Assembly: GCA_945859975.1 (NCBI GenBank)
Contig: CAMAPH010000005.1
Location: forward strand, 1 to 64,000
Reading direction: 5' to 3'
Source: Chthonomonas calidirosea
Lineage (GTDB): Bacteria; Armatimonadota; Fimbriimonadia; Fimbriimonadales; Fimbriimonadaceae
Length of the DNA: 64,000 nt
Position numbers and translations under genes: made by a program. Positions 1 to 64,000 of the stretch are shown here, piece by piece (within the stretch, counting starts at the first letter, position 1; each line of letters opens with the position of its first letter). The notes beneath the pieces are model-generated. The model saw only the letters and a program-made list of their open reading frames with translations. It was not told where the DNA came from and made no database searches.

Positions 1-1623
1 TGGCTGCTGGCTGTTCTGGACGGCGTTGTGGTTCCTTTTGACATCGAAGGCGTGGTGAGCGGAAACGAATCCCGAGGCCACCGATTCTATGCTCCATCGG
101 CGTTTGCCGTTACATCGGCAGATGAACTCATTGCTCGACTTCGCGAGAACTTTGTCGAGCCTGATCCCGCCGTCCGCAAAGCCGCGATTCTTCAGCAAAT
201 CGAAGCCAAGTGCTCCGGAGTAGCGGAGATATCCGAAGACTTGCTGGATGAAAACGTGCATCTCACCGAATGGCCGACCGTCATCGAAGGCGAGTTTCCT
301 GCTTCTTTCCTCGACTTGCCAGAGCCCGTTTTGGTTACGGCGATGGCAAAGCACGAGCGGATGTTCCCCGTGCGCGATGCTTCGGGCAAGATCACAAACC
401 GCTTCCTCTTTGTCCGCAATAGTGGTGAGGACGACACCGTTCGGGCGGGATCGGCTTGGGTGCTCAACGCACGATTTAACGACGCGAAGTTCTTCTATCA
501 AGAGGACCAGAAATCGACTTTGGCGGATTTTCTTGCCAAGACCACCGGGATTGTTTTCCAAGAGAAACTGGGCACGGTTCTTTCCCGGTCCGAGCGACTC
601 GCGAACGTGGCGCGCTTTGTGGCCGAAGCGACCGGAGCTTCGGAAGAAGAAGCCGAACTGGCCGAGTTGGCGGGCCGGTACGCGAAAGCGGACCTCAGCA
701 CCGGATTGGTGAGCGAACTCTCCTCGCTCCAGGGCATCGTTGGCGCGGAGTACGCCCGGGCCGAGGGAATGCCGGAAGCAGTAGTGACCGCGCTTCGACA
801 CCAATATGCCCCGACCAAGAACGTATCGCCGGAGACGGATTTGGGCCACCGAACAGGGTTGCGGCTTGCGATGGCGGATCAGCTTGATAAGCTCGCTGGG
901 TTCCTTGGTCTCGGACTCGAACCGACCGGATCGAGTGACCCATTCGGCTTGCGACGATGCGCAACAGTGCTTATTGAATCGGCTTGGGCTTGGCCCGGCG
1001 CGCTTCCAGCTTATGACCAGCTCTTCGATTTCGCGCTCGATCAGTACCGAGAGCAAGCGATTCCACTCGACAACGCCGGTGCTCATACCGCGCTTTGGGA
1101 TGTGTTCGAGGGTCGGTACTCGGCGCTGATGCCAGAAGTTCGGCACGACATCCTGGATGCCGCCGCGCTGAGCGAGCACCGATGGGAGCTCACGATTCCG
1201 CAAGCAGTGAAGTTCCGTGTTGCCGTGATGACAATCCTGGCTGGCCAGACTGCCCTCGTTCAGACGGCAACTCGGCCGCTGAACCTCGTGGCGTCTTCGC
1301 GAAAGAAGGGCATGGAGTACGGGTTTGACGACCCACTGCGACAGATCGTAGCCACCGATCTGGATTCCGAACCTGGTCTTGCCCTGCTGGAGGTTCTAAA
1401 AGCTCAAGAAGATGATCTGTTCCGGTTTGCCCGGGAGCGCGACGTAAACGGCACCGTCGGCGCGGTTGAGGCGCTGGTTGCGCCGATCAACGCGTTCTTA
1501 GATGGAACGATGGTACTGGTCGAAGATGCGGCGGTGCGCTATGCTCGATTAACGCTTTTGCACGCGGCTTCGCTTCAGTTGCTCGCGGCGGGTGACTTTA
1601 CGAAGCTCGTTATCGAAGGCTGA
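1..1623 (+). CDS. glyS: Glycine--tRNA ligase beta subunit (5' truncated by window edge)
   Basis: Frame is open from position 1. GlyRS-beta motifs: SRGHRF, VLNARFNDAKFFY, YAKADLSTGLVSELSSLQG, GSSDPFGLRR. Confidence 0.95.
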   Translation, partial: WLLAVLDGVVVPFDIEGVVSGNESRGHRFYAPSAFAVTSADELIARLRENFVEPDPAVRKAAILQQIEAKCSGVAEISEDLLDENVHLTEWPTVIEGEFPASFLDLPEPVLVTAMAKHERMFPVRDASGKITNRFLFVRNSGEDDTVRAGSAWVLNARFNDAKFFYQEDQKSTLADFLAKTTGIVFQEKLGTVLSRSERLANVARFVAEATGASEEEAELAELAGRYAKADLSTGLVSELSSLQGIVGAEYARAEGMPEAVVTALRHQYAPTKNVSPETDLGHRTGLRLAMADQLDKLAGFLGLGLEPTGSSDPFGLRRCATVLIESAWAWPGALPAYDQLFDFALDQYREQAIPLDNAGAHTALWDVFEGRYSALMPEVRHDILDAAALSEHRWELTIPQAVKFRVAVMTILAGQTALVQTATRPLNLVASSRKKGMEYGFDDPLRQIVATDLDSEPGLALLEVLKAQEDDLFRFARERDVNGTVGAVEALVAPINAFLDGTMVLVEDAAVRYARLTLLHAASLQLLAAGDFTKLVIEG

Positions 1624-1633
1624 AGATTCCAAC

Positions 1634-2119
1634 ATGGCCCTTGAACCGCTGAATACCGACGAGAAACTCGACGCGGCGGTACGTCCGGAGAAAGACATGG
1701 ACGCCCAAATGATCTTTGGGTGCAGTGGCTTTTTGGTCGCGGCGGTCGCGGGTTACTTGCTCAGCATTTGGCCATTCGTGGCTTTCCAGAAGACGGAGCA
1801 GATTCAATGGTTGCTCATCTGCTTTGCGGCGGGGCCGCTTCCGGCGACGATTTTAGGGATTTACGCCACGCGGAAGTTTGGGCTTGGCGGGGCTTGCGGG
1901 TTCATCGGCGGCGCGCTTTGCACCGGGGTTTTCCTGTTCCTGCGGATTCAGCACAGCTTCATTTCGGCTTTGGCGCAACAGGCGCCGCGGCCGGAATATC
2001 CGGAGGCGTTCCAGTACTTGGTGCCCGGGGCGTACATCTTGGCCTGCCTCTTCTTGGCCATCTTGATCCTGCCGAAGGACGAGTTTGGGCCGAGTGATCC
2101 AGCGGCGAAGGGACCGTAG
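1634..2119 (+). CDS. Hypothetical membrane protein (about 4 TM segments)
   Basis: ORF fills the gap between glyS and prfB. Hydrophobic segments. ATG at 1634. Confidence 0.75.
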   Translation: MALEPLNTDEKLDAAVRPEKDMDAQMIFGCSGFLVAAVAGYLLSIWPFVAFQKTEQIQWLLICFAAGPLPATILGIYATRKFGLGGACGFIGGALCTGVFLFLRIQHSFISALAQQAPRPEYPEAFQYLVPGAYILACLFLAILILPKDEFGPSDPAAKGP

Positions 2120-2142
2120 CGGTTCGCCGGTAAACTGTGCGG

Positions 2143-3259
2143 GTGCTATCGTTAGAACAGCATCAGACTTTGTCCGAGGCGCGTAGTCGTCTGGACGCGA
2201 TTAGGGGGCATCTTTGACGTCCCTCGAATGCAGCGCAACATTGAAGAGCTAGAAGCTCAGTCGGCCGAACTTACCTTCTGGGACGACCCCTCGGCGGCAA
2301 ACAAAACCCTCCAGCACCTTTCTCGAATCCGAAACGTGTTGAACCCGTTCTTGCAACTCGACAAGATGGAGCGGGACATCGACGAGCTTTACGGCCTTCT
2401 CAAACTTGAGCCAGACGAGGAAACGGAGAAGGAAGCCGACACCATGGCGATTGACTTCATGGCGAGGTTGGACGCCTACGAACTTCGCACTCTGCTGACT
2501 GGCGAGTACGACTCGCGAAACGCGCTTTTGGAAGTTCAGGCCGGCGCGGGCGGATCGGAGGCTTGTGACTGGGCTTCGATTCTTCAGCGGCAGTACCAAC
2601 GCTGGGCCGAGCGGCATGGGTTCAAAGTCGAAATCATGAGCGAGACCCCCGGCGATGTCGTGGGCTACCGTAGCATCCAGATGCAGATCACCGGTGAGAA
2701 CGCGTTTGGGTTCTTGCGGTCGGAGATTGGGGTGCACCGACTGGTGCGAATTTCGCCGTTCGATGCCGCTTCTCGACGACACACGTCGTTCGCCAAGCTC
2801 GAGGTTTTGCCGGAGATTGAAGAGTCAGAAGTGACGATCAATCCCGACGATTTGAAGGTAGAAACCCTGCGAGCAGGCGGCGCGGGTGGTCAGCACGTTA
2901 ACAAGACCGAATCGGCCGTCCGAATCACGCACCTCCCCACCGGGATCGTCGTGAACTGCCAGAACGAGCGTAGCCAGCACAAGAACCGCGCCTCGGCAAT
3001 GTCGGTTCTGCTTGCCCGTCTCATGGAAGTCGAACGGTTGGATGCTGAAGCCAAGGTCCAGGCTCTCAAGAGCGACGGCGGCCCGGCGGCTTGGGGTCGG
3101 CAGATTCGAAGCTACGTGATGCAGCCGTACACGATGGTGAAAGACCACCGCACCGGCCACGAAACCGCCAACGTCTCCGGCGTTTTGGACGGGGACATTG
3201 ACGGCTTCATCGAGGCTTATCTGAAGAAGCGACCGTCGGAAGAAGACTTCGTGGATTGA
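2143..3259 (+). CDS. prfB: Peptide chain release factor 2 with programmed +1 frameshift
   Basis: GTG2143 opens [24 protein letters not shown] up to AGGGGG-CAT-CTT-TGA-C (2203-2218). The +1 frame joins the 2228-3259 ORF, which has the SPF and GGQ motifs. Confidence 0.97.
2203..2218 (+). promoter_or_regulatory. RF2 autoregulatory frameshift site (internal SD + CTT TGA C)
   Basis: AGGGGGCATCTTTGAC matches the canonical prfB slippery site. Confidence 0.95.
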
Positions 3260-3265
3260 TCGGGC

Positions 3266-3288
3266 GGTCCTGGACTTAGTCCAGGACC
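3266..3288. terminator. Perfect 11-bp inverted repeat between convergent genes, possible terminator
   Basis: GGTCCTGGACT-T-AGTCCAGGACC. No strong U tract. Confidence 0.5.
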
Positions 3289-3294
3289 AGACGC

Positions 3295-4596
3295 TTACTT
3301 ATTCTCTATCAGCAGCCAAGGCATTGACGGCATATCTTTCAGTCCCGCTGGGCGGCTTGAATTGAAGGTGATCGGGGTGCCGTCGGTGCAGCCCATGCGG
3401 CCCCAGTAGGAGAGCTTTCGGCCGAGTTCGGCGTTAGCGACCTTAGCGTTGACGGCGCCGCCAAAGGCACCGCGGCCGCAGAGCGTGCTGCCGGAGGCTC
3501 CCTTGCGGTCAAGGACTTCGTCGTAAGTGTCCGACAAAAACGCGCGGCCGAGGAGGTCGTCGACGAGGCCGGTGTTCTTGGTTAGCAGGGACTCCCAGCG
3601 GGCTTTGCGGCGGAGCGAGCCGTTTCGCTTTGGATCGGGGTTCCAGCCACGGGTCTCTTCGGCGGTGAGTTTCGGGTCTTCGCAGAAGTTCGCGCCGACG
3701 AAGTAACCGTCTTTTGAGCGGCTCAACACGACATTCTTGAGGCCTAGTTCCAGCTTGCCGATTTCGTTTGAGTTCAGGTCGGCAATGAGCCAGGTGTTGG
3801 CGTAGCCGCCGTTGTTGCCTTTCTTCATGATCTCCACCCACTCGTCGAGGTCTTCGGCGTATTGGGTGGCTTTTCGCATTCGCACGAACTCTGGGATGCC
3901 TTCGGGATCGAAGCCGAAGAATCCAGGAATCGTAGTTTCGCAGATCATGAGGCCAGCGGAAGTGATGGCGAAATCGGTGCCGGAGTGGATGAACCCGGGC
4001 AATGCGTCCATAACAACGCGGTGGCCCTTGGTTGGTTGGATGTCGAGGGCGAAGTTGAATCGCTGGCCGACCAAGTAGTCCCACCACATGTTGTGGCCGA
4101 TGACCGGTTTCCCGTCCTTAGTCGCTTTTCCGGTCGCGACGAATGCCGAGCAAGATTCTTTGGTGCTGGCTTTGTCGTTGAGCCAGGGCCAGTAGTAGCC
4201 TTCAAGTTCGATGTGCGAGTTGTAGGCAAGCACGTCCCAGCGGTCGAGGTTGACGTTCTTGGCCTTCAGGCCCTCTACTTGGCCGTCGATTTCATCTTGG
4301 TACTCCTTGTCCAGCTTGTCCCAAAACATGCGCTGGGCTTCCGCGCGGAACCAATTCCAATCCTTTCCGGTGCTGCCTTTAACGGATGAGCGGACGACCG
4401 TATGGGCATCCAGAATTTCCGCAGAGCCGAGGTAACCGAGCTGGTATCCGATGTTTCGAGGTTCGCCTTTGAGGGTGATTTGAACCCAACCAGCCTCATC
4501 CTTCCGGCTGGATCCTTTCAGTCGTTCGGCATCTGGAGCCTGCACTCCAGAGAAAACGAGCGCAGGAGTGATAAGAAGGGCCAGAAACGAAGGCAT
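3295..4596 (-). CDS. Secreted Ntn-hydrolase, C45 peptidase / phospholipase B-like family
   Basis: Signal peptide [14 protein letters not shown]. Nucleophile motif ES|CSAF, plus GHN, ETT and NNGGYANTW. Start moved to ATG4596. Confidence 0.8.
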
Positions 4597-4638
4597 AACC
4601 TTAAGAAGTATAGCGACGATCTTGATTACAATCTGGGC

Positions 4639-6027
4639 ATGGCGAAGACGCTTTTCGACAAAGTTTGGGATCAGCACGTGGTATCGGAGCTGCCCGACGG
4701 AGGCGTTCTGCTGTACATCGACCGCCATTTGGTTCACGAAGTCACCTCGCCGCAGGCGTTTGATGGTCTTCGGGAGCACGGCCGGATGGTGCGCCGGACC
4801 GATTTAACCTTTGCCACGGTTGACCATAACGTGCCAACCGACGGCCGTCCGATTGATGAATCGACGGTGAGCGGAAAGCAGCTTGCAGCCCTGGCGCGGA
4901 ACACGCGAGAGTTCGGGATTCCGCTCTTTGGCTATAAAGAAGACCGACAGGGCATCGTTCACGTCATCGGGCCCCAGCTCGGCATCACGCTGCCGGGCCT
5001 GACCATCGTTTGCGGAGACAGCCACACGAGCACGCACGGAGCCTTTGGTGCTTTGGCGTTTGGTATTGGCACCAGCGAAGTTGAACACGTCTTGGCGACG
5101 CAGACCCTGCGAGCGCCGACGAAACCGAAGAGCCTCGGCATTCATGTAGCGGGTGCGCTTCCGACTGGGGTGACGGCGAAGGACGTCATTCTCGCTATCA
5201 TCCGAAAGCTCGGGGCAAGCGGAGGAACGGGCTACGTGGTCGAGTATCGCGGCGACACAATCGAGGCGCTCTCGATGAGCGGGCGCATGACGATTTGCAA
5301 CATGAGCATCGAAATGGGTGCCCGCGCCGGGATGATTGCGCCGGATGCGACGACGCTTGAATTCATTTCGGCGGAGGACCGTCCGTTTGCGCCGAAAGGC
5401 GCGGCGTTTGAAGCGCTTGTCGCTCAAGTCGCTGAGCTCCAATCAGATCCGGACGCGACTTTTGATCGAACGGAAGCGCTCGATGCGACCGCGCTTTCAC
5501 CACAAGTGAGTTGGGGCACAACGCCAGCCATGACGGTGGACATCAACGAGGCCGTGCCCGATCCGAAGGACGCAGCCGAGGAACGCGCGCAGCGCTATAT
5601 GGGTCTAAAGCCGGGAGTCGCAATGGCGGAGTTGGATATTAATACGGTGTTCATAGGCTCTTGCACAAACTCGCGAATAGAGGACCTTCGGGAAGCTGCC
5701 GCGTTGGTGCGTGGCCGAAAGGTGGCGTCGGGAGTGCGGGCAATGGTGGTTCCAGGAAGTGAAGCGGTGAAGAAACTGGCCGAACAAGAGGGGCTCCAAG
5801 ACGTGTTCACGGATGCGGGTTTTGAGTGGCACTTCGCCGGGTGCTCCATGTGCCTGGGCATGAACGGCGACATTCTTCGGCCAGGGGAGCGAAGCGCTTC
5901 GACCAGCAATCGACCTTACGAAGGTCGTCAGGGCCCCGGCTCGCGGACGCACTTGGTTTCGCCGATTACTGCCGCCGCGACCGCGATCAAAGGCAAGCTG
6001 GCCGATCCGCGTGAGTATTTGGGCTAG
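4639..6027 (+). CDS. leuC: 3-isopropylmalate dehydratase large subunit
   Basis: [52 protein letters not shown]. Confidence 0.97.
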
Positions 6028-6029
6028 AG

Positions 6030-6389
6030 ATGAAAGCAGTTGTTACCGGATTGATCGCGATGATGTTGGCAAGCTCGGCCTTTGCCCAGCCTGACTTATC
6101 GCAAATTCAACGGTCTTGGAAGAACTGGACCCGCAAAGCGGATGCAGAGGCCAAGTCGGTACGCGTTCGGTTGCAAGCCAGCGCCCGCCGTCTCGAACGC
6201 GGCTGGGATGCGCTGGAAAGGTCGGAGCAAGTCCGATTGGCGAAAGAGTTGTGGGCCCTTCGTCAGCACATTAACTTGCTGGCATTGCTAGGTTCGGATG
6301 AAACTTCAAAGATGTTTGGGTTGGATACAACGGCAATTCGGACTTTACAGTCGGCGCTGAAGTTTGCTTCGACGATGAAGCTGGGCTAG
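6030..6389 (+). CDS. Hypothetical secreted helical protein
   Basis: Signal peptide ending SAFA. Starts 2 nt after the leuC stop. Confidence 0.7.
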   Translation: MKAVVTGLIAMMLASSAFAQPDLSQIQRSWKNWTRKADAEAKSVRVRLQASARRLERGWDALERSEQVRLAKELWALRQHINLLALLGSDETSKMFGLDTTAIRTLQSALKFASTMKLG

Positions 6390-6438
6390 TTCCGCGAGGG
6401 AGCCGATAAGTCTCGGCTAGGCTCTAAAGGGAACGCCG

Positions 6439-6467
6439 TTGAATCTGCCATTCCGATCTGGTATCAT
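6439..6467 (+). promoter_or_regulatory. Sigma70-type promoter of the rpmH operon
   Basis: TTGAAT-N17-TATCAT with TG extension. Confidence 0.7.
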
Positions 6468-6513
6468 TCTCAGTTCATTCGAGGGCGCGATGCGCCTGCG
6501 AGAGTAGATTGCT

Positions 6514-6648
6514 ATGAAGCGTACATTTCAACCTAACAATCGGAAGCGACAAACCACTCACGGTTTTCGTGTCCGCATGCGCACGACAGACGGCCAGAAC
6601 GTTCTGAAGCGCCGTCGAGTCAAGGGTCGCCACCGCATATCCGCGTAA
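6514..6648 (+). CDS. rpmH: 50S ribosomal protein L34 (missing from ORF track)
   Basis: Manual translation gives [44 protein letters not shown]. Confidence 0.98.
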
Positions 6649-6980
6649 AGGGACCTGCGAAAGCGCGTTTTGAGACCGTTTATCGAGACGGACGAAGGCA
6701 TTCGGGTGCTTTCGTCCGTTTTCACGTGCTTCCGGGCACGGGACTTGTGGGGATTGCGACCTCGAAGAAGCTTGGCGGGAAGCCGCAGCGCAACCACGTA
6801 AAGCGCCAAATTCGCGAGATCGTGCGGCCATTCGTCGCACAGTCGAATCCCGAGTGGGACTTTATCGTATTGGTATCAGAGCGAGCCTCGAATGCCTCGT
6901 TTGCGGAAATCCAAGCCGATATCCGCCAATTGTTCGAAACCTCCCCATGGACGCCGGTCGAAAAATCGGAATCTTCTTGA
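6645..6980 (+). CDS. rnpA: Ribonuclease P protein component (start uncertain)
   Basis: [20 protein letters not shown] motif and synteny with rpmH. The conserved N-terminal [11 protein letters not shown] lies upstream of the first canonical start (GTG6726). Confidence 0.88.
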
Positions 6981-7162
6981 TCGATTGCTACAAAAAGGGC
7001 TTTGCTTGGTTGCCGCCGAGTTGTCGGTACACGCCAAGTTGCTCAAGCTACGCGCGTCAAGCGATTGAGAAGTACGGGTTGGTCCGAGGGAGCTGGATGG
7101 GGCTTAAGCGAATTGCACGCTGTCATCCTTTTCGACCGGGCGGTCACGATCCGGTCCCATAA
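6947..7162 (+). CDS. yidD: Membrane protein insertion efficiency factor
   Basis: [11 protein letters not shown]...[15 protein letters not shown]. Confidence 0.96.
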
Positions 7163-7213
7163 ACGCCCAAGCACCGCCGCGTTTGAATCACAATAATAAC
7201 CGCCGATTTCGAG

Positions 7214-8644
7214 ATGTCTCAACCTACACCGCGTAACAACTTTATCCAGACGCTCCTCATTGTGACGCTGGTGTTCTTTGGCTTCCAGCTACTCTTCCCA
7301 CAGAACAAAACGAACGAGACCGAGTTCTTTGGCAAAAAGCTGACCACGGCCAGTGAAGTCAAAGATGCCCTCGTTGAATCTAACGCGAAGCAGTACGACG
7401 TCACGGCACAACGTTTGCAGGGCGTCTACCAGCGCATGCTGGACGAGCAAGTCGCCAAGAAGACGATGACGCTAGCCGAGGCAGACGCGGAAAAGCTCAC
7501 GGCTACGGTTCTGGTTGCGGACACGCAGCTTAAGGCAGGCCTCGCCCGAAACGATACCGGTCGAGTCCGAAACGCCTACCACCTGCTTCTTCCGTACGAA
7601 ACCCGGTTGCTGGATGATCCGAAATGGAACAGCGCCATTCCCGTGGCAGATGTCACGGCAGACGCTCGTTTCGGATGGAAAGAGTGGACAGGCCGAGACC
7701 TTTACAAGCGAACGGTTGAAGTTATATCTGCCCGCGGCAAAACGGACCTAATTTGGGGCGCCATCCCCGGCGGATATGCGTTTATCGAGTTCCTCGTGAA
7801 CCTTGTCGGCGGTAAATCGAACCCGAACAGCTACGCGATCGCGGCATTCCTGCTTGCTCTAATCGTGCGATCCATTGTCTGGCCACTCGCACAAAAGCAG
7901 TTGATGTTTGGCCGCCAGATGATGCAGTTGGCCCCTCTCGTTGCGGAGATCAAGGAGAAATTCAAGGATCCACAGGAGCAGCAGAAAAAGACGATGGAGC
8001 TCTACAGCGAGTACGGGGTCAACCCGATGGCCGGATGTTTCCCGGCACTCGTTCAGCTGCCGTTGTTCCTCACCGTTTACCAGTGCATGTTGCTGTTCCA
8101 GTTCGAGTTTCAGAACGGCACGTTCCTTTGGGTGAACCCAAACACCGCGAAGGCATTCCCGCCCGGATTCGTCGCGCCGAACATGGGGCAACTCGATCCG
8201 CTGCTGATCATCATTTACGGCGTTATGATGGTGATCTCGACCCTGTTGCAGCCGGTGAACGATCCGAGCACAGCCAAGCAGCAGCGCGTCATGGGCATTG
8301 GTATCGCGATCTTCTTCACGGTCACGATGTTCTTTGGCTGGTTCCCGGTGCCGGGTGCCTTCGTCCTTTACTGGATTTTCTTGCTCATTTTGAGCACGCT
8401 CCAATCGCTCCGAGCCTACAATTTGCCGCTGCCTCCGTTGCAGCGTGTGAACACGGCGGCGGGCGGAACGTACCCGACCGGATTCGGCTCGAAATGGCAA
8501 AAACGAATTCAAGACATGATGCTGGAAGCTCAAGCACAGCAGGGGGCAAACCCCACGCCTGGATCGAGTAACTCCCCCACAATCACCCCTGGATCTGGCA
8601 AAACCGGTACCCCGGCAAAGCACAAACCCAAAAAACGAAAATGA
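7214..8644 (+). CDS. yidC: Membrane protein insertase YidC
   Basis: YSEYGVNPMAGCFPALVQLP, GAFVLYW, and synteny. Confidence 0.94.
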   Translation: MSQPTPRNNFIQTLLIVTLVFFGFQLLFPQNKTNETEFFGKKLTTASEVKDALVESNAKQYDVTAQRLQGVYQRMLDEQVAKKTMTLAEADAEKLTATVLVADTQLKAGLARNDTGRVRNAYHLLLPYETRLLDDPKWNSAIPVADVTADARFGWKEWTGRDLYKRTVEVISARGKTDLIWGAIPGGYAFIEFLVNLVGGKSNPNSYAIAAFLLALIVRSIVWPLAQKQLMFGRQMMQLAPLVAEIKEKFKDPQEQQKKTMELYSEYGVNPMAGCFPALVQLPLFLTVYQCMLLFQFEFQNGTFLWVNPNTAKAFPPGFVAPNMGQLDPLLIIIYGVMMVISTLLQPVNDPSTAKQQRVMGIGIAIFFTVTMFFGWFPVPGAFVLYWIFLLILSTLQSLRAYNLPLPPLQRVNTAAGGTYPTGFGSKWQKRIQDMMLEAQAQQGANPTPGSSNSPTITPGSGKTGTPAKHKPKKRK

Positions 8645-8682
8645 TCATCTTGCGCAATCGCAAGGTACATTACTGAGATTAA

Positions 8683-9552
8683 ATGTCCGCTATCGAACTG
8701 ACCGCCCGCTCCGTTGAGGATGCAAAGAAAACTGCCGCTGACAAGCTCGGGGTTGACGCTAGTCGCGTTACCGTAAAGGTCCTTGAGGAAACCAAGGGCC
8801 TGTTCGGCAAAGTCAACTATCGCGTCCTTGCCGAAGTCATTGCTGAGCCAGAAGCCGCTCCAGCTGCCGCACCGGCCGAGAAGGCAGAAGCCAAGCCGAA
8901 AGCTGGACGAGGCCGAACCGCCAAGGCAGAGCCTGCCGAGGCTGAAGCTGAGCCCATCGTTGAAGCGGAGCCAGAAGCTCCAGCTGCCCCAGCCCGAGGA
9001 CGACGCAAGACCGAAAAGGTTGCCGAACCAAAGGTTGCCGAAGTTTCGGAAACCGTCGAGGCTAGCGAAGCGACGGAGTCCGAAGAAGTAGAAGCCACCG
9101 AAACCGATGGAGCGGATTACCTCGCTCTTGTCAACGGCCTTCTTGCCAACTCTGGCCTCACGATCGAAGCGCAGATTAGCTCGCTCCAGGGACGCTACGT
9201 CAACTTGTCGCTCGACGGTAAGGACTCGTCCTACCTCGTTGGTAAGCACGGTGAAGTTCTGAACTCGCTTCAGTACTTGGTCAACATCATTGGTGGCCGC
9301 AAGTTCCAGCGTGGCGTTCGCGCTACGGTTGAGTGCAACGACTGGCGACGACGACGCGAAGAAAAGCTTACGAAGCAGGCTGCCGAAATCGCCGCTCAGG
9401 TTCTTGAGCGCGGTGAGGAAGCCGTGCTTGATGCGTTGCCAGCTTTCGAACGACGCATCGTTCACAAGGCCCTCCAGGACATTCCTGGCATCACGACTTA
9501 CTCGGAAGGCGAAGAGCCTAACCGACGAGTCGTTATCGGCCCAGCCGAATAA
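8683..9552 (+). CDS. jag: RNA-binding protein Jag/KhpB (Jag_N, KH, R3H)
   Basis: ARSVEDA..., LVGKHGEVLNSLQYL, ERRIVHKALQ, SEGEEPNRRVVI. Confidence 0.95.
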   Translation: MSAIELTARSVEDAKKTAADKLGVDASRVTVKVLEETKGLFGKVNYRVLAEVIAEPEAAPAAAPAEKAEAKPKAGRGRTAKAEPAEAEAEPIVEAEPEAPAAPARGRRKTEKVAEPKVAEVSETVEASEATESEEVEATETDGADYLALVNGLLANSGLTIEAQISSLQGRYVNLSLDGKDSSYLVGKHGEVLNSLQYLVNIIGGRKFQRGVRATVECNDWRRRREEKLTKQAAEIAAQVLERGEEAVLDALPAFERRIVHKALQDIPGITTYSEGEEPNRRVVIGPAE

Positions 9553-9557
9553 TAAAC

Positions 9558-9584
9558 GGTAACGCGAAAGCGTTACCTTTATTT
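9558..9584 (+). terminator. Rho-independent terminator after jag
   Basis: GGTAACGC-GAAA-GCGTTACC followed by TTTATTT. Confidence 0.85.
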
Positions 9585-9691
9585 CCTCTTTGGCTTTTTT
9601 GATACAAAAGCCGCTGTTTCGGCTATAAAAACAACCATTACGGGTCTAATACTTTAAGGGGGGAGTTTGTCCCCCTTAAAAGGAGATTGAA

Positions 9692-10396
9692 ATGAATTAC
9701 GCTCGTAAAGCAGTTTTAGCCGTTGGGCTTATGGTTATGGTGCCCATGGCGATGGCGCAGACCAGTCGATCGGAAGTCGGCGCAATCGTCAGCATCCTTT
9801 CCCGGTTGAATGCAGATCAAGGTCGATCGCTCATCAAGGGTCTTGGAGCCGTAGAAACCGCTGGCCGCGAGAACAAAACCTCGTTCTCACTCCCGGCAGC
9901 TTGGGATCTTCTGATGCAGGGTGTCGATGGTTCGGATCGACAGAACATCGAATCGATTCGAGGGTCCGCTGGTTCGTTCGACCGAGAATCCATTGCGATT
10001 CTCGTGCGAGATGCCTACCTTTCTGGACTGGACGACTCGGGCTCCATGGGCCAGACCTTAGGTCGATTTAGCGATGCCAAGATGATGGCGACCGGCGGCA
10101 AGCCCGCTGGCACAAACCGAGTTGTCGAGCACGTGATCGTCGATAACCTTGCCAGCAAAATGTCGGCCACTAGCGCAGGCGAGTTTCGACGCATCGTTGC
10201 CGCCCTTGAAAAGAAGGCGAAGACCGGATACGATAACTTTGGCTACAAGAACGCAGAAGCGATCCTCGTGATGGAGCTGGACGCCGACAAGCGATCTACT
10301 TTCGTCTCCGAATGGAAGACTTGGGACATCGCCGATCGAGAAGCGATTCTCAGCATCATTCGAGATGCATTCCTCGGCGGCCTCGAAGACCTCTGA
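9692..10396 (+). CDS. Hypothetical secreted protein with two internal repeats
   Basis: AGGAG SD and signal peptide ending AMA. DRESIAILVRDAYLSGLDD aligns with DREAILSIIRDAFLGGLED. Confidence 0.8.
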   Translation: MNYARKAVLAVGLMVMVPMAMAQTSRSEVGAIVSILSRLNADQGRSLIKGLGAVETAGRENKTSFSLPAAWDLLMQGVDGSDRQNIESIRGSAGSFDRESIAILVRDAYLSGLDDSGSMGQTLGRFSDAKMMATGGKPAGTNRVVEHVIVDNLASKMSATSAGEFRRIVAALEKKAKTGYDNFGYKNAEAILVMELDADKRSTFVSEWKTWDIADREAILSIIRDAFLGGLEDL

Positions 10397-10430
10397 TTCT
10401 TAACATTCCAGCGGGCATACTTCATATCTA

Positions 10431-11345
10431 ATGAAGCCCGCCGCGCTCAAAGCGGGCGATACGATTGCACTCGTATCGCCCGCTTCGCCGTTAAGCCCTG
10501 CCTCCATCGAGTTCATGGTCAACCTCTTGACCACTGAAGGCTACAAAACCGTGATTGGGCCCAACGCTTTCAATCGCGACGACTATCTGGCCGGTACCGA
10601 TGCGGAACGTGCTGCCGATCTTGAGTGGGCATTTTCGGACCCTTCGATCCAAGGCATCATGTGCACGCGTGGCGGATATGGCGTGGCCCGATTGCTGAGC
10701 CTTCTGGACCTAGACATGATGGCGGCCAGCCGAAAGCTGTTCTGCGGATTCTCCGACATCACGAGCCTGCATCTGGCGCTCAACGCACGTGGATTGCCGA
10801 CGCTCCACAGTCCGATGGCAATCACGCTAAGCAATCCTAAGGAGGATTGGGTGTACGAGTCACTTTTGGCCGCGCTGAAGGGAGAGAATCCGATTCCAGC
10901 CACCGCTCCCGTTGCAACGTGCGTTGTGGGTGGAGAAAGCGAAGGCGTGGTGACCGGCGGGTGTCTGTGCCTAATCGCAGACAGTCTGGCTACACCCAAC
11001 AGCATCGACTGCGCCGGAAAGATTGTGATCATCGAAGACGTCGACGAGAACCCACATCGCATTGACGCGATGCTCACGCACCTTTGCAATGCCGGCGAGA
11101 TTCAGCAATCCGCCGGAATCGTCATTGGAGAAATGACTCGGACGGATGAACGGGTGGATGAAGGCATCGGCGGCAAGCCGTGGCGAGACATTGTTGTAGA
11201 TCGCCTAGGTGATCTCGGAATCCCCATGATCATCGACTTTCCTTTTGGCCACGCAAAGAATCAACTTTCGTTGCCACTTGGCATTCGGGCACGGCTGAAT
11301 GCGGACGAAGGTCGTCTGGAATACACGGAAGCCTTATGCAGTTAA
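10431..11345 (+). CDS. LD-carboxypeptidase (S66 family)
   Basis: YLAGTDAERA, TRGGYG, GFSDIT, IEDV and PFGH cover the Ser/Glu/His triad motifs. Confidence 0.92.
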   Translation: MKPAALKAGDTIALVSPASPLSPASIEFMVNLLTTEGYKTVIGPNAFNRDDYLAGTDAERAADLEWAFSDPSIQGIMCTRGGYGVARLLSLLDLDMMAASRKLFCGFSDITSLHLALNARGLPTLHSPMAITLSNPKEDWVYESLLAALKGENPIPATAPVATCVVGGESEGVVTGGCLCLIADSLATPNSIDCAGKIVIIEDVDENPHRIDAMLTHLCNAGEIQQSAGIVIGEMTRTDERVDEGIGGKPWRDIVVDRLGDLGIPMIIDFPFGHAKNQLSLPLGIRARLNADEGRLEYTEALCS

Positions 11346-12733
11346 ACCGAAGCCTCACCATTTTTGGACTCCTGGGTCTGCTCGGAATCGGGTCGATGCC
11401 GCAGCCTACAAAGCAGTCTTGGGAAAAGACGCTGGCGCAGGGCTTCATGTACCGAATGGAGGTTGATCTGGAGGCGCCAAGGACCGTTCATGCGGTTCGC
11501 ATCAGCCCGAAGGCGGAGGGTGTCCGAGCCATCCCGGCGCTTCCCGGTAAAAACGTTTTCGATTCGACCCCGACGGTCGGCCGCGGAACGATGACCCGCA
11601 TGGCGATCGAGTACGACGCCTTTGGCGCGATCAACGCCGACTTCTTCCCGTTCTCCGCCGACCGATCTACCGGCGACCCTCTCGGTTTCATGTGTTCGGC
11701 AGGGGAGTTGATTTCATCGCCCGGCCGGACGAGGGCAGTTTTCGCGTGGGGGGATGAGGCATCTGCGACTGGCAATGTCGCGTTCACCGGTTCGCTGAAG
11801 GTTCCGGGTGGAACACCGATTCGAATCAATGGAGTGAATGAGGAAACGGGCCTGAACCAGGTCGTACTGAGTTCGCCGATGGGCGGAGTCGCGCTCGTCC
11901 GGGCCCCAAGTACCTCGGTCGTTCTAAAAACGACAACGCCAAAGCTTCCGTTGGACGGAGAGATTTCTGCGACGGTCGAATCCATTTCGGCCGACATTGC
12001 GAGCATTGCGGTTGGTCCGGATCGCCTGGTCTTGACGGCGCAAGGCACGGCAGCGCCGAACCTTTCGGCCCTGAAGCCAGGCACTGCCGTCACGATTTCG
12101 ATCAAGTGCACCGGATTCGACTGGTCGAAAACGCCTAACGCGATTGGTGGTGGCCCGAATCTCCTGCTTAAGGGAGAAACCAAGATCACGGCGACAGAAG
12201 AGGGCTTCGGCGAAGCCTTCTCCACAACGCGGCACCCGAGAACCGCCGTAGGCCGGACGAAGGACGGCGACGTCTGGTGGGTAGTGGTAGACGGCCGGAG
12301 CAAGCACAGTGTTGGCGCCTCGCTTGCCGAGCTAGCAGCGATCATGAAGCGGTTAGAGTGCGTGGATGCCGTGAACCTGGATGGTGGCGGCAGCAGTTCG
12401 CTCACCCTTGGCGGATCGCCGGTGAATCGGCCGAGCGGTGGAACGGAGCGCGCCGTTGCAAACGGTGTCGTATTTCAGATTCCCAAGTCCACCGGGCCCG
12501 CAGTGAAGACCGTCCGGCTGGTCAAGACCGCGGCTGGCGTCCAAGCGTTTGCCTCCGATGCATCGGGCAAGACGATTCCAAACGCTTTCGTGCTTTGGAG
12601 CGCATCGGCTGGCGGATGGATCGATCAAACGGGAATGCTTCGCGCCATCGCGGGAGGCACGATTAAGGTTTCCGCTTGGGCGGGTGGCCAGCGGGCGGAT
12701 GCATCAATAGAGCTTCAGCCCGCTGGCAATTGA
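11336..12733 (+). CDS. Phosphodiester glycosidase (NAGPA-like) family protein
   Basis: INADFF, HPRTAVG, VVDGR, NLDGGGSS. Signal peptide. Confidence 0.9.
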   Translation: MQLNRSLTIFGLLGLLGIGSMPQPTKQSWEKTLAQGFMYRMEVDLEAPRTVHAVRISPKAEGVRAIPALPGKNVFDSTPTVGRGTMTRMAIEYDAFGAINADFFPFSADRSTGDPLGFMCSAGELISSPGRTRAVFAWGDEASATGNVAFTGSLKVPGGTPIRINGVNEETGLNQVVLSSPMGGVALVRAPSTSVVLKTTTPKLPLDGEISATVESISADIASIAVGPDRLVLTAQGTAAPNLSALKPGTAVTISIKCTGFDWSKTPNAIGGGPNLLLKGETKITATEEGFGEAFSTTRHPRTAVGRTKDGDVWWVVVDGRSKHSVGASLAELAAIMKRLECVDAVNLDGGGSSSLTLGGSPVNRPSGGTERAVANGVVFQIPKSTGPAVKTVRLVKTAAGVQAFASDASGKTIPNAFVLWSASAGGWIDQTGMLRAIAGGTIKVSAWAGGQRADASIELQPAGN

Positions 12734-13966
12734 TTACTTGAGAATGTCGACGTGCTTGAAGTCTCCGCCTAGAACTAGGCCGGAGTCGCCGCTCATCCAA
12801 TCATCCAAAGTCGTCGCGTAGACACCGCGGAAGTCCTGGGTGAACGGTACGTCGCCGTTATCGAGGTTTACGAGGTCTGGCACGGGGCCATGGACTCCGC
12901 CCTTCACCTTGTTCCCGATAAGGAACATCGGGCCAGCATTGCCGTGATCCGTACCTAGCGAAGCGTTTTCTTGCACACGTCGACCGAACTCGGAGAAGGC
13001 GAGAACAATGACTTTGTCCGCTCGGCCAATTTTTTCCATTTCGGCCTGGAAGGTGGTAACCGCATCGGAGAATCCTTTCAGGAGTTTCTCATGCTGCTCG
13101 GCTTGCTTGGCGTGAGTGTCGAACCCACCCGCCGAGAAGTAGACGACTCGGGTAGCCGGCGAGGTAGCGACAAGCTGGGCGATTTGCTTGAATCCGTTTC
13201 CGAACGCGTCGTTGGCGTAGGTTCCAGTCGGGGTGTATTTGCCGACCTTTTCCTTGAGCACGCTCATTGCTTCGAGGGCGGTCTTGGAGGCCTTCTGAAC
13301 GATACTGGTGCTAGATCCTTCCATTGCGTCCATGCCTTGGACTTGGCGAAGCATCTTCTCGGTGTCCGCATCGCCAATCATGTTTTGCACATCGGTGAGC
13401 GAGGCGAAGCAGGGGACGCTGGCGTTTTTTCCGGCGAGGGCGAGGGGCTTCTCGGTGCTCAGGCCAAGGGCGACGACGGGGTTCAACGGGCTGAGCGCGA
13501 GCTGCTGATCGAAGTGTCGACCGATCCAGCCGTGCTTCAACTTCCCTTCCGGACTGGCGGACTGCCAGATTTCCATGCTCTTAAAGTGCGAACGGTTGGC
13601 TTTCGGATAGCCGACGTTTTGGATGACCGCAACTTTGCCTTGCTTGTAAAGACCATGCAGGCCTGTCATGCCAGGGTGCAGAGCCATTTGCTCGTTCAAC
13701 TTGAGCGCGACGGATTCCTTTACGCCAACGTTAGGGCGCAGTTCGTAGTAGCGCGGGCTGGTGTAAGGGACAACGGTATTTAGGCCATCGTTACCACCGG
13801 AGAGCTGGCATACGATAAGAACGGTGTCGTTTGCCGCTTTGCCACCTTTGGCTTGATTGACAACGTCGGCATGGGCGACCGCCGAAAGCCACCTTGGGGC
13901 AACGAGCCCGATCGCAATGACGCTTCCGCCTTTGAGAATTTCGCGTCGAGTTAAAAAGTCGCTCAT
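12734..13966 (-). CDS. DUF1501 family protein with Tat-like signal
   Basis: LTRREILK, LSGGNDGLNTVVPY, NRSHF, GGFDTH, FSEFGRR, GTDHG. Confidence 0.92.
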   Translation of the reverse strand: MSDFLTRREILKGGSVIAIGLVAPRWLSAVAHADVVNQAKGGKAANDTVLIVCQLSGGNDGLNTVVPYTSPRYYELRPNVGVKESVALKLNEQMALHPGMTGLHGLYKQGKVAVIQNVGYPKANRSHFKSMEIWQSASPEGKLKHGWIGRHFDQQLALSPLNPVVALGLSTEKPLALAGKNASVPCFASLTDVQNMIGDADTEKMLRQVQGMDAMEGSSTSIVQKASKTALEAMSVLKEKVGKYTPTGTYANDAFGNGFKQIAQLVATSPATRVVYFSAGGFDTHAKQAEQHEKLLKGFSDAVTTFQAEMEKIGRADKVIVLAFSEFGRRVQENASLGTDHGNAGPMFLIGNKVKGGVHGPVPDLVNLDNGDVPFTQDFRGVYATTLDDWMSGDSGLVLGGDFKHVDILK

Positions 13967-14093
13967 GGTTCCGATCCTTCCTGATTATCCGTCAATGCGC
14001 GGATTACGTGAAGTAGGACGCTGGAAGTTTTCAGACGTTCAGTGACGAAACCGAGGTCCCATGTAGACTTTACGAGTTGTAGGGGGAGGAAAC

Positions 14094-14513
14094 ATGGATA
14101 GAAAAAGCATTATTCCGGCGTTTGTGCTTGCTTCCATTGTCCTTTTCGTCTTCTTCCGACTGCAAAACTACGGGCCACAAAGCGCGGTTCGAAGATTCCA
14201 TCAGGCCATCGAGGCTCGAGACTCGCGGGAGTTGCAGGAGGTCGTTGATGAGCCCGTTGAATCGGCGAGCGTTCGCACCCTCTTGGCAACCGTCACGGTT
14301 CTGCTGCGAAACGGTCCACCGGGACTGCTCGGAGCGAGGGGTTCCAGCACCGAAGAGCGGTTACTGATCACCTACCGAGACGAGATAGGGAATCCCTTTC
14401 CTATCGTCTTTATCGTCACGAAGAACCCGACCGATCGTAACTGGAAGATCAATGCCTCGAAAACCACGAACGCGCTGAAAGACTACTTAAACGCAGTTTA
14501 CGGCGGGCGTTGA
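14094..14513 (+). CDS. Hypothetical single-TM protein (NTF2/DUF4878-like)
   Basis: GGAGG SD, N-terminal TM, P..AV..F..A pattern and C-terminal WKI. Confidence 0.65.
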   Translation: MDRKSIIPAFVLASIVLFVFFRLQNYGPQSAVRRFHQAIEARDSRELQEVVDEPVESASVRTLLATVTVLLRNGPPGLLGARGSSTEERLLITYRDEIGNPFPIVFIVTKNPTDRNWKINASKTTNALKDYLNAVYGGR

Positions 14514-14572
14514 CAGCGGTTTCGCGGTTTCGGGAACAACAGACCGGGTTGCTAAGGTTTAATTACGTGCGC

Positions 14573-15010
14573 ATGAATCGTTTTGGCCGCGTGAATATCA
14601 TCCTGGTGGTCGGCATTGCCGTAGTGCTGATGCTGGGCTACGTGATCTTCATGACCCGCGAGAGCGTGCAGACCGTGGGCACGAAGTTTATGTCCGCCCT
14701 CGCGAAAGGGGACGTAAATACTCTCACCGAGCTTTCTGCCCTCGACGGCCGCGACAAGGAAGACTTGCGAAAGCAGTGGGACTTTGCGATCAACAAGGCC
14801 GGCAAGCACTACCTGTTCCGCTGGCGAATCATGGGCTCGAAGGAAGCAGACGAGAGCTCTGCCGCCGTTCGAATGCAGGTCATTAGAAATGCGATGTCCT
14901 CTGCATCGTACGAAGAGAACTTCCAGCTGCCGATGGTGAAAGAAGACGGTCGGTGGAAAGTCGATGTCGGCAACATCAGTCGCGACATGTTCCCGGCTTT
15001 GCCGCGTTAA
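14573..15010 (+). CDS. Hypothetical single-TM protein (NTF2/DUF4878-like)
   Basis: N-terminal TM, FMSALAKGD and MVKEDGRWKV. Start approximate. Confidence 0.7.
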   Translation: MNRFGRVNIILVVGIAVVLMLGYVIFMTRESVQTVGTKFMSALAKGDVNTLTELSALDGRDKEDLRKQWDFAINKAGKHYLFRWRIMGSKEADESSAAVRMQVIRNAMSSASYEENFQLPMVKEDGRWKVDVGNISRDMFPALPR

Positions 15011-15019
15011 TCTGAACCC

Positions 15020-15394
15020 GTGAGAAAGAAAGCCGCCGAAACTCGACTCTATCGTTCCGAAATGAACGACAAGATTCTCAATGCGGGTTTCCGCGACTTC
15101 AACCGGTTCTTTGCCCACGATGCGAATGCCTACCAAGACGGCGCAATCTCGGTCAAAAACAAAGAACTAATGGGCCTGGTTGGATCCATGGTCCTTCGAT
15201 GCAACGATTGCATCTTCTACCATCTCGACCGATGCGTCACCGAAGGCGCAAGCCGGGAAGAGCTAAACGAGGCGATGAACATTGCCTTGGTGATCGGCGG
15301 CAGCATCGTGATTCCGCACTTGCGATACGCGTTTGAGATGCTGGATGAACTGATCCCCTCGCCAAACGACGAAACCAACGTTACAATTGACTAA
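15020..15394 (+). CDS. Carboxymuconolactone decarboxylase / AhpD-core family protein
   Basis: KELMGLVGSMVLRCNDCIFYH (CxxC). Confidence 0.9.
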   Translation: MRKKAAETRLYRSEMNDKILNAGFRDFNRFFAHDANAYQDGAISVKNKELMGLVGSMVLRCNDCIFYHLDRCVTEGASREELNEAMNIALVIGGSIVIPHLRYAFEMLDELIPSPNDETNVTID

Positions 15395-15397
15395 ACC

Positions 15398-16717
15398 ATG
15401 TCGGCCGAGTTTGGGTTATTGCTTGCATCCATCGGCCTGATTCTGGCTAATGCGTTCTTTGTGGCTTCCGAGTATGCGTTGCTCAGCGCCCGCCGAGGGC
15501 ACTTTGAGGCGCTTGCAAAGAAAGGAAACCGCTCCGCCGCGCTGATTGTTGATGCCCTCGACAACATGGCACCCTACGTCGCGGGGATGCAGGTGTACAT
15601 TACGATGCTCGGCATCGGAATTGGCTTGGTCGCAGAGCCGTTCATTTCCGGTCAGCTTCGGATTTTGCTGCTGACGATGTTGTCCGAAGAGACGCTTTAC
15701 TCCTTCCGAACCGGCGTTTCCATTTTCTCGGTCGCGACGATTACGTACTTCACGGTGGTTTTTGGCGAACTTGTGCCGAAGTTCGTGTCGCTTCGGGCGG
15801 CGGACCAATTGGCGCTGATCGCAATCCGACCGCTTCGGTTCTGCGTTCGGTTCGCGAAGCCGCTCGTCATGCTGGTGCAAAGCTCGGCGGTGTTGGTGCT
15901 GCGTCCATTTGGGATCAATGCCGACACCGAGCAGGACGCAGTCTCCCGCGACGAGCTGATGATGCTGATCCGTAGCGGCGGCAACGCGGGCGTCCTCGAC
16001 AAGTCTCACGCGGAGATGGTCAACCGTGCGTTGCGGCTCGACAACCTGAGCGCCCGCGACATCATGATCCACCGGCTGGACATGAAATGGCTTGACAGCA
16101 AGCTCGATGCCAAGCAGCTTTTGGAGCGAGTTAAGACGATGCCGTACAACCGATTTCCGGTTTGCCGGGGCGACATCGACGACCTCGTTGGCATCGTGTA
16201 CATCCACGACATCATCAACCACCTGGACGATCCGAACCTTGATTTGGAGTCCATTGCAAGACCACCCGTCGCCGTGCCAGAGAACCTGAGCTTGGAGCGA
16301 CTGGTGGAAATGATGCGCCAGAACAAGACCCAGATGGTTATTGTGATGGACGAGTACGGCGGCACCAGCGGCCTGATCACGCTGGAAGACGTGATTGAGG
16401 AGGTGTTCGGGGAACTTGAGGACAGCCTGGAAAGCGAGCGTCCGGCGATCACGGTTTATCCTGGCGGGCGCGTCTCAGCCCGAGCAGATCTTCGATATGA
16501 CGAGCTCATTTCGAAGTTGGGGCTGGACGGCGACGAGCCAAACACCGAAACTTTGGCAACGATCGTGATCAACGAGCTTGAGCGAGTGCCGCGGACTGGC
16601 GATACCACCGAGATTGAGCTTGGACTGATGCGAGTCGAAAACATGGCGCGGCGACGAATAACGCGCGTTTCGATTCAGTTGAAACCTGAATTTGCCGATC
16701 TTGTTCAGGCTTCGTAG
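15398..16717 (+). CDS. Hemolysin-family CNNM/CBS/CorC transporter
   Basis: ANAFFVASEYA, GELVPK, DEYGGTSGLITLED. Confidence 0.93.
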   Translation: MSAEFGLLLASIGLILANAFFVASEYALLSARRGHFEALAKKGNRSAALIVDALDNMAPYVAGMQVYITMLGIGIGLVAEPFISGQLRILLLTMLSEETLYSFRTGVSIFSVATITYFTVVFGELVPKFVSLRAADQLALIAIRPLRFCVRFAKPLVMLVQSSAVLVLRPFGINADTEQDAVSRDELMMLIRSGGNAGVLDKSHAEMVNRALRLDNLSARDIMIHRLDMKWLDSKLDAKQLLERVKTMPYNRFPVCRGDIDDLVGIVYIHDIINHLDDPNLDLESIARPPVAVPENLSLERLVEMMRQNKTQMVIVMDEYGGTSGLITLEDVIEEVFGELEDSLESERPAITVYPGGRVSARADLRYDELISKLGLDGDEPNTETLATIVINELERVPRTGDTTEIELGLMRVENMARRRITRVSIQLKPEFADLVQAS

Positions 16718-16777
16718 TAGTCTATTAACAATGATCGGTTTCGCGCCGATAGTCGGGGACGGGAGGGGAAAGGAAGG

Positions 16778-18565
16778 ATGGCGATTGCTGTAAATAAGAC
16801 TACGCCTGAGCCGAGTGAAGGCATTCTCACTTTTCGGCGACTTTGGACCGAACTGATCCCTTTCAGGCCGCGGATGGCGTTCATCGCCTTTCTCACGATC
16901 ATCCAGACGCTGTTTGGCTTTGTGCCGCCACTGATTCTCGGCGACATTGTCAACCTGCTGCAGCGCGGCGAAAAGATCAACACGGTGTTGTATCTGGCGT
17001 ACATCGTGGCGTTCTCGCTTGCGAGCGGCGGGCTTGGATACGCCCTGTCGGTGCAGATGAGCATGCTGGGCCAGTCATTCCTGCTGTCGATGCGGGAAAA
17101 GCTGTTGGGGCACATGCAGCAGCTTCCGATGGCCTACTTCGAGAAGAACCAGACCGGAAAGCTCGTGAGCAACGTGATGAACGACGCTGGCACCGTGAAC
17201 CAGCTGATTACGTCCAACCTGCCGACGATGATGGGGGACTTTGTGCAGCTCACACTGGTCACGGTTGTCCTGCTAAAGATCAACTGGGTGATGGCCCTGA
17301 TCAGCCTGAGCATCGCACCGGTTTATATCTGGAACTTCCGCCACTTCTTCCCGAAATTGCAGAGCACGAGCAACGACATTCGGGCGAAGCGCGACACGAT
17401 GTACGGTCAGATGCAAGAAAAGCTGACCGGTATCGCCACCGTGAAGGGGTTTGGCCAGGAGCGATTTGAGAGCCGCGTGTTCATGTCGAACACCCGCGAC
17501 ATCATGGGTCTCAACATGCACCAAGGCGCGCTCGGCGGTGGACTCTGGACCATTGCGGACGCACTTTGCGGCGTTGCGACCGGACTCGTTTTATGGTACG
17601 GCGGAACCCAGTGCATCCAAGGCAAGATGGAAGCGGGAACCCTCGTCATGTTCCTGCTCTACGCGGTTGGCTACATCTACGGCCCGATTGTTCGGTTCTT
17701 GGTCGTGCTGGACCCGATCGCTCGCGCTCAAGCCGCCTTGTACCGAATCTTCCGCACGATGAGTCTTTCGAACTCGATCGTCGATCAGCCAGATGCGCTA
17801 CCGATGCCGACTATCGAGGGGACCGTTCGATTTGAGGACGTGTGGTTCGAATACGAGCCTGGGCAGCCGGTTTTGAAGGGGATCAAGCTCGAGGCGAAGC
17901 CGGGGCAAACGGTGGCGCTCGTCGGCTTCTCCGGCAGCGGAAAGACCACGATGGCTTCCCTGCTGCTTCGGCACTATGACCCGACGACCGGACGGATTAC
18001 GATTGACGGGCGGGACTTGCACGACGTGCAACTGCGGAGCTATCGACGGCAGGTCGGCGTGGTTGCACAGGAGAGCATTCTGTTCAACTCCTCGATTCGG
18101 GAGAACATCCGCTACGGTCGGCTCGAAGCCACGGATAACGAAGTCGAAGACGCGGCGATTGCGGCGAGCATCCACGAGACTATCCTTGCCTTGCCCGAAG
18201 GTTACGAGACGAAGATTGGCGAAGACGGGATTAAGCTGTCGGTCGGCGAGAAGCAGCGCTTGGCGATTGCGCGCGCCCTGCTGGCCGATCCACGCATTTT
18301 GATTCTGGACGAAGCTACGAGCTCGCTGGACAGCCAGACGGAAGCCCTGCTACAGTCGGCGCTAGATAACTTGCTGCGAGGAAGGACCAGCTTCGTGATC
18401 GCGCACCGGCTGTCGACGATTGTTGGTGCGGATCAGATTTTGGTTTTGGAGAAAGGTGTGGTCACCGAGCAAGGGACGCACGCCGAGTTGGTTGCGGGAA
18501 CGGGACTGTACTCGCGGCTCTACCGAGAGCAGTTCCGGGTGGCGTTGGAACCGGTTGCCGGGTGA
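16778..18565 (+). CDS. ABC exporter, fused permease/ATPase (MsbA-like)
   Basis: TM domain, GFSGSGKT, LSVGEKQR, ILDEATS, IAHRLST. Confidence 0.93.
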   Translation: MAIAVNKTTPEPSEGILTFRRLWTELIPFRPRMAFIAFLTIIQTLFGFVPPLILGDIVNLLQRGEKINTVLYLAYIVAFSLASGGLGYALSVQMSMLGQSFLLSMREKLLGHMQQLPMAYFEKNQTGKLVSNVMNDAGTVNQLITSNLPTMMGDFVQLTLVTVVLLKINWVMALISLSIAPVYIWNFRHFFPKLQSTSNDIRAKRDTMYGQMQEKLTGIATVKGFGQERFESRVFMSNTRDIMGLNMHQGALGGGLWTIADALCGVATGLVLWYGGTQCIQGKMEAGTLVMFLLYAVGYIYGPIVRFLVVLDPIARAQAALYRIFRTMSLSNSIVDQPDALPMPTIEGTVRFEDVWFEYEPGQPVLKGIKLEAKPGQTVALVGFSGSGKTTMASLLLRHYDPTTGRITIDGRDLHDVQLRSYRRQVGVVAQESILFNSSIRENIRYGRLEATDNEVEDAAIAASIHETILALPEGYETKIGEDGIKLSVGEKQRLAIARALLADPRILILDEATSSLDSQTEALLQSALDNLLRGRTSFVIAHRLSTIVGADQILVLEKGVVTEQGTHAELVAGTGLYSRLYREQFRVALEPVAG

Positions 18566-18596
18566 CGGCAGTTCAAAAAAATTGTGTAGTTTTCTG

Positions 18597-18625
18597 TTGA
18601 CACAATCAGGTGTGTTAGTTATACT
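18597..18625 (+). promoter_or_regulatory. Near-consensus sigma70 promoter, leaderless architecture
   Basis: TTGACA(18597)-N17-TATACT(18620), 6 nt before ATG18632, with an A/T-rich tract upstream. Confidence 0.85.
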
Positions 18626-18631
18626 TTCTTT

Positions 18632-19000
18632 ATGAGTTCCCCTTGGAACGTCCTTGCGATCTCTTTGTTTTTGCCGTTAGGTTTTCTATCAGAAGCCACT
18701 TTTTCGTCTAGCCCTGAAATTGAGGCTGGATGTGCAGCGTCATCGCCGGGCGTGGCTTGCCTGAAATGTACACCTTCGGCCTGCTTTAACTACGATCTCC
18801 TTGTTAGTACCTCCACCGCAGTCGTAAAGACTTGCGTTGACGCGGATCGCGATGGAATAGGCCATTGTGTGAATACGCCACGTGAGTATTTCGATATGTA
18901 TCTTGATGGGGACTACAATGGCGACTGCTATAAAGACGACTGCTACAATTCGTGGCTGTCGTTCCCATATCTTCAGTGCCAGAACCCTTATCCGCTATAA
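18632..19000 (+). CDS. Small Cys-rich, probably secreted protein
   Basis: Hydrophobic N-terminus, 9 Cys, DxDxDG motif, strong promoter directly upstream. Confidence 0.7.
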   Translation: MSSPWNVLAISLFLPLGFLSEATFSSSPEIEAGCAASSPGVACLKCTPSACFNYDLLVSTSTAVVKTCVDADRDGIGHCVNTPREYFDMYLDGDYNGDCYKDDCYNSWLSFPYLQCQNPYPL

Positions 19001-19001
19001 C

Positions 19002-19580
19002 ATGAAAACGAACGCTAAAATTCTTGCATTGACGCTTTCAGCAACTTGCCTATTTTTTGCAGGCAAAGGAATCGCCGGCGGGCTAAAGCCGCGTCCACAA
19101 GACGATAACACCATCATCGTGAACAACACCGGCCCTGAAGAGGCTCACGTCCTTGCGGGCGAGGCGCACTTGAGAAAGGTTTATGCTCGCCTGAAGGAAG
19201 GTAATTTTTCGAATGAGGCCGCGAAGGCGATTAGCTTTGCAGATCGCCGGATGCCTTTCTCGCACTTGGCAGCGAATCCCTCCACACGAGACGAGCGGAC
19301 CGGCAACTTGGGCATTTTTAAAGACCTTGAAGATAAAGATGTCATCGCCTACACCGATGTTTATCTTTACCGAAACTGCGTGAAGTTCGTACGGACCAAG
19401 CCGACCGGTTATACCCTTGTTCTATACAAGGATGGAACCATTCGGCGGGTGACGGAATGCGAAAAGCGCGTCGGTGTACCAAACGAACAAGGTGTCTCGC
19501 TATTTCTTTACCCTGGAATGCCGGGCTACGACAAGGGCCAAGCTAGTCCTTGGTGTATGGACGAAAGCAAGCCAGATTAG
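19002..19580 (+). CDS. Hypothetical exported protein
   Basis: ATG 1 nt after the previous stop. Signal-like MKTNAKILALTLSATCLFFA. Confidence 0.7.
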   Translation: MKTNAKILALTLSATCLFFAGKGIAGGLKPRPQDDNTIIVNNTGPEEAHVLAGEAHLRKVYARLKEGNFSNEAAKAISFADRRMPFSHLAANPSTRDERTGNLGIFKDLEDKDVIAYTDVYLYRNCVKFVRTKPTGYTLVLYKDGTIRRVTECEKRVGVPNEQGVSLFLYPGMPGYDKGQASPWCMDESKPD

Positions 19581-20509
19581 GGCGCTAGCGGATCCTGGAA
19601 GTTTGAACCTAACGCGGTGAGACGCCGGATTCGGTCTTCGGTTGGAGGATGGGTACTGAACATGCCATCGCCACCGTGCAGACGAAGCGGGTTGATGATG
19701 TACATGTGTTGGGTTGCCCGGTTGGCACCCTCTAGGACTTCGGCATCGTTCTCAATCTTCCAAAGCGCGCTCGCGAGGCCATCGGGGTTGCGGGTCATGT
19801 CGGCGGCGGTGGCGTCAGCGAGGTACTCCCGCTGACGACTCACTGCCATTTTCAGCAGCACCGCAAACAACGGCGCGATTAGCGATAGCACGATGCCGAC
19901 GATGGTTAGGATTTGGCCGAGCTGACCGCTCTCGCGGTCGTCATCGCGGCGTCGACCGCCGTACCACTGCATTCGCAGGAACCCATCGGCCAGCAGGGGA
20001 ATCGCTCCCGCTATGAGGGCGACGGTGGTCATCAGCCGCACGTCGTAGTTGCGAATGTGCGCCATCTCGTGCGCCATGACGCCTTGGAGTTCGTCCCGAT
20101 TAAGCTTCTGCAACAATCCGGTTGTGATGGCAACGGCGGAGTTTTCCGGTGTTCGGCCAGTAGCAAACGCGTTAGGCGCGCTGTCTTCGATCACCCAGAC
20201 TTCAGGCATCGGGAGGCCGCTGGCGATGGCCATTTCTTCCACGACGTTGCGCAGCATTCTGTCCTCCACGTCTGTGGCGTGACGCGCACCGGACATTTGC
20301 AGAACCAACTTCGGCCCAGCGTACGTGGCGACAAGGCACAAAATGACGCCTAGTGCGGAGCTACCAATGGCCCCGTAAATCAGATACTTGGGATAGTACG
20401 AGCCGATGATGACGGTGCCGAGTGCAACCAGCAAAAGGAAGAGTAGAGAAACCCAAAGCATGCTGGCGCGTTTGTTGGCGGCAATTTGCTCGGGAAGCGT
20501 CCTTTTCAT
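19577..20509 (-). CDS. htpX: M48 zinc metalloprotease HtpX
   Basis: PNAFATG, AHEMAH, SRQREYLAD, FSTHPP. Confidence 0.92.
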   Translation of the reverse strand: MKRTLPEQIAANKRASMLWVSLLFLLLVALGTVIIGSYYPKYLIYGAIGSSALGVILCLVATYAGPKLVLQMSGARHATDVEDRMLRNVVEEMAIASGLPMPEVWVIEDSAPNAFATGRTPENSAVAITTGLLQKLNRDELQGVMAHEMAHIRNYDVRLMTTVALIAGAIPLLADGFLRMQWYGGRRRDDDRESGQLGQILTIVGIVLSLIAPLFAVLLKMAVSRQREYLADATAADMTRNPDGLASALWKIENDAEVLEGANRATQHMYIINPLRLHGGDGMFSTHPPTEDRIRRLTALGSNFQDPLAP

Positions 20510-20571
20510 CCGTTCTAGGGATTACCCCGGAAACGGGGCTCGCGTTGCACCGTAGACTAGAAATTCAACCT

Positions 20572-20772
20572 ATGCCTACGGAAAAATCGGGAACTCGGTC
20601 AGGTGCGTTGATTATTGCCGCCGGAATCTTCTTCGGCGTCGGGGTAATTCTAATTATGGGAACCACCCCGCTGCCGCGAGTCGTTACCGTCGGGCTGATT
20701 GTCTTGCAGACCATCGCCTTCATCATGCTGGTCACCCTCGGCATCTCGACGCTCAAGAACCGGGTCGACTGA
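20572..20772 (+). CDS. Small 2-TM hypothetical protein
   Basis: Two hydrophobic helices. Fills the intergenic gap. Confidence 0.6.
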   Translation: MPTEKSGTRSGALIIAAGIFFGVGVILIMGTTPLPRVVTVGLIVLQTIAFIMLVTLGISTLKNRVD

Positions 20773-20774
20773 CC

Positions 20775-22712
20775 CTACTTTACGGGTGCCCCTTCGGGCG
20801 CCTCGCGATCGGGCTGGAGCAGAATGGCGCCGCCGTTCTCGTCCGTCGCGGCCAGAAGCATTCCGTTGCTATCGACTCCGCGGAGCTTCGCTGGTTTCAA
20901 GTTCACCACGACGATGATCTGTCGACCGATGAGGTCTTCCGGCGTGTAATCCTTGCGGATTCCGCTGACGATTTGGCGTTTTTCTTCGCCGATCATCACT
21001 TGGAGTTTATAGAGTTTGTCGGCTCCTTCGATTGCTTCTGCTTCCACGATGCGGGCGACGCGGAACTTCACTTTGGCAAAGTCTTCAATGGTGATTTCGG
21101 TTGGGGTTTCTTCCACTTTTGGTTTGTCCTCTTTTGCGGGCTTTGGCTCTTTCGGTGCTTTCGGTTCGGGTGCCTTCTTTTCGATTTCGAGCCTTGGAAA
21201 AATGGGTTGCGGGTTCTGGAGGGCGGTGCCGGCAGGTAGCGATGTCGGGTCTCCAATTTGGTCCCAGTGCGTGGTCGGTGCGACGCCGAGCTGAGTGGCG
21301 AGTGCATCGGCAGCAGATGGCAGCAACGGGCGCACAAGGCCCTCGGCCGCTCTCATCACGTGCAAAGTTGACGTGATGACGGCGGCTAGCTCAGGGTCAT
21401 TGTTTTTGGCCAATGCCCACGGCGCGCGGGAATCGATGTACTTGCCCAAGAACCGAATGAGGCCGAATGCAGCCGAACTGGCCCGAGCGATCTCGTAGTC
21501 GGACATCGCGACGGCAAACGCCTGCTTTGCTTCCTGAATCGCCTGGACCGCTTCTGCCTCCGGCGCCACGTCCGGCACGGTTGAGAATCCGAATTTGTGC
21601 GCGATGCTGAGGCTACGGTTGAGCGCGTTGCCAAGGTCGTTGGCAAGGTCGGCGTTGTAGCGCAGGTCAAAGTCCTCGTAGGTGAACTGCGAGTCGTTCT
21701 CCAGGGACATCGTCGCGGTGAGGTAGTGCCGGAGGGCATCCACGGCAATTTCTTGAGAAATCGAAGCCCTCTCGGCAAGAGCGTCGGCGAGCTCAATCGG
21801 GCGCACGACATTCCCTTTCGTCTTGCTCATCTTGTCGCCGCCGAGGAGAACCCAGCCATGGGCGACGACGGTGTCAAACAGCGGCAGTCCGGCCCCGAGC
21901 AGCATCGCGGGCCACAGGGTGGCGTGAAAGCGAGTGAGGATGTCCTTTCCGACCCATTGCACGGTCGCTGGCCACTTACTGTCCCAGTCCGGCGCATCTG
22001 GCCAGCCGGTGCTCGCGATGTAGTTGATCAGCGCGTCAAACCAAACGTAAATGACGAGGTCATCTCGGCCTGGAACCGGGATGCCCCAGCCCGGATTCTT
22101 GCGGGTGATGCAGATATCGCGCAGACCTTGGTTGATAAACGAGATGACCTCGTTGCGTCGATTGTTAGGCCGGATGAAGCTTGGGTTCGCTTCAATGTGC
22201 TCCTTCAGGGTTTCTTCGAAGGCAGAGAGTCGGAAAAAGAAGTTCTCCTCGCTCACCCACCGGACTTCATTCCCATCTGGGCTCTTGCCATCGACCAAGT
22301 CTTCTTCGCGGAAGAAGGTCTCGGTGGAGACGTCGTACCAGCCTTCGTACAAGCCGCTGTAGATGTGGCCGTTTTCCTGGAGTTTGCTAAACAGCGCCTG
22401 GCTAGCTCGGACGTGGCGGTCAGATGTCGTGCGGATGAAATCGTCGTAGCTGATCTTTGTCGCGTCAAAGATGTCTTGGAAGCGCTTGGAAATCTCGGCA
22501 ACGAACTCATACGGATCGCGCCCCTGCGCCTCGGCGGCCTCTTTGATCTTCAGTCCGTTCTCGTCGGTGCCGACTTGGAAGAACACGTCGTGTCCGCGCA
22601 ATCGAAGGTATCGCGCCGTGACGTCGCCACTCAGATCGGTGAGGATGTTTCCAATATGGGGGACGCTGTTGACGTACGGAATGGCGGTGCAAACGGTCGA
22701 CTTGTGAGCCAT
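20775..22712 (-). CDS. metG: Methionine--tRNA ligase with C-terminal tRNA-binding domain
   Basis: PHIGN, YVWFDAL, KMSKT and a C-terminal OB domain (NLKPAKLRGVDSNGM). Confidence 0.97.
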   Translation of the reverse strand: MAHKSTVCTAIPYVNSVPHIGNILTDLSGDVTARYLRLRGHDVFFQVGTDENGLKIKEAAEAQGRDPYEFVAEISKRFQDIFDATKISYDDFIRTTSDRHVRASQALFSKLQENGHIYSGLYEGWYDVSTETFFREEDLVDGKSPDGNEVRWVSEENFFFRLSAFEETLKEHIEANPSFIRPNNRRNEVISFINQGLRDICITRKNPGWGIPVPGRDDLVIYVWFDALINYIASTGWPDAPDWDSKWPATVQWVGKDILTRFHATLWPAMLLGAGLPLFDTVVAHGWVLLGGDKMSKTKGNVVRPIELADALAERASISQEIAVDALRHYLTATMSLENDSQFTYEDFDLRYNADLANDLGNALNRSLSIAHKFGFSTVPDVAPEAEAVQAIQEAKQAFAVAMSDYEIARASSAAFGLIRFLGKYIDSRAPWALAKNNDPELAAVITSTLHVMRAAEGLVRPLLPSAADALATQLGVAPTTHWDQIGDPTSLPAGTALQNPQPIFPRLEIEKKAPEPKAPKEPKPAKEDKPKVEETPTEITIEDFAKVKFRVARIVEAEAIEGADKLYKLQVMIGEEKRQIVSGIRKDYTPEDLIGRQIIVVVNLKPAKLRGVDSNGMLLAATDENGGAILLQPDREAPEGAPVK

Positions 22713-22764
22713 GCGGGTTTGGGGAGAGTGTACCGGCGGGTAGGGATTTGCTAAACTCCTGATC

Positions 22765-23790
22765 GTGCACCAACTTGAATCGGAGATAAGCGCCGCACGA
22801 GAATTTCTTGCGGGTGAGCATCCGGCTCCTAGCAATGAGCTGCAAACATGTGACTGGGTGATCGTACCGATTCTTCAAGCAATAGGCTATAAACGAACTG
22901 CCATCCTTGCCCAAGGAGGGACTGAAACGGCAGGTCGGCCCGACTATCTCATTAAAGCCGAACAGCCTTGGCTCTTGGAAGCGAAAGCTTGGTCCTCACC
23001 GCTCACAGTAGAAAACGCACGTCAAGCCACCGGTTACGCTTATCAGAATTCATTTCAATGGGTGGTCTTAACGAACGGCAAGCTTTGGCATCTCTATGAT
23101 GCGTTTCAGGTTGAGTTTCAACGCCGCCTCGTGGTTGAATTCAGAATTGAGTCTCCATTGTTCAAAGATTTCGTTCTGTGCCTTTCACCCGGGAAGATCG
23201 ATATTGAAAGAATCTTGGAACTTAAATCAAGCGCAGCTGGAATCGAACTGTTAGGCAGAATCGCATCGGGCCTAGATGACGGAGTAATTCCAGTTCTACA
23301 AGCTTACGTAAAGTCAAAGTCGGGTTACGAACCTTCTCCGGCTGAAATCATCGAGCATCTTGATCTACAGAGCCAACTGAGCGCACAGTACTCAATCGTT
23401 GATGTTGCGCCAATCGGACCGTCCACGGAATCTAAGGATGGTTCGGAAGGAGTTGAAATATACATTAGTACCGATACCGTTTCGGCAAGAGGTGTGCTCC
23501 ACACTACCGGCGAAATTACGGTTCTTGCAGGCAGTAAGGGTAATGCGATTCATTCCGTGGATCATCGAACAAAGTACGTAGAATTGCGCCAAAAATACGA
23601 ACAACTTGGTGTTCTTCGAATCAGCGGAGATTCCTGCGAATTCACAACTGATTTACGCATGAAGAAGCCTAGCTCAGCTTCCCAAGTGTTATTTGGACGT
23701 TCAAGCAATGGCTGGCAAGAATGGCACGACAAGGCCGGAAATTCTATCAGCGTGTACAAGGCAAATCGCCCTAACCCAACCAGCGCTTGA
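22765..23790 (+). CDS. PD-(D/E)XK nuclease (HsdR N-terminal-like) fused to a DUF4357/RAMA-like domain
   Basis: RPDY...LLEAK, QATGYA and VLTNG..W.LY. C-terminal ITVLAGS...PSSASQVLFGRSSNGWQEW. Confidence 0.75.
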   Translation: MHQLESEISAAREFLAGEHPAPSNELQTCDWVIVPILQAIGYKRTAILAQGGTETAGRPDYLIKAEQPWLLEAKAWSSPLTVENARQATGYAYQNSFQWVVLTNGKLWHLYDAFQVEFQRRLVVEFRIESPLFKDFVLCLSPGKIDIERILELKSSAAGIELLGRIASGLDDGVIPVLQAYVKSKSGYEPSPAEIIEHLDLQSQLSAQYSIVDVAPIGPSTESKDGSEGVEIYISTDTVSARGVLHTTGEITVLAGSKGNAIHSVDHRTKYVELRQKYEQLGVLRISGDSCEFTTDLRMKKPSSASQVLFGRSSNGWQEWHDKAGNSISVYKANRPNPTSA

Positions 23791-25792
23791 TCCAGCCGAG
23801 ATACTCCCCGATTCGGTGCAGCCGAAGATCGGGCGGGCCGGAGCGGGAGAGGCCGTGGGAGGTGGTTACTGGGTAGCGGACGAACCGGGACGGAACCCCC
23901 TGCTGCTGAAGCGCGGTGAAAACCTGCTCGCCTTGCTCGACGTTACAGCGCAGATCGCCTTCGCTGTGGATGACCAATGTCGGCGTCTTTACGTTTTGGA
24001 AGTACGCAATCGGCGACTGGCGCCAAAGTTCCTTAATGTCCTCTAGCGAGCCCCAAGCGACTCCCTTGAAGTAGCCGTCCTTGTTGAACGGGAAGTCGCT
24101 GTTCCCCGCCATCGAGACCATGTTGCTGACGCATCGGTCCGTAATCGCGCAAGCGAACTCCTGGGTTTGGCCGATGATCCAGTTGGTCATGTAGCCGCCA
24201 TAGCTGCCGCCCATGACGCCAAGCTTAGAGGCGTCTGCCCAAGGCTGCGCTTTCATCCAGGCAGTAACGGCTTGCATATCGATCCAATCTTTGTTGCCCC
24301 AATCGCCGCTGATTGCCGCGCAATGCGCCTCGCCGTAGCCCTTACTTCCGCGCGGATTGCTGTAAACAACGGCATAACCTGCGGCCGCGAAGACTTGGAA
24401 TTCGTGGAAGTAGGTCCAGCCGTACTGCGTGTGCGGGCCGCCATGGATGTTCAACAGAACCGGCTGCTTCTTAGTCGCGTCAGGCACGATGCTCCAGACG
24501 TGGACTTTTGTGCCATCGGTGGTCTGCACCCAGTGTTCGGCGGGCGCAAACAGCTCTACTTCCTCCAGGAGCGCCTGGTTGAAGTCGCTCAATTGCTTGG
24601 CTACAAGTCGACCGGTGCCAAGTTCCGGCCCCACGAGGGCAAGCTCTGGTAGCTGGGTCGGATTGCCAATAACCCCCGCGACGTTGCCGTCGGCATCCAC
24701 GCTTCCCAAGCTGATGGAATGGCGACCTTCAGTGAGCAAAGTGATTCCACCATCGACGGAGATGAAGCCAATCTGGCTTTCGCCGAAGTGCCCTACCTGA
24801 GTGAACAGTCCGGTGGAATCAGTATTCCAAATCAGGTTCGCACCGAACGATGCTTCTCCGGCATCGCTCAAAGTGGCGACGGCGATGTCGAAGTCTTGAG
24901 CGCCGGTCAAGTCCGTCGGAGCGCCGCCTTTCGGCTTAATCAGATACGCCTTCGTGTTGCGCGTGCCCCAAGGATCGCTTTCGTCCGTGTCTCCGGCATA
25001 GGCAATCCACTGCCCATCGGGCGAGTACGTCGGTACCGACTTATCGCCCTTTGGCAGACCAGAAAGTCGGAAGGCTTCGCCCTTAAGATTGAGGCGATAA
25101 AGCTGATCGTTCGGGGTTTGCCGACTCGGGAAGTCGTTCGCCGTATGCGCGACGATTAGCTCTTGGCTGTTCGGGTGCCAGTTGTAACTGTAGTTTCCGT
25201 CTGGTGCGCCAGCGTAGCGGGTGACTTCGGTCGCAAACGTTCCCGGCTCCGTTGGTAGCTTGAGAATAATGATTTGGTAGCGCTGACCGGCAAAATATCC
25301 GTCTCCGTCGAGGCGGTACCAAATGTCGTCAATTTCGATTGGCGGCAGACTTGCGCCGCTCTCCTCTCGTTCCTTCTTTGCCTTAGCGGTGAAGTTTGCC
25401 TGGGTCTCACGGAAGGTGACCGCAACGTGCTGACCGTCCGGAGAAATCTTAAAGTCGGCCAGTGATCCTTCTGGGAGCTTGGTGACAGCGAATGCCTCGC
25501 CTCCCGCAATCGGAAGCTGAAAAATTTGGCTGAGGGGTTTCTCTCGGCCCGAAGTGAACAGAATGCCCGTTCCATCGGGGAGCCAGCGACCATGCCCATT
25601 GCCGCTTTCACCCTGGGTCAAGGGCCGGCGGTTGCCTTCCCGATCCGACACCCACAGGTTCGTAACGTAGTGCTTCTTCTCGTTAATGTGCTTTCTTGTG
25701 AACAACACCAATTGCCCATCAGGGCTAAATTGGGGATCACCGACGAGGATGTAGCGAAGCAAATCGTCTGGAGAAATCGGCCGCTTGGGCAT
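23771..25792 (-). CDS. S9 family (acylaminoacyl/prolyl oligo)peptidase
   Basis: Beta-propeller N-terminus. IHGGP, GGSYGG, DLRC and SHG catalytic motifs. Confidence 0.93.
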   Translation of the reverse strand: MPKRPISPDDLLRYILVGDPQFSPDGQLVLFTRKHINEKKHYVTNLWVSDREGNRRPLTQGESGNGHGRWLPDGTGILFTSGREKPLSQIFQLPIAGGEAFAVTKLPEGSLADFKISPDGQHVAVTFRETQANFTAKAKKEREESGASLPPIEIDDIWYRLDGDGYFAGQRYQIIILKLPTEPGTFATEVTRYAGAPDGNYSYNWHPNSQELIVAHTANDFPSRQTPNDQLYRLNLKGEAFRLSGLPKGDKSVPTYSPDGQWIAYAGDTDESDPWGTRNTKAYLIKPKGGAPTDLTGAQDFDIAVATLSDAGEASFGANLIWNTDSTGLFTQVGHFGESQIGFISVDGGITLLTEGRHSISLGSVDADGNVAGVIGNPTQLPELALVGPELGTGRLVAKQLSDFNQALLEEVELFAPAEHWVQTTDGTKVHVWSIVPDATKKQPVLLNIHGGPHTQYGWTYFHEFQVFAAAGYAVVYSNPRGSKGYGEAHCAAISGDWGNKDWIDMQAVTAWMKAQPWADASKLGVMGGSYGGYMTNWIIGQTQEFACAITDRCVSNMVSMAGNSDFPFNKDGYFKGVAWGSLEDIKELWRQSPIAYFQNVKTPTLVIHSEGDLRCNVEQGEQVFTALQQQGVPSRFVRYPVTTSHGLSRSGPPDLRLHRIGEYLGWIKRWLG

Positions 25793-25830
25793 CCTGATAG
25801 GTTACCTTCGGGCTTGGTACGCTGGGCAGG

Positions 25831-26361
25831 ATGGGGCAGCGAATCTGGATTAGGGGGACAACGGGATCTGGCAAATCGACGCTCGCGAAAGCAATCTCAG
25901 AGCGCCTAGGTATCGCGCAAGTTGAGCTAGATGACCTGTGGCATCTACCGGGTTGGCAAGTCCGCCCACGTGAAGAATTCTTCGCCTTACTGGAAGAAAA
26001 TCTTGGCCAGCCTAGCTGGGTCATTTCCGGCAACTATTCGGTGGCGACCGAAGTCATCTTGCCCAAAGTCACGATGGTAGTTTGGCTAGACTACTCGCGC
26101 GGAACGAGCTTCTGGCGATTGTTTCGGCGAACGGTTTCTCGCGTCTGGAACCGAAAGCCGTGTTGCAACGGAAACTACGAATCGCTTTGGCGCAGCCTCT
26201 CCCTAGACTCGATTCTGGTCTGGCATCTAAAGACCTACTCAGTTAACCGAAAACGAATTGATCTTGCAGCCCAGGACCCGGCCTTTGCTCATTGTCGCCA
26301 AATCGTATTGCACAACCAGGCTGAAACCGACGCCTGGCTTAGCTCGCTGGGAAACGCTTAA
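25831..26361 (+). CDS. P-loop kinase, adenylate kinase-like / topology modulation protein family
   Basis: GTTGSGKST, ELDDLWHLPGW, WVISGNY. Confidence 0.8.
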   Translation: MGQRIWIRGTTGSGKSTLAKAISERLGIAQVELDDLWHLPGWQVRPREEFFALLEENLGQPSWVISGNYSVATEVILPKVTMVVWLDYSRGTSFWRLFRRTVSRVWNRKPCCNGNYESLWRSLSLDSILVWHLKTYSVNRKRIDLAAQDPAFAHCRQIVLHNQAETDAWLSSLGNA

Positions 26362-26884
26362 CGACCGACAACACATCCCGAAACTTAGGATGCGCTGCGG
26401 TCGACATCCATTCATAGACCACGGATTCTGAGTGAGATATCTCGGCACCAAAGTCTCGGGCTCGGGCCAGCCCGTTTTGGGTCATGTCTGTGCTCCGGGA
26501 CGAAACGGCATCGGCGGCCACGACAACCGGCACGCCGGCCGCGCGAAGGTCTCGAACAGTTTGGGCAACACAGATGTGCGCCTCCACACCAACAACCACG
26601 ACCGCCGAAGTGAAGTAGCTTTCGCCGAACGGCTCCACGGCAGAAAAGGCCATCTTAGGACGCACGTCCTGACAGAACTGAGCGATCTGAGGGTCGAGCT
26701 TTCCGAGTCGATCTGGGTTTTGTTCGGTTGCTACAACCGGCACGCCAAGCTGCGCGGCGCACTCCGCCAAGAATCTCGTGCGTTGAATCACCTGCTCGGC
26801 ACCGTGAATGACCTTCAGAAATTCGGTTTGGACATCAACAACCAATAAAAGGCTCGATTCTGCTGCTAGTTTCAAGATCGGCAC
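26339..26884 (-). CDS. Isochorismatase family hydrolase
   Basis: LLVVDVQ, TEQNP, KMAFS, GVEAHICVAQT. Confidence 0.9.
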   Translation of the reverse strand: MPILKLAAESSLLLVVDVQTEFLKVIHGAEQVIQRTRFLAECAAQLGVPVVATEQNPDRLGKLDPQIAQFCQDVRPKMAFSAVEPFGESYFTSAVVVVGVEAHICVAQTVRDLRAAGVPVVVAADAVSSRSTDMTQNGLARARDFGAEISHSESVVYEWMSTAAHPKFRDVLSVVKRFPAS

Positions 26885-27031
26885 GGCCTCATTTTACGTC
26901 TAGTACAACGGGTTGCTCGTTGAAGCTAAACTAGGGTGCTTCGTCACATTGTGATGAACATCTCGATTTGCAGACTTCGAGAGCGAGCACGGGGCCGAGA
27001 AATCGTCCTCTTGTTAGGAGAACACTTAAAC

Positions 27032-27535
27032 ATGAACAAGGCAATTTGGGCGGCAGTGGCCGCATTCGGCATCGTGGCTGGTGCCCAGGCACAAGGCTAT
27101 CCATACAACTTCACCGTGCGCGGCGGCGTTGTTTTCCCGATCGACTCGTCGTACTCGAACGTAAGCAGCACGTTCTTCGGCGTTGGCATCGATTACACCT
27201 TCACTTCGCCTCTTATCAAGGGCGGCGAGACTTACCTCTCGCTGGATTACCACGCCAAGACTTTCGGAAAGGACAAGGGATCGGTCTTCCCAATCGCCCT
27301 CAACCAGCGAATCTTCGGAAAGGCTAACTCGGAAGGAAATCGAACCTACGTATTCTTCGGCCTCGGCGCAACTGTCGTCGACTTCGCCGGATCGGAAACC
27401 GTGCTTGGCGCCCGATTCGGTGCAGGTATTGAGCTCAGCACATCCCTCATCGGCGAAGCAACGCTTTACCTCGCCGACAAGAAGAACGGCGTCCAGCCGA
27501 ACTCGTTCGGCCTGTTCCTTGGTTACAAGTTCTAA
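27032..27535 (+). CDS. Small outer-membrane beta-barrel protein
   Basis: Signal peptide ending AQA, alternating beta strands, C-terminal LGYKF, AGGAG SD. Confidence 0.8.
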   Translation: MNKAIWAAVAAFGIVAGAQAQGYPYNFTVRGGVVFPIDSSYSNVSSTFFGVGIDYTFTSPLIKGGETYLSLDYHAKTFGKDKGSVFPIALNQRIFGKANSEGNRTYVFFGLGATVVDFAGSETVLGARFGAGIELSTSLIGEATLYLADKKNGVQPNSFGLFLGYKF

Positions 27536-27544
27536 GCTAATAGC

Positions 27545-28297
27545 TTAGGCTCGTTTCCGCGCTAGCACCTGTCCGACAAGCTCGGCCAGGTGCTTTTCTT
27601 TGACCGGCCGGTTCCCATCTCGATCGAGGATGCGCACGATTGGCGGCAACTGTTGGAAGCCACCGGTTGCCGAATCAAGATCGGCCGCGATGTCGAGCAT
27701 TTCCAGCCCGTCCATCAGCACGTCGTCCAGCTCACGGCTCTCCCATGGACCCTTAACGCGGGCGATGTATTCAAACACGCCGCGGATTCGCTCCGAACCA
27801 GAGCCTGCACAGGCATAGGCTCCGTTTTCAAAGCGGGCTCCAGCTCCGTCGAAGAAGTAGACGGCGAAGTCTTCCTTCTTCTCATCATAGGCCGCGACGA
27901 TCGGAAGGAAAAGGCCGATGCCCTGCATCGCCATGGGAGCATTGCCTGCGAGGGCTCGGCTGATCTCGGCCAGCTTCCCTTCCAGCGACATCTCGTTGAG
28001 GGTCACCCGACGGTAGTACTTAAAGTTGTGCTTGAGGTACCGACAGACCTCGATGGACTTGGCAAAAGCACCCGAAATGGCCACGACCATCTTGTCATCA
28101 AGGGCGAGGACCTTTTCGGCCTTGTCGAACATGATGAGGTTTCCGGCGGTGGCGCGGCGATCCGACAGGATCAAGACGCCGCCACGGTAACGGACGGCGA
28201 GCACGGTTGTGCCGTGGACTTCGTCGTGGGTTCCCATCGGGGTCAAGGTCACCAACTCGCTAAAGTCGCGGGCTGGACCAGCAAAGGCAGTTGCCAT
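27545..28297 (-). CDS. prcB: 20S proteasome beta subunit
   Basis: 29-aa propeptide ending HG|TTVLAV (Thr1 nucleophile), DRRATAG, AEKV, GSGS, AADLDSATGG. Confidence 0.92.
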   Translation of the reverse strand: MATAFAGPARDFSELVTLTPMGTHDEVHGTTVLAVRYRGGVLILSDRRATAGNLIMFDKAEKVLALDDKMVVAISGAFAKSIEVCRYLKHNFKYYRRVTLNEMSLEGKLAEISRALAGNAPMAMQGIGLFLPIVAAYDEKKEDFAVYFFDGAGARFENGAYACAGSGSERIRGVFEYIARVKGPWESRELDDVLMDGLEMLDIAADLDSATGGFQQLPPIVRILDRDGNRPVKEKHLAELVGQVLARKRA

Positions 28298-28479
28298 TAT
28301 TCGCCTGACCGCTGGCGATATTTCTTCGCCTGATCGGGGTCGATCTTCTTCATTCGGCGCAGGAGTTCGTTTCCACCTTCCGGCTTCTGCACGTCGGGCG
28401 CACTTGGTCCAGATTCATCGCCCATCTTTCGATCTGGGCTAGGGTTCAGCGGTCTTGTGAGTCGATCTCCGTCCGTCAT
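28297..28479 (-). CDS. ubact: Prokaryotic ubiquitin-like protein UBact
   Basis: 60-aa disordered-looking protein ending LLRRMKKIDPDQAKKYRQRSGE (UBact C-terminal R[ST]G[EQ]). Lies between dop and prcB. Confidence 0.92.
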   Translation of the reverse strand: MTDGDRLTRPLNPSPDRKMGDESGPSAPDVQKPEGGNELLRRMKKIDPDQAKKYRQRSGE

Positions 28480-29933
28480 TTCATCTCTCTCATGGCTTGG
28501 ATAAACGTATTTACGTTCGCAAGCGCGTCCAGTTCCAGATTGTACGTCTGGTCAGGCCAAAGTTCCACATCTTCTTGCTGGCCGTTGACCTCAAAAGTTA
28601 GCGATCGCCAAGCGGCGGATTTCAAGTGGCTTGCAAAGTGCTGAACCGCATAGCCGCGCACCCATGCCCGCGAATGCTCCGGCTCCCAGATTGCTTCGGG
28701 GTTTGGCCCGACCAGATCCATATCCACCAGGGCTGAATGCAGGCTCTCTTCCGCGTTCAGGTTGTGATACTCCAAGTCGTAAGATCGCAAGGCGGGGTCG
28801 TTCCAGTCGGTTCCGGAATCTTGCATGTACATCTCCAGCATCTGCCGCTTGGCAGCCCAGTCGACGGCCCGGGCGAACGACGGAAAGTCGGTTCGCAGGC
28901 TTCGGAGCAGCTTTCGGCTCTCCTCGATGATGGATTGCAGCTCATCGTCTAGGTCTAGGAATCGTTCTGCGGCGGAGAAGTAGGACTCAAGGATTTCGTC
29001 GGCGGTAGTCCAACTGTCCTTGGCTAGAGGAATTTCGAAGCGGTAACCCTCATCGCGGCTGATCGACTGGAACGATCGCACCGGGTCCTTGATGTCCCAG
29101 AGCGGAGCCGCTCCGATTTCGGTGAGGGCGACAGCGAGTTTCACAAGCCCAACCTTGCGGAACGTGCTCGCTGCGATCATATTTGCATCCCCGGAAATCA
29201 CGTGGAGGCGTATGAAGTCAGTCGGGCGAGAATGCGGCTCGTCGCGGGTGTTGAAGAGCGGCCGGCGGTAAAGGGTCTCGGCGTTAGCGGGCTCGACAAT
29301 GAAGTCCGCGCGCTGGCTGATCTGATACGGCACCTTCGCACCCGTCTCGGAGCCAACTTTGCCGGAGCCGGTTAAGATTTGCCGGACGAGCAGCATGGGC
29401 ATAACACCCTTGAAAAGCTTTTCGTAGCCGACAGAACGCGAGACCAAATAGTTCTCGTGCGTCCCCCATGATGCGCCGTGGAAATCGGTGTTGTTCTTGT
29501 ACAGGGCTACTGACTTGCCAGTCTTGTCTTCGTAGGCGCGGGCAGTTTGCCGAAGAATCTCATCGCCCGCGAGTTCGTGGCCAACTAAGCCGCGTAGGGT
29601 GAAGCACTCAGGAGTGGCGTATTCCGGATGACCGTGGTCGTTATAAAATCGCCCGCCGGTGGTTAGGACACGATCCGAGCGGATTTCGACAGATGAGCCG
29701 TAGGTTCGTCCTGCATCGAACTTTGCGTCCTCGGGGTCAAAGGCAAGCGCGTCTAGGCGAAAGCCGCGCAGATCGGATCGAGGAGCTTCGTGCCGATAAT
29801 CCCAGCCGACAAACGCCGTCCCGGGAAAGGTTCGGACGAACGCTTGTGAATCTTCGATCTGGTTTTCAGCACCACGGGCCTCGACCGAGAATCCATACTC
29901 GGTATCGAGGCCCGCGAGAATTGGGCGCATCAT
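28476..29933 (-). CDS. dop: Pup/UBact ligase-deamidase family protein, Dop-type
   Basis: GLDTEYG, WDY..E.P..DLRG (Dop loop), FYNDHGHPEYATPEC, KNNTD..GASWGTHENYL, QISQRAD, NTRDEPH, RLHVISGDAN, DLEYH. Confidence 0.85.
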   Translation of the reverse strand: MMRPILAGLDTEYGFSVEARGAENQIEDSQAFVRTFPGTAFVGWDYRHEAPRSDLRGFRLDALAFDPEDAKFDAGRTYGSSVEIRSDRVLTTGGRFYNDHGHPEYATPECFTLRGLVGHELAGDEILRQTARAYEDKTGKSVALYKNNTDFHGASWGTHENYLVSRSVGYEKLFKGVMPMLLVRQILTGSGKVGSETGAKVPYQISQRADFIVEPANAETLYRRPLFNTRDEPHSRPTDFIRLHVISGDANMIAASTFRKVGLVKLAVALTEIGAAPLWDIKDPVRSFQSISRDEGYRFEIPLAKDSWTTADEILESYFSAAERFLDLDDELQSIIEESRKLLRSLRTDFPSFARAVDWAAKRQMLEMYMQDSGTDWNDPALRSYDLEYHNLNAEESLHSALVDMDLVGPNPEAIWEPEHSRAWVRGYAVQHFASHLKSAAWRSLTFEVNGQQEDVELWPDQTYNLELDALANVNTFIQAMREMK

Positions 29934-29949
29934 GCTCGGTTCTACGTAC

Positions 29950-31365
29950 TTAGTAGCGGTAGATGACGAGAGGAACGCTAGTTGGGAAGCCAGCGATGGC
30001 GAGACCCGAAAGGGTTGCCGATCTTGCTTGCTGTACCGACACGGTGGATGCGCCGGAGCGATCCTTGATGTCGCCAACGGTGGCAAACACTTCTCCAACC
30101 TTGGAACCGGTCGGCAAGTTGCGGAGCGGATACAGTCGAACCTGTCCGGTGTTCAAGTTCTGAACGCCGTAGTACAACTGAGTGACGCGGGCCGCGGTGA
30201 CGGTGCTTCCGGTTCGCTCAAGGGTCTGTCGAATCAGAACCACGTCCTGCTCTTCATTGTCTCGGCTGCTTGGGAAGGCAATCGCCATAGCTTCTGGCAT
30301 GTTGCCAACAAGCTTATGGTGCTCCCGCCAAATTCCCTGAAGCGAGGTGATTCTCGACAGAAGGAACGGATCCGAAGGATTCACCTGAAGAAGCGAGTAG
30401 GTTCCAGGGGTCGAACCCTGAACTCCAGGGACCAGCGAAAGCTGACCAGGGAGCGAGAACTTACCGTCGATCAAGTTGTTAGCTGCCGCATCTGGATCGA
30501 GGTCGTTGCGGGTCACCGCGTTGAACTCGCCGTTCGTCTGATCTCCAGCAGGAACATCGGTGTAGCCGAGTCCACTAGCAAGAGCGTAGTTATCTCCGCT
30601 GAAGAAGACGCGGAAGGCGTCTCGTCCGGTCAACAGCTTAGGTCGGTCTGCGGATGCCATTCCTCGAAGATCGAAGGTCAGGTAGTCGCTGAGCGAGCTG
30701 GAAATTCGTGGAGAAAGATCCAATCCGTTTGCTCTCTGGAATTCAGGCTCGTTGAACTGATAGAACGAGGTGCCCGAATCGACATCAGTCTCAACCGAGA
30801 ACATGGCGTCGTTCACAAAAAGCTGTAGGTTCGAATACCGGCCCGGGAAGAGCCGAGTATTGATCGGGTAGCCCACAGATGGGATACCGCGAATGTCCGA
30901 CGACTCAAACGAGCTGTCGAACCCTTCCGAAAGGATCGAAGTAACCGAGAGCTCGTACGACTGGAACAGTCGACTGTTCAACGGCCGTCCGGTTTCTGCC
31001 TCGGTCAGGGTGGAAACGTCCGCGTTGAGGCGGAAAATCGAGTTTTGATAGCCGTTCAGCTGAAGGCGGAGCGGAGCATCCAACGGTGGGCGAACAATCG
31101 CCCCTCGTGAGTCCACGAAATCCGGCACTTCGATGCTGGCCTGCGTATCTCCAGGAGCAAACGTGCTACGGCCCTGACCCGTAAGGAACGATAGTTCCAA
31201 CTGACCCGGCTTAGACTCAAGCAGTACCCTCGGACCCGACGCAGGGACAACCCCGCCGCCTCCGCCAGCACCGCCAGAGCTAGAGCCGCCTCCAGCACCG
31301 CCACATCCTGTGGCTCCCACTACAATCGCGATAGAAAATAACGCCCAGTTCCTCAAAGCGCTCAC
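29950..31365 (-). CDS. Hypothetical lipoprotein
   Basis: Lipobox ATG|C followed by a Gly/Ser linker. Confidence 0.8.
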   Translation of the reverse strand: MSALRNWALFSIAIVVGATGCGGAGGGSSSGGAGGGGGVVPASGPRVLLESKPGQLELSFLTGQGRSTFAPGDTQASIEVPDFVDSRGAIVRPPLDAPLRLQLNGYQNSIFRLNADVSTLTEAETGRPLNSRLFQSYELSVTSILSEGFDSSFESSDIRGIPSVGYPINTRLFPGRYSNLQLFVNDAMFSVETDVDSGTSFYQFNEPEFQRANGLDLSPRISSSLSDYLTFDLRGMASADRPKLLTGRDAFRVFFSGDNYALASGLGYTDVPAGDQTNGEFNAVTRNDLDPDAAANNLIDGKFSLPGQLSLVPGVQGSTPGTYSLLQVNPSDPFLLSRITSLQGIWREHHKLVGNMPEAMAIAFPSSRDNEEQDVVLIRQTLERTGSTVTAARVTQLYYGVQNLNTGQVRLYPLRNLPTGSKVGEVFATVGDIKDRSGASTVSVQQARSATLSGLAIAGFPTSVPLVIYRY

Positions 31366-31488
31366 CTTGAAGTCGTGTTTGAGTTACCAAACTGATCGAC
31401 TTCGCGAACAGTATAGCAACACACTCCCTCCTTGTGTACGACGAGGCAGATGACCCAGAAAGGTCACATGCCTCGTCAATTTTTGAAG

Positions 31489-32184
31489 TTATTCGACGAT
31501 CTTGGCTTTGATCGTGCCGGTTGCCGACTGTCCGGCCGCCGGAATGGGCATGTTTGTGAACTTTGCGTCCACCGAAAGAATCTTTCCGTTCTCCAAAACG
31601 ATGAAGGTCGATTCGGTGGTGAGACCACCTTCGCCTTCTTCCGTGATCTTCTGAACGACTTTGAAGCCTTCGGTTTCTCCGACCTTTTCCTTGCCGACCA
31701 GCTTAGTCACGATCTTCAGCGCCTTGATGCTCGCGGTCTTGTTTTCCGCCAAAGTCTGAGTGACCTCCTTGCCCTCGGTCAGCGCTTCGGCTGGGGCAAT
31801 GAACTCCAAGGTGAGGGCGAGTCGGAACGGATCCGAACCCTGAATTCCGCCCGTAACGTTCACGATGTCTCGCTTATCGTTGTACTCGCGCACAAGGTCG
31901 CCAGCCTGGATCCCAGGGTCAGAGCCACCGACCTCGGCGGTCACCTCGTCGATGATGGCGGTGGATTCAACCTTCTCTGGCGAAACCTTTGTGACCTTGG
32001 TGGCAACGTTGAACTTGATGTTGCCTTCGAGGCCGCCAATGTTGAGTTGGAGATCAACCTTGTGCTTAACCGAACTGTTCAGTTCGTAAGTGCGATTGAA
32101 TTTGACCGGATCGGCAGCGTGGGCCATCTGGGAGAGCGCAGCGGCAGCAACGACGAACAAGCGAGCGATGTGGAGTGACTTCAT
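31489..32184 (-). CDS. Hypothetical secreted beta-rich protein
   Basis: Signal peptide ending AHA. Host-like codon usage. Confidence 0.75.
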   Translation of the reverse strand: MKSLHIARLFVVAAAALSQMAHAADPVKFNRTYELNSSVKHKVDLQLNIGGLEGNIKFNVATKVTKVSPEKVESTAIIDEVTAEVGGSDPGIQAGDLVREYNDKRDIVNVTGGIQGSDPFRLALTLEFIAPAEALTEGKEVTQTLAENKTASIKALKIVTKLVGKEKVGETEGFKVVQKITEEGEGGLTTESTFIVLENGKILSVDAKFTNMPIPAAGQSATGTIKAKIVE

Positions 32185-32288
32185 GCAGAACCTACTTATA
32201 CACATACGCACCAGCCTCCACGTCGTACCGACGAAAGAATGAGACTAAAGGTGGGATGTCGGTGTGAATGGTACACTCCGCGCGCACC

Positions 32289-32852
32289 ATGCGACGGGAT
32301 GAACTTCTCGACCTTAACGATGTGCTACAGCACCCTGGTCGACGGATTGAAGTTGACATCTCCACAGAAATGGACGAAGAGGAGGACCTTGACCTGGTCA
32401 CCCCTTTGGACGGTTTTTTGGAGGCCGTGAGTACCGGCAACTTACTACTTATCAGTGGAGAATTCTCCACAACTGCGGTTCTAGAGTGCGCACGATGCAC
32501 TGAGCCGCTGGAACTACCCATCTCATTCCAACTGGACGAACAGTTTCCGGTTGTGGGTGTCCCGAGTTCGCTCAACCATCAGGATGTCGCGAAGGTCTCT
32601 CCGGACGAACCATTTGAACTCTTTGAAGGAAATTCTCTTATCGTCGAGAATTTGCTGCGCCAAAACTTACTGTTGGAGATTCCAATTCAGCCACTTTGCA
32701 CCTACGGCTGGGATGGCGATTGCCCTATTGCCATTGCACGCGGACTCCAAAAAGCGAAAAATGAAGCCGCCCGTGCGGAATTTCAAAAGCTTGCTGGGCT
32801 GTTGAAAGATGAGCCAAGCGAGAAGTCTGAGGCCGGAGAAGAAACTGAATGA
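32289..32852 (+). CDS. yceD: YceD/DUF177 family protein
   Basis: LECARCTEP, LLEIPIQPLC....C, upstream of plsX. Confidence 0.85.
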   Translation: MRRDELLDLNDVLQHPGRRIEVDISTEMDEEEDLDLVTPLDGFLEAVSTGNLLLISGEFSTTAVLECARCTEPLELPISFQLDEQFPVVGVPSSLNHQDVAKVSPDEPFELFEGNSLIVENLLRQNLLLEIPIQPLCTYGWDGDCPIAIARGLQKAKNEAARAEFQKLAGLLKDEPSEKSEAGEETE

Positions 32853-33844
32853 GTATCGCGATTGATGCAATGGGCGGCGATAACGCCCCCGAGGCGATTG
32901 TAGAGGGCGTCCTCTTGGCCGCGCCGGAAATTCGCATGCCCCTGCATCTCGTGGGTGATCTTGCCGTCCTTAAGCCGCTGCTGCCCAGCACTTTGCCCAG
33001 CAACGTCTTCCTGCGCCATGCCACGCAAATCGTGACGATGGACGACAAGCCAACCGACGCGTACCGCAAAAAGAAGGATTCGAGCCTGATGGTCGCGACA
33101 CGGATGATCAAAGATGGCGAAGCGCTTGGACTCGTTTCGGCCGGAAACACCGGTGCAACAACCGCATTTGCCCTTCTCACCTGGCGACAGGTCGAAGGAA
33201 TTCACCGCCCGGGAATTGTTAGCCTCTTCCCCAACAAACACGGTGGCTTTGTGCTGCTTGATGCTGGCGCGTCTCCCGACGCGGAGCCTCACAACCTGGT
33301 GCAATTCGCCGTGCTAGGCCGGGCCTATTCCGAACGGCTCTATGGCCGAAAGAACCCGAAGGTTCACCTGCTCAATGTCGGCGAGGAAGAAGGAAAGGGC
33401 AACGCGGTGGCGAAGCAGACCTTCGACTTGCTGAAGCAGTACCCGTGGTTCGCCGGAAACATCGAAGGCAAAGACATGTTCTTCGACCAGTGCGATGTTG
33501 TGATCTGCGATGCCTTCACCGGCAACATCGTTCTCAAATCCTGCGAAGGCTTGGCCGAGCTCATTGTCTCGGTCATCAAGGAGAACGTGCCCGATCACCC
33601 GCTCATGCGCCCGTTGTACTGGCCCGTCCGACAAGTCATGGAGCCTCTACGCAAGGACATGGACTATGCCGAAATCGGCGGGTCGCCCTTGCTCGGGCTG
33701 AACGGGATCTGCATGATCTGCCACGGGCGAAGCAATTCGCGCGCCATCAAAAACGCTTTGCTGCTCACTCAGCGCGGAATCGAATCTGACCTCATGGGTC
33801 GTATCCGCGAGACCGTTGCCCGCGACATCCTACACACATCATGA
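32849..33844 (+). CDS. plsX: Phosphate acyltransferase PlsX
   Basis: IAIDAMGGDNAP, VSAGNTGA, LNVGEEEGKG, CDAFTGN, CHGRS. Confidence 0.96.
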   Translation: MSIAIDAMGGDNAPEAIVEGVLLAAPEIRMPLHLVGDLAVLKPLLPSTLPSNVFLRHATQIVTMDDKPTDAYRKKKDSSLMVATRMIKDGEALGLVSAGNTGATTAFALLTWRQVEGIHRPGIVSLFPNKHGGFVLLDAGASPDAEPHNLVQFAVLGRAYSERLYGRKNPKVHLLNVGEEEGKGNAVAKQTFDLLKQYPWFAGNIEGKDMFFDQCDVVICDAFTGNIVLKSCEGLAELIVSVIKENVPDHPLMRPLYWPVRQVMEPLRKDMDYAEIGGSPLLGLNGICMICHGRSNSRAIKNALLLTQRGIESDLMGRIRETVARDILHTS

Positions 33845-34830
33845 AACTTCGAACGGTAATCAAAGGGATCGGTCATGCCCTTCCCGAAACGGTGCTGACC
33901 AACGACGAGATCTCACAGGTCCTCGATACCAACGATGAATGGATCGTTCAGCGAACGGGAATCAAGGAGCGGCGAGTCTGCAAGCTGCCGCACGAAGGCA
34001 CTGGCTTCCTGGCCTCGGTCGCGGCAAAAGAAGCGATTGAGCGCAGCGGCGTCGATCCAGAGGACATCGGCTTAGTTCTGTGCGCCACTGTCTCCGGTGA
34101 CTACCCTTGGCCAGCCACCGCGTGTAACGTGCAGGACGCCCTCGGCATTCCTTGCCCCAGCGCATTCGATGTCAGCGCCGCTTGCGCGGGCTTTATCTAT
34201 GCGATGGATGTAGCCGCCGCCATCATCGAGTCAGGCCGCGTACGCCACGCCCTCGTGGTCGGCGTCGACTGCTTGAGTAAGCAAGTGGATTGGACCGACC
34301 GTTCTACCTGCGTCCTGTTCGGCGACGCCGCCGGTGCGGTGGTTGTAGAGGGTCAAGAGAACACTGATCGCGGACTTATCGAGACCGCCACGTTCTCAAA
34401 TGGCGCGGGCGCACTGCACATCGCGATCGAAGTCGGCGGTAGCAAGTATCCGTTTGGATCGCCTCAGGCAGAAGGCAAGAAGTCTTGCATCACCATGAAT
34501 GGTCGTGAGGTCTATCGGTTCGCGGTGAAGGCCATGGGCGACGCTTGCGAGCGCGTGCTTGAGAAGGCCGGAATGACGACGGACGACGTTGATCTGTTCG
34601 TGCCACATCAGGCCAATCTGCGCATTATCGAATCAGCCTCCGAGCGATTGGGCCTCACGGAAGATCGAGTTTTCACGAACGTTCAGAAATACGGGAATAC
34701 CAGTGGCGGCTCGGTTCCCCTTGCCCTTTACGAGGCCGAGCAGGAAGGCCGACTCGTGAAAGGAATGAACGTAATGACGGTAGGTTTTGGAGCAGGTCTC
34801 GTTTGGGGTGCTAACCTCATCAAGTGGTGA
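33841..34830 (+). CDS. fabH: Beta-ketoacyl-ACP synthase III
   Basis: DVSAACAGF, LFGDAAGA, VPHQAN, YGNTS, GFGAGL. Confidence 0.96.
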   Translation: MKLRTVIKGIGHALPETVLTNDEISQVLDTNDEWIVQRTGIKERRVCKLPHEGTGFLASVAAKEAIERSGVDPEDIGLVLCATVSGDYPWPATACNVQDALGIPCPSAFDVSAACAGFIYAMDVAAAIIESGRVRHALVVGVDCLSKQVDWTDRSTCVLFGDAAGAVVVEGQENTDRGLIETATFSNGAGALHIAIEVGGSKYPFGSPQAEGKKSCITMNGREVYRFAVKAMGDACERVLEKAGMTTDDVDLFVPHQANLRIIESASERLGLTEDRVFTNVQKYGNTSGGSVPLALYEAEQEGRLVKGMNVMTVGFGAGLVWGANLIKW

Positions 34831-34849
34831 CCGTCCATAGGTTGGAAAA

Positions 34850-35350
34850 ATGAAATTACGCGATTGGTTCAATCCGGTTCGAGTGCTGTTGCTCGCAGCC
34901 GTTCTTGTCATTGGTGCCTGCGGTGGTGCGGGTGGTGGATCCGATACGTTGCAAGACGATCCAGCTTACGAATGGGCCCTTGATTATCGAGGCGCGATGC
35001 AGACCGAGAATCTGACCCGCGTGAGCGATCTCTTCGCCGACACGTTCCTGGACGATTGCACGGACAAGACCGAAGTCCTGAACAACACGACCACGTTGTT
35101 CGCTGGAACGACGGAACTGAGAATCGAGATCCTTGAGGTTGCCCCGGGCTCGTACTCCTCTGGAAACACGATCTACAGCGCTCTCGTTCGATTCCGCGTG
35201 ACCGGAAACAGCGTCACGGGTCCGGTAAACTACACCGAAACGGGAACCCTCGTTCTTCGAAACATCGGCGGGCTTTGGTACTCCTACGGAAACCAGACGT
35301 GCGTTGCCGGTGCTGTGAGCATTCTCGCCCCGAAGAATCTCAAAAAGTAA
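34850..35350 (+). CDS. Hypothetical lipoprotein (NTF2-like fold possible)
   Basis: Lipobox IGA|C followed by GGAGGGS. Confidence 0.75.
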   Translation: MKLRDWFNPVRVLLLAAVLVIGACGGAGGGSDTLQDDPAYEWALDYRGAMQTENLTRVSDLFADTFLDDCTDKTEVLNNTTTLFAGTTELRIEILEVAPGSYSSGNTIYSALVRFRVTGNSVTGPVNYTETGTLVLRNIGGLWYSYGNQTCVAGAVSILAPKNLKK

Positions 35351-35355
35351 GGCAC

Positions 35356-35393
35356 AAAAAGGCCCTGGCACCCGAGTGGTGCCAGGGCCCTTT
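35356..35393. terminator. Bidirectional Rho-independent terminator
   Basis: AAAAA-GGCCCTGGCACC-CGAGT-GGTGCCAGGGCC-CTTT between convergent genes. Confidence 0.88.
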
Positions 35394-35402
35394 CGTGTCT
35401 GC

Positions 35403-36332
35403 TTAACCTAGCTGCCGGAGGATGGCCTTCAGCGAATCGGATGAAGCGTGCAGAAGTTCCTTTTCTGCTTCGGTTACGACCGGGGTTACGATCTGCATAA
35501 CACCCTTTCGTCCAACGCGCGTTGGGAGCGACAGGGAAACGTCGGAAATCCCCAAGGTGCCCGACTGCTTGGCCGAGACCGGCAGGATCTTTTCCTGATC
35601 GAGCGCGATCGACTCGACGACTTCCTTGATCGAAATACCGACCGCACGACCTGCGCCACCCTTGAGCTTGATGACTTCGGCGCCGCTTTTCTTGGTGAAG
35701 TCAAACACGCCCTGAACTTCATCGGGCGTAACGCCGGGGTAGCTCAGAATCGGAACTCCGCCAACGGTTGCGGATGAAAGGATAGGAACCATCGAATCTC
35801 CGTGCTCGCCCAAAATGAGCGCCTTCACGTCGGTTGCGTTGATCTTGAAGTAGTCCGCAAGCAAGCTTCGGAAGCGTGCGGTGTCCAGAACGGTTCCGAG
35901 GCCAAGAACCTGCTTCTCTGGAACGATGCCCGATTCGGTCGCAAGGTGGGTGAGAATGTCCACCGGGTTGCTGACAACGAGAATGATCGCGCCCTCGTTG
36001 AGCTTCACACCCTTCAGGCTTTCAAGAATGCCTTTGAAGAGGGTTACGTTTCGGTTGATCAGCTCAAGCCGACTTTCTTCTGGCTTTCGTCGAAGACCAG
36101 CCGTGATGACAACGACATCGCTGCCGTCGCAAACGGAATAGTCCGAGCCGCTTGTGAACACCTGATTTGCGGTGAGAGAAGCTCCGTGTCGAAGATCGAG
36201 TGCTTCACCCGCCGCCATGTCTGGATTCATGTCCAGAAGAGCAATTGCCCTAACTACTCCGCCAAGTTGGAGCGCGTAGGCCGCATCCGACCCTACACGT
36301 CCGCCGCCGCCGATGATGCTTACCTTCATCAT
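35403..36332 (-). CDS. Lactate/malate dehydrogenase family protein
   Basis: IIGGGGRVG, TAGLRRKPEESR (Arg at the specificity site, MDH-like), VSNPVD, LDTARF, GEHGDS. Confidence 0.9.
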   Translation of the reverse strand: MMKVSIIGGGGRVGSDAAYALQLGGVVRAIALLDMNPDMAAGEALDLRHGASLTANQVFTSGSDYSVCDGSDVVVITAGLRRKPEESRLELINRNVTLFKGILESLKGVKLNEGAIILVVSNPVDILTHLATESGIVPEKQVLGLGTVLDTARFRSLLADYFKINATDVKALILGEHGDSMVPILSSATVGGVPILSYPGVTPDEVQGVFDFTKKSGAEVIKLKGGAGRAVGISIKEVVESIALDQEKILPVSAKQSGTLGISDVSLSLPTRVGRKGVMQIVTPVVTEAEKELLHASSDSLKAILRQLG

Positions 36333-36354
36333 CTTAAATTATGGCAGGTGAGGG

Positions 36355-37515
36355 TTATTCCGGGTCTTTCGCCGTGACTTCCCAAAGCCGGACAATCTTG
36401 TCCTGTCCGCCCGCGGCAAGACGCGTGCCATCAAAGCTGAAGGCGACCACGTTGATCGGTCGGCTACTGGCCTCGATTCGCACGTTTCCAATGCCCTTCG
36501 CGGCGTTCCAGATGCCAACCGTGCCGTCTCGGGACGCGGAAGCAAATAGCCAGGAGTTCGGGTGGAAGGCCAGCGATTCGACAACCTTGGTGTGGCCGAA
36601 CATCATCTTCACGAGTTCGCCCTTGGAGAGATCGAACACGCGAATGCTGAGGTCAACCCCCGCAACCGCCAGGTAGCGGCTGTTTGCCGAGAAGGCAACC
36701 GCGGTGACCGCGCTGCGAAGCTGAACCAGCGTTCCAATCTTCTCACCGGTTTCGCCGTTGAAGAGATGAACCTTGGCATCCGCGCCGCCGCTTGCCAGAA
36801 TTTTGCCATCCCAGCTCCAAGCAACCGCCATCACGCTGCCATCATGCAATGCGTTTCGGAATCGGCAGTCACCAGTATCGGTGTCAATCACGCTGACCGT
36901 GTTGTAAATGCTCCCGGTGGCGACTCGAGTGCCGTCGGGCGAGATGGCCACCGCGCCAACCCACTCTTCGATCGCCGTCTTCCAGGATTCCACCTTGTCT
37001 TCGTCCAGTCGGACGAAGTTCACCTGGTTTTCGGCTGAACCAGCGCCAGCAACCCGATCAAGGGAGAAAGCTCGGAGAGTCGCGATGACGCCCTGATCTA
37101 CCTTTGCCTTTCGCGCAGAATAGCCCGCTTCGTCCCACCAGATCAGCTCGTTATCGAACCCGCTTGTGACCAGTTGTCCGGAGTCGGGCGAGAAAGCTGC
37201 CGCGTAAACCGGGGTTTTATGGCCTTCGAGTCGCTGGCGAAGCCGAATCTTGACCGGCTTGCGCTGTCGCTCGGGCTCGGCGGCGGTTGCGACGCCGTGG
37301 CCGCTGATGAGCGCATCGTATTCGTTGCGCCGTGACGGATCGATTAACGTCTCAAACGCTTCGTTAATCCGCGCCATGTTTTCGTGGGCGCGCGGATCTG
37401 TGCTGACGTCTGGGTGGTGTTTCTGCGCAAGACGACGATACGCTTTGCGCAGGGTCTCGGCTTCGGCACTTGGACCGACGCCTAGGACTTCATAGTAGCT
37501 GGTGGTTATGTTCAA
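36355..37515 (-). CDS. J-domain protein with C-terminal WD40 propeller
   Basis: YYEVLGV...HHPD...INEAF. Repeated GH..V.AVAFSPDG..LASG..D..V.LW units. Confidence 0.9.
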   Translation of the reverse strand: MNITTSYYEVLGVGPSAEAETLRKAYRRLAQKHHPDVSTDPRAHENMARINEAFETLIDPSRRNEYDALISGHGVATAAEPERQRKPVKIRLRQRLEGHKTPVYAAAFSPDSGQLVTSGFDNELIWWDEAGYSARKAKVDQGVIATLRAFSLDRVAGAGSAENQVNFVRLDEDKVESWKTAIEEWVGAVAISPDGTRVATGSIYNTVSVIDTDTGDCRFRNALHDGSVMAVAWSWDGKILASGGADAKVHLFNGETGEKIGTLVQLRSAVTAVAFSANSRYLAVAGVDLSIRVFDLSKGELVKMMFGHTKVVESLAFHPNSWLFASASRDGTVGIWNAAKGIGNVRIEASSRPINVVAFSFDGTRLAAGGQDKIVRLWEVTAKDPE

Positions 37516-37626
37516 CGCGTCATTGGGCTCCTAGCCCGGAAATACGATTAAACACGGAGTTTATTCAAAGCAGACCGCTAAACGGAAGGGGTAATGATAA
37601 CTCTGCCTTAACAAAGTGAATTTTCT

Positions 37627-39045
37627 TTACCCCGACTTTTGGCCGATTGGTAGTCGGACCGTTGCCGTCGTTCCTTCTCCAACGTTGCTCGCCAGGGTTA
37701 AAGTTCCGCCATGCGATTCCACAATGCTTTTGGCGATCGCAAGTCCGAGCCCGCTGCCGCCAGAGGCTCGGGTTCGTGATGCGTCGACCCGGTAGAACCG
37801 ATCGAACACTCGATGGATGTGCTCGGGTGGGATACCCGGCCCGAAATCTCGAATCGATAAGATCTGCTCACCCGCTTCCACCCACAGTCGCACCTCCACG
37901 AGCCGATCGGAATGGCCATGGTTTAGTGCGTTCTCGATGAGGTTGTTCAAGAGCCGCCCGAGCGTTACCCCGTCGCCTTGAATGGAGCGTTCCGATTCAA
38001 CGTGCAGATCTATCCGGTTTTCCCAAGCGGGATTGCCCAGCACGATTTGGCTGAGTTGAACGGAGCCCGTGACTCCCAGCGGCGCATCTTGGTCGTGGCG
38101 CGCAAGCAACATCAGATCGTCCGAAATCAAGCGAAGCTGCTTTGCAGAGCGATCTACCGATTGAACGACTTCTAGATACTGCTCCGCGGTCCGCGGTGCA
38201 CGAAGAGCGCTGCCGGTTCGCGCAAGAATTGCCGTTAAAGGAGTCTTGATCTCGTGCGACGCATCCGCAGTGAACTCTTGCAGTCGCGCAAAGCTACTCT
38301 CGATTCGATCCATGGCCGAATTGAAAGCCATGGCAAGGGTCGATAACTCATCGTTACCGGTCACCGGTAAGCGCTCGTTCAGGTTCTGCGACTCGATTTT
38401 CGCAACGGAGGCAGCGAAACTGGAAATTGGAGACAGCGCATGCTGAGTGAGGAAGTAGCCGGCAATAAGGGACGTCAAAATTGCCGTCGGCAATAGGGTT
38501 AGAACGGTCCTTCGCAATCTTGCCTGCTCTTCTCGCACGCTGCGCATCGGCCGCGCAATTTGTCCTGCACCGACGATCTTTCCCTTTCGCAGAAGCGGAA
38601 CCGAATAGATTCGAATCTCGGTCGCTCCGGTGCCTTCGATCTGTTCCGGGACGGTGGCGGTGACGAAACCTGCCTTGCCTTTTAGGGATTGGTTGTAGAG
38701 TTCAGCGTCCCAAACTGGTCTTCCGGGCGCGGCCATCTCCTTTGGATCAATGAACTTCATGCGCGGGAAAAGGAACTCGCGTTCAACTAGAAAATTCCGC
38801 ACCGCATTGGGGTCGGCCCCAAATTTGCTGAAGGCGGCGATTCGCTTTTCTGCATCGGGAGGCATGCCCATTCGAAGCGGCAGGTTCACCCACTCCGTCG
38901 AAAACGCGTCCCCACCGGCTGCCAGCTCACGGTCGACTTGGTTTTCCAGATGCCAACTTGACATCAGATAAGTGGCTAAACAAAGCGCCGAAAGGATGAG
39001 CCCCAATACCAAGGAGTTAGCCACCGTCAAGCGGACGCGGATCAA
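37627..39045 (-). CDS. HAMP-domain sensor histidine kinase
   Basis: 2 TM, HAMP, ADASHEIKTPL, NLIENA, DFGPGI, FYRVD, GSGLGL. Confidence 0.93.
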   Translation of the reverse strand: MIRVRLTVANSLVLGLILSALCLATYLMSSWHLENQVDRELAAGGDAFSTEWVNLPLRMGMPPDAEKRIAAFSKFGADPNAVRNFLVEREFLFPRMKFIDPKEMAAPGRPVWDAELYNQSLKGKAGFVTATVPEQIEGTGATEIRIYSVPLLRKGKIVGAGQIARPMRSVREEQARLRRTVLTLLPTAILTSLIAGYFLTQHALSPISSFAASVAKIESQNLNERLPVTGNDELSTLAMAFNSAMDRIESSFARLQEFTADASHEIKTPLTAILARTGSALRAPRTAEQYLEVVQSVDRSAKQLRLISDDLMLLARHDQDAPLGVTGSVQLSQIVLGNPAWENRIDLHVESERSIQGDGVTLGRLLNNLIENALNHGHSDRLVEVRLWVEAGEQILSIRDFGPGIPPEHIHRVFDRFYRVDASRTRASGGSGLGLAIAKSIVESHGGTLTLASNVGEGTTATVRLPIGQKSG

Positions 39046-39717
39046 TTAGGCCTCACTTTTGAGAATATATCCGACTCCATAGATGGTGTGGATAAGCTTC
39101 TTAGAAAAGGCACTATCAATTTTCTTTCGCAAGTTTCGCATGTGCGCATCAACCGTGTTGGAGCTAGTGTCATCCGCATTCCACACGATTTGCTGAATAA
39201 TTTCGCGCGTCAGTACCCGACTACTTCGCATGGCAAGGGCTGCCAGCAGATCATATTCCCTTGGGGTCAAGTGGATGTGCTGCCCGGCGCGCTCAACACG
39301 TCGTTGGGCGGTATCGACAACAAGATCATCGACTTGAACGATCGCCGACTTAGCCGCCAGCTCACGTCGAAGCAGCGCACGGATCCGCGCCAAAAGTTCC
39401 TCGAACTCGAATGGCTTAGCCAAGTAGTCGTCGGCCCCGGTGTCAAGTCCGGTCACGCGATCTTTCAGCGCATCGCGGGCAGTCAGCATCAGCACCGGGG
39501 TGGTATCCCCTGATTCGCGCATCCGCTGGCAGACCTTAAACCCGTCGGCTCCCGGCAACATCAGGTCCAGAAGAACGACCGAAAACTTCGCGCGGCTCAA
39601 AAGCCGGATTGCCCGCTCGCCATCTCGAACGATGTGGACGTCATAACCAACGTCTTCCAAACCCGTGCGCAACGCCGCCGCAATCTCTTGATCGTCCTCT
39701 ACCACCAACACTCGCAT
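39046..39717 (-). CDS. OmpR-family response regulator
   Basis: MRVLVVEDD, LDLMLPG, GADDYLAKPF and a winged-helix C-terminus. Confidence 0.95.
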   Translation of the reverse strand: MRVLVVEDDQEIAAALRTGLEDVGYDVHIVRDGERAIRLLSRAKFSVVLLDLMLPGADGFKVCQRMRESGDTTPVLMLTARDALKDRVTGLDTGADDYLAKPFEFEELLARIRALLRRELAAKSAIVQVDDLVVDTAQRRVERAGQHIHLTPREYDLLAALAMRSSRVLTREIIQQIVWNADDTSSNTVDAHMRNLRKKIDSAFSKKLIHTIYGVGYILKSEA

Positions 39718-39840
39718 ATGAATCGATAATACGCCCACAAAGTCGGCAGGAAGGACTTTTGAGGGGCGTCTTCAGAATTCCTTAATGATTAGTGTTCAGG
39801 CAACAAGTGAGATTCTGAAGGTGCAGATTGTCTTCACAAC

Positions 39841-39858
39841 TTCCTCGATAATTCCTCG
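39841..39858 (+). promoter_or_regulatory. Tandem direct repeat, candidate OmpR-family binding site
   Basis: TTCCTCG at 39841 and 39852 (11-bp period) in the divergent promoter region. Confidence 0.4.
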
Positions 39859-39894
39859 TTAACTCTAATCGTTCCACCAGATTGGAGTCAGCTT

Positions 39895-40434
39895 ATGAAC
39901 AATAGATCGATTACGATTGCCGTCATTGTCGCCGGAATCCTCGTTGCCGTCGGGGTCAATTTTGCAGTACGGCAGAGCACGAGCACCGGCGACGCCGAGT
40001 CTCTGCGCGCCCAACAAAAGGCGGCTGGGCTACCGGAGAACGCGACCGCGGTTCGCAGACCAAATCCGGGCCAGATGTTTGCCAGCCTGAATCTCACGGA
40101 AGACCAGAAGACAAAGGTCGATGCGGTGATGAAAGAGATGCAGGCCGAAATGCGAAACGGCCCTCGACCCGGTTCCTCCTCCGGCGCCAACCCGGAACAG
40201 ATGTTCGCGCGAATGCAGGAGATGCGGACCAAACAAGAGGGGAAGCTCAAGGACATCCTGACCGCGGAGCAATTCGCCCAGTTCCAGAAAGAGCAACAGG
40301 AGCGCGTCGCAAACATGCCGGCAATGGGTGGCCTAGGTGGTCCCGGTGGTCCTGGCATGGGTGGGCCGCCAATGGGAATGCCCGGAATGGGAGGCCCCTC
40401 GATGGGCGGACCGCCAAGCGGCATTCCTAACTGA
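39895..40434 (+). CDS. Spy/CpxP-like LTxxQ protein with Gly/Pro/Met-rich tail
   Basis: N-terminal TM/signal. LNLTEDQK and ILTAEQ motifs. Confidence 0.7.
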
Positions 40435-40474
40435 ACGCCTATTTTCAACACCCGATCAATCCGAGCCCAAAAAC

Positions 40475-41185
40475 ATGAAAAACAGAACTGCCTTCACGCT
40501 CATCGAGCTTCTCGTCGTCATCGCGATTATTGCGATCCTCGCCGCCATCCTCTTCCCCGTCTTCGCCCAGGCTAAGGAATCTGGGAAAAAGAGCACTTGC
40601 CTTAGCAATGCCAAGCAGCTTGGAACCGCGACCTACTTGTACTTTGGCGACAATGATGATCAACTGATGAATGCCGTTTTCGGACCTCCCGGCGCAGGTT
40701 TGGAAGGTGGCTGGATCTACTTCGACGAGTTCCCCGCGAACACCGTCACCGAGCGTGCCGACGGATTCGATGCCAAAAGAGGCTCGCTCTACCCGTACAT
40801 CAAGTCGGCCGAGGTTTTCGTTTGCCCGAGCGATGTCAACGGTCGGAACAGTGGGAATACCTACGCCATCAACAGCTGCCTCACCAAGATTGAGAGCTTC
40901 GGGTTCGCCACGGGAAAGAGCTCAACCTCTACCGAAAGTCCGGCGCAGTTTGTGCTCTTTGGTGAGGAAGTCTTTGACGATGAAGGCGCCGGCGATGCCT
41001 CGTTCCTCTCACAGTCATCGACCCCCGACGGCTTCCTCGTTTATCCCATCAAATACCTGTCGACTCGGCACAGCGGCGGTAGCAACTCAACCTTCCTTGA
41101 TGGCCATGCGAAGTGGTACAAGCCAGAGCAATTGATTGCCCAAAGCCTTCTCACGGGTGGGGATGCGCTTCAAACCTGCCAGTAA
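40475..41185 (+). CDS. Prepilin-type N-methylation domain protein (DUF1559 / H-X9-DG-CTERM type)
   Basis: [55 protein letters not shown]. Confidence 0.92.
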
Positions 41186-41195
41186 GTGAGAGCGC

Positions 41196-42542
41196 TTACC
41201 GCCGAATAAGGGCAACCAGTTCGGCGGTCTTCTCTTCCATCAAAGCGCGGTCTCCGCGAGATTCGACGTTCAGTCGAATCACGGGCTCGGTATTTGATCC
41301 GCGCAGGTTGAAGCGCCAGGTTCCAAGATCAATCGACAGTCCGTCCGTGTGATCCACCGTGCCCTGCGGGCCGTAGACTGCCTCCGCCTCCGCCAAGACG
41401 TCCGAAACGCTGTTCACCTTGCTGTTCACTTCTCCGCTGCACGGATAATTCTCGATCATCTCGGTCACGAGGTCACCAAGTGATCGACCGGTCTGGGAAA
41501 CCAGTTTCGCGACCAAGAGGAACGGAATCATGCCGCTGTCGCAGTACCAGTGAGATTTGAAATAGTGGTGGGCGCTCATCTCGCCGCCGTAGGTCGCATC
41601 GACTGCCCGCATCTTCTCTTTGATGAAGGCATGGCCAGACTTGCACATCACCGGATTTCCGCCGAGCTTCTCGACGATGTCAAGCGTGTTCCAGGTCAAG
41701 CGTGGGTCGTAAACGATGGTGTCTTTGGTGCCATCCGTGAGTAGCGACTGCGCGAGAAGGCCAACGATGTAGTAGCCCTCGATAAAGTTGCCGTGCTCGT
41801 CGAAGAAGAAGCAGCGATCGTAGTCGCCATCCCATGCCACACCGAAGTCGTGATCGCTCGACTTGAGTTGAGCTTCAGTTTCTGCTCGAGATTCCTCAAG
41901 AATAGGGTTGGGAACGCCGTGCGGGAAGTTGCCATCTGGCTCGAAGAGTCGCTTCGTGATCTGAAGCGGCAGGTGCGGTAGGAGCTGCTCCAAGGCAACC
42001 CCGGCGGCACCATTGCCGACATCACAAAGCACTTTAAGGGGCTTCAGCGAGCTCGGGCTAACGATGTTCAGGAGGTGCTGGGTGAAGTCGGCATAGACGT
42101 CCTTCTCAATCCGCTTGCCTTCTCCGGTTCGCTCCCACTTCTGCTCAAAGGCGCGCTGCTCAATCTCATTGAGTCCGGTGTCGCCGCTAATGGGTCGGCT
42201 CTCTTCGCGAACCATTTTGAGGCCGTTGTACTCCGGCGGGTTGTGGCTGGCGGTGATCATGCAACCACCGTCGTAGCCGTAGAACGCGGTCGCAAAGTAG
42301 ACCATCTCCGTTCCAACCATTCCGAGGTGAACCACATCGACGCCGGCATCATTCAATCCGCGCGCGAAGGCGTCATACAGTTCGGGGCCGCTGAGGCGGA
42401 TGTCGTAGCCAACGCACACGACCTTTGGCTGAATGGCATCCGCGTAAGCTCGTCCGACTCGGTAAGCAAGGTCAGGATTTAGTTCGGTCGGAACTACGCC
42501 GCGAACGTCATATGCCTTAAATGCCGGAAAGAACTTACCCAT
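41196..42542 (-). CDS. manB: Phosphomannomutase/phosphoglucomutase
   Basis: FKAYDVRG, TASHNP, DGDYDR, GEMSAH, RGSNTEP. Confidence 0.92.
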   Translation of the reverse strand: MGKFFPAFKAYDVRGVVPTELNPDLAYRVGRAYADAIQPKVVCVGYDIRLSGPELYDAFARGLNDAGVDVVHLGMVGTEMVYFATAFYGYDGGCMITASHNPPEYNGLKMVREESRPISGDTGLNEIEQRAFEQKWERTGEGKRIEKDVYADFTQHLLNIVSPSSLKPLKVLCDVGNGAAGVALEQLLPHLPLQITKRLFEPDGNFPHGVPNPILEESRAETEAQLKSSDHDFGVAWDGDYDRCFFFDEHGNFIEGYYIVGLLAQSLLTDGTKDTIVYDPRLTWNTLDIVEKLGGNPVMCKSGHAFIKEKMRAVDATYGGEMSAHHYFKSHWYCDSGMIPFLLVAKLVSQTGRSLGDLVTEMIENYPCSGEVNSKVNSVSDVLAEAEAVYGPQGTVDHTDGLSIDLGTWRFNLRGSNTEPVIRLNVESRGDRALMEEKTAELVALIRR

Positions 42543-42630
42543 GCGCTGATTGTAACCCGGCACCGCAAGTACCTTGTGCCAGACGGCAACGTTGAGGTGA
42601 CTTTCGACCGGGTCAGGTACGTTCGAAAGC

Positions 42631-43482
42631 GTGAATTTGTCTCATTTGATCGGCGCTCACATGCCCACCGGCAAAGGACTCGGCAACGCCGTACGCGCCG
42701 GTAAAGCCATCGGCTGCACCGCTGTTCAGGTGTTTACAAGTTCTCCGCAAACATGGCGAGCAAAAGCCATTACCTCCGACATGGTTGAGGATTTTCGTGC
42801 GGCGAAGGAAGAAACCGGCATCAGCGCCATCGTGAGTCATGACAGTTATCTGGTCAATCTCTGTGCACCCGATTTGGACAAGCGAGCCCAATCCATTCGC
42901 GGGCTAACTGATGAACTTCGCCGATGCTCGACTTACGGAATTGGGTTCGTTGTCTCGCACATGGGCAGCCACATGGGCCAAGGGGTGGAAGAAGGCATCC
43001 GGGCCGTGGCGGAGTCCGCCAAAGAAGTCCTTGCCGAGTCCCCGGATGACGTGATTCTCCTCATGGAAACGACGGCCGGTCAAGGAAGTGCGCTCAACCA
43101 CCGGTTCGAGGAGATCGCCAGCATGCTTGAGCAAATCGATTCCCCACGAGTCGGGGTCTGCCTGGATACGTGCCACATCTTCGCGGCGGGATACGACATT
43201 CGCACCGAGGAAACCTACGCGGCCACCTTCGAGGAGTTCGACCGTATCGTCGGCACGAGCCACATCAAGGCAATCCATGTGAACGACAGCAAGAAAGCGC
43301 TCGGTAGCCGCGTTGATCGGCACGACCATCTTGGTGAAGGCGAGATCGGCCCGGTGGCGTTCCGGTGCTTGGTGAACGACTCGCGGTTCCTGGGCGTCCC
43401 GATGACGGTGGAAACACCAGATGCGGAAACGGACCACGTTCGAAACGTTGCGCTCCTCTGGGAACTTGTTTCTGGGGGTTGA
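42631..43482 (+). CDS. nfo: Endonuclease IV
   Basis: HDSYLVNL, LMETTAGQG, CLDTCHIFAAG, HVNDSK, DRHD, ETP. Confidence 0.96.
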   Translation: MNLSHLIGAHMPTGKGLGNAVRAGKAIGCTAVQVFTSSPQTWRAKAITSDMVEDFRAAKEETGISAIVSHDSYLVNLCAPDLDKRAQSIRGLTDELRRCSTYGIGFVVSHMGSHMGQGVEEGIRAVAESAKEVLAESPDDVILLMETTAGQGSALNHRFEEIASMLEQIDSPRVGVCLDTCHIFAAGYDIRTEETYAATFEEFDRIVGTSHIKAIHVNDSKKALGSRVDRHDHLGEGEIGPVAFRCLVNDSRFLGVPMTVETPDAETDHVRNVALLWELVSGG

Positions 43483-43506
43483 ACAGAAACGTAAGGAGCG
43501 TTTTCT

Positions 43507-43583
43507 TGGGGCGGATAATGGGTCTCGAACCCACGGCCTCCTGAGCCACAGTCAGGCGCTCTAACCCCTGAGCTATACCCGCC
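43507..43583 (-). tRNA. tRNA-His(GTG) with G-1 and encoded CCA
   Basis: Reverse complement GGCGGGTATAGCTCAGGGGTTAGAGCGCCTGACTGTGGCTCAGGAGGCCGTGGGTTCGAGACCCATTATCCGCCCCA folds into a cloverleaf with anticodon GTG and a G-1:C73 pair. Confidence 0.97.
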
Positions 43584-43620
43584 GAACCCATAAATGATAC
43601 CCAAGCCCAAAGCCGATCGC

Positions 43621-43935
43621 TCACTGGTCGCGATTGGGCGGCTTTGGTGACCAGTTAGCGGGAAGCGGGGGCGGCTCCGATGCGTTCTTTCGGGCTCGGA
43701 TAACAATCCAAGGCAAAGCAACCACTTTCACCGCAATCGTCGCCACCAGAATCCAGATTGTCCAAGTGATGACATTGCCAATCGCGACATCCAAGCCGTT
43801 CAGTTCGCTATAGATCCCGTTCTCGCGCTCTCGGTTGAAGACCATTTGGAGCAGATACAAAATCCCGATCCCCGCGACATCGAAGATCATTGTCGCGATC
43901 ACGCACCCGGGACCCATGAATTTGCGCTGGTTCAC
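43621..43935 (-). CDS. Hypothetical 2-TM protein
   Basis: Two hydrophobic helices and a Pro-rich tail. Confidence 0.6.
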   Translation of the reverse strand: MNQRKFMGPGCVIATMIFDVAGIGILYLLQMVFNRERENGIYSELNGLDVAIGNVITWTIWILVATIAVKVVALPWIVIRARKNASEPPPLPANWSPKPPNRDQ

Positions 43936-43994
43936 CCTTTAAGCAATATAGCTTTTTGAAGCTACCATCGTCCCGGAAATGCCAGACTTGCCAC

Positions 43995-44501
43995 GTGTCG
44001 GAAGTCCTCATCGCGTTCGGAAGCAACCTGGGTGACCGGCTTGGTCAGATTCAGCGCGCGATCGACGCCCTCTCGGGTCCTGTTCGCTGGCGAATGGTCA
44101 GTCGGGTCTATGGCACTTCGCCGATGTACGTTGCCGATCAGCCGACCTTTCTGAACGCTGCCGCACACGGTGAAACCGACCTTGATCCGATTGCATTACT
44201 TGCGCTGCTTAAGCAGACCGAGCGGGACCTTGGCCGAAAGCCAGGACTGCGATTTGGGCCAAGAGAAATCGACCTTGATTTGATCGATATGCGGGGCGTG
44301 ACGATGGAGACTGAGCAATTGGTCCTACCTCATCCGCGAGTGACCGAACGTCGCTTTGTGCTTATTCCGATCTTGGACGTTGCGCCAGATTGGCAATTTG
44401 CGGGTTTTTGTATCCCAGACCTGCTCAAGCAAACAGAAGATCAAGCAGAATCCGTCTTAGAGGTAATCGATGCCGTTCTACACCTACCAGGCCACGAATA
44501 G
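43995..44501 (+). CDS. folK: 6-hydroxymethyl-7,8-dihydropterin pyrophosphokinase
   Basis: IAFGSNLGDR, FLNAA, GPREIDLDL, LPHPR..ERRFVL. Confidence 0.95.
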   Translation: MSEVLIAFGSNLGDRLGQIQRAIDALSGPVRWRMVSRVYGTSPMYVADQPTFLNAAAHGETDLDPIALLALLKQTERDLGRKPGLRFGPREIDLDLIDMRGVTMETEQLVLPHPRVTERRFVLIPILDVAPDWQFAGFCIPDLLKQTEDQAESVLEVIDAVLHLPGHE

Positions 44502-45813
44502 CCAAGGCAAATCCATAAAGGGCAGCATTCAGGCGGATAGCCAAGCCTCGGCCCAGGATGCTCTGCAAAGGCAGGGCTTCCAAAGGGTGAGCTTTGTGGG
44601 CAAGTCGGCGACGGGTGTTGGCCCAACGGCGAAGCGCGCGACCGTAGCTACTCCACCTGCGTTCGCAGCTGCTCCTAGTGCAGCGCGAACGGCCTCTCCA
44701 CCAGCAGCGCCACGTCAGCCACAGGTTACAGCGCCCGCAACGCCTTCGGCGATCCGAACTAAGATTGGCTCGCACAAAACACGCTACTTCCTCTTCACGC
44801 AGTTAGCGGCCGCAATCCGATCTGGCATCGCCCCCAGTGCGGCGATGACCGATATCTCCGCCAGAACTCAAGAACCGTTTCCAGAAGCTTTGCGAGAAAT
44901 TGCCGACCGGGTTACCGAAGGTGGGAGCATCGCTGACGCAATGGAGAGGTACCCGGACTTGTTTCCTCCCGACGTCGTCGGCACAACTCGGGCCGGTGAG
45001 ACGGGCGGATTCTTACCCGAGGCATTTGATGAGATCGCACGACAAAACATCGCCGCGCATCACTTCCAGCGTTGGTTCAGATGGGTTTACGTCCTCGTCG
45101 TAAACGCAGTCCTCGGCCTCACCTTCATGCAGTACGCGATGAATTCGCTTTTTGATATGTGGCGCTATGCCGACAAAACCGGCGGCGTCGGTCAGGACTA
45201 CTATGCGGCGAATCGGCAGATCATGTGGAGCAGGTTCCTCTGGCCGGATGGACCGATCATTCTCTCCATCTGCTTGCTTCTCTGGTTGGCGAAAGAGATC
45301 TTTATGTCCCGAAAGGCCACGCCGTTGCGGCATCGGCTCGGGCTCAAGCTTCCCATTCTCGGACCGCGAGCCCGAAACGAAGGTTACGCCCGACTTTCAT
45401 GGGTGCTTTCCCGCTTGAGCCGAGCCGGCTTACCGCACGGAACGGCCTATCTCCTTGCTACCGACTCCGTTCCAAACCGCGAACTTTCGGCGAATCTGGA
45501 AGAAGCCGCCAGGGGAATGACCGAGCGAGACAGACTGTCGGATATCTTTGCTCGCCACCGAAATTTTCCCGAGGAGTTCGGCGCGACGATGGCGACCGCC
45601 GAGTACACGGGCGACTTGCCGGGTGGCCTTGACCATTTGACTCAGATGAGTTCAGCCGACTACATTGCGAAAGAAACCTATGCGAAGTTCAGGCTCGGAC
45701 TCATGGGTTGGGCGGTGCTAATCATTACGGGTCTTTTGATTGGCATGATTCTGTTGAAAGCCTGGTATGTCGACCTGCCCAAAGAAGTACTGTCCGGTTT
45801 AGAACCGTCGTAA
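44470..45813 (+). CDS. Type II secretion F / PilC family protein (divergent copy)
   Basis: MPFYTYQA..G, YPDLFP, AGETGG.L, AEYTGDL. Confidence 0.85.
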   Translation: MPFYTYQATNSQGKSIKGSIQADSQASAQDALQRQGFQRVSFVGKSATGVGPTAKRATVATPPAFAAAPSAARTASPPAAPRQPQVTAPATPSAIRTKIGSHKTRYFLFTQLAAAIRSGIAPSAAMTDISARTQEPFPEALREIADRVTEGGSIADAMERYPDLFPPDVVGTTRAGETGGFLPEAFDEIARQNIAAHHFQRWFRWVYVLVVNAVLGLTFMQYAMNSLFDMWRYADKTGGVGQDYYAANRQIMWSRFLWPDGPIILSICLLLWLAKEIFMSRKATPLRHRLGLKLPILGPRARNEGYARLSWVLSRLSRAGLPHGTAYLLATDSVPNRELSANLEEAARGMTERDRLSDIFARHRNFPEEFGATMATAEYTGDLPGGLDHLTQMSSADYIAKETYAKFRLGLMGWAVLIITGLLIGMILLKAWYVDLPKEVLSGLEPS

Positions 45814-45821
45814 AAAATCCT

Positions 45822-47132
45822 ATGCCTACCTTTGAGTACCAAGCGACAAAGTCCACCGGGGAATCCACGCGTGGATTGCAATTCGGCGCGACCTTGGAGC
45901 AGGTGCTCAAGGACCTTGCCGACAAGGGTTTGAACGTCACCCAGATTGGCGTTGCGGCGACCAGCGGTTTTCCCGCCGATCCGCTTGCCGCGCAGCCGAT
46001 GCCGATGGCTGCTCCGACAGAAGTCCGGGCGGAGGGACCATTCGAAGTTCCAACGTCCGCTCCCGGGCCCGAAAAGGACACTTTCAGCGAACGGTCTTAC
46101 GCCGCGACCAGCGTTTGGGGCCCGTTGGTCGGTCAAGTGCCGCTGAAGAATCTCGTCTTCTTCTTCCGACAAGGCGGGACGATGTTGCACGCTGGCGTTC
46201 CGATGGTGCAGGCATTCAACACCCTCGCAAACCAGTCAAAGAATCCAAAGCTGCAAGGGATTTTGCGCGAAGTTTCCGGACATATCGAAGCAGGACGACC
46301 GATCTCATTTGGCCTCCAGCGTTACCCAGAAGTTTTTAATGGCGTGATCATCAGCATGCTCCGCGCCGGCGAAAAGGGCGGCTTTCTCGATCAGGCGATG
46401 AGCGATATTGCCGACTATTTGGAGCGCGAACTTGAAATCCGCAACCTGTACAAGCGGCTGACGTTCTATCCAAAAATCCAGGTCTGGGCATCGATCGTTA
46501 TCGTCCTTGCGGCCAACGCGATCATCGCGAGTGTCAATGCCAGCGCCGGACAGTTGAGCTCTCCGTTGACCACGCCATCGACTTGGATCTGGCTTGGACC
46601 GCTGATCATCCTCATCTTGCTTTTTCGAAAGGTCGGATTGGCCAACCCGCAGATTCGCTATCAGTGGGACCAGTTCACCACCAAGCTCCCCGTGTTTGGA
46701 CAGACCATGCAGGAGCTTGCAATGGCCCGATTTGGCCGCGCCTTTGGCGCAATGACCAAGAGCGGGGTTCCACTCTCTGCCGCCATGAAGATCAGCGCCG
46801 ATGCTTGCGGGAACGAGTACTTGCGGTCGCTTATGTATCCGGCGGTTGACCGTCTTGAAACAGGAGCCGGAATCACGGAGACTCTTAAAGACACTCGAGC
46901 CTTCTCGCCCATCGTGCTCGATATGATTGCCACCGGCGAAACCACCGGCAACCTGGACCTCATGCTCAACAAAATGAGCGAGTTTTACGAGCAAGAGGCA
47001 ACGACAAAGTCAACCCAGCTTGCCTACTTGGTCGGCGTTGTCCTCGGTCTTTGCGTTGCAATCTACATCGGATACATCGTCATCAACTTCTACACCGGCT
47101 ACTTCAGCGGGCTTCAACGCGCCGCGAACTGA
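45822..47132 (+). CDS. pilC: Type II secretion F / PilC family protein
   Basis: MPTFEYQA, AGVPMVQA, AGEKGGFLD, GETTGNLDLML. Confidence 0.88.
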   Translation: MPTFEYQATKSTGESTRGLQFGATLEQVLKDLADKGLNVTQIGVAATSGFPADPLAAQPMPMAAPTEVRAEGPFEVPTSAPGPEKDTFSERSYAATSVWGPLVGQVPLKNLVFFFRQGGTMLHAGVPMVQAFNTLANQSKNPKLQGILREVSGHIEAGRPISFGLQRYPEVFNGVIISMLRAGEKGGFLDQAMSDIADYLERELEIRNLYKRLTFYPKIQVWASIVIVLAANAIIASVNASAGQLSSPLTTPSTWIWLGPLIILILLFRKVGLANPQIRYQWDQFTTKLPVFGQTMQELAMARFGRAFGAMTKSGVPLSAAMKISADACGNEYLRSLMYPAVDRLETGAGITETLKDTRAFSPIVLDMIATGETTGNLDLMLNKMSEFYEQEATTKSTQLAYLVGVVLGLCVAIYIGYIVINFYTGYFSGLQRAAN

Positions 47133-47237
47133 GTGTGGCCAAACAAGCTTAAAGTTCGAGATAAGGTATTGCCTTAATCATGGCAATAACTTGCTCCAAC
47201 AGGGAACAATACTAAATTGTTCAGGAGGAGCGGTGGA

Positions 47238-48314
47238 TTGGCAGATCATTACGAAACCCTAGGCATCGACCGCACCGCCTCGGGCAACGAAATCAAATCG
47301 GCATACCGCCGAATTGTGTTGCACCACCACCCGGACAAGTCCGGTTCCGCCGAGTCGAAGCGCATCTTCCTGGCCGCCACGGATGCCTACACCGTACTGA
47401 ACGACCCAAACGCGCGGCGTGAATACAACCAACTGCTGGCAAAGCAGGACGAGCGCAAGCGAGAAGAAGTCGCCTATATCGAGCAAGCCGCCGCAAGGGC
47501 CGACGCACGAGAGGAGATCATTGTCCAGCGCTCGAAAACCGACCTTGCAGAGCTGCAAAATCGCCTTTCCGTCGCCTTTGCCCGCGGGCAAACGTCCACG
47601 GCAGAAAGGCTCGCGATTGAGCTCCTTCAATCTTCAATTCGGCAGCCGATGGCCCATGCGGTGTTGGGAGATATCGCCCGGGCACGCGGAGACCTGAATG
47701 AAGCGGCGAAGCGATATGCCTATGCCGCCCAGTTCGAACCCGACAATCCGGTCTATCAGCGTCGATATGAAGAGCTACTCAACGGCTCGATGATGGTCTC
47801 GGGTCGGAGTGGCGAGTTTCTTGGAACAATGGCTCCGAGCAGAAAAGCCTTGGCCGGGGGTGCGGCGATGGCAATCATCATTGCCATTTGTTCGGCGTTC
47901 TTGCGCGGAGCGTCCACCGAGGTTCTCTGGAGCGCGCTTTACTTCGTCGCCGCCGCGAGTTTGGGGATTGGCTTGAGTTGCGGCCGATGGATTGAGCGCT
48001 CCGAATCCGTCCTGAAATCTGCAACCGGAAGTTTTGGTGTCGGCTCGTTGCTGATGGGCATCTCGGTACTGAATACTTGGGCTGGCGTTATCGTCTATGC
48101 CCTTATCGCTTTCTTTCAAGAAGTCCGCATTGTCGTCTTGCACTCGATTCTTCCTGGCCTAGTCGTGCTTGCGGTGCTATTCGGAATCAGCGGGGCGATC
48201 AGTGGTTCTTTCGGCTTTGGCGTTGGAACATTTGTTGTCACCGCGCCAGGCGGACTTGGCTTCCTTATTGGCTGGTTGCTCGGAGATGCGCTCCGAACTT
48301 CGGCTAATGAGTGA
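47238..48314 (+). CDS. J-domain protein with TPR-like segment and multi-TM C-terminus
   Basis: DHYETLG, HHPDK, TPR-like AHAVLGDI...AAQFEPDN, hydrophobic C-terminal half, AGGAGG SD. Confidence 0.85.
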   Translation: MADHYETLGIDRTASGNEIKSAYRRIVLHHHPDKSGSAESKRIFLAATDAYTVLNDPNARREYNQLLAKQDERKREEVAYIEQAAARADAREEIIVQRSKTDLAELQNRLSVAFARGQTSTAERLAIELLQSSIRQPMAHAVLGDIARARGDLNEAAKRYAYAAQFEPDNPVYQRRYEELLNGSMMVSGRSGEFLGTMAPSRKALAGGAAMAIIIAICSAFLRGASTEVLWSALYFVAAASLGIGLSCGRWIERSESVLKSATGSFGVGSLLMGISVLNTWAGVIVYALIAFFQEVRIVVLHSILPGLVVLAVLFGISGAISGSFGFGVGTFVVTAPGGLGFLIGWLLGDALRTSANE

Positions 48315-48366
48315 ACATAACCGCAAAAACCGCGCAAAGTAGCGTCCGGCGCGCCTACACTGAGAC

Positions 48367-48831
48367 ATGGCTACCTTATCCGAGCTTCGCGGGCGCGCTG
48401 TCATTTCTTTGGCTGAGGGTGAAAAACTGGGAACAGTGAAAGACCTTGTGCTTCATCCGGGCGATCGAGAAATCGAAGGCTTTGTTTTGGAAACCGGCGG
48501 TCCCGACTCATTCCTTCCTTTCGGCCGATTTGGGAAAGTCGGTCCGGACGCGATTATTGTGGAAAGCAAGCAAGCGGTCGAACCTGCCGGACAAATGAAC
48601 GGGAGCCTACAAGTCGCAGATATTTCCAAAATGGAAGTCATGAACTCGGACGGCACGAAGCTGGGACAAGTCGCAGACATCGACTTCGATCTCACCACCG
48701 GCGCGCTCAACACTATCGAACTTAAGGCCGGCGGCGTGTTTGGTCTAGGCGCGCAGAAGTCCAGCATTCCGTCGTCGCAAATCCGCGCTTTTGGCGCGGA
48801 CGTCATCACGATTCAAGCTCCGTCTAGCTAG
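48367..48831 (+). CDS. Tandem PRC-barrel domain protein
   Basis: Two G.KLG.V.D repeats, each ending G.D.I. Confidence 0.85.
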   Translation: MATLSELRGRAVISLAEGEKLGTVKDLVLHPGDREIEGFVLETGGPDSFLPFGRFGKVGPDAIIVESKQAVEPAGQMNGSLQVADISKMEVMNSDGTKLGQVADIDFDLTTGALNTIELKAGGVFGLGAQKSSIPSSQIRAFGADVITIQAPSS

Positions 48832-50299
48832 GCTCCGTCACTCGGTCGATGAAAGCCTCGGCACTAGCAAAGATCCGGTTCTTGCGAACTGGATCTAGTT
48901 TGTCGAGGCTTCCAACCATCACTGACATGCGTGGGTTTGCTGCAAAAAGCTCTCGGTGTCGATCCACGAACCGCCAGTACAGACCGTCCCAGGTGTCGCA
49001 CCACTCGCCGGCCGGATAGTCGCCCATCTTGCGGAGGTAACTACTCCCACTGAGATATGGCTTCGTTGCAAACAGGCCACCATCTGCGAACTGCGACATC
49101 CCCAAAACGTTCGGTCCCATCACCCATTCCGCGCTGTCCACAAACATCTCCATGAACCAGCGATAGCTCTCGGCCGGTTCGACTTCGCACATGAGCATCG
49201 CGGATCCCAGAACCATCAGCCGCTCGATGTGGTGGCACCAGCCGTAACGGTTGGCTTTGTTGATGGCGTGGTCGAGTGGTAGCAATCCGGTGGTCCCGGT
49301 CCACCATGCCTCACCCAGTTTCCGAGTGTGTCCGAGGCCATTCATGGTGCCCTCGCCAATCGGCGGATACTCGTCCGCCATGCCGCGAATAAATTCCCGC
49401 CAACCGATGATCTGCCGGAGGAATCCTTCCAGTGAATTGATCGGCACCGGTGTCTCGTCGTGAAACTCCAGCGTCCTCTTCACGATTTGGGCCGGAGTGA
49501 GCAATCCGTTGTTCAGCATTGGCGTGAGCACTCCGTGGAAGACGAAGTCAGAACGGAGCGAGAGCGCGTCCTCGTATTCGCCAAACCGACTAAGCCGCTC
49601 GACCAAGAATGTATCCAGCCAATTGGCCGCCTCCGCATGGGTCACCGGGTAGGCGAACTGAGTTGCATCGCCAGGATGCAGCGCAAACTCTTGCTTCACA
49701 AGCGCAATCACTTCCTGCGTTATCGCATCTGGCAACGGTCGCCAAACCGCGGGCGGCATCACGGACTTTGGGAGAGCCCGCCGATTGTCCTCGTCAAAGC
49801 TCCACTTTCCTCCGACCGGCGAACCATCTGGCTCCAGCAGAATCCCAAGACGCTTCCGTTGCTGTAAGTAAAAGTCCCGCATGAGCAGCCGCTTTCCCCG
49901 CTTTCGATAGGCTTGCCAGTCCGCAGACGCGGTCAGGAACATGGGGTTGGGCACAAACTCGATCTCGACGTCGTAGGCTTGTCCCCAGGCCAGCAGGTCC
50001 TTGCGAAAGAACTGGTCCGCGATTTCGTACGTGATCACTCTGCTCGGCTTCAAGCTGCCGAGCCGGTCGAGCAAAGAGCCGGAATCGTCTCGAAGTTCGA
50101 AGTACCGCACCTCTCTACCCTGAGCGACCAGCGCGTCACGAAAGTGGCGCATCGCGCTAAAGAACAGGACGATCTTCTGCTGGTGATGCCGAACGCGGGT
50201 TGCCAAGCCCAGATCTTCCGACATGAAAATCGCCTCCGTGGCATTCAAGCCGGGGAGGCGATCGAACAGCATGTCACCGAGTACGAGCCCAACCGTCAT
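48824..50299 (-). CDS. Bacterial cryptochrome / (6-4) photolyase-related protein (CryB/PhrB-like)
   Basis: LVLGD.LF, HQQKI, GGKWSFD.DNR, HHIERLMV, FVDSAEWVMGPNV.GM, TKPY. Confidence 0.9.
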   Translation of the reverse strand: MTVGLVLGDMLFDRLPGLNATEAIFMSEDLGLATRVRHHQQKIVLFFSAMRHFRDALVAQGREVRYFELRDDSGSLLDRLGSLKPSRVITYEIADQFFRKDLLAWGQAYDVEIEFVPNPMFLTASADWQAYRKRGKRLLMRDFYLQQRKRLGILLEPDGSPVGGKWSFDEDNRRALPKSVMPPAVWRPLPDAITQEVIALVKQEFALHPGDATQFAYPVTHAEAANWLDTFLVERLSRFGEYEDALSLRSDFVFHGVLTPMLNNGLLTPAQIVKRTLEFHDETPVPINSLEGFLRQIIGWREFIRGMADEYPPIGEGTMNGLGHTRKLGEAWWTGTTGLLPLDHAINKANRYGWCHHIERLMVLGSAMLMCEVEPAESYRWFMEMFVDSAEWVMGPNVLGMSQFADGGLFATKPYLSGSSYLRKMGDYPAGEWCDTWDGLYWRFVDRHRELFAANPRMSVMVGSLDKLDPVRKNRIFASAEAFIDRVTEPS

Positions 50300-50316
50300 T
50301 GGGTCCTACTACGTGT

Positions 50317-50919
50317 TTACTTTCCGTACTTCACGCTACAACCGTAAGGCTGGGTGGCAGCGATGGCTGGGGTTTTGCCTGCCTTCAACGCAGTGACGGC
50401 TTCGAGGACGTAGTTCCTGGCTCCCTTCACGGACTCGGGGAAAGGAGTCGCTTTATCGTCAATCGCTCCCATGTACGCAACCTTTCCGGAGGCATCGAGC
50501 ACAAACATGTGCGGAGTCGTCTTGGCCTGGTACAGCTTGCCAACCTTGCCATCGGAATCAAGGAGGAGGGCAGTCGACTTGAAGCCTTTCTCCTTCATCA
50601 ATGCGTTGCCCTGAGGGCCTTCAACATAACCTTGCTTTCCTTTGGCTGACGAAACGATGGAGAGCCAGACAACGCCTTGGTCGGTGGCTGTCTTCTGCGC
50701 TTTCTGCATATTGCCCGTGCCGTAGTGCTTCATAACGTAAGGGCAACCGTCGTTGGTCCACTCAAGAACCACGATCTTTCCTCGGAAATCCGAGATGTTG
50801 TGGGACTTTCCGTTGGTATCAACCAAGCTGAATTCGGGCGCGATCTCACCGATCTTTGGTGGCTCGGCGGCAACCGTCGGCATGGCAACGGCGAGTGCGA
50901 AAAGACTGGTGATTAGCAT
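50317..50919 (-). CDS. Exported thioredoxin-fold / AhpC-TSA family protein
   Basis: APEFSL.D, VLEWTNDGCPYV, AKTTPHMF, Y.GAIDD, YGCSVKY. Confidence 0.9.
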   Translation of the reverse strand: MLITSLFALAVAMPTVAAEPPKIGEIAPEFSLVDTNGKSHNISDFRGKIVVLEWTNDGCPYVMKHYGTGNMQKAQKTATDQGVVWLSIVSSAKGKQGYVEGPQGNALMKEKGFKSTALLLDSDGKVGKLYQAKTTPHMFVLDASGKVAYMGAIDDKATPFPESVKGARNYVLEAVTALKAGKTPAIAATQPYGCSVKYGK

Positions 50920-50943
50920 GTTGTTTCTCCTCTCTTGTACTGA

Positions 50944-51735
50944 CTACGAACGAACGGGAACGTTCAGTACCAAACCGCGCACGCTTGGGGACCAAAATTG
51001 ATTCTCGGGTGCGATCAGGAGCGCTTTGAAGGTTTTCGTCTTGGCGTCCCAGTACGGACTTTTTGGAATACGCACGACCAACGCTCCATTGCCCATTCGC
51101 ACATCCGTTCGGCTGGCGTAATTGACGATGTTTGGAGATTCTGAGAAAAGCTGAATCCCCGGCAAGTCCAGGCCATCCGTTTTCAGACCGGTGATTCGAA
51201 GTTCCAGATCGTTTCCGGAGACTCTTGCTTCGGCCTTAACCGCCGGATCCCATTCTGGGAAGGATGCTTCGGGCAGAGTGATCTTTGGTGTCGCGTTAGC
51301 GGCCACAGTCACCGGGGCCGAAACCGAGAGAGATTGCGGGATGCACGTTTCTTGGCAAACCAGAAACTCAAGCTTGCCGGTGATTTCTGCCTTTCCTAGC
51401 TTTTTGGGGGCTTGAAGGGAGTACCGAACGTTGAAGTGGTCCTCATAGCCATAGCTCACCATTTCGCCTGCGATCACCATCTCTGGCAATTCATAGCGTG
51501 CTCTCAATATCTTCCAGCCAGCCGGCAGATTGAACTTAAAGTCCGGAGGGCTACCGTTCTCGCCGGGATTTACCCAATAGCTATGCCAACCTGGATCAAG
51601 CGAAACCCGCAGGTTCGCTTCAACGACCGCTCCCGGAACGACGGTCGGACTTGCAAGCGTGAGCTCTGCTTTCGAGTGCTTCGGAAACTGCTGGGTTAAC
51701 CCCAGCATTGCGATCGTTGCTGCCACCATCATCAT
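50944..51735 (-). CDS. Protein-disulfide reductase DsbD N-terminal domain protein
   Basis: GWHSYWVNPG..G.PP, YGYED, LVCQETCIP. Confidence 0.82.
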   Translation of the reverse strand: MMMVAATIAMLGLTQQFPKHSKAELTLASPTVVPGAVVEANLRVSLDPGWHSYWVNPGENGSPPDFKFNLPAGWKILRARYELPEMVIAGEMVSYGYEDHFNVRYSLQAPKKLGKAEITGKLEFLVCQETCIPQSLSVSAPVTVAANATPKITLPEASFPEWDPAVKAEARVSGNDLELRITGLKTDGLDLPGIQLFSESPNIVNYASRTDVRMGNGALVVRIPKSPYWDAKTKTFKALLIAPENQFWSPSVRGLVLNVPVRS

Positions 51736-52582
51736 CTTTTCTTACGCTCGATTCCAGACGTTCCTTTTGCCTGCGGGATACTTCCGCAGCAAGAAGCGAA
51801 GGCCGATCCGAGAGAATACTATCCACCCCGGTATCGAGCCATCGTCGGATATCGCTCGAAGTATTCAAGACATGAATCTGGACAAAGATTCCCTTTCTCC
51901 GAATGGTTTGGATCTCGTCCAACGTCAGCCCGTACTGCACTATTTGCTCGGAGAGCAATGACAGCACTTGATCGCGGGGTTGATACTCCTCCCAGTCCTC
52001 GCCACGCAAGGCGGTGAGAAGCCGTAAAATCGCCGCGAAATCGAAGCATCGCGCAACCTTTGGAGCGAGTTCTCGCACTCGGACCATCGCACTTGAGCCA
52101 TAGCTAGAAACCAGGGTTCGATCTTCGGCCCTGGCTTCTTGAATGATGCCAATCACTCGGTCTGGATCACAACCATCCCTTAGCTCGATCATCCAACGCT
52201 GCTTTGGCATTGCCAACAGGGCGTCACGCAAGGTTGGCACACGAATGCCGCGACTTCGGAACGGGAATGTCTTCCCACCATCATTCGAAAAGTGGTAGCC
52301 AGCATCCAACTGAAACAGTTCAGAAGCCTTAAGCCGCTTTACCGGTCCGGCAGCATCGGTGGTGCGGTTCAGGGTGTCGTCGTGAAATAGCACGACCTCT
52401 CCGTCAACGGTCATGCGAGCATCGACGTGCAACAACACATCGGGCCATTTCTTTGCGCAGGTTCGAAAAGCACTGATCGTGTTCTCGGGGGCTTCGAACA
52501 AACCGCCGCGATGGGCGCCCACGAGAATCGGGCGCTCAAAGAAAGGATTTGTTGTGAGCAGGCAGAGCCCAAGGACGATCAC
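51620..52582 (-). CDS. Glycerophosphodiester phosphodiesterase family protein
   Basis: AHRGG...PENT, DGEVVLFHD..L.RTT, GVDSILSDRP. Confidence 0.85.
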   Translation of the reverse strand: MIVLGLCLLTTNPFFERPILVGAHRGGLFEAPENTISAFRTCAKKWPDVLLHVDARMTVDGEVVLFHDDTLNRTTDAAGPVKRLKASELFQLDAGYHFSNDGGKTFPFRSRGIRVPTLRDALLAMPKQRWMIELRDGCDPDRVIGIIQEARAEDRTLVSSYGSSAMVRVRELAPKVARCFDFAAILRLLTALRGEDWEEYQPRDQVLSLLSEQIVQYGLTLDEIQTIRRKGIFVQIHVLNTSSDIRRWLDTGVDSILSDRPSLLAAEVSRRQKERLESSVRKDDDGGSNDRNAGVNPAVSEALESRAHACKSDRRSGSGR

Positions 52583-52600
52583 GCTTTCATGATAACGTGT

Positions 52601-53887
52601 TCAGTCACGCAATCCGCGAAAAGTGTTGATCCATTCGTTGTCACCTTTCCCTTCTTGGAACAACCACGTCTTTTGGAACGCGATTTTTTCATCGGCCGAG
52701 TCTTTCGCTTTTTCCATCCCGGCGAGAAAAACGGTGTTCTTTCCGAACTTTTGGTTCACGCCATCCATCGCTTTCATGAGCTCGGCCCGCTCTTGCACGT
52801 CCTCAAACAGGCTCGGCGTGACCTGGCCGGGTTCATGAAGTTCATACAAGCAGACCGAAACACTCCTCGGTTTCACGAAGTCGCGAGATTCCCAAACGCG
52901 CATGAAGTTGTCGTTCATCGTGATCGTGTCGTTGGTTGGTGGAAGTTTGACCTTGGCTTCCCACGTCTTTTCAAATCCGCTCACACGCACGGACATCGCC
53001 GTCGTGCATAAGTTCTGCGACCGCAGTCGAGCCGACGCCTTCTGGAGGAGTCGCATGAGCACCTCTCGACATCCCTGGTCATTCCGAAGGCTTGGGGCTA
53101 AGACGTGGCTGTGCGAGAGGGTTTTTCGATCCGTCTCGTCCTCTGGCAATTCGTAGCCGCGCAATAGGTACCACCATCGTTCGCCGATGATGGAGCCGAA
53201 CGCTTGGCGCAACTCCGCGCGACCAGTAGAAAGCATCTGCTCTGCGCTGAAAATGCCGGCCGCGTTAAGCCGCGCAGCCATCCGCTTGTTAATCCCGGTG
53301 AAATCGGTGAGTTTGAGTCCATACAGCCGCTCTGGCAGATCCTCCTTCTGAAGCACTACTAGGCCATCTGGCTTCTGAATTTCCGTCGCAATCTTTGCTA
53401 AGAATGGGTTCGTCGCGATGCCCATACTTGCACGCATTTCGGGTCCGACATCTTCGCGAAGTTTGCGCTTGAGGCTAAGTGCAATCTCGCGGGCTTGTAC
53501 GGGATCGCGCTCCGCGCCGATAAGCCGAAAGCGCATCTCGTCGATGCTACAAACCTGGTCCACCGGAAGTACGTTCTCAACGACTTCCAGAACTCGGTGG
53601 TGGTAGCCCACATAGACGGCCGGACGGGCTTTGACAATGGCGATGCCCGGGCACATCCGCTTCGCGTCGCGAATCATCGTGCCGCATTTGACGCCAAACC
53701 GCTTTGCCTCATAGCTTGCGGCGATCACGAAGCTGGTGTCCGCATCCACCGGAACAACCGCGACGGGTTCGCCACGAAGCTCCGGCCGCTCTTGCTGCTC
53801 AACGCTCGCAAAGTAGGCGTTGAGGTCCAAGAACAGTGTGCTCAGCGGTCGCGACTGCTTCTCAATGGGTAGAACATCGTCTACCAT
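52601..53887 (-). CDS. dinB: Y-family DNA polymerase (DinB-like)
   Basis: FLDLNAYFASVEQ, AASYEAK, SIDE, LAKIA...KPDG. Start placed at ATG53887 based on the upstream -10. Confidence 0.85.
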   Translation of the reverse strand: MVDDVLPIEKQSRPLSTLFLDLNAYFASVEQQERPELRGEPVAVVPVDADTSFVIAASYEAKRFGVKCGTMIRDAKRMCPGIAIVKARPAVYVGYHHRVLEVVENVLPVDQVCSIDEMRFRLIGAERDPVQAREIALSLKRKLREDVGPEMRASMGIATNPFLAKIATEIQKPDGLVVLQKEDLPERLYGLKLTDFTGINKRMAARLNAAGIFSAEQMLSTGRAELRQAFGSIIGERWWYLLRGYELPEDETDRKTLSHSHVLAPSLRNDQGCREVLMRLLQKASARLRSQNLCTTAMSVRVSGFEKTWEAKVKLPPTNDTITMNDNFMRVWESRDFVKPRSVSVCLYELHEPGQVTPSLFEDVQERAELMKAMDGVNQKFGKNTVFLAGMEKAKDSADEKIAFQKTWLFQEGKGDNEWINTFRGLRD

Positions 53888-53896
53888 GTTCATATT

Positions 53897-54607
53897 CTAC
53901 GCCAGAACAACCCAAAGATGGCGAGCGATTTCATGGCCGACCGTGTGCGTTTGGTCGCCAATTTTAAGGTGAATCAGCTTATCGACCGGTGTGCTACCGG
54001 TAGCTTCGAACTCGGAACCCGGCCTCAAGCCGAGATCATCAAGTCGCCGTAAGAACTCAACTCGCTCGTCGGAAATTCGAAATACTTTCAGCTTGCCAAC
54101 CGGCGCCGCCTGCAATCTGAAGCTAGGATCGGGCGCGTCGGGGTCCACTGGATTCCCGTGTGGGCAGGTGGTCGGGTGCCCAAGCTTGGTGTCCATCTTG
54201 TCGATGACATCCTCCGAAAGATAGTGCTCGAGCTTGCATGCGAGCTCGTGGACATCGTCCCACGGAAGGTCGAGTTCGTCCACCAAGAACCGCTCAAGAA
54301 TGCGGTGGGCACGCGTCAACTGCTTGGCGACCTTTTCGCCAAACTCGGTCAGCCTGATGCCTTGGTACGGTGAGTGCTCGGCCAATCCCATTTCCGCGAG
54401 CTTCTTCACCATGGTAGAAGCGCTGCCCGCACTGACTTGCATGTAGGTCGCGATCTCGCCCGTCGATACCGAGTCCACCTCTTTCTGAAGTCGGAAAATG
54501 CCCTCGACGTACTCCTCCACGCTCTCGCTGAAGGCGCGCTGCTTCTGATCTTCGCTACGAGGTCGGCAACTCGCGGGGACTCTCAGAGTGAGTTCTTGCT
54601 TCGGCAT
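53897..54607 (-). CDS. DtxR/MntR-family metal-dependent regulator with FeoA domain
   Basis: EEYVEGI, HRILERFL, ACKLEH, CPHGNP. Confidence 0.92.
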   Translation of the reverse strand: MPKQELTLRVPASCRPRSEDQKQRAFSESVEEYVEGIFRLQKEVDSVSTGEIATYMQVSAGSASTMVKKLAEMGLAEHSPYQGIRLTEFGEKVAKQLTRAHRILERFLVDELDLPWDDVHELACKLEHYLSEDVIDKMDTKLGHPTTCPHGNPVDPDAPDPSFRLQAAPVGKLKVFRISDERVEFLRRLDDLGLRPGSEFEATGSTPVDKLIHLKIGDQTHTVGHEIARHLWVVLA

Positions 54608-54744
54608 CAACCTATTATGGGTGCCTCCGCAGGTCTTATGAGAGGAAGATTTCACATGGACCACACTCGAGTAGGTGACCGGTACTTCGACTTCCATTCC
54701 GACCGGGCTATGTTGTCAAACATCGCTAGTCCAATACAAGTTTA

Positions 54745-54784
54745 TTCGGTATTCGCGAATCGCGAATACCGAACAGCCTATAAT
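54745..54784 (+). promoter_or_regulatory. Perfect 14-bp inverted repeat (operator) followed by a TATAAT -10
   Basis: TTCGGTATTCGCGA-A-TCGCGAATACCGAA (54745-54773). TATAAT at 54779-54784, 6 nt before GTG54791. Confidence 0.8.
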
Positions 54785-54790
54785 TGACAC

Positions 54791-55312
54791 GTGATGGACT
54801 CCGCGGACATGTACGTGTTGCTGAAAATCGCCTCCCTTAGGGGGCGTAGCGACTGGACCCAGGGCCTGCTGGCTGCCGAAATCGGCGTGAGTCCTTCTAC
54901 CGTGAACCGCGCGCTCAAGCGGGCGACGAACGCAAAGCTCTACCATCCCTCAAGTAAGAACCTGAATCTCAGAAGTCTTGAAGAGGCCTTGGTTCACGGA
55001 TCAAGATATTTCCTAGCTCCCGAGACGGGCGGAGAGTCGCGGGGAACCCCCACGGCGTGGGCGGCCCCTCCGCTGGACGCGGAAATTGCATCATCGGACT
55101 CTCTACCCCCCGTTTGGCCCCATCCATTGGGCGAGACGCGCGGGCTGTCCGTTGAGCCGCTGCACCCGAGTGCGCCAAAGGTAGCGTTACGCGACCCAGA
55201 CTTTTACGCGGTCCTGGCCCTCGTAGATGCTCTACGCTTGGGCGACAACCGAGAGCGCGACTTGGCTGGCAAAGAACTCCACCGAATCTTCTCGCTACGA
55301 GGTGAGGACTGA
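54791..55312 (+). CDS. HTH protein, putative antitoxin/autorepressor
   Basis: N-terminal HTH TQGLLAAEIGVSPSTVNRALKR. Precedes a nucleotidyltransferase. Confidence 0.75.
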   Translation: MMDSADMYVLLKIASLRGRSDWTQGLLAAEIGVSPSTVNRALKRATNAKLYHPSSKNLNLRSLEEALVHGSRYFLAPETGGESRGTPTAWAAPPLDAEIASSDSLPPVWPHPLGETRGLSVEPLHPSAPKVALRDPDFYAVLALVDALRLGDNRERDLAGKELHRIFSLRGED

Positions 55313-55313
55313 A

Positions 55314-56000
55314 GTGAGGGCTGTACCGCCAATCGAGTTGCTGAACCTTGCGGCACTACAACTGGGAGACCTTTGCCCAGAGGTGGTCTTCCTCGGTGGC
55401 GCCGTCGTCGGTTTGCTTCTCACCGACAAGGGAGGGCTGCCACCCCGAGTAACCAAAGACGTTGATGTCGCGATCAAGATGGGTACTGGCATGCTGGATT
55501 TGCACGCCCTCGACCGTCGCCTCTTAGCACTTGGCTTTAGGAACGACATGGAGGGACCCGTATGCCGCTATTTGAACGGCATCACGGTGATTGACGTGAT
55601 CCCTGTCAATCCGGAGTCCACAGCTGAGCTGAATCCGTGGTATCCCCTCGCAATCGACACGGCATGGCCGTACACGCTTGAGAACGGAATCAAGATCAAG
55701 GTGATTGAACCCGTGTGTTTCTTGGGCACGAAGATGACAGCCTTCCGTTCGCCGTCGCGAGAGTATCACGACGACATCTTAATGAGTCGAGACTTCAGCG
55801 ACATGGTGCGAGTCATTGACGGAAGGCCGACGGTTGTAGCTGAAGCACGGCAAGCGGACGAAGGACTTCACGCCTTTCTTCAAAGTGAGTTCGAGGCGAT
55901 TCTGAAGTACGACTACCTTGAGGAAGCCCTTCGCGACAACGTTGATGCAGGGCGTGAGAACCTAGTACTTGAGCGCATCCGCGCCCTGGCTGGCATCTAG
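55314..56000 (+). CDS. Nucleotidyltransferase, AbiEii/AbiGii-like putative toxin
   Basis: VFLGGA...RVTKDVDV, IDVIP, FLGTKMTAF and RDFSD fit the AbiEii-type motif pattern. Start is 55302 or 55314. Confidence 0.75.
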   Translation: MRAVPPIELLNLAALQLGDLCPEVVFLGGAVVGLLLTDKGGLPPRVTKDVDVAIKMGTGMLDLHALDRRLLALGFRNDMEGPVCRYLNGITVIDVIPVNPESTAELNPWYPLAIDTAWPYTLENGIKIKVIEPVCFLGTKMTAFRSPSREYHDDILMSRDFSDMVRVIDGRPTVVAEARQADEGLHAFLQSEFEAILKYDYLEEALRDNVDAGRENLVLERIRALAGI

Positions 56001-56043
56001 TTTGAACCGCAAAGAGCGCTTCATCTAGAACGATCGAGAACCC

Positions 56044-56265
56044 CTAGCTGAGCAGAAACTGCTTGATTCGATCAAGCCCGCGTAGCGCGCCAACCAAACC
56101 GGTGCCGATGATGAGGACCATCAGGGCGGAGAGCAGGTCCCGGAAGAACCACATTGCCGCCGCCACGTGCCACGTTGCCACGATGATGAACCACACGAAA
56201 AAGCCTTCAATGGCTTTCTGTGAGGCATCTTTCCGAATTCGCCGATTCCTTTCAGCAATTGTCAT
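56044..56265 (-). CDS. Small 2-TM hypothetical protein
   Basis: Hydrophobic helices. Fills the gap. Confidence 0.5.
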   Translation of the reverse strand: MTIAERNRRIRKDASQKAIEGFFVWFIIVATWHVAAAMWFFRDLLSALMVLIIGTGLVGALRGLDRIKQFLLS

Positions 56266-56373
56266 AGAGATTCCCTTCTCAACCTTTAAGCGTTACCTTA
56301 ACATACTTTTTCTGATAAAGCTAAGGATATTATCGGAAGGCAGCCAATTTTCCGCAGGGAATTCTCGGCAATC

Positions 56374-56400
56374 TGAAACTTTGCCGGGTTTGAGGCGTTT
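56374..56400 (+). promoter_or_regulatory. Candidate ECF sigma promoter
   Basis: TGAAAC-N16-CGTTT upstream of ATG56423. Confidence 0.4.
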
Positions 56401-56422
56401 GCACCTCCGTCAGGAACGCCTT

Positions 56423-58081
56423 ATGAATCTCGCGATTGCATGTATTTCCGCCTTTTTGGCACCCGTTCAACCCACGGCGCATCTCGGGGTCACTTCCCTC
56501 AGAGGCGGTGTCGCCGATGTCACGAGCCAGTTTGACTTTGGCGATCCGAGTGCGTCGGTGCTCGCGACGTCGCAGACCAAGCCAAAACAGAAAATCGTGT
56601 CGTTGGCCAAAGTCGTCGGCGTTTCAATGTTCAAGAATGGCTACGCCGTCGTGACGCGTCAGTTCGATGTTGATGCCTCGGGCACCACGAACCTTGGATT
56701 TATTCCGGCGAGTTCCATCGGCACGCTTTGGTTCAGCACGACGGGCGGCGCGCAACTCAAGACCGTCACCGCGACGACGATGCAGAACAACGCCACCACG
56801 ATTCTTGGGAATCTCGACCAGATTCTTGTCGCGAACGTCGGCAGAGTTTTACGGTTGACATACCGCCAGGGTGAGGCGGGGTACCCATCAGTCAAGGGCA
56901 AGCTTCTCGCTATCAGCGGCGAACTGATCGTCTTGGAAACTCCAGCCGGACAGCAAGTGCTGAGCAAGGTTGGGATTCAGAAGATCACTCCAGAAGGCGG
57001 CAAGCTGGTCTTCTCCACCAATTACTCCGCTGCCACTCGCGTCGTCCAGTTCAAGACCACGGGTAAGGGCAAGATTCAGATGCTCTCGCTGGAACGGGGC
57101 ATTTCTTGGACCCCTGGCTACGCCATTGAGCTAATCGACGACAAGGAACTCAAAGTCGTTTCCAAGGCGACGATCACAAACGATCTGAGTGACCTTGTGA
57201 ACCTTGACGTTCGACTGATCACGGGCTTCCCGAACCTGCCTTGGGCGGGCGTGCTTGAACCGTTCCTCTCGGGATCACCCACCAACAATGCTTTTCTAGG
57301 TGCTGGCTTTGGCGGCGGCGGCCAAGCGCCAGCGGCGATGATGACCCAAAATCGAATGGCCAAGGAGGCCGTGATGGCCGACTTTAGCGCAGGAATGGCC
57401 GCGCCTAGCGACGCCAGCGGCGAGCAGAAAGAAGACCTGTTCTTCTACAAGTATCCAAAGGTTTCGCTCAAGTCGGGCGACCGCGGCTACTACATCCTGT
57501 TCGAAGCGAAGTCCCCCTACAAGACTCTCTTCACCGCCGATCTGCCGGATTCCACGACTCCAGAATCAACGTACCGAGGTCTGCCAGACGGTCCAGCGGA
57601 TGTTTGGAACACGCTGCAGTTCCGAAACACTTCTGGTCAACCACTCACGACCAGCATCGCTACCGCGTTTAGCAAGGGCGACATCGTCGGCCAAGGAATG
57701 CTGAACTACACGCCCGCGAACTCCGATGCCGAACTTCAAATCAACAAGTCGCTTGACATTCGCGTCGAGGCTACCGAAGAGGAAGTGACCCGAGAGCGGG
57801 GCGCGATCAAGTACTTCAACAGCGAGCAGCCGCTTTACGATCTGGTCACCTTGAAAGGAGTCATCGAAATTCGCAATGACAAGTCCAAAGAAGTCAAGCT
57901 CCGAATTCGAAAGCAGATCACGGGGGAAATCTTGGAAGCCGGGACGGCGGACGTTGCTAAAACGGCCAAAGGACTGAAAGCCGTGAACCCAAACGCAACG
58001 TTAACATGGAATCCAACGCTTTCGCCGGGCAAATCGCTTAAACTGAATTACAGCTACAAGCTCTACCTGCGAAGTAGCTAG
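56423..58081 (+). CDS. DUF4139-like exported protein
   Basis: VSMFKNGYAVV, GISWTPGY, ATITN, DLFFYK...SL and a C-terminal LTW..TLSPG...L.YSY. Confidence 0.7.
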   Translation: MNLAIACISAFLAPVQPTAHLGVTSLRGGVADVTSQFDFGDPSASVLATSQTKPKQKIVSLAKVVGVSMFKNGYAVVTRQFDVDASGTTNLGFIPASSIGTLWFSTTGGAQLKTVTATTMQNNATTILGNLDQILVANVGRVLRLTYRQGEAGYPSVKGKLLAISGELIVLETPAGQQVLSKVGIQKITPEGGKLVFSTNYSAATRVVQFKTTGKGKIQMLSLERGISWTPGYAIELIDDKELKVVSKATITNDLSDLVNLDVRLITGFPNLPWAGVLEPFLSGSPTNNAFLGAGFGGGGQAPAAMMTQNRMAKEAVMADFSAGMAAPSDASGEQKEDLFFYKYPKVSLKSGDRGYYILFEAKSPYKTLFTADLPDSTTPESTYRGLPDGPADVWNTLQFRNTSGQPLTTSIATAFSKGDIVGQGMLNYTPANSDAELQINKSLDIRVEATEEEVTRERGAIKYFNSEQPLYDLVTLKGVIEIRNDKSKEVKLRIRKQITGEILEAGTADVAKTAKGLKAVNPNATLTWNPTLSPGKSLKLNYSYKLYLRSS

Positions 58082-58088
58082 TAATCCC

Positions 58089-58856
58089 ATGGCCATTATC
58101 AGCGCGCTTCTTCTTGGGCTGTCGCAGTCGGTGTATTTGCCGAACGCACATGCTCATAACGACTACGTCAACCCAAAGCCGCTGACCGAAGCCCTGTCGC
58201 TCGGATTCAAGAGCATCGAAGTCGACGTGTTCCCGGTTAACGGGAAACTCCTCGTCGGTCACGATAAGAAGGACCTTAAGCCCGGGAACACCATCGAATC
58301 GATGTACTTGAACCCGCTCGTTGCCCGCGCGAAGGATAACGGCGGCTGGGTTTATGGTTCGAAGGAAGAACTCTGGCTACTGGTGGACATCAAAGAAAAA
58401 GGGCCCGAGGCGTACGCGCTTCTCAAGCAGCTGATCAAGCCAAACCAACAGTTTTTCACGGGCTACAGCATCCCCGGCGGAGTTGTACCGTCTGCGATTC
58501 GGATCATCCTGAGCGGAGATCGACCGACGGATATCGTGAAGAAGGAGGACGTCCGTTACGCATTTATCGACGGCCGACTCTCGGATCTTGAAAAGATTGA
58601 TGCCGAGTTGATGCCGCTGATCAGTGACAGTTGGTTAGAGAATTTCGAGTGGCGCGGTGTTGGCGCTCTGAACAACAAGGATCGGTTCAAGCTCCAACTC
58701 GCCGTGAACCGCGCGCACCGGCAGGGGCAGAAGCTGCGGTTCTGGGCAACGCCGGACACACCACTTGCTTGGAAGACGCTTCGCGACTTTGATGTCGACG
58801 TGATCGGAACCGATCAACCGGCCAAGCTGGCTGCCTTCCTCAAAGCTCAGCGATAA
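58089..58856 (+). CDS. PI-PLC/GDPD-like phosphodiesterase
   Basis: [35 protein letters not shown]. Confidence 0.82.
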
Positions 58857-59331
58857 GGTCGCGGTTCATTTGCGCGACCAGCTCTTCTTGTTGCCTCGCA
58901 AAGGCAGCTAGCTTCTGTTCCAGGCTCTCGTTGCCGATCGCCAACATTCGGACGGCAAGGAGCCCAGCGTTTTTGGCGTTGCCAATCGCTACGGTCGCTA
59001 CCGGGATTCCGGCGGGCATCTGGACGATGCTTAAGAGCGAGTCTTCGCCGCTCAAGTACTTTAGGGCAACAGGGACACCAATGACCGGGAGCGTGGTCAG
59101 GCTTGCGACCATGCCAGGCAAGTGCGCAGCGCCACCGGCTCCGGCGATGATGACTTTGATGCCGCGTCCGCTGGCGGTCTGCGCGTACTCAACCATCTTG
59201 AGCGGGGTTCGGTGGGCGCTAACGACCTGGATCTCGTAGCTGATCCCGAAGTCGGCCAGCACTTCGGCCGCCGGTTTCATGGTTTCAAGGTCGCTTTTGC
59301 TCCCCATGATAATGCCAACGGTCGGAGTCAT
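58840..59331 (-). CDS. purE: N5-CAIR mutase
   Basis: [40 protein letters not shown]. Confidence 0.97.
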
Positions 59332-60590
59332 TTTTTCACCTTACCTTTCACCGATCTCGCGGTCTCCACGATCGCGTCGGCATAGCGCTCGCTGGCACCG
59401 GTGTTCGACGCGACGAATTGCCGTGCCTCTTCACTGATCGCTCTTAGCCGAATTGGGTCTTCCAGCTGCTGCCGAACCGTGGTCGCGATCTCGCTTGCTT
59501 GGACTTGAGTTGTGCCCTTTGCCACCGCGGCCACATCGCGGAAATTCCGCATATTCGGCCCGTGGATGACCGGTACCCCGTGCGCGAGGGGCTGGATAAT
59601 GTTCTGTCCGCCAAGGTCAGCAAACCCACCGCCCACGACGGCAAGGGAGGCAACTGCGTACAGGGCGCTCAATTCCCCGTACGAATCCAAGATCAAAATC
59701 TGCTCGGCCCCGATCTTTTCGTTTGCCGTTCTCCGGAGCATCGGGCCGTTAAAGTGCCGAGCAAACGCCGCGTCTAACTCCGCCTTGCGGTCGATATGTC
59801 GCGGCGCGAAGATGACTTGAACATCTGGCGTGAGCTTCTTGGCTTGGGCCAAACACTCGTCAAACTCCTCGTGCCGGATCGAGCCGAAGATGACAATGGG
59901 CTTGTCTGGCAAGAGCCCAAGTTCCTCTTGCCATTCGGTCACGCTTTTTCCGCCAGACTCCACCGCCTGATCGAACTTGCAGTTTCCAAGCACGCGAACA
60001 TCCTTCGCACCGAAAGAGGACATCCGATCCGCATCAGGTTGTGCTTGCATCAGAGCCGCTTTCAGCCATGCGGCCATCTGCCGGTACAGCGGTGCTACTC
60101 GGCTCATGCCCCGAAAACTTCGCTCGCTAATGCGGCCGTTCACGAGGATGACCGGAACGTCAAAGACATCCGCCGCCCAAAGGAAGTTGAACCAAAGCTC
60201 TGTCTCCATGAGAACGGCAACCTTCGGACGGACCGTCTGAATTGCCCCCAGTTGGAACCGGGCGACGTCGATCGGGAAATAGACCACGTGGTTGACGACT
60301 TCGCCAAGTAACGGCTGGGCGGTTTCGAAGCCGCTGCTCGTGGTAACGCTCAGCACAAGATCGTATTCAGGAAGCTTTCGACGGATGGCCTGCAAAATCG
60401 GCTTCGCCGCGACCACTTCGCCCACCGAAACCGCATGAAACCAAATGCGGTTCTCGTGTCGCGGCAAATCGTACTGCCCGAAACGCTGCTTCCAGTTCGG
60501 CATCGGTTGCCGTCGCCGGGCGCGGAACCACATCCACGGCCCCCAGATGGGCGCGAGTAGCGTCAGGACGATATTGTAGACAAGGAACAT
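59328..60590 (-). CDS. waaA: Kdo transferase
   Basis: [41 protein letters not shown]. Confidence 0.93.
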
Positions 60591-61483
60591 TACGCCTCGA
60601 AACTTCGGCCCGTGATCCGGCCATAAGCTTCCACGTACTTCGCGCGGGTTTGACTCACGATCTCCTCCGGAAGCGCGGGGCCAGGCGGCTGCTGATCCCA
60701 GCCCGTTTCGGCGAGGTAGTTCCGCACGAACTGCTTGTCATAGCTAGCCGGGCTAGAGCCGGGCGCATACTTTTCGGCATCCCAGAATCGACTTGAGTCT
60801 GGCGTTAGGGCCTCGTCAATCCAGATGATTCCGTCGTCGGTCCAGCCGAACTCAAACTTCGTGTCCGCCAGAATGATGCCAACGTTGGCACAGTGCTCGG
60901 CAGCTTTTGCATAAATCTCGAGCGTCTTCGACTGAATGAACTCTGCCGCTTCAATTCCGATTTGATCCACGACGGAGGCAAAAGAGATGTTCTCGTCGTG
61001 ACCTTCCTCCGCTTTGGTCGCGGGGGTGAAAATCGGTTCAGGAAGTCGCGCTGCATCGACCAGCCCCGTCGGCAAGGCCAACCCATGAATGTCGCCGCCA
61101 GACTTCGTGTACTCCTTGAACAAACTGCCGGTGATGTATCCGCGCGCAACGCATTCAATTGGCAACGGCTTAGCTTTTTTCGCGATGGTGGATCTCCCCG
61201 CAAGCTCCGGTTGAGGGTTCTTGCATCGGCTCGCAATTTCTGCGTCGTCGGTGGAGATGACGTGGTTTGGGCAAAGGTCCGAGAATTTATCGAACCAGAA
61301 CGTGCTCATTTGGGTGAGGATGCAGCCCTTGTCGGGAATGCCATTGGCCATGACCGCGTCGAACGCACTGATCCGGTCCGTGGCGACAATCAGAAGCTCA
61401 TCGCCCAAATCGTAGACCTCACGAACTTTCCCGCACCGCGCGGGCGGAAGTCCAAAAACGGCGGTATGGAGCAGCTCAGGCAT
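60590..61483 (-). CDS. purC: SAICAR synthetase
   Basis: GKVREVY, DRISAFD, ECVARGY.TGS, DTKFEFG, TPDSSRFW, DKQFVR. Confidence 0.97.
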   Translation of the reverse strand: MPELLHTAVFGLPPARCGKVREVYDLGDELLIVATDRISAFDAVMANGIPDKGCILTQMSTFWFDKFSDLCPNHVISTDDAEIASRCKNPQPELAGRSTIAKKAKPLPIECVARGYITGSLFKEYTKSGGDIHGLALPTGLVDAARLPEPIFTPATKAEEGHDENISFASVVDQIGIEAAEFIQSKTLEIYAKAAEHCANVGIILADTKFEFGWTDDGIIWIDEALTPDSSRFWDAEKYAPGSSPASYDKQFVRNYLAETGWDQQPPGPALPEEIVSQTRAKYVEAYGRITGRSFEA

Positions 61484-61505
61484 GCCTGATTATTGCGCGG
61501 ATTCC

Positions 61506-61534
61506 GGCGCAATCTCGTCGGGCGAGATTGCGCC
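61506..61534. terminator. 12-bp stem-loop between the DUF1080 gene and purC
   Basis: GGCGCAATCTCG-TCGGG-CGAGATTGCGCC. No U tract on the minus strand. Confidence 0.45.
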
Positions 61535-61551
61535 AGAAACATTCGCTTGCC

Positions 61552-64000
61552 TTACTTCAGTCGCTTGATGCGAATGTTGCGTAGGGCGACCGGGTCGCCG
61601 TGGTCTTGGAAGACCAAGTTACCGACCTTGCGCTGACCGTAGATCGCGGCGTTCGCGAACTTCGACTTCAGCACTCGATCTTTCCAGTCCGCCGAGTTGA
61701 TCTCGTAGGCCGCGACCTTCTTGCCGTTGAGCCAGTGCTCGATGCTGTTTCCGCGAGCAACAACTCGGGAGCTGTTCCACTGTCCCGCCGCGCGAGCCTG
61801 AGCTCGATCCGTTGGGTAGATCGCATACACCGAGCCAGCACTGGTCATCGGGCTACGACCGTCGTTATGTCGCAAGTTGTCCAGCAACTGATACTCCGGT
61901 CCGGTGATGTACGGCGCGGTGTACTCCTCGGTTGATCGGTACATCATGCCGCTGTTTCCGCCAGGTCCGACTTTCCATTCCCATCGGAAATCGAAGTCGC
62001 CAAAAGTATCCAACGTGCGGAGATCTCCACCGCCGCCAGAACCGGGCACGTAGCGAATTTCGCCGTTGACGGCCTTCCAGCCGGTCGGAACCACCTTCTG
62101 GCGGAAGCCAATCCAGTTGCTCAGCGACTTGCCATCGAACAGGAGTTCAAAGCCTTCCTTCTTTTCTTGCTCGCTCAGTCCAGTGACCGGTTTGGCCGGA
62201 TTCGGCTTGACCGTTGCGTTCTGTGGAATCTCGTTCAGGGTGTACCAAGCTTCCGTGCTCCAAAGGTTCTCTCCAGACTTTGAGAGCAAAGTTGGGTCGA
62301 GGCGGAAGTAGACGACGTTGCCGGCTTTGAGGCCGTCGAGTTCGACGAAGACCTTCTTTCGGTCCTTTGAAACGGTGATCGACTTCGGCTGCTTGACCTC
62401 AGTGTCGACCTTTGGTCCACCGTACTGCTCGGTTGGCACATACCGCCAGGTCTGAACGGTGTAGTCGGCCGCGTCGTTGCCGTTGAACTCGGCCAGAGGC
62501 TGAGTCAACTCAAGTTCAAATCCGTTCGTCTTCGCCCGCGTAGCGAGGATTTCGAAGGTGGACTTGCCGTTGAACTTGATCTTCTGCAGACCAAATCGCT
62601 CTTTGCCTTCCTGTCCCCAGTTGCCCGCCGCGCCGATGCCGCCAATATAAAGCGCGCCGTCTGGACCCCAGGCAATGCGGTTCACGCCGGCTTCGAGGCC
62701 CTGAGTGAACCGATAGACCGCGCCTTGTAGCACGCCGTTAACCTGCTCGACCGAGACACGCTTGACGCCGCCGTGCGTGACGTCGCCGTGAAGCATCTGC
62801 CCCTTGTAAGGGCCGTCGTTCATCGTTGTTGGGTTGCTTGGCGAGTTGCCAATTTCACCCTGCGGCAACCAAACCACCGGAGGCTGCTCTTTCAGACCCT
62901 TCGTTCCAGTCGGATCAACCGACCGCGAACCGAAGAATGCACCGGGCTTGTAGTGAAGAATTTTCGAGCTAGGTAGCCAGTCGCCCTGGTTGTCGGCAAT
63001 GAAGATCTCGCCTTTGTAGCCAAAGCCGATGCCGTTCGGGGTTCGAAGACCGTGCGCAACGAGTTCGTAGTCACCCGTCTTGCCGTTGATCTTAACGACC
63101 TTGCCACGATCTGGGTTCTGTGGCTGAGTGCTGGCACCGCCTGGATTGATCGCCGTTGCAAGATTTCCGTAGAAGTAACCGTCCTTGTAGACAAGTCCGA
63201 AAGCGAACTCGTGGAAGTTGTCGGTCACTCCCCATCCGTTGGCAAGCGCGTAATACTCATCCGTAATGCCATCGCCATTTTTGTCGATGAGCTTCGTGAG
63301 TTCCTGCTTTTGCAGAACGTAGATGTCCTTACCAACGACCGCAAGTCCGAGCGGCTCAGCGAGACCTTTCGCGATCTGCGTGACCTTAACCGATTCCGCG
63401 CCCTTTTCGATGCCGCTTAGCTTGTAAACCGCGCCGTCAGCGTCCCACGTGCAAACCAGCATTTCGCCGGTTGGCAAGAAGGCAATTCCGCCGACTCGCG
63501 GCTTAAAGTCCTTTGGACGAATGGTGATCAGATCGTACGACGGGTGAACGCCTTCGAGCGGTCGCTGGTCGCCTGGGCGGCTGTAGTTACCCTCGACGAT
63601 GACATTCTTTCGGCCCGGAGACGTTACGCGAACTTCGCCTTCGATGGTCGTGAAAGCGCTGGCAGGAATCAGTTCCCAAGTCGTTGACCCGGGCTTTTGC
63701 CATTCCAACCTCAACGTCGCGTCTGCTCCGCCCTGGAAGTATTCGATGCGAAACGGATGCTCACCCGGATCAAGGGTGAACTCGCCCGTGTTGTAATCGA
63801 ACGAGTGCAGACCGTCGTGATTCACGACCATCGTGTCTCGAATGTACAGATTCGAACCGTCATCACTGCCTAGGCGGAACTTGAACTTGCCGGTGTCTTT
63901 AACGTTCAAAAACCCGCTAATGTGAACGATGAAGTTCTCTTCGAATCCACCGAAGTCGTCCTTCGACTTCAGGTCAACCACCGGCAGGACATAGGACTTG
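61552..64000 (-). CDS. PA14 + beta-propeller (sorbosone dehydrogenase-like) + DUF1080 protein (5' truncated)
   Basis: PA14 motif GSDDGS..NHDGLH, propeller motifs GLRTPNG and DNQGDW, DUF1080 motifs LFDGKSL, GNSG, EYQLLD and FQDHG..V.LRNI. Confidence 0.88.
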   Translation of the reverse strand, partial: KSYVLPVVDLKSKDDFGGFEENFIVHISGFLNVKDTGKFKFRLGSDDGSNLYIRDTMVVNHDGLHSFDYNTGEFTLDPGEHPFRIEYFQGGADATLRLEWQKPGSTTWELIPASAFTTIEGEVRVTSPGRKNVIVEGNYSRPGDQRPLEGVHPSYDLITIRPKDFKPRVGGIAFLPTGEMLVCTWDADGAVYKLSGIEKGAESVKVTQIAKGLAEPLGLAVVGKDIYVLQKQELTKLIDKNGDGITDEYYALANGWGVTDNFHEFAFGLVYKDGYFYGNLATAINPGGASTQPQNPDRGKVVKINGKTGDYELVAHGLRTPNGIGFGYKGEIFIADNQGDWLPSSKILHYKPGAFFGSRSVDPTGTKGLKEQPPVVWLPQGEIGNSPSNPTTMNDGPYKGQMLHGDVTHGGVKRVSVEQVNGVLQGAVYRFTQGLEAGVNRIAWGPDGALYIGGIGAAGNWGQEGKERFGLQKIKFNGKSTFEILATRAKTNGFELELTQPLAEFNGNDAADYTVQTWRYVPTEQYGGPKVDTEVKQPKSITVSKDRKKVFVELDGLKAGNVVYFRLDPTLLSKSGENLWSTEAWYTLNEIPQNATVKPNPAKPVTGLSEQEKKEGFELLFDGKSLSNWIGFRQKVVPTGWKAVNGEIRYVPGSGGGGDLRTLDTFGDFDFRWEWKVGPGGNSGMMYRSTEEYTAPYITGPEYQLLDNLRHNDGRSPMTSAGSVYAIYPTDRAQARAAGQWNSSRVVARGNSIEHWLNGKKVAAYEINSADWKDRVLKSKFANAAIYGQRKVGNLVFQDHGDPVALRNIRIKRLK

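What the first reader, a model, noticed from the sequence alone, without database searches (positions are those of the whole stretch)
27545..29933. Minimal UBact-proteasome cassette (dop-ubact-prcB) with no prcA, pafA or ATPase
Seen: three translationally coupled genes (dop/ubact overlap ATGA at 28476-28479; ubact/prcB overlap TAATG at 28297). They encode a Dop-type enzyme, a 60-aa UBact ending RQRSGE and a beta subunit with an intact HG|TT site. prcB is followed at once by a convergent OM-protein gene, and a lipoprotein gene sits upstream of dop, so the alpha subunit, ligase and AAA ATPase are not linked here. Established: Pup/UBact loci usually cluster arc/mpa, dop, tag, prcB, prcA and pafA, and to my knowledge UBact conjugation biochemistry is poorly characterised. 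Inference: either the system is split across the genome, or a beta-only protease works with UBact, or this one Dop-like enzyme has a changed role.
Basis: partly seen in the sequence, partly recalled or inferred. Interest (0 to 1): 0.72.

Follow-up and report, generated by a model that had tools for sequence, protein, structure and literature searches.

The report
Split UBact-proteasome system, all genes present
These three genes are one piece of a known bacterial system predicted to tag proteins and destroy them in a proteasome; the three genes thought missing sit elsewhere in the same genome, so the cassette is ordinary, and the one odd point is that its partner ATPase lacks the tyrosine tail that known proteasome ATPases dock with.

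Summary
The dop-ubact-prcB cassette is real and coupled as described. The 'missing' genes are in the same genome: pafA (contig C8), arc (C17) and a divergent prcA (C29) that a Pfam Proteasome genome search misses. All six genes were found in 37 of 40 relatives. Across the phylum sample, arc, prcA and prcB occur in the same 45 of 71 genomes. The same four-way split is seen in two single-contig relatives, so it is not an assembly artefact. Other Armatimonadota keep the whole operon or break it at other points. The window enzyme is an ordinary Dop orthologue (Dop-loop, catalytic residues, tree). One oddity remains, outside the window and phylum-wide: 59 of 59 ARC ATPases end in an Ile/Val tail with no GQYL/HbYX tyrosine. 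PrcA keeps the carboxylate-binding lysine but has lost both tyrosine partners. The scan noted this tail before on other genomes. Verdict: new member of a known, bench-untested kind; low interest.

The parts
28476..29933 (-). dop, deamidase/de-UBactylase (Dop orthologue)
   Evidence: TIGR03688 347.8 bits > TIGR03686 249; best PDB hit Dop 4b0r E 6e-75; Dop-loop motif and D98-H99, P107, E218; groups with the 'before ubact' genes of intact operons, 100/100
28297..28479 (-). ubact, 60-aa tag ending in Gly-Glu
   Evidence: NF033388 and PF20513 above cut-off; single copy in the genome
27545..28297 (-). prcB, 20S proteasome beta subunit, 29-aa propeptide, Thr1 codon at 28210-28208
   Evidence: TIGR03690 E 1e-39; T1/D17/R19/K33/GSGS present
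29950..31365 (-). predicted lipoprotein of no known family, co-oriented just upstream of dop; conserved neighbour, probably not a functional part
   Evidence: No Pfam or NCBIfam hit; upstream of dop in 18 of 18 family genomes checked; not found with this query in 16 genomes of other families
26936..27535 (+). convergent outer-membrane beta-barrel-like gene; a neighbour, not part of the system
   Evidence: Weak PF24653 hit E 0.009; near prcB in 5 of 18 family genomes

Best explanation
This is one of four scattered pieces of a complete six-gene UBact-proteasome system in a Fimbriimonadaceae (Armatimonadota) bacterium, predicted to work like actinobacterial pupylation. Shown: all six genes (arc, dop, ubact, prcB, prcA, pafA) are intact in the genome, are kept together across the phylum, and form one operon in other Armatimonadota. 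Inferred from Pup biochemistry: PafA (C8) uses ATP to join UBact's C-terminal Glu to lysines of target proteins. The ARC hexamer (C17) binds the tag, unfolds the target and feeds it into an alpha7-beta7-beta7-alpha7 core built from PrcA (C29) and the window's PrcB, which autoprocesses at HG|T. The window's Dop removes and recycles the tag; in relatives whose UBact ends in Gln it would also deamidate it. Inferred with less support: ARC docks on the alpha ring with its short aliphatic tail through the conserved PrcA Lys48, without the tyrosine contacts of Mpa.
For: Own genome: pafA E 2e-122, arc TIGR03689 432.8 bits with both OB domains, prcA TIGR03691 E 9.6e-18; the A1 profile matches solved bacterial alpha subunits over nearly full length, E 3.7e-20, and nothing else at E<=1e-5. 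Relatives (40 searched): dop, ubact, prcB, prcA 39/40 each; pafA 38/40; arc 38/40 at E<=1e-80; all six in 37/40. G022 (77% complete) lacks pafA, G011 (79%) lacks arc, G026 (96%) lacks all six. Phylum: arc, prcA and prcB in the same 45 of 71 genomes. Single-contig G014 has arc at 0.11, prcA 0.18, pafA 1.22 and the cassette 2.43 Mb; G024 shows the same split. Intact or nearly intact operons elsewhere: dop-ubact-prcB-prcA-pafA in G025, G027, G029, G032, G035; arc first in L241, L242. Dop and PafA fall on opposite sides of a 100/100 branch by operon position. UBact ends in Q in 19 and E in 11 of 30 loci, so Dop's deamidase role is still needed in this group.
Against: No bench data: I found no paper testing UBact conjugation. 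All five enzymes score below their NCBIfam cut-offs, which were set on actinobacterial proteins. PafA's alpha-loop lacks the two threonines that Hecht et al. found conserved and contributing to activity. ARC lacks the GQYL motif that is required in mycobacteria, and in actinobacteria motif-less ARC goes with proteasome loss, so the ARC-to-20S step is the weakest. The window Dop is on a long branch (1.65) and has Asp for the first metal-binding Glu (9 of 17 family Dops).
Confidence: 0.9

Rival explanations
1. The system is complete, but ARC is uncoupled from the 20S core. UBactylation would feed ARC for unfolding or disassembly only, as in proteasome-less corynebacteria, while the 20S core degrades unfolded proteins alone or with another activator.
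For: 0 of 59 ARC tails have a penultimate aromatic residue. The tail is about 8 residues shorter than Mpa's (query 549/554 aligns with Mpa 596/609). Barandun 2012 links motif-less ARC with loss of the proteasome.
Against: arc, prcA and prcB co-occur in the same 45 of 71 genomes. The pocket Lys48 is invariant (66/66 and 24/24). The penultimate Ile/Val is kept 59/59 although tail length varies by 5 residues. No Bpa over cut-off, and only 2 of 10,767 reading frames end in G-x-Y-aliphatic (not followed up).
Confidence: 0.2
2. PrcB acts as a beta-only protease (HslV/Anbu/BPH-like) with UBact, independent of PrcA.
For: prcB is coupled to ubact and separated from prcA in all 24 genus relatives. PrcA is divergent and sits below the Pfam cut-off (19.6 vs 22.4 bits).
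Against: prcA is present in all 39 relatives and all 45 phylum genomes that have prcB. It is directly downstream of prcB in 13 of the 15 non-genus relatives that have the system. PrcB scores 136.6 on the 20S beta model and 23-30 on HslV models, and has a propeptide.
Confidence: 0.03
3. The window's Dop-like enzyme has a changed role, acting as both ligase and hydrolase.
For: Long branch (1.65) and a Glu-to-Asp change at the first metal ligand.
Against: A separate PafA orthologue exists (C8) with the PafA-type VGSH...ATA motif and no Dop-loop. The window enzyme keeps the Dop-loop Trp/Arg, Asp98-His99, Pro107 and Glu218 in 17 of 17 family Dops.
Confidence: 0.03

Closest known systems
UBact conjugation-proteasome loci of Gram-negative phyla, including Armatimonadetes (Lehmann et al. 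2017, BBRC; paper not held, so recalled only; NCBIfam NF033388, Pfam PF20513)
   Same: Same tag family and the same six genes; dop-ubact-prcB order kept; the full operon is seen in other Armatimonadota.
   Different: In this genus the six genes lie at four loci (24 of 24 relatives have dop-ubact-prcB without adjacent prcA, pafA or arc).
Actinobacterial Pup-proteasome system (Mpa/ARC, Dop, Pup, PrcB, PrcA, PafA)
   Same: Orthologous ATPase, ligase, hydrolase and 20S subunits; catalytic residues of Dop and PrcB kept; alpha-pocket lysine kept.
   Different: Tag is UBact, not Pup (PF05639 no match); no Bpa over cut-off; ARC lacks GQYL; PrcA lacks the Arg26 and Glu119 equivalents that bind the tyrosine; PafA alpha-loop lacks the Thr-Thr pair.
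Proteasome-less pupylation of Corynebacterium and allies (motif-less ARC; PMC3511204)
   Same: ARC without the C-terminal proteasome-interaction motif.
   Different: Here both 20S subunits are retained and co-occur with ARC in 45 of 45 genomes that have it.

Membership tests
UBact conjugation-proteasome system (gene set) | UBact-family tag ending in Gly-Glu/Gln | tested here: met
   NF033388 80.6 vs 35; PF20513 79.2 vs 27.8
UBact conjugation-proteasome system (gene set) | Dop orthologue | tested here: met
   Best model TIGR03688 (below cut-off), Dop-loop and diagnostic residues, tree position
UBact conjugation-proteasome system (gene set) | Separate PafA-type ligase | tested here: met
   G000:C8:16634-18112; TIGR03686 282.7 > TIGR03688 273.7 (narrow, below cut-off; top PDB hit by sequence was Dop); PafA motif, no Dop-loop, groups with 'after prcA' genes 100/100
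UBact conjugation-proteasome system (gene set) | 20S beta and alpha subunits | tested here: met
   PrcB in window; PrcA G000:C29:20032-20700
UBact conjugation-proteasome system (gene set) | ARC/Mpa-type AAA ATPase with OB domains | tested here: met
   G000:C17:10497-12158; TIGR03689 432.8 bits (cut-off 504.75), PF17758 and PF16450 over cut-off; best PDB hit Mpa
UBact conjugation-proteasome system (gene set) | Covalent attachment of UBact to lysines and proteasomal degradation | not testable with these tools
   Needs biochemistry or proteomics
Canonical single six-gene locus (arc-dop-tag-prcB-prcA-pafA) | All six genes in one cluster | tested here: not met
   Four contigs here; four distant loci in single-contig G014 and G024. 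Filed as a split form, not as the canonical locus
Actinobacterial Pup-proteasome system | Pup tag (PF05639) | tested here: not met
   No match in the genome; control rang in Corynebacterium
Actinobacterial Pup-proteasome system | C-terminal GQYL/HbYX motif on the ATPase | tested here: not met
   0 of 59 Armatimonadota ARCs have a penultimate aromatic residue
Beta-only proteases (HslV, Anbu, BPH) | No cognate alpha subunit; best match to HslV-type models | tested here: not met
   PrcA present and co-distributed; HslV models 23-30 bits vs 136.6 for 20S beta

The most novel reading that the evidence does not exclude
UBact-type proteasomes use a tyrosine-free docking code. The ARC ATPase ends in [RK]-x-[IV]-[IV] and inserts this tail into an alpha-ring pocket that keeps the carboxylate-binding lysine but has swapped the tyrosine-binding Glu for Val/Ile/Leu and lost the Arg. 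That would be an ATPase-proteasome gate-opening mode outside the HbYX/GQYL rule, shared across Armatimonadota and probably other UBact phyla. It is a property of the clade, not of this window.
Probability: 0.5. Interest if true: 0.55.

Novelty: new member of a known kind. Interest (0 to 1): 0.24.

Why it matters
As flagged it matters little: operon break-up with all genes kept is common, and the apparent absence came from the window edge plus a PrcA too divergent for the Pfam cut-off. That is a useful warning for surveys that call 'beta-only' proteasomes from Pfam hits. The system is still untested at the bench as far as my searches reach, and this family is widespread. If the aliphatic ARC tail does dock and open the gate, it would show that the HbYX tyrosine is dispensable for an ATP-dependent proteasome activator when the pocket co-evolves, and the test is simple.

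Tried and rejected
PF00227 search of the own genome found only prcB; this 'absence' of prcA was a sensitivity artefact, overturned by TIGR03691. Assembly artefact as cause of the split: rejected (C5, C8, C17 and C29 are 37-102 kb with the genes internal; single-contig G014 and G024 show the same split). Complex prediction of two PrcA copies with ARC residues 405-554: no answer, score 0.18 against a mark of 0.32, controls not folded; it says nothing either way. AlphaFold model of ARC (pLDDT 72.9) places the beta-grasp strands at 445-451, 456-460 and 534-539 and leaves 542-554 unstructured at pLDDT under 50; this fits a free tail but is too low in confidence to exclude a strand. Four metatranscriptome runs holding 5-12% of the words were laid: contigs 90-99% alike cover prcB, ubact and bits of dop, but no silent control was laid and contigs give no strand, so expression is not shown. 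Promoter/terminator scan gave counts at chance level. Atlas look-up of the lipoprotein gave no result. No new conserved partner for stand-alone prcA: an M28 peptidase gene was within 2.5 kb in 20 of 80 loci. Lehmann 2017 could not be read, so whether it or its supplement already notes the split or the ARC tail is unknown.

Full report
Observation. HMM scans name them Dop (TIGR03688 347.8 bits), UBact (above cut-off in NCBIfam and Pfam) and 20S beta (TIGR03690 136.6 bits). Named records with the closest PrcA are mostly titled Fimbriimonadaceae or Armatimonadota, so the organism is taken to belong there. The assembly G000 has 101 contigs and is 95.8% complete.

The missing genes. A genome search with Pup_ligase found a second family member on C8, TIGR03689 found an ARC on C17, and TIGR03691 found an alpha subunit on C29. 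All three are open, full-length frames of 493, 554 and 223 aa. The alpha subunit is divergent: 64.5 bits on TIGR03691 (cut-off 139) and 19.6 on PF00227 (cut-off 22.4), which is why the first Pfam search missed it. Its only significant PDB matches are bacterial 20S alpha subunits, and a 23-sequence profile aligns to them over nearly the full length.

Distribution. In 40 relatives (24 of the genus, 16 of other families of the order) dop, ubact, prcB and prcA were each found in 39, pafA in 38 and arc in 38 (E<=1e-80); all six in 37. The exceptions are G022 (77% complete, pafA not found), G011 (79%, arc not found) and G026 (96%, none found). In a phylum draw, arc, prcA and prcB were found in the same 45 of 71 genomes, own genome included. 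These genomes are kin and not independent, but no genome had prcB without prcA.

Gene order. All 24 genus relatives have dop-ubact-prcB with no adjacent prcA, pafA or arc; the closest case is prcA 9 kb from prcB in G013. Single-contig G014 and G024 have the four pieces tens of kilobases to megabases apart. Other families differ: dop-ubact-prcB-prcA-pafA in G025, G027, G029, G032, G035; pafA detached in G030, G033, G037, G039; prcB-prcA apart from dop and pafA in G028, G036, G038, G040; dop-ubact-prcB with a convergent pafA in G031, G034. Of 80 PrcA loci, 65 had no other system gene in the DNA held (some contigs are short), and L241 and L242 carry all six in order. In 21 of the 30 phylum arc loci fetched, a Dop/PafA-family gene lies within 1.5 kb. 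The simplest reading is an ancestral six-gene operon broken at different points in different lineages; I did not test the order of events on a rooted tree.

Dop versus PafA. Hecht et al. (PMC7947786, passages and Table 1 seen) list the Dop-loop, His-Ala versus Gly-Ser next to the catalytic Asp, Ser-Thr-Pro versus Ala-Thr-Ala, and the alpha-loop as discriminators. The window enzyme has the Dop-loop, Asp98-His99, Pro107 and Glu218; these and the other active-site positions read off the 4b0r alignment (their catalytic roles are partly recalled) are kept in 17 of 17 family Dops extracted from 18 regions, except the first Glu (Asp in 9) and two positions unread in one row. The C8 enzyme has VGSH...ATA and no Dop-loop, although its best PDB hit by sequence was Dop and its two HMM scores are close. 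A 15-row tree separates 'gene before ubact' from 'gene after prcA' at 100/100, with the window enzyme in the first group on a long branch and C8 in the second (no actinobacterial rows, midpoint root). UBact ends in Gln in 19 and Glu in 11 of 30 loci, so a deamidase is still needed in the group.

Mechanism. By analogy with pupylation (PMC3511204 and PMC8223512, passages): PafA ligates UBact-Glu to lysines, ARC recognises and unfolds, the alpha/beta core degrades, and Dop reverses. Gene content, motifs and co-occurrence are shown; every biochemical step is inferred.

The residual oddity. ARC ends 5 residues after the point that aligns with Mpa residue 596 of 609. In 59 of 59 Armatimonadota ARCs read (29 from relatives, own genome and near-identical G014 included, one contig-cut locus dropped; 30 from the phylum draw) the penultimate residue is Ile or Val and never aromatic, the last is Ile or Val in 55, and position -4 is Arg or Lys in 48. 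The distance from the upstream DWLxL motif to the end varies from 32 to 37, so the motif is tied to the terminus. GQYL is described as essential in mycobacteria (PMC12288473, passages). Xiao et al. (PMC9599533, abstract and two sections) place the tyrosine against alpha Arg26 or Glu119 and the carboxylate against Lys52. By the alignment these map to positions 24, 116 and 48 here. In 66 PrcAs extracted from 80 loci, Lys48 is 66/66, position 24 is Arg in 3, and position 116 is Val/Leu/Ile in 63 and never Glu. In 24 of 24 PrcAs from other families, Lys48 is 24/24, Arg24 0/24 and Val/Ile116 24/24. Of 150 representatives returned for the ARC profile I read the tails of 67, chosen by length and coverage. 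Six high-scoring ones (P0002, P0004, P0005, P0007, P0008, P0033; one cluster named Nitrospirota) also lack the tyrosine, several others end in G-x-Y-L/F, and many have no motif. So the trait is wider than this phylum and not special to this window. Barandun et al. report motif-less ARC in proteasome-less actinobacteria, which supports the rival reading that ARC is uncoupled. I found no paper on the tyrosine-free tail in seven searches of the open library, but Lehmann 2017 was not readable. I reached this point before consulting the scan's notes, two of which report it on other genomes.

Other papers touched: PMC13022661 (passages), PMC11354881 (one passing mention of UBact), PMC7203096 (no match in the part held).

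Verdict. Observation confirmed; interpretation reduced to the ordinary option. New member of a known kind, interest 0.24. Most novel open reading: tyrosine-free ARC-20S docking, probability about 0.5, interest 0.55 if true.

Noticed in passing
G000:C17:10497-12158 (L004:1354-3018) and G000:C29:20032-20700 (L010:1471-2142): ARC lacks the GQYL/HbYX tail (59 of 59 end with penultimate Ile/Val), and PrcA keeps Lys48 but has lost the Arg26 and Glu119 equivalents.
   Followed up: yes
window 29950-31365 (-): A 471-aa predicted lipoprotein of no known family lies just upstream of dop in 18 of 18 family genomes, where arc sits in the intact operon; not found with this query in 16 genomes of other families. 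Likely family-level synteny (DUF177-like gene and plsX are also nearby in 15 of 18).
   Followed up: partly
G000:C8:16634-18112 (L003:1420-2901, -): PafA alpha-loop reads HIIKTLASRVRFNR and lacks the Thr-Thr pair conserved in actinobacterial PafA; the same VRFNR form is in 5 of 5 operon PafAs checked, so substrate recognition may differ.
   Followed up: partly
L010:1471-1500: PrcA begins MxxPYDW with invariant Pro4, Asp6 and aromatic residues at 5 and 7; the N-terminus is two residues shorter than in solved actinobacterial alpha subunits, so the gate may be built differently.
   Followed up: partly
window 29909-29907 (Dop residue 9): Dop has Asp in place of the first Glu of the GhETE motif (9 of 17 family Dops) and sits on a long branch.
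   Followed up: partly
G026: A 96%-complete genome of the same order in which none of the six genes was found: whole-system loss, consistent with the genes acting as one unit.
   Followed up: no
L320 (G103:C41:5000-19000): The dop match is shorter (4601-5776) and leaves a gap of about 580 nt before ubact; no full Dop frame was extracted, so it may be broken.
   Followed up: no
window 22765-23790 (+): 341-aa ORF that by eye has a restriction-endonuclease-like N-terminus (PD...EAK) and a DUF4357-like C-terminus (labels recalled, not scanned).
   Followed up: no
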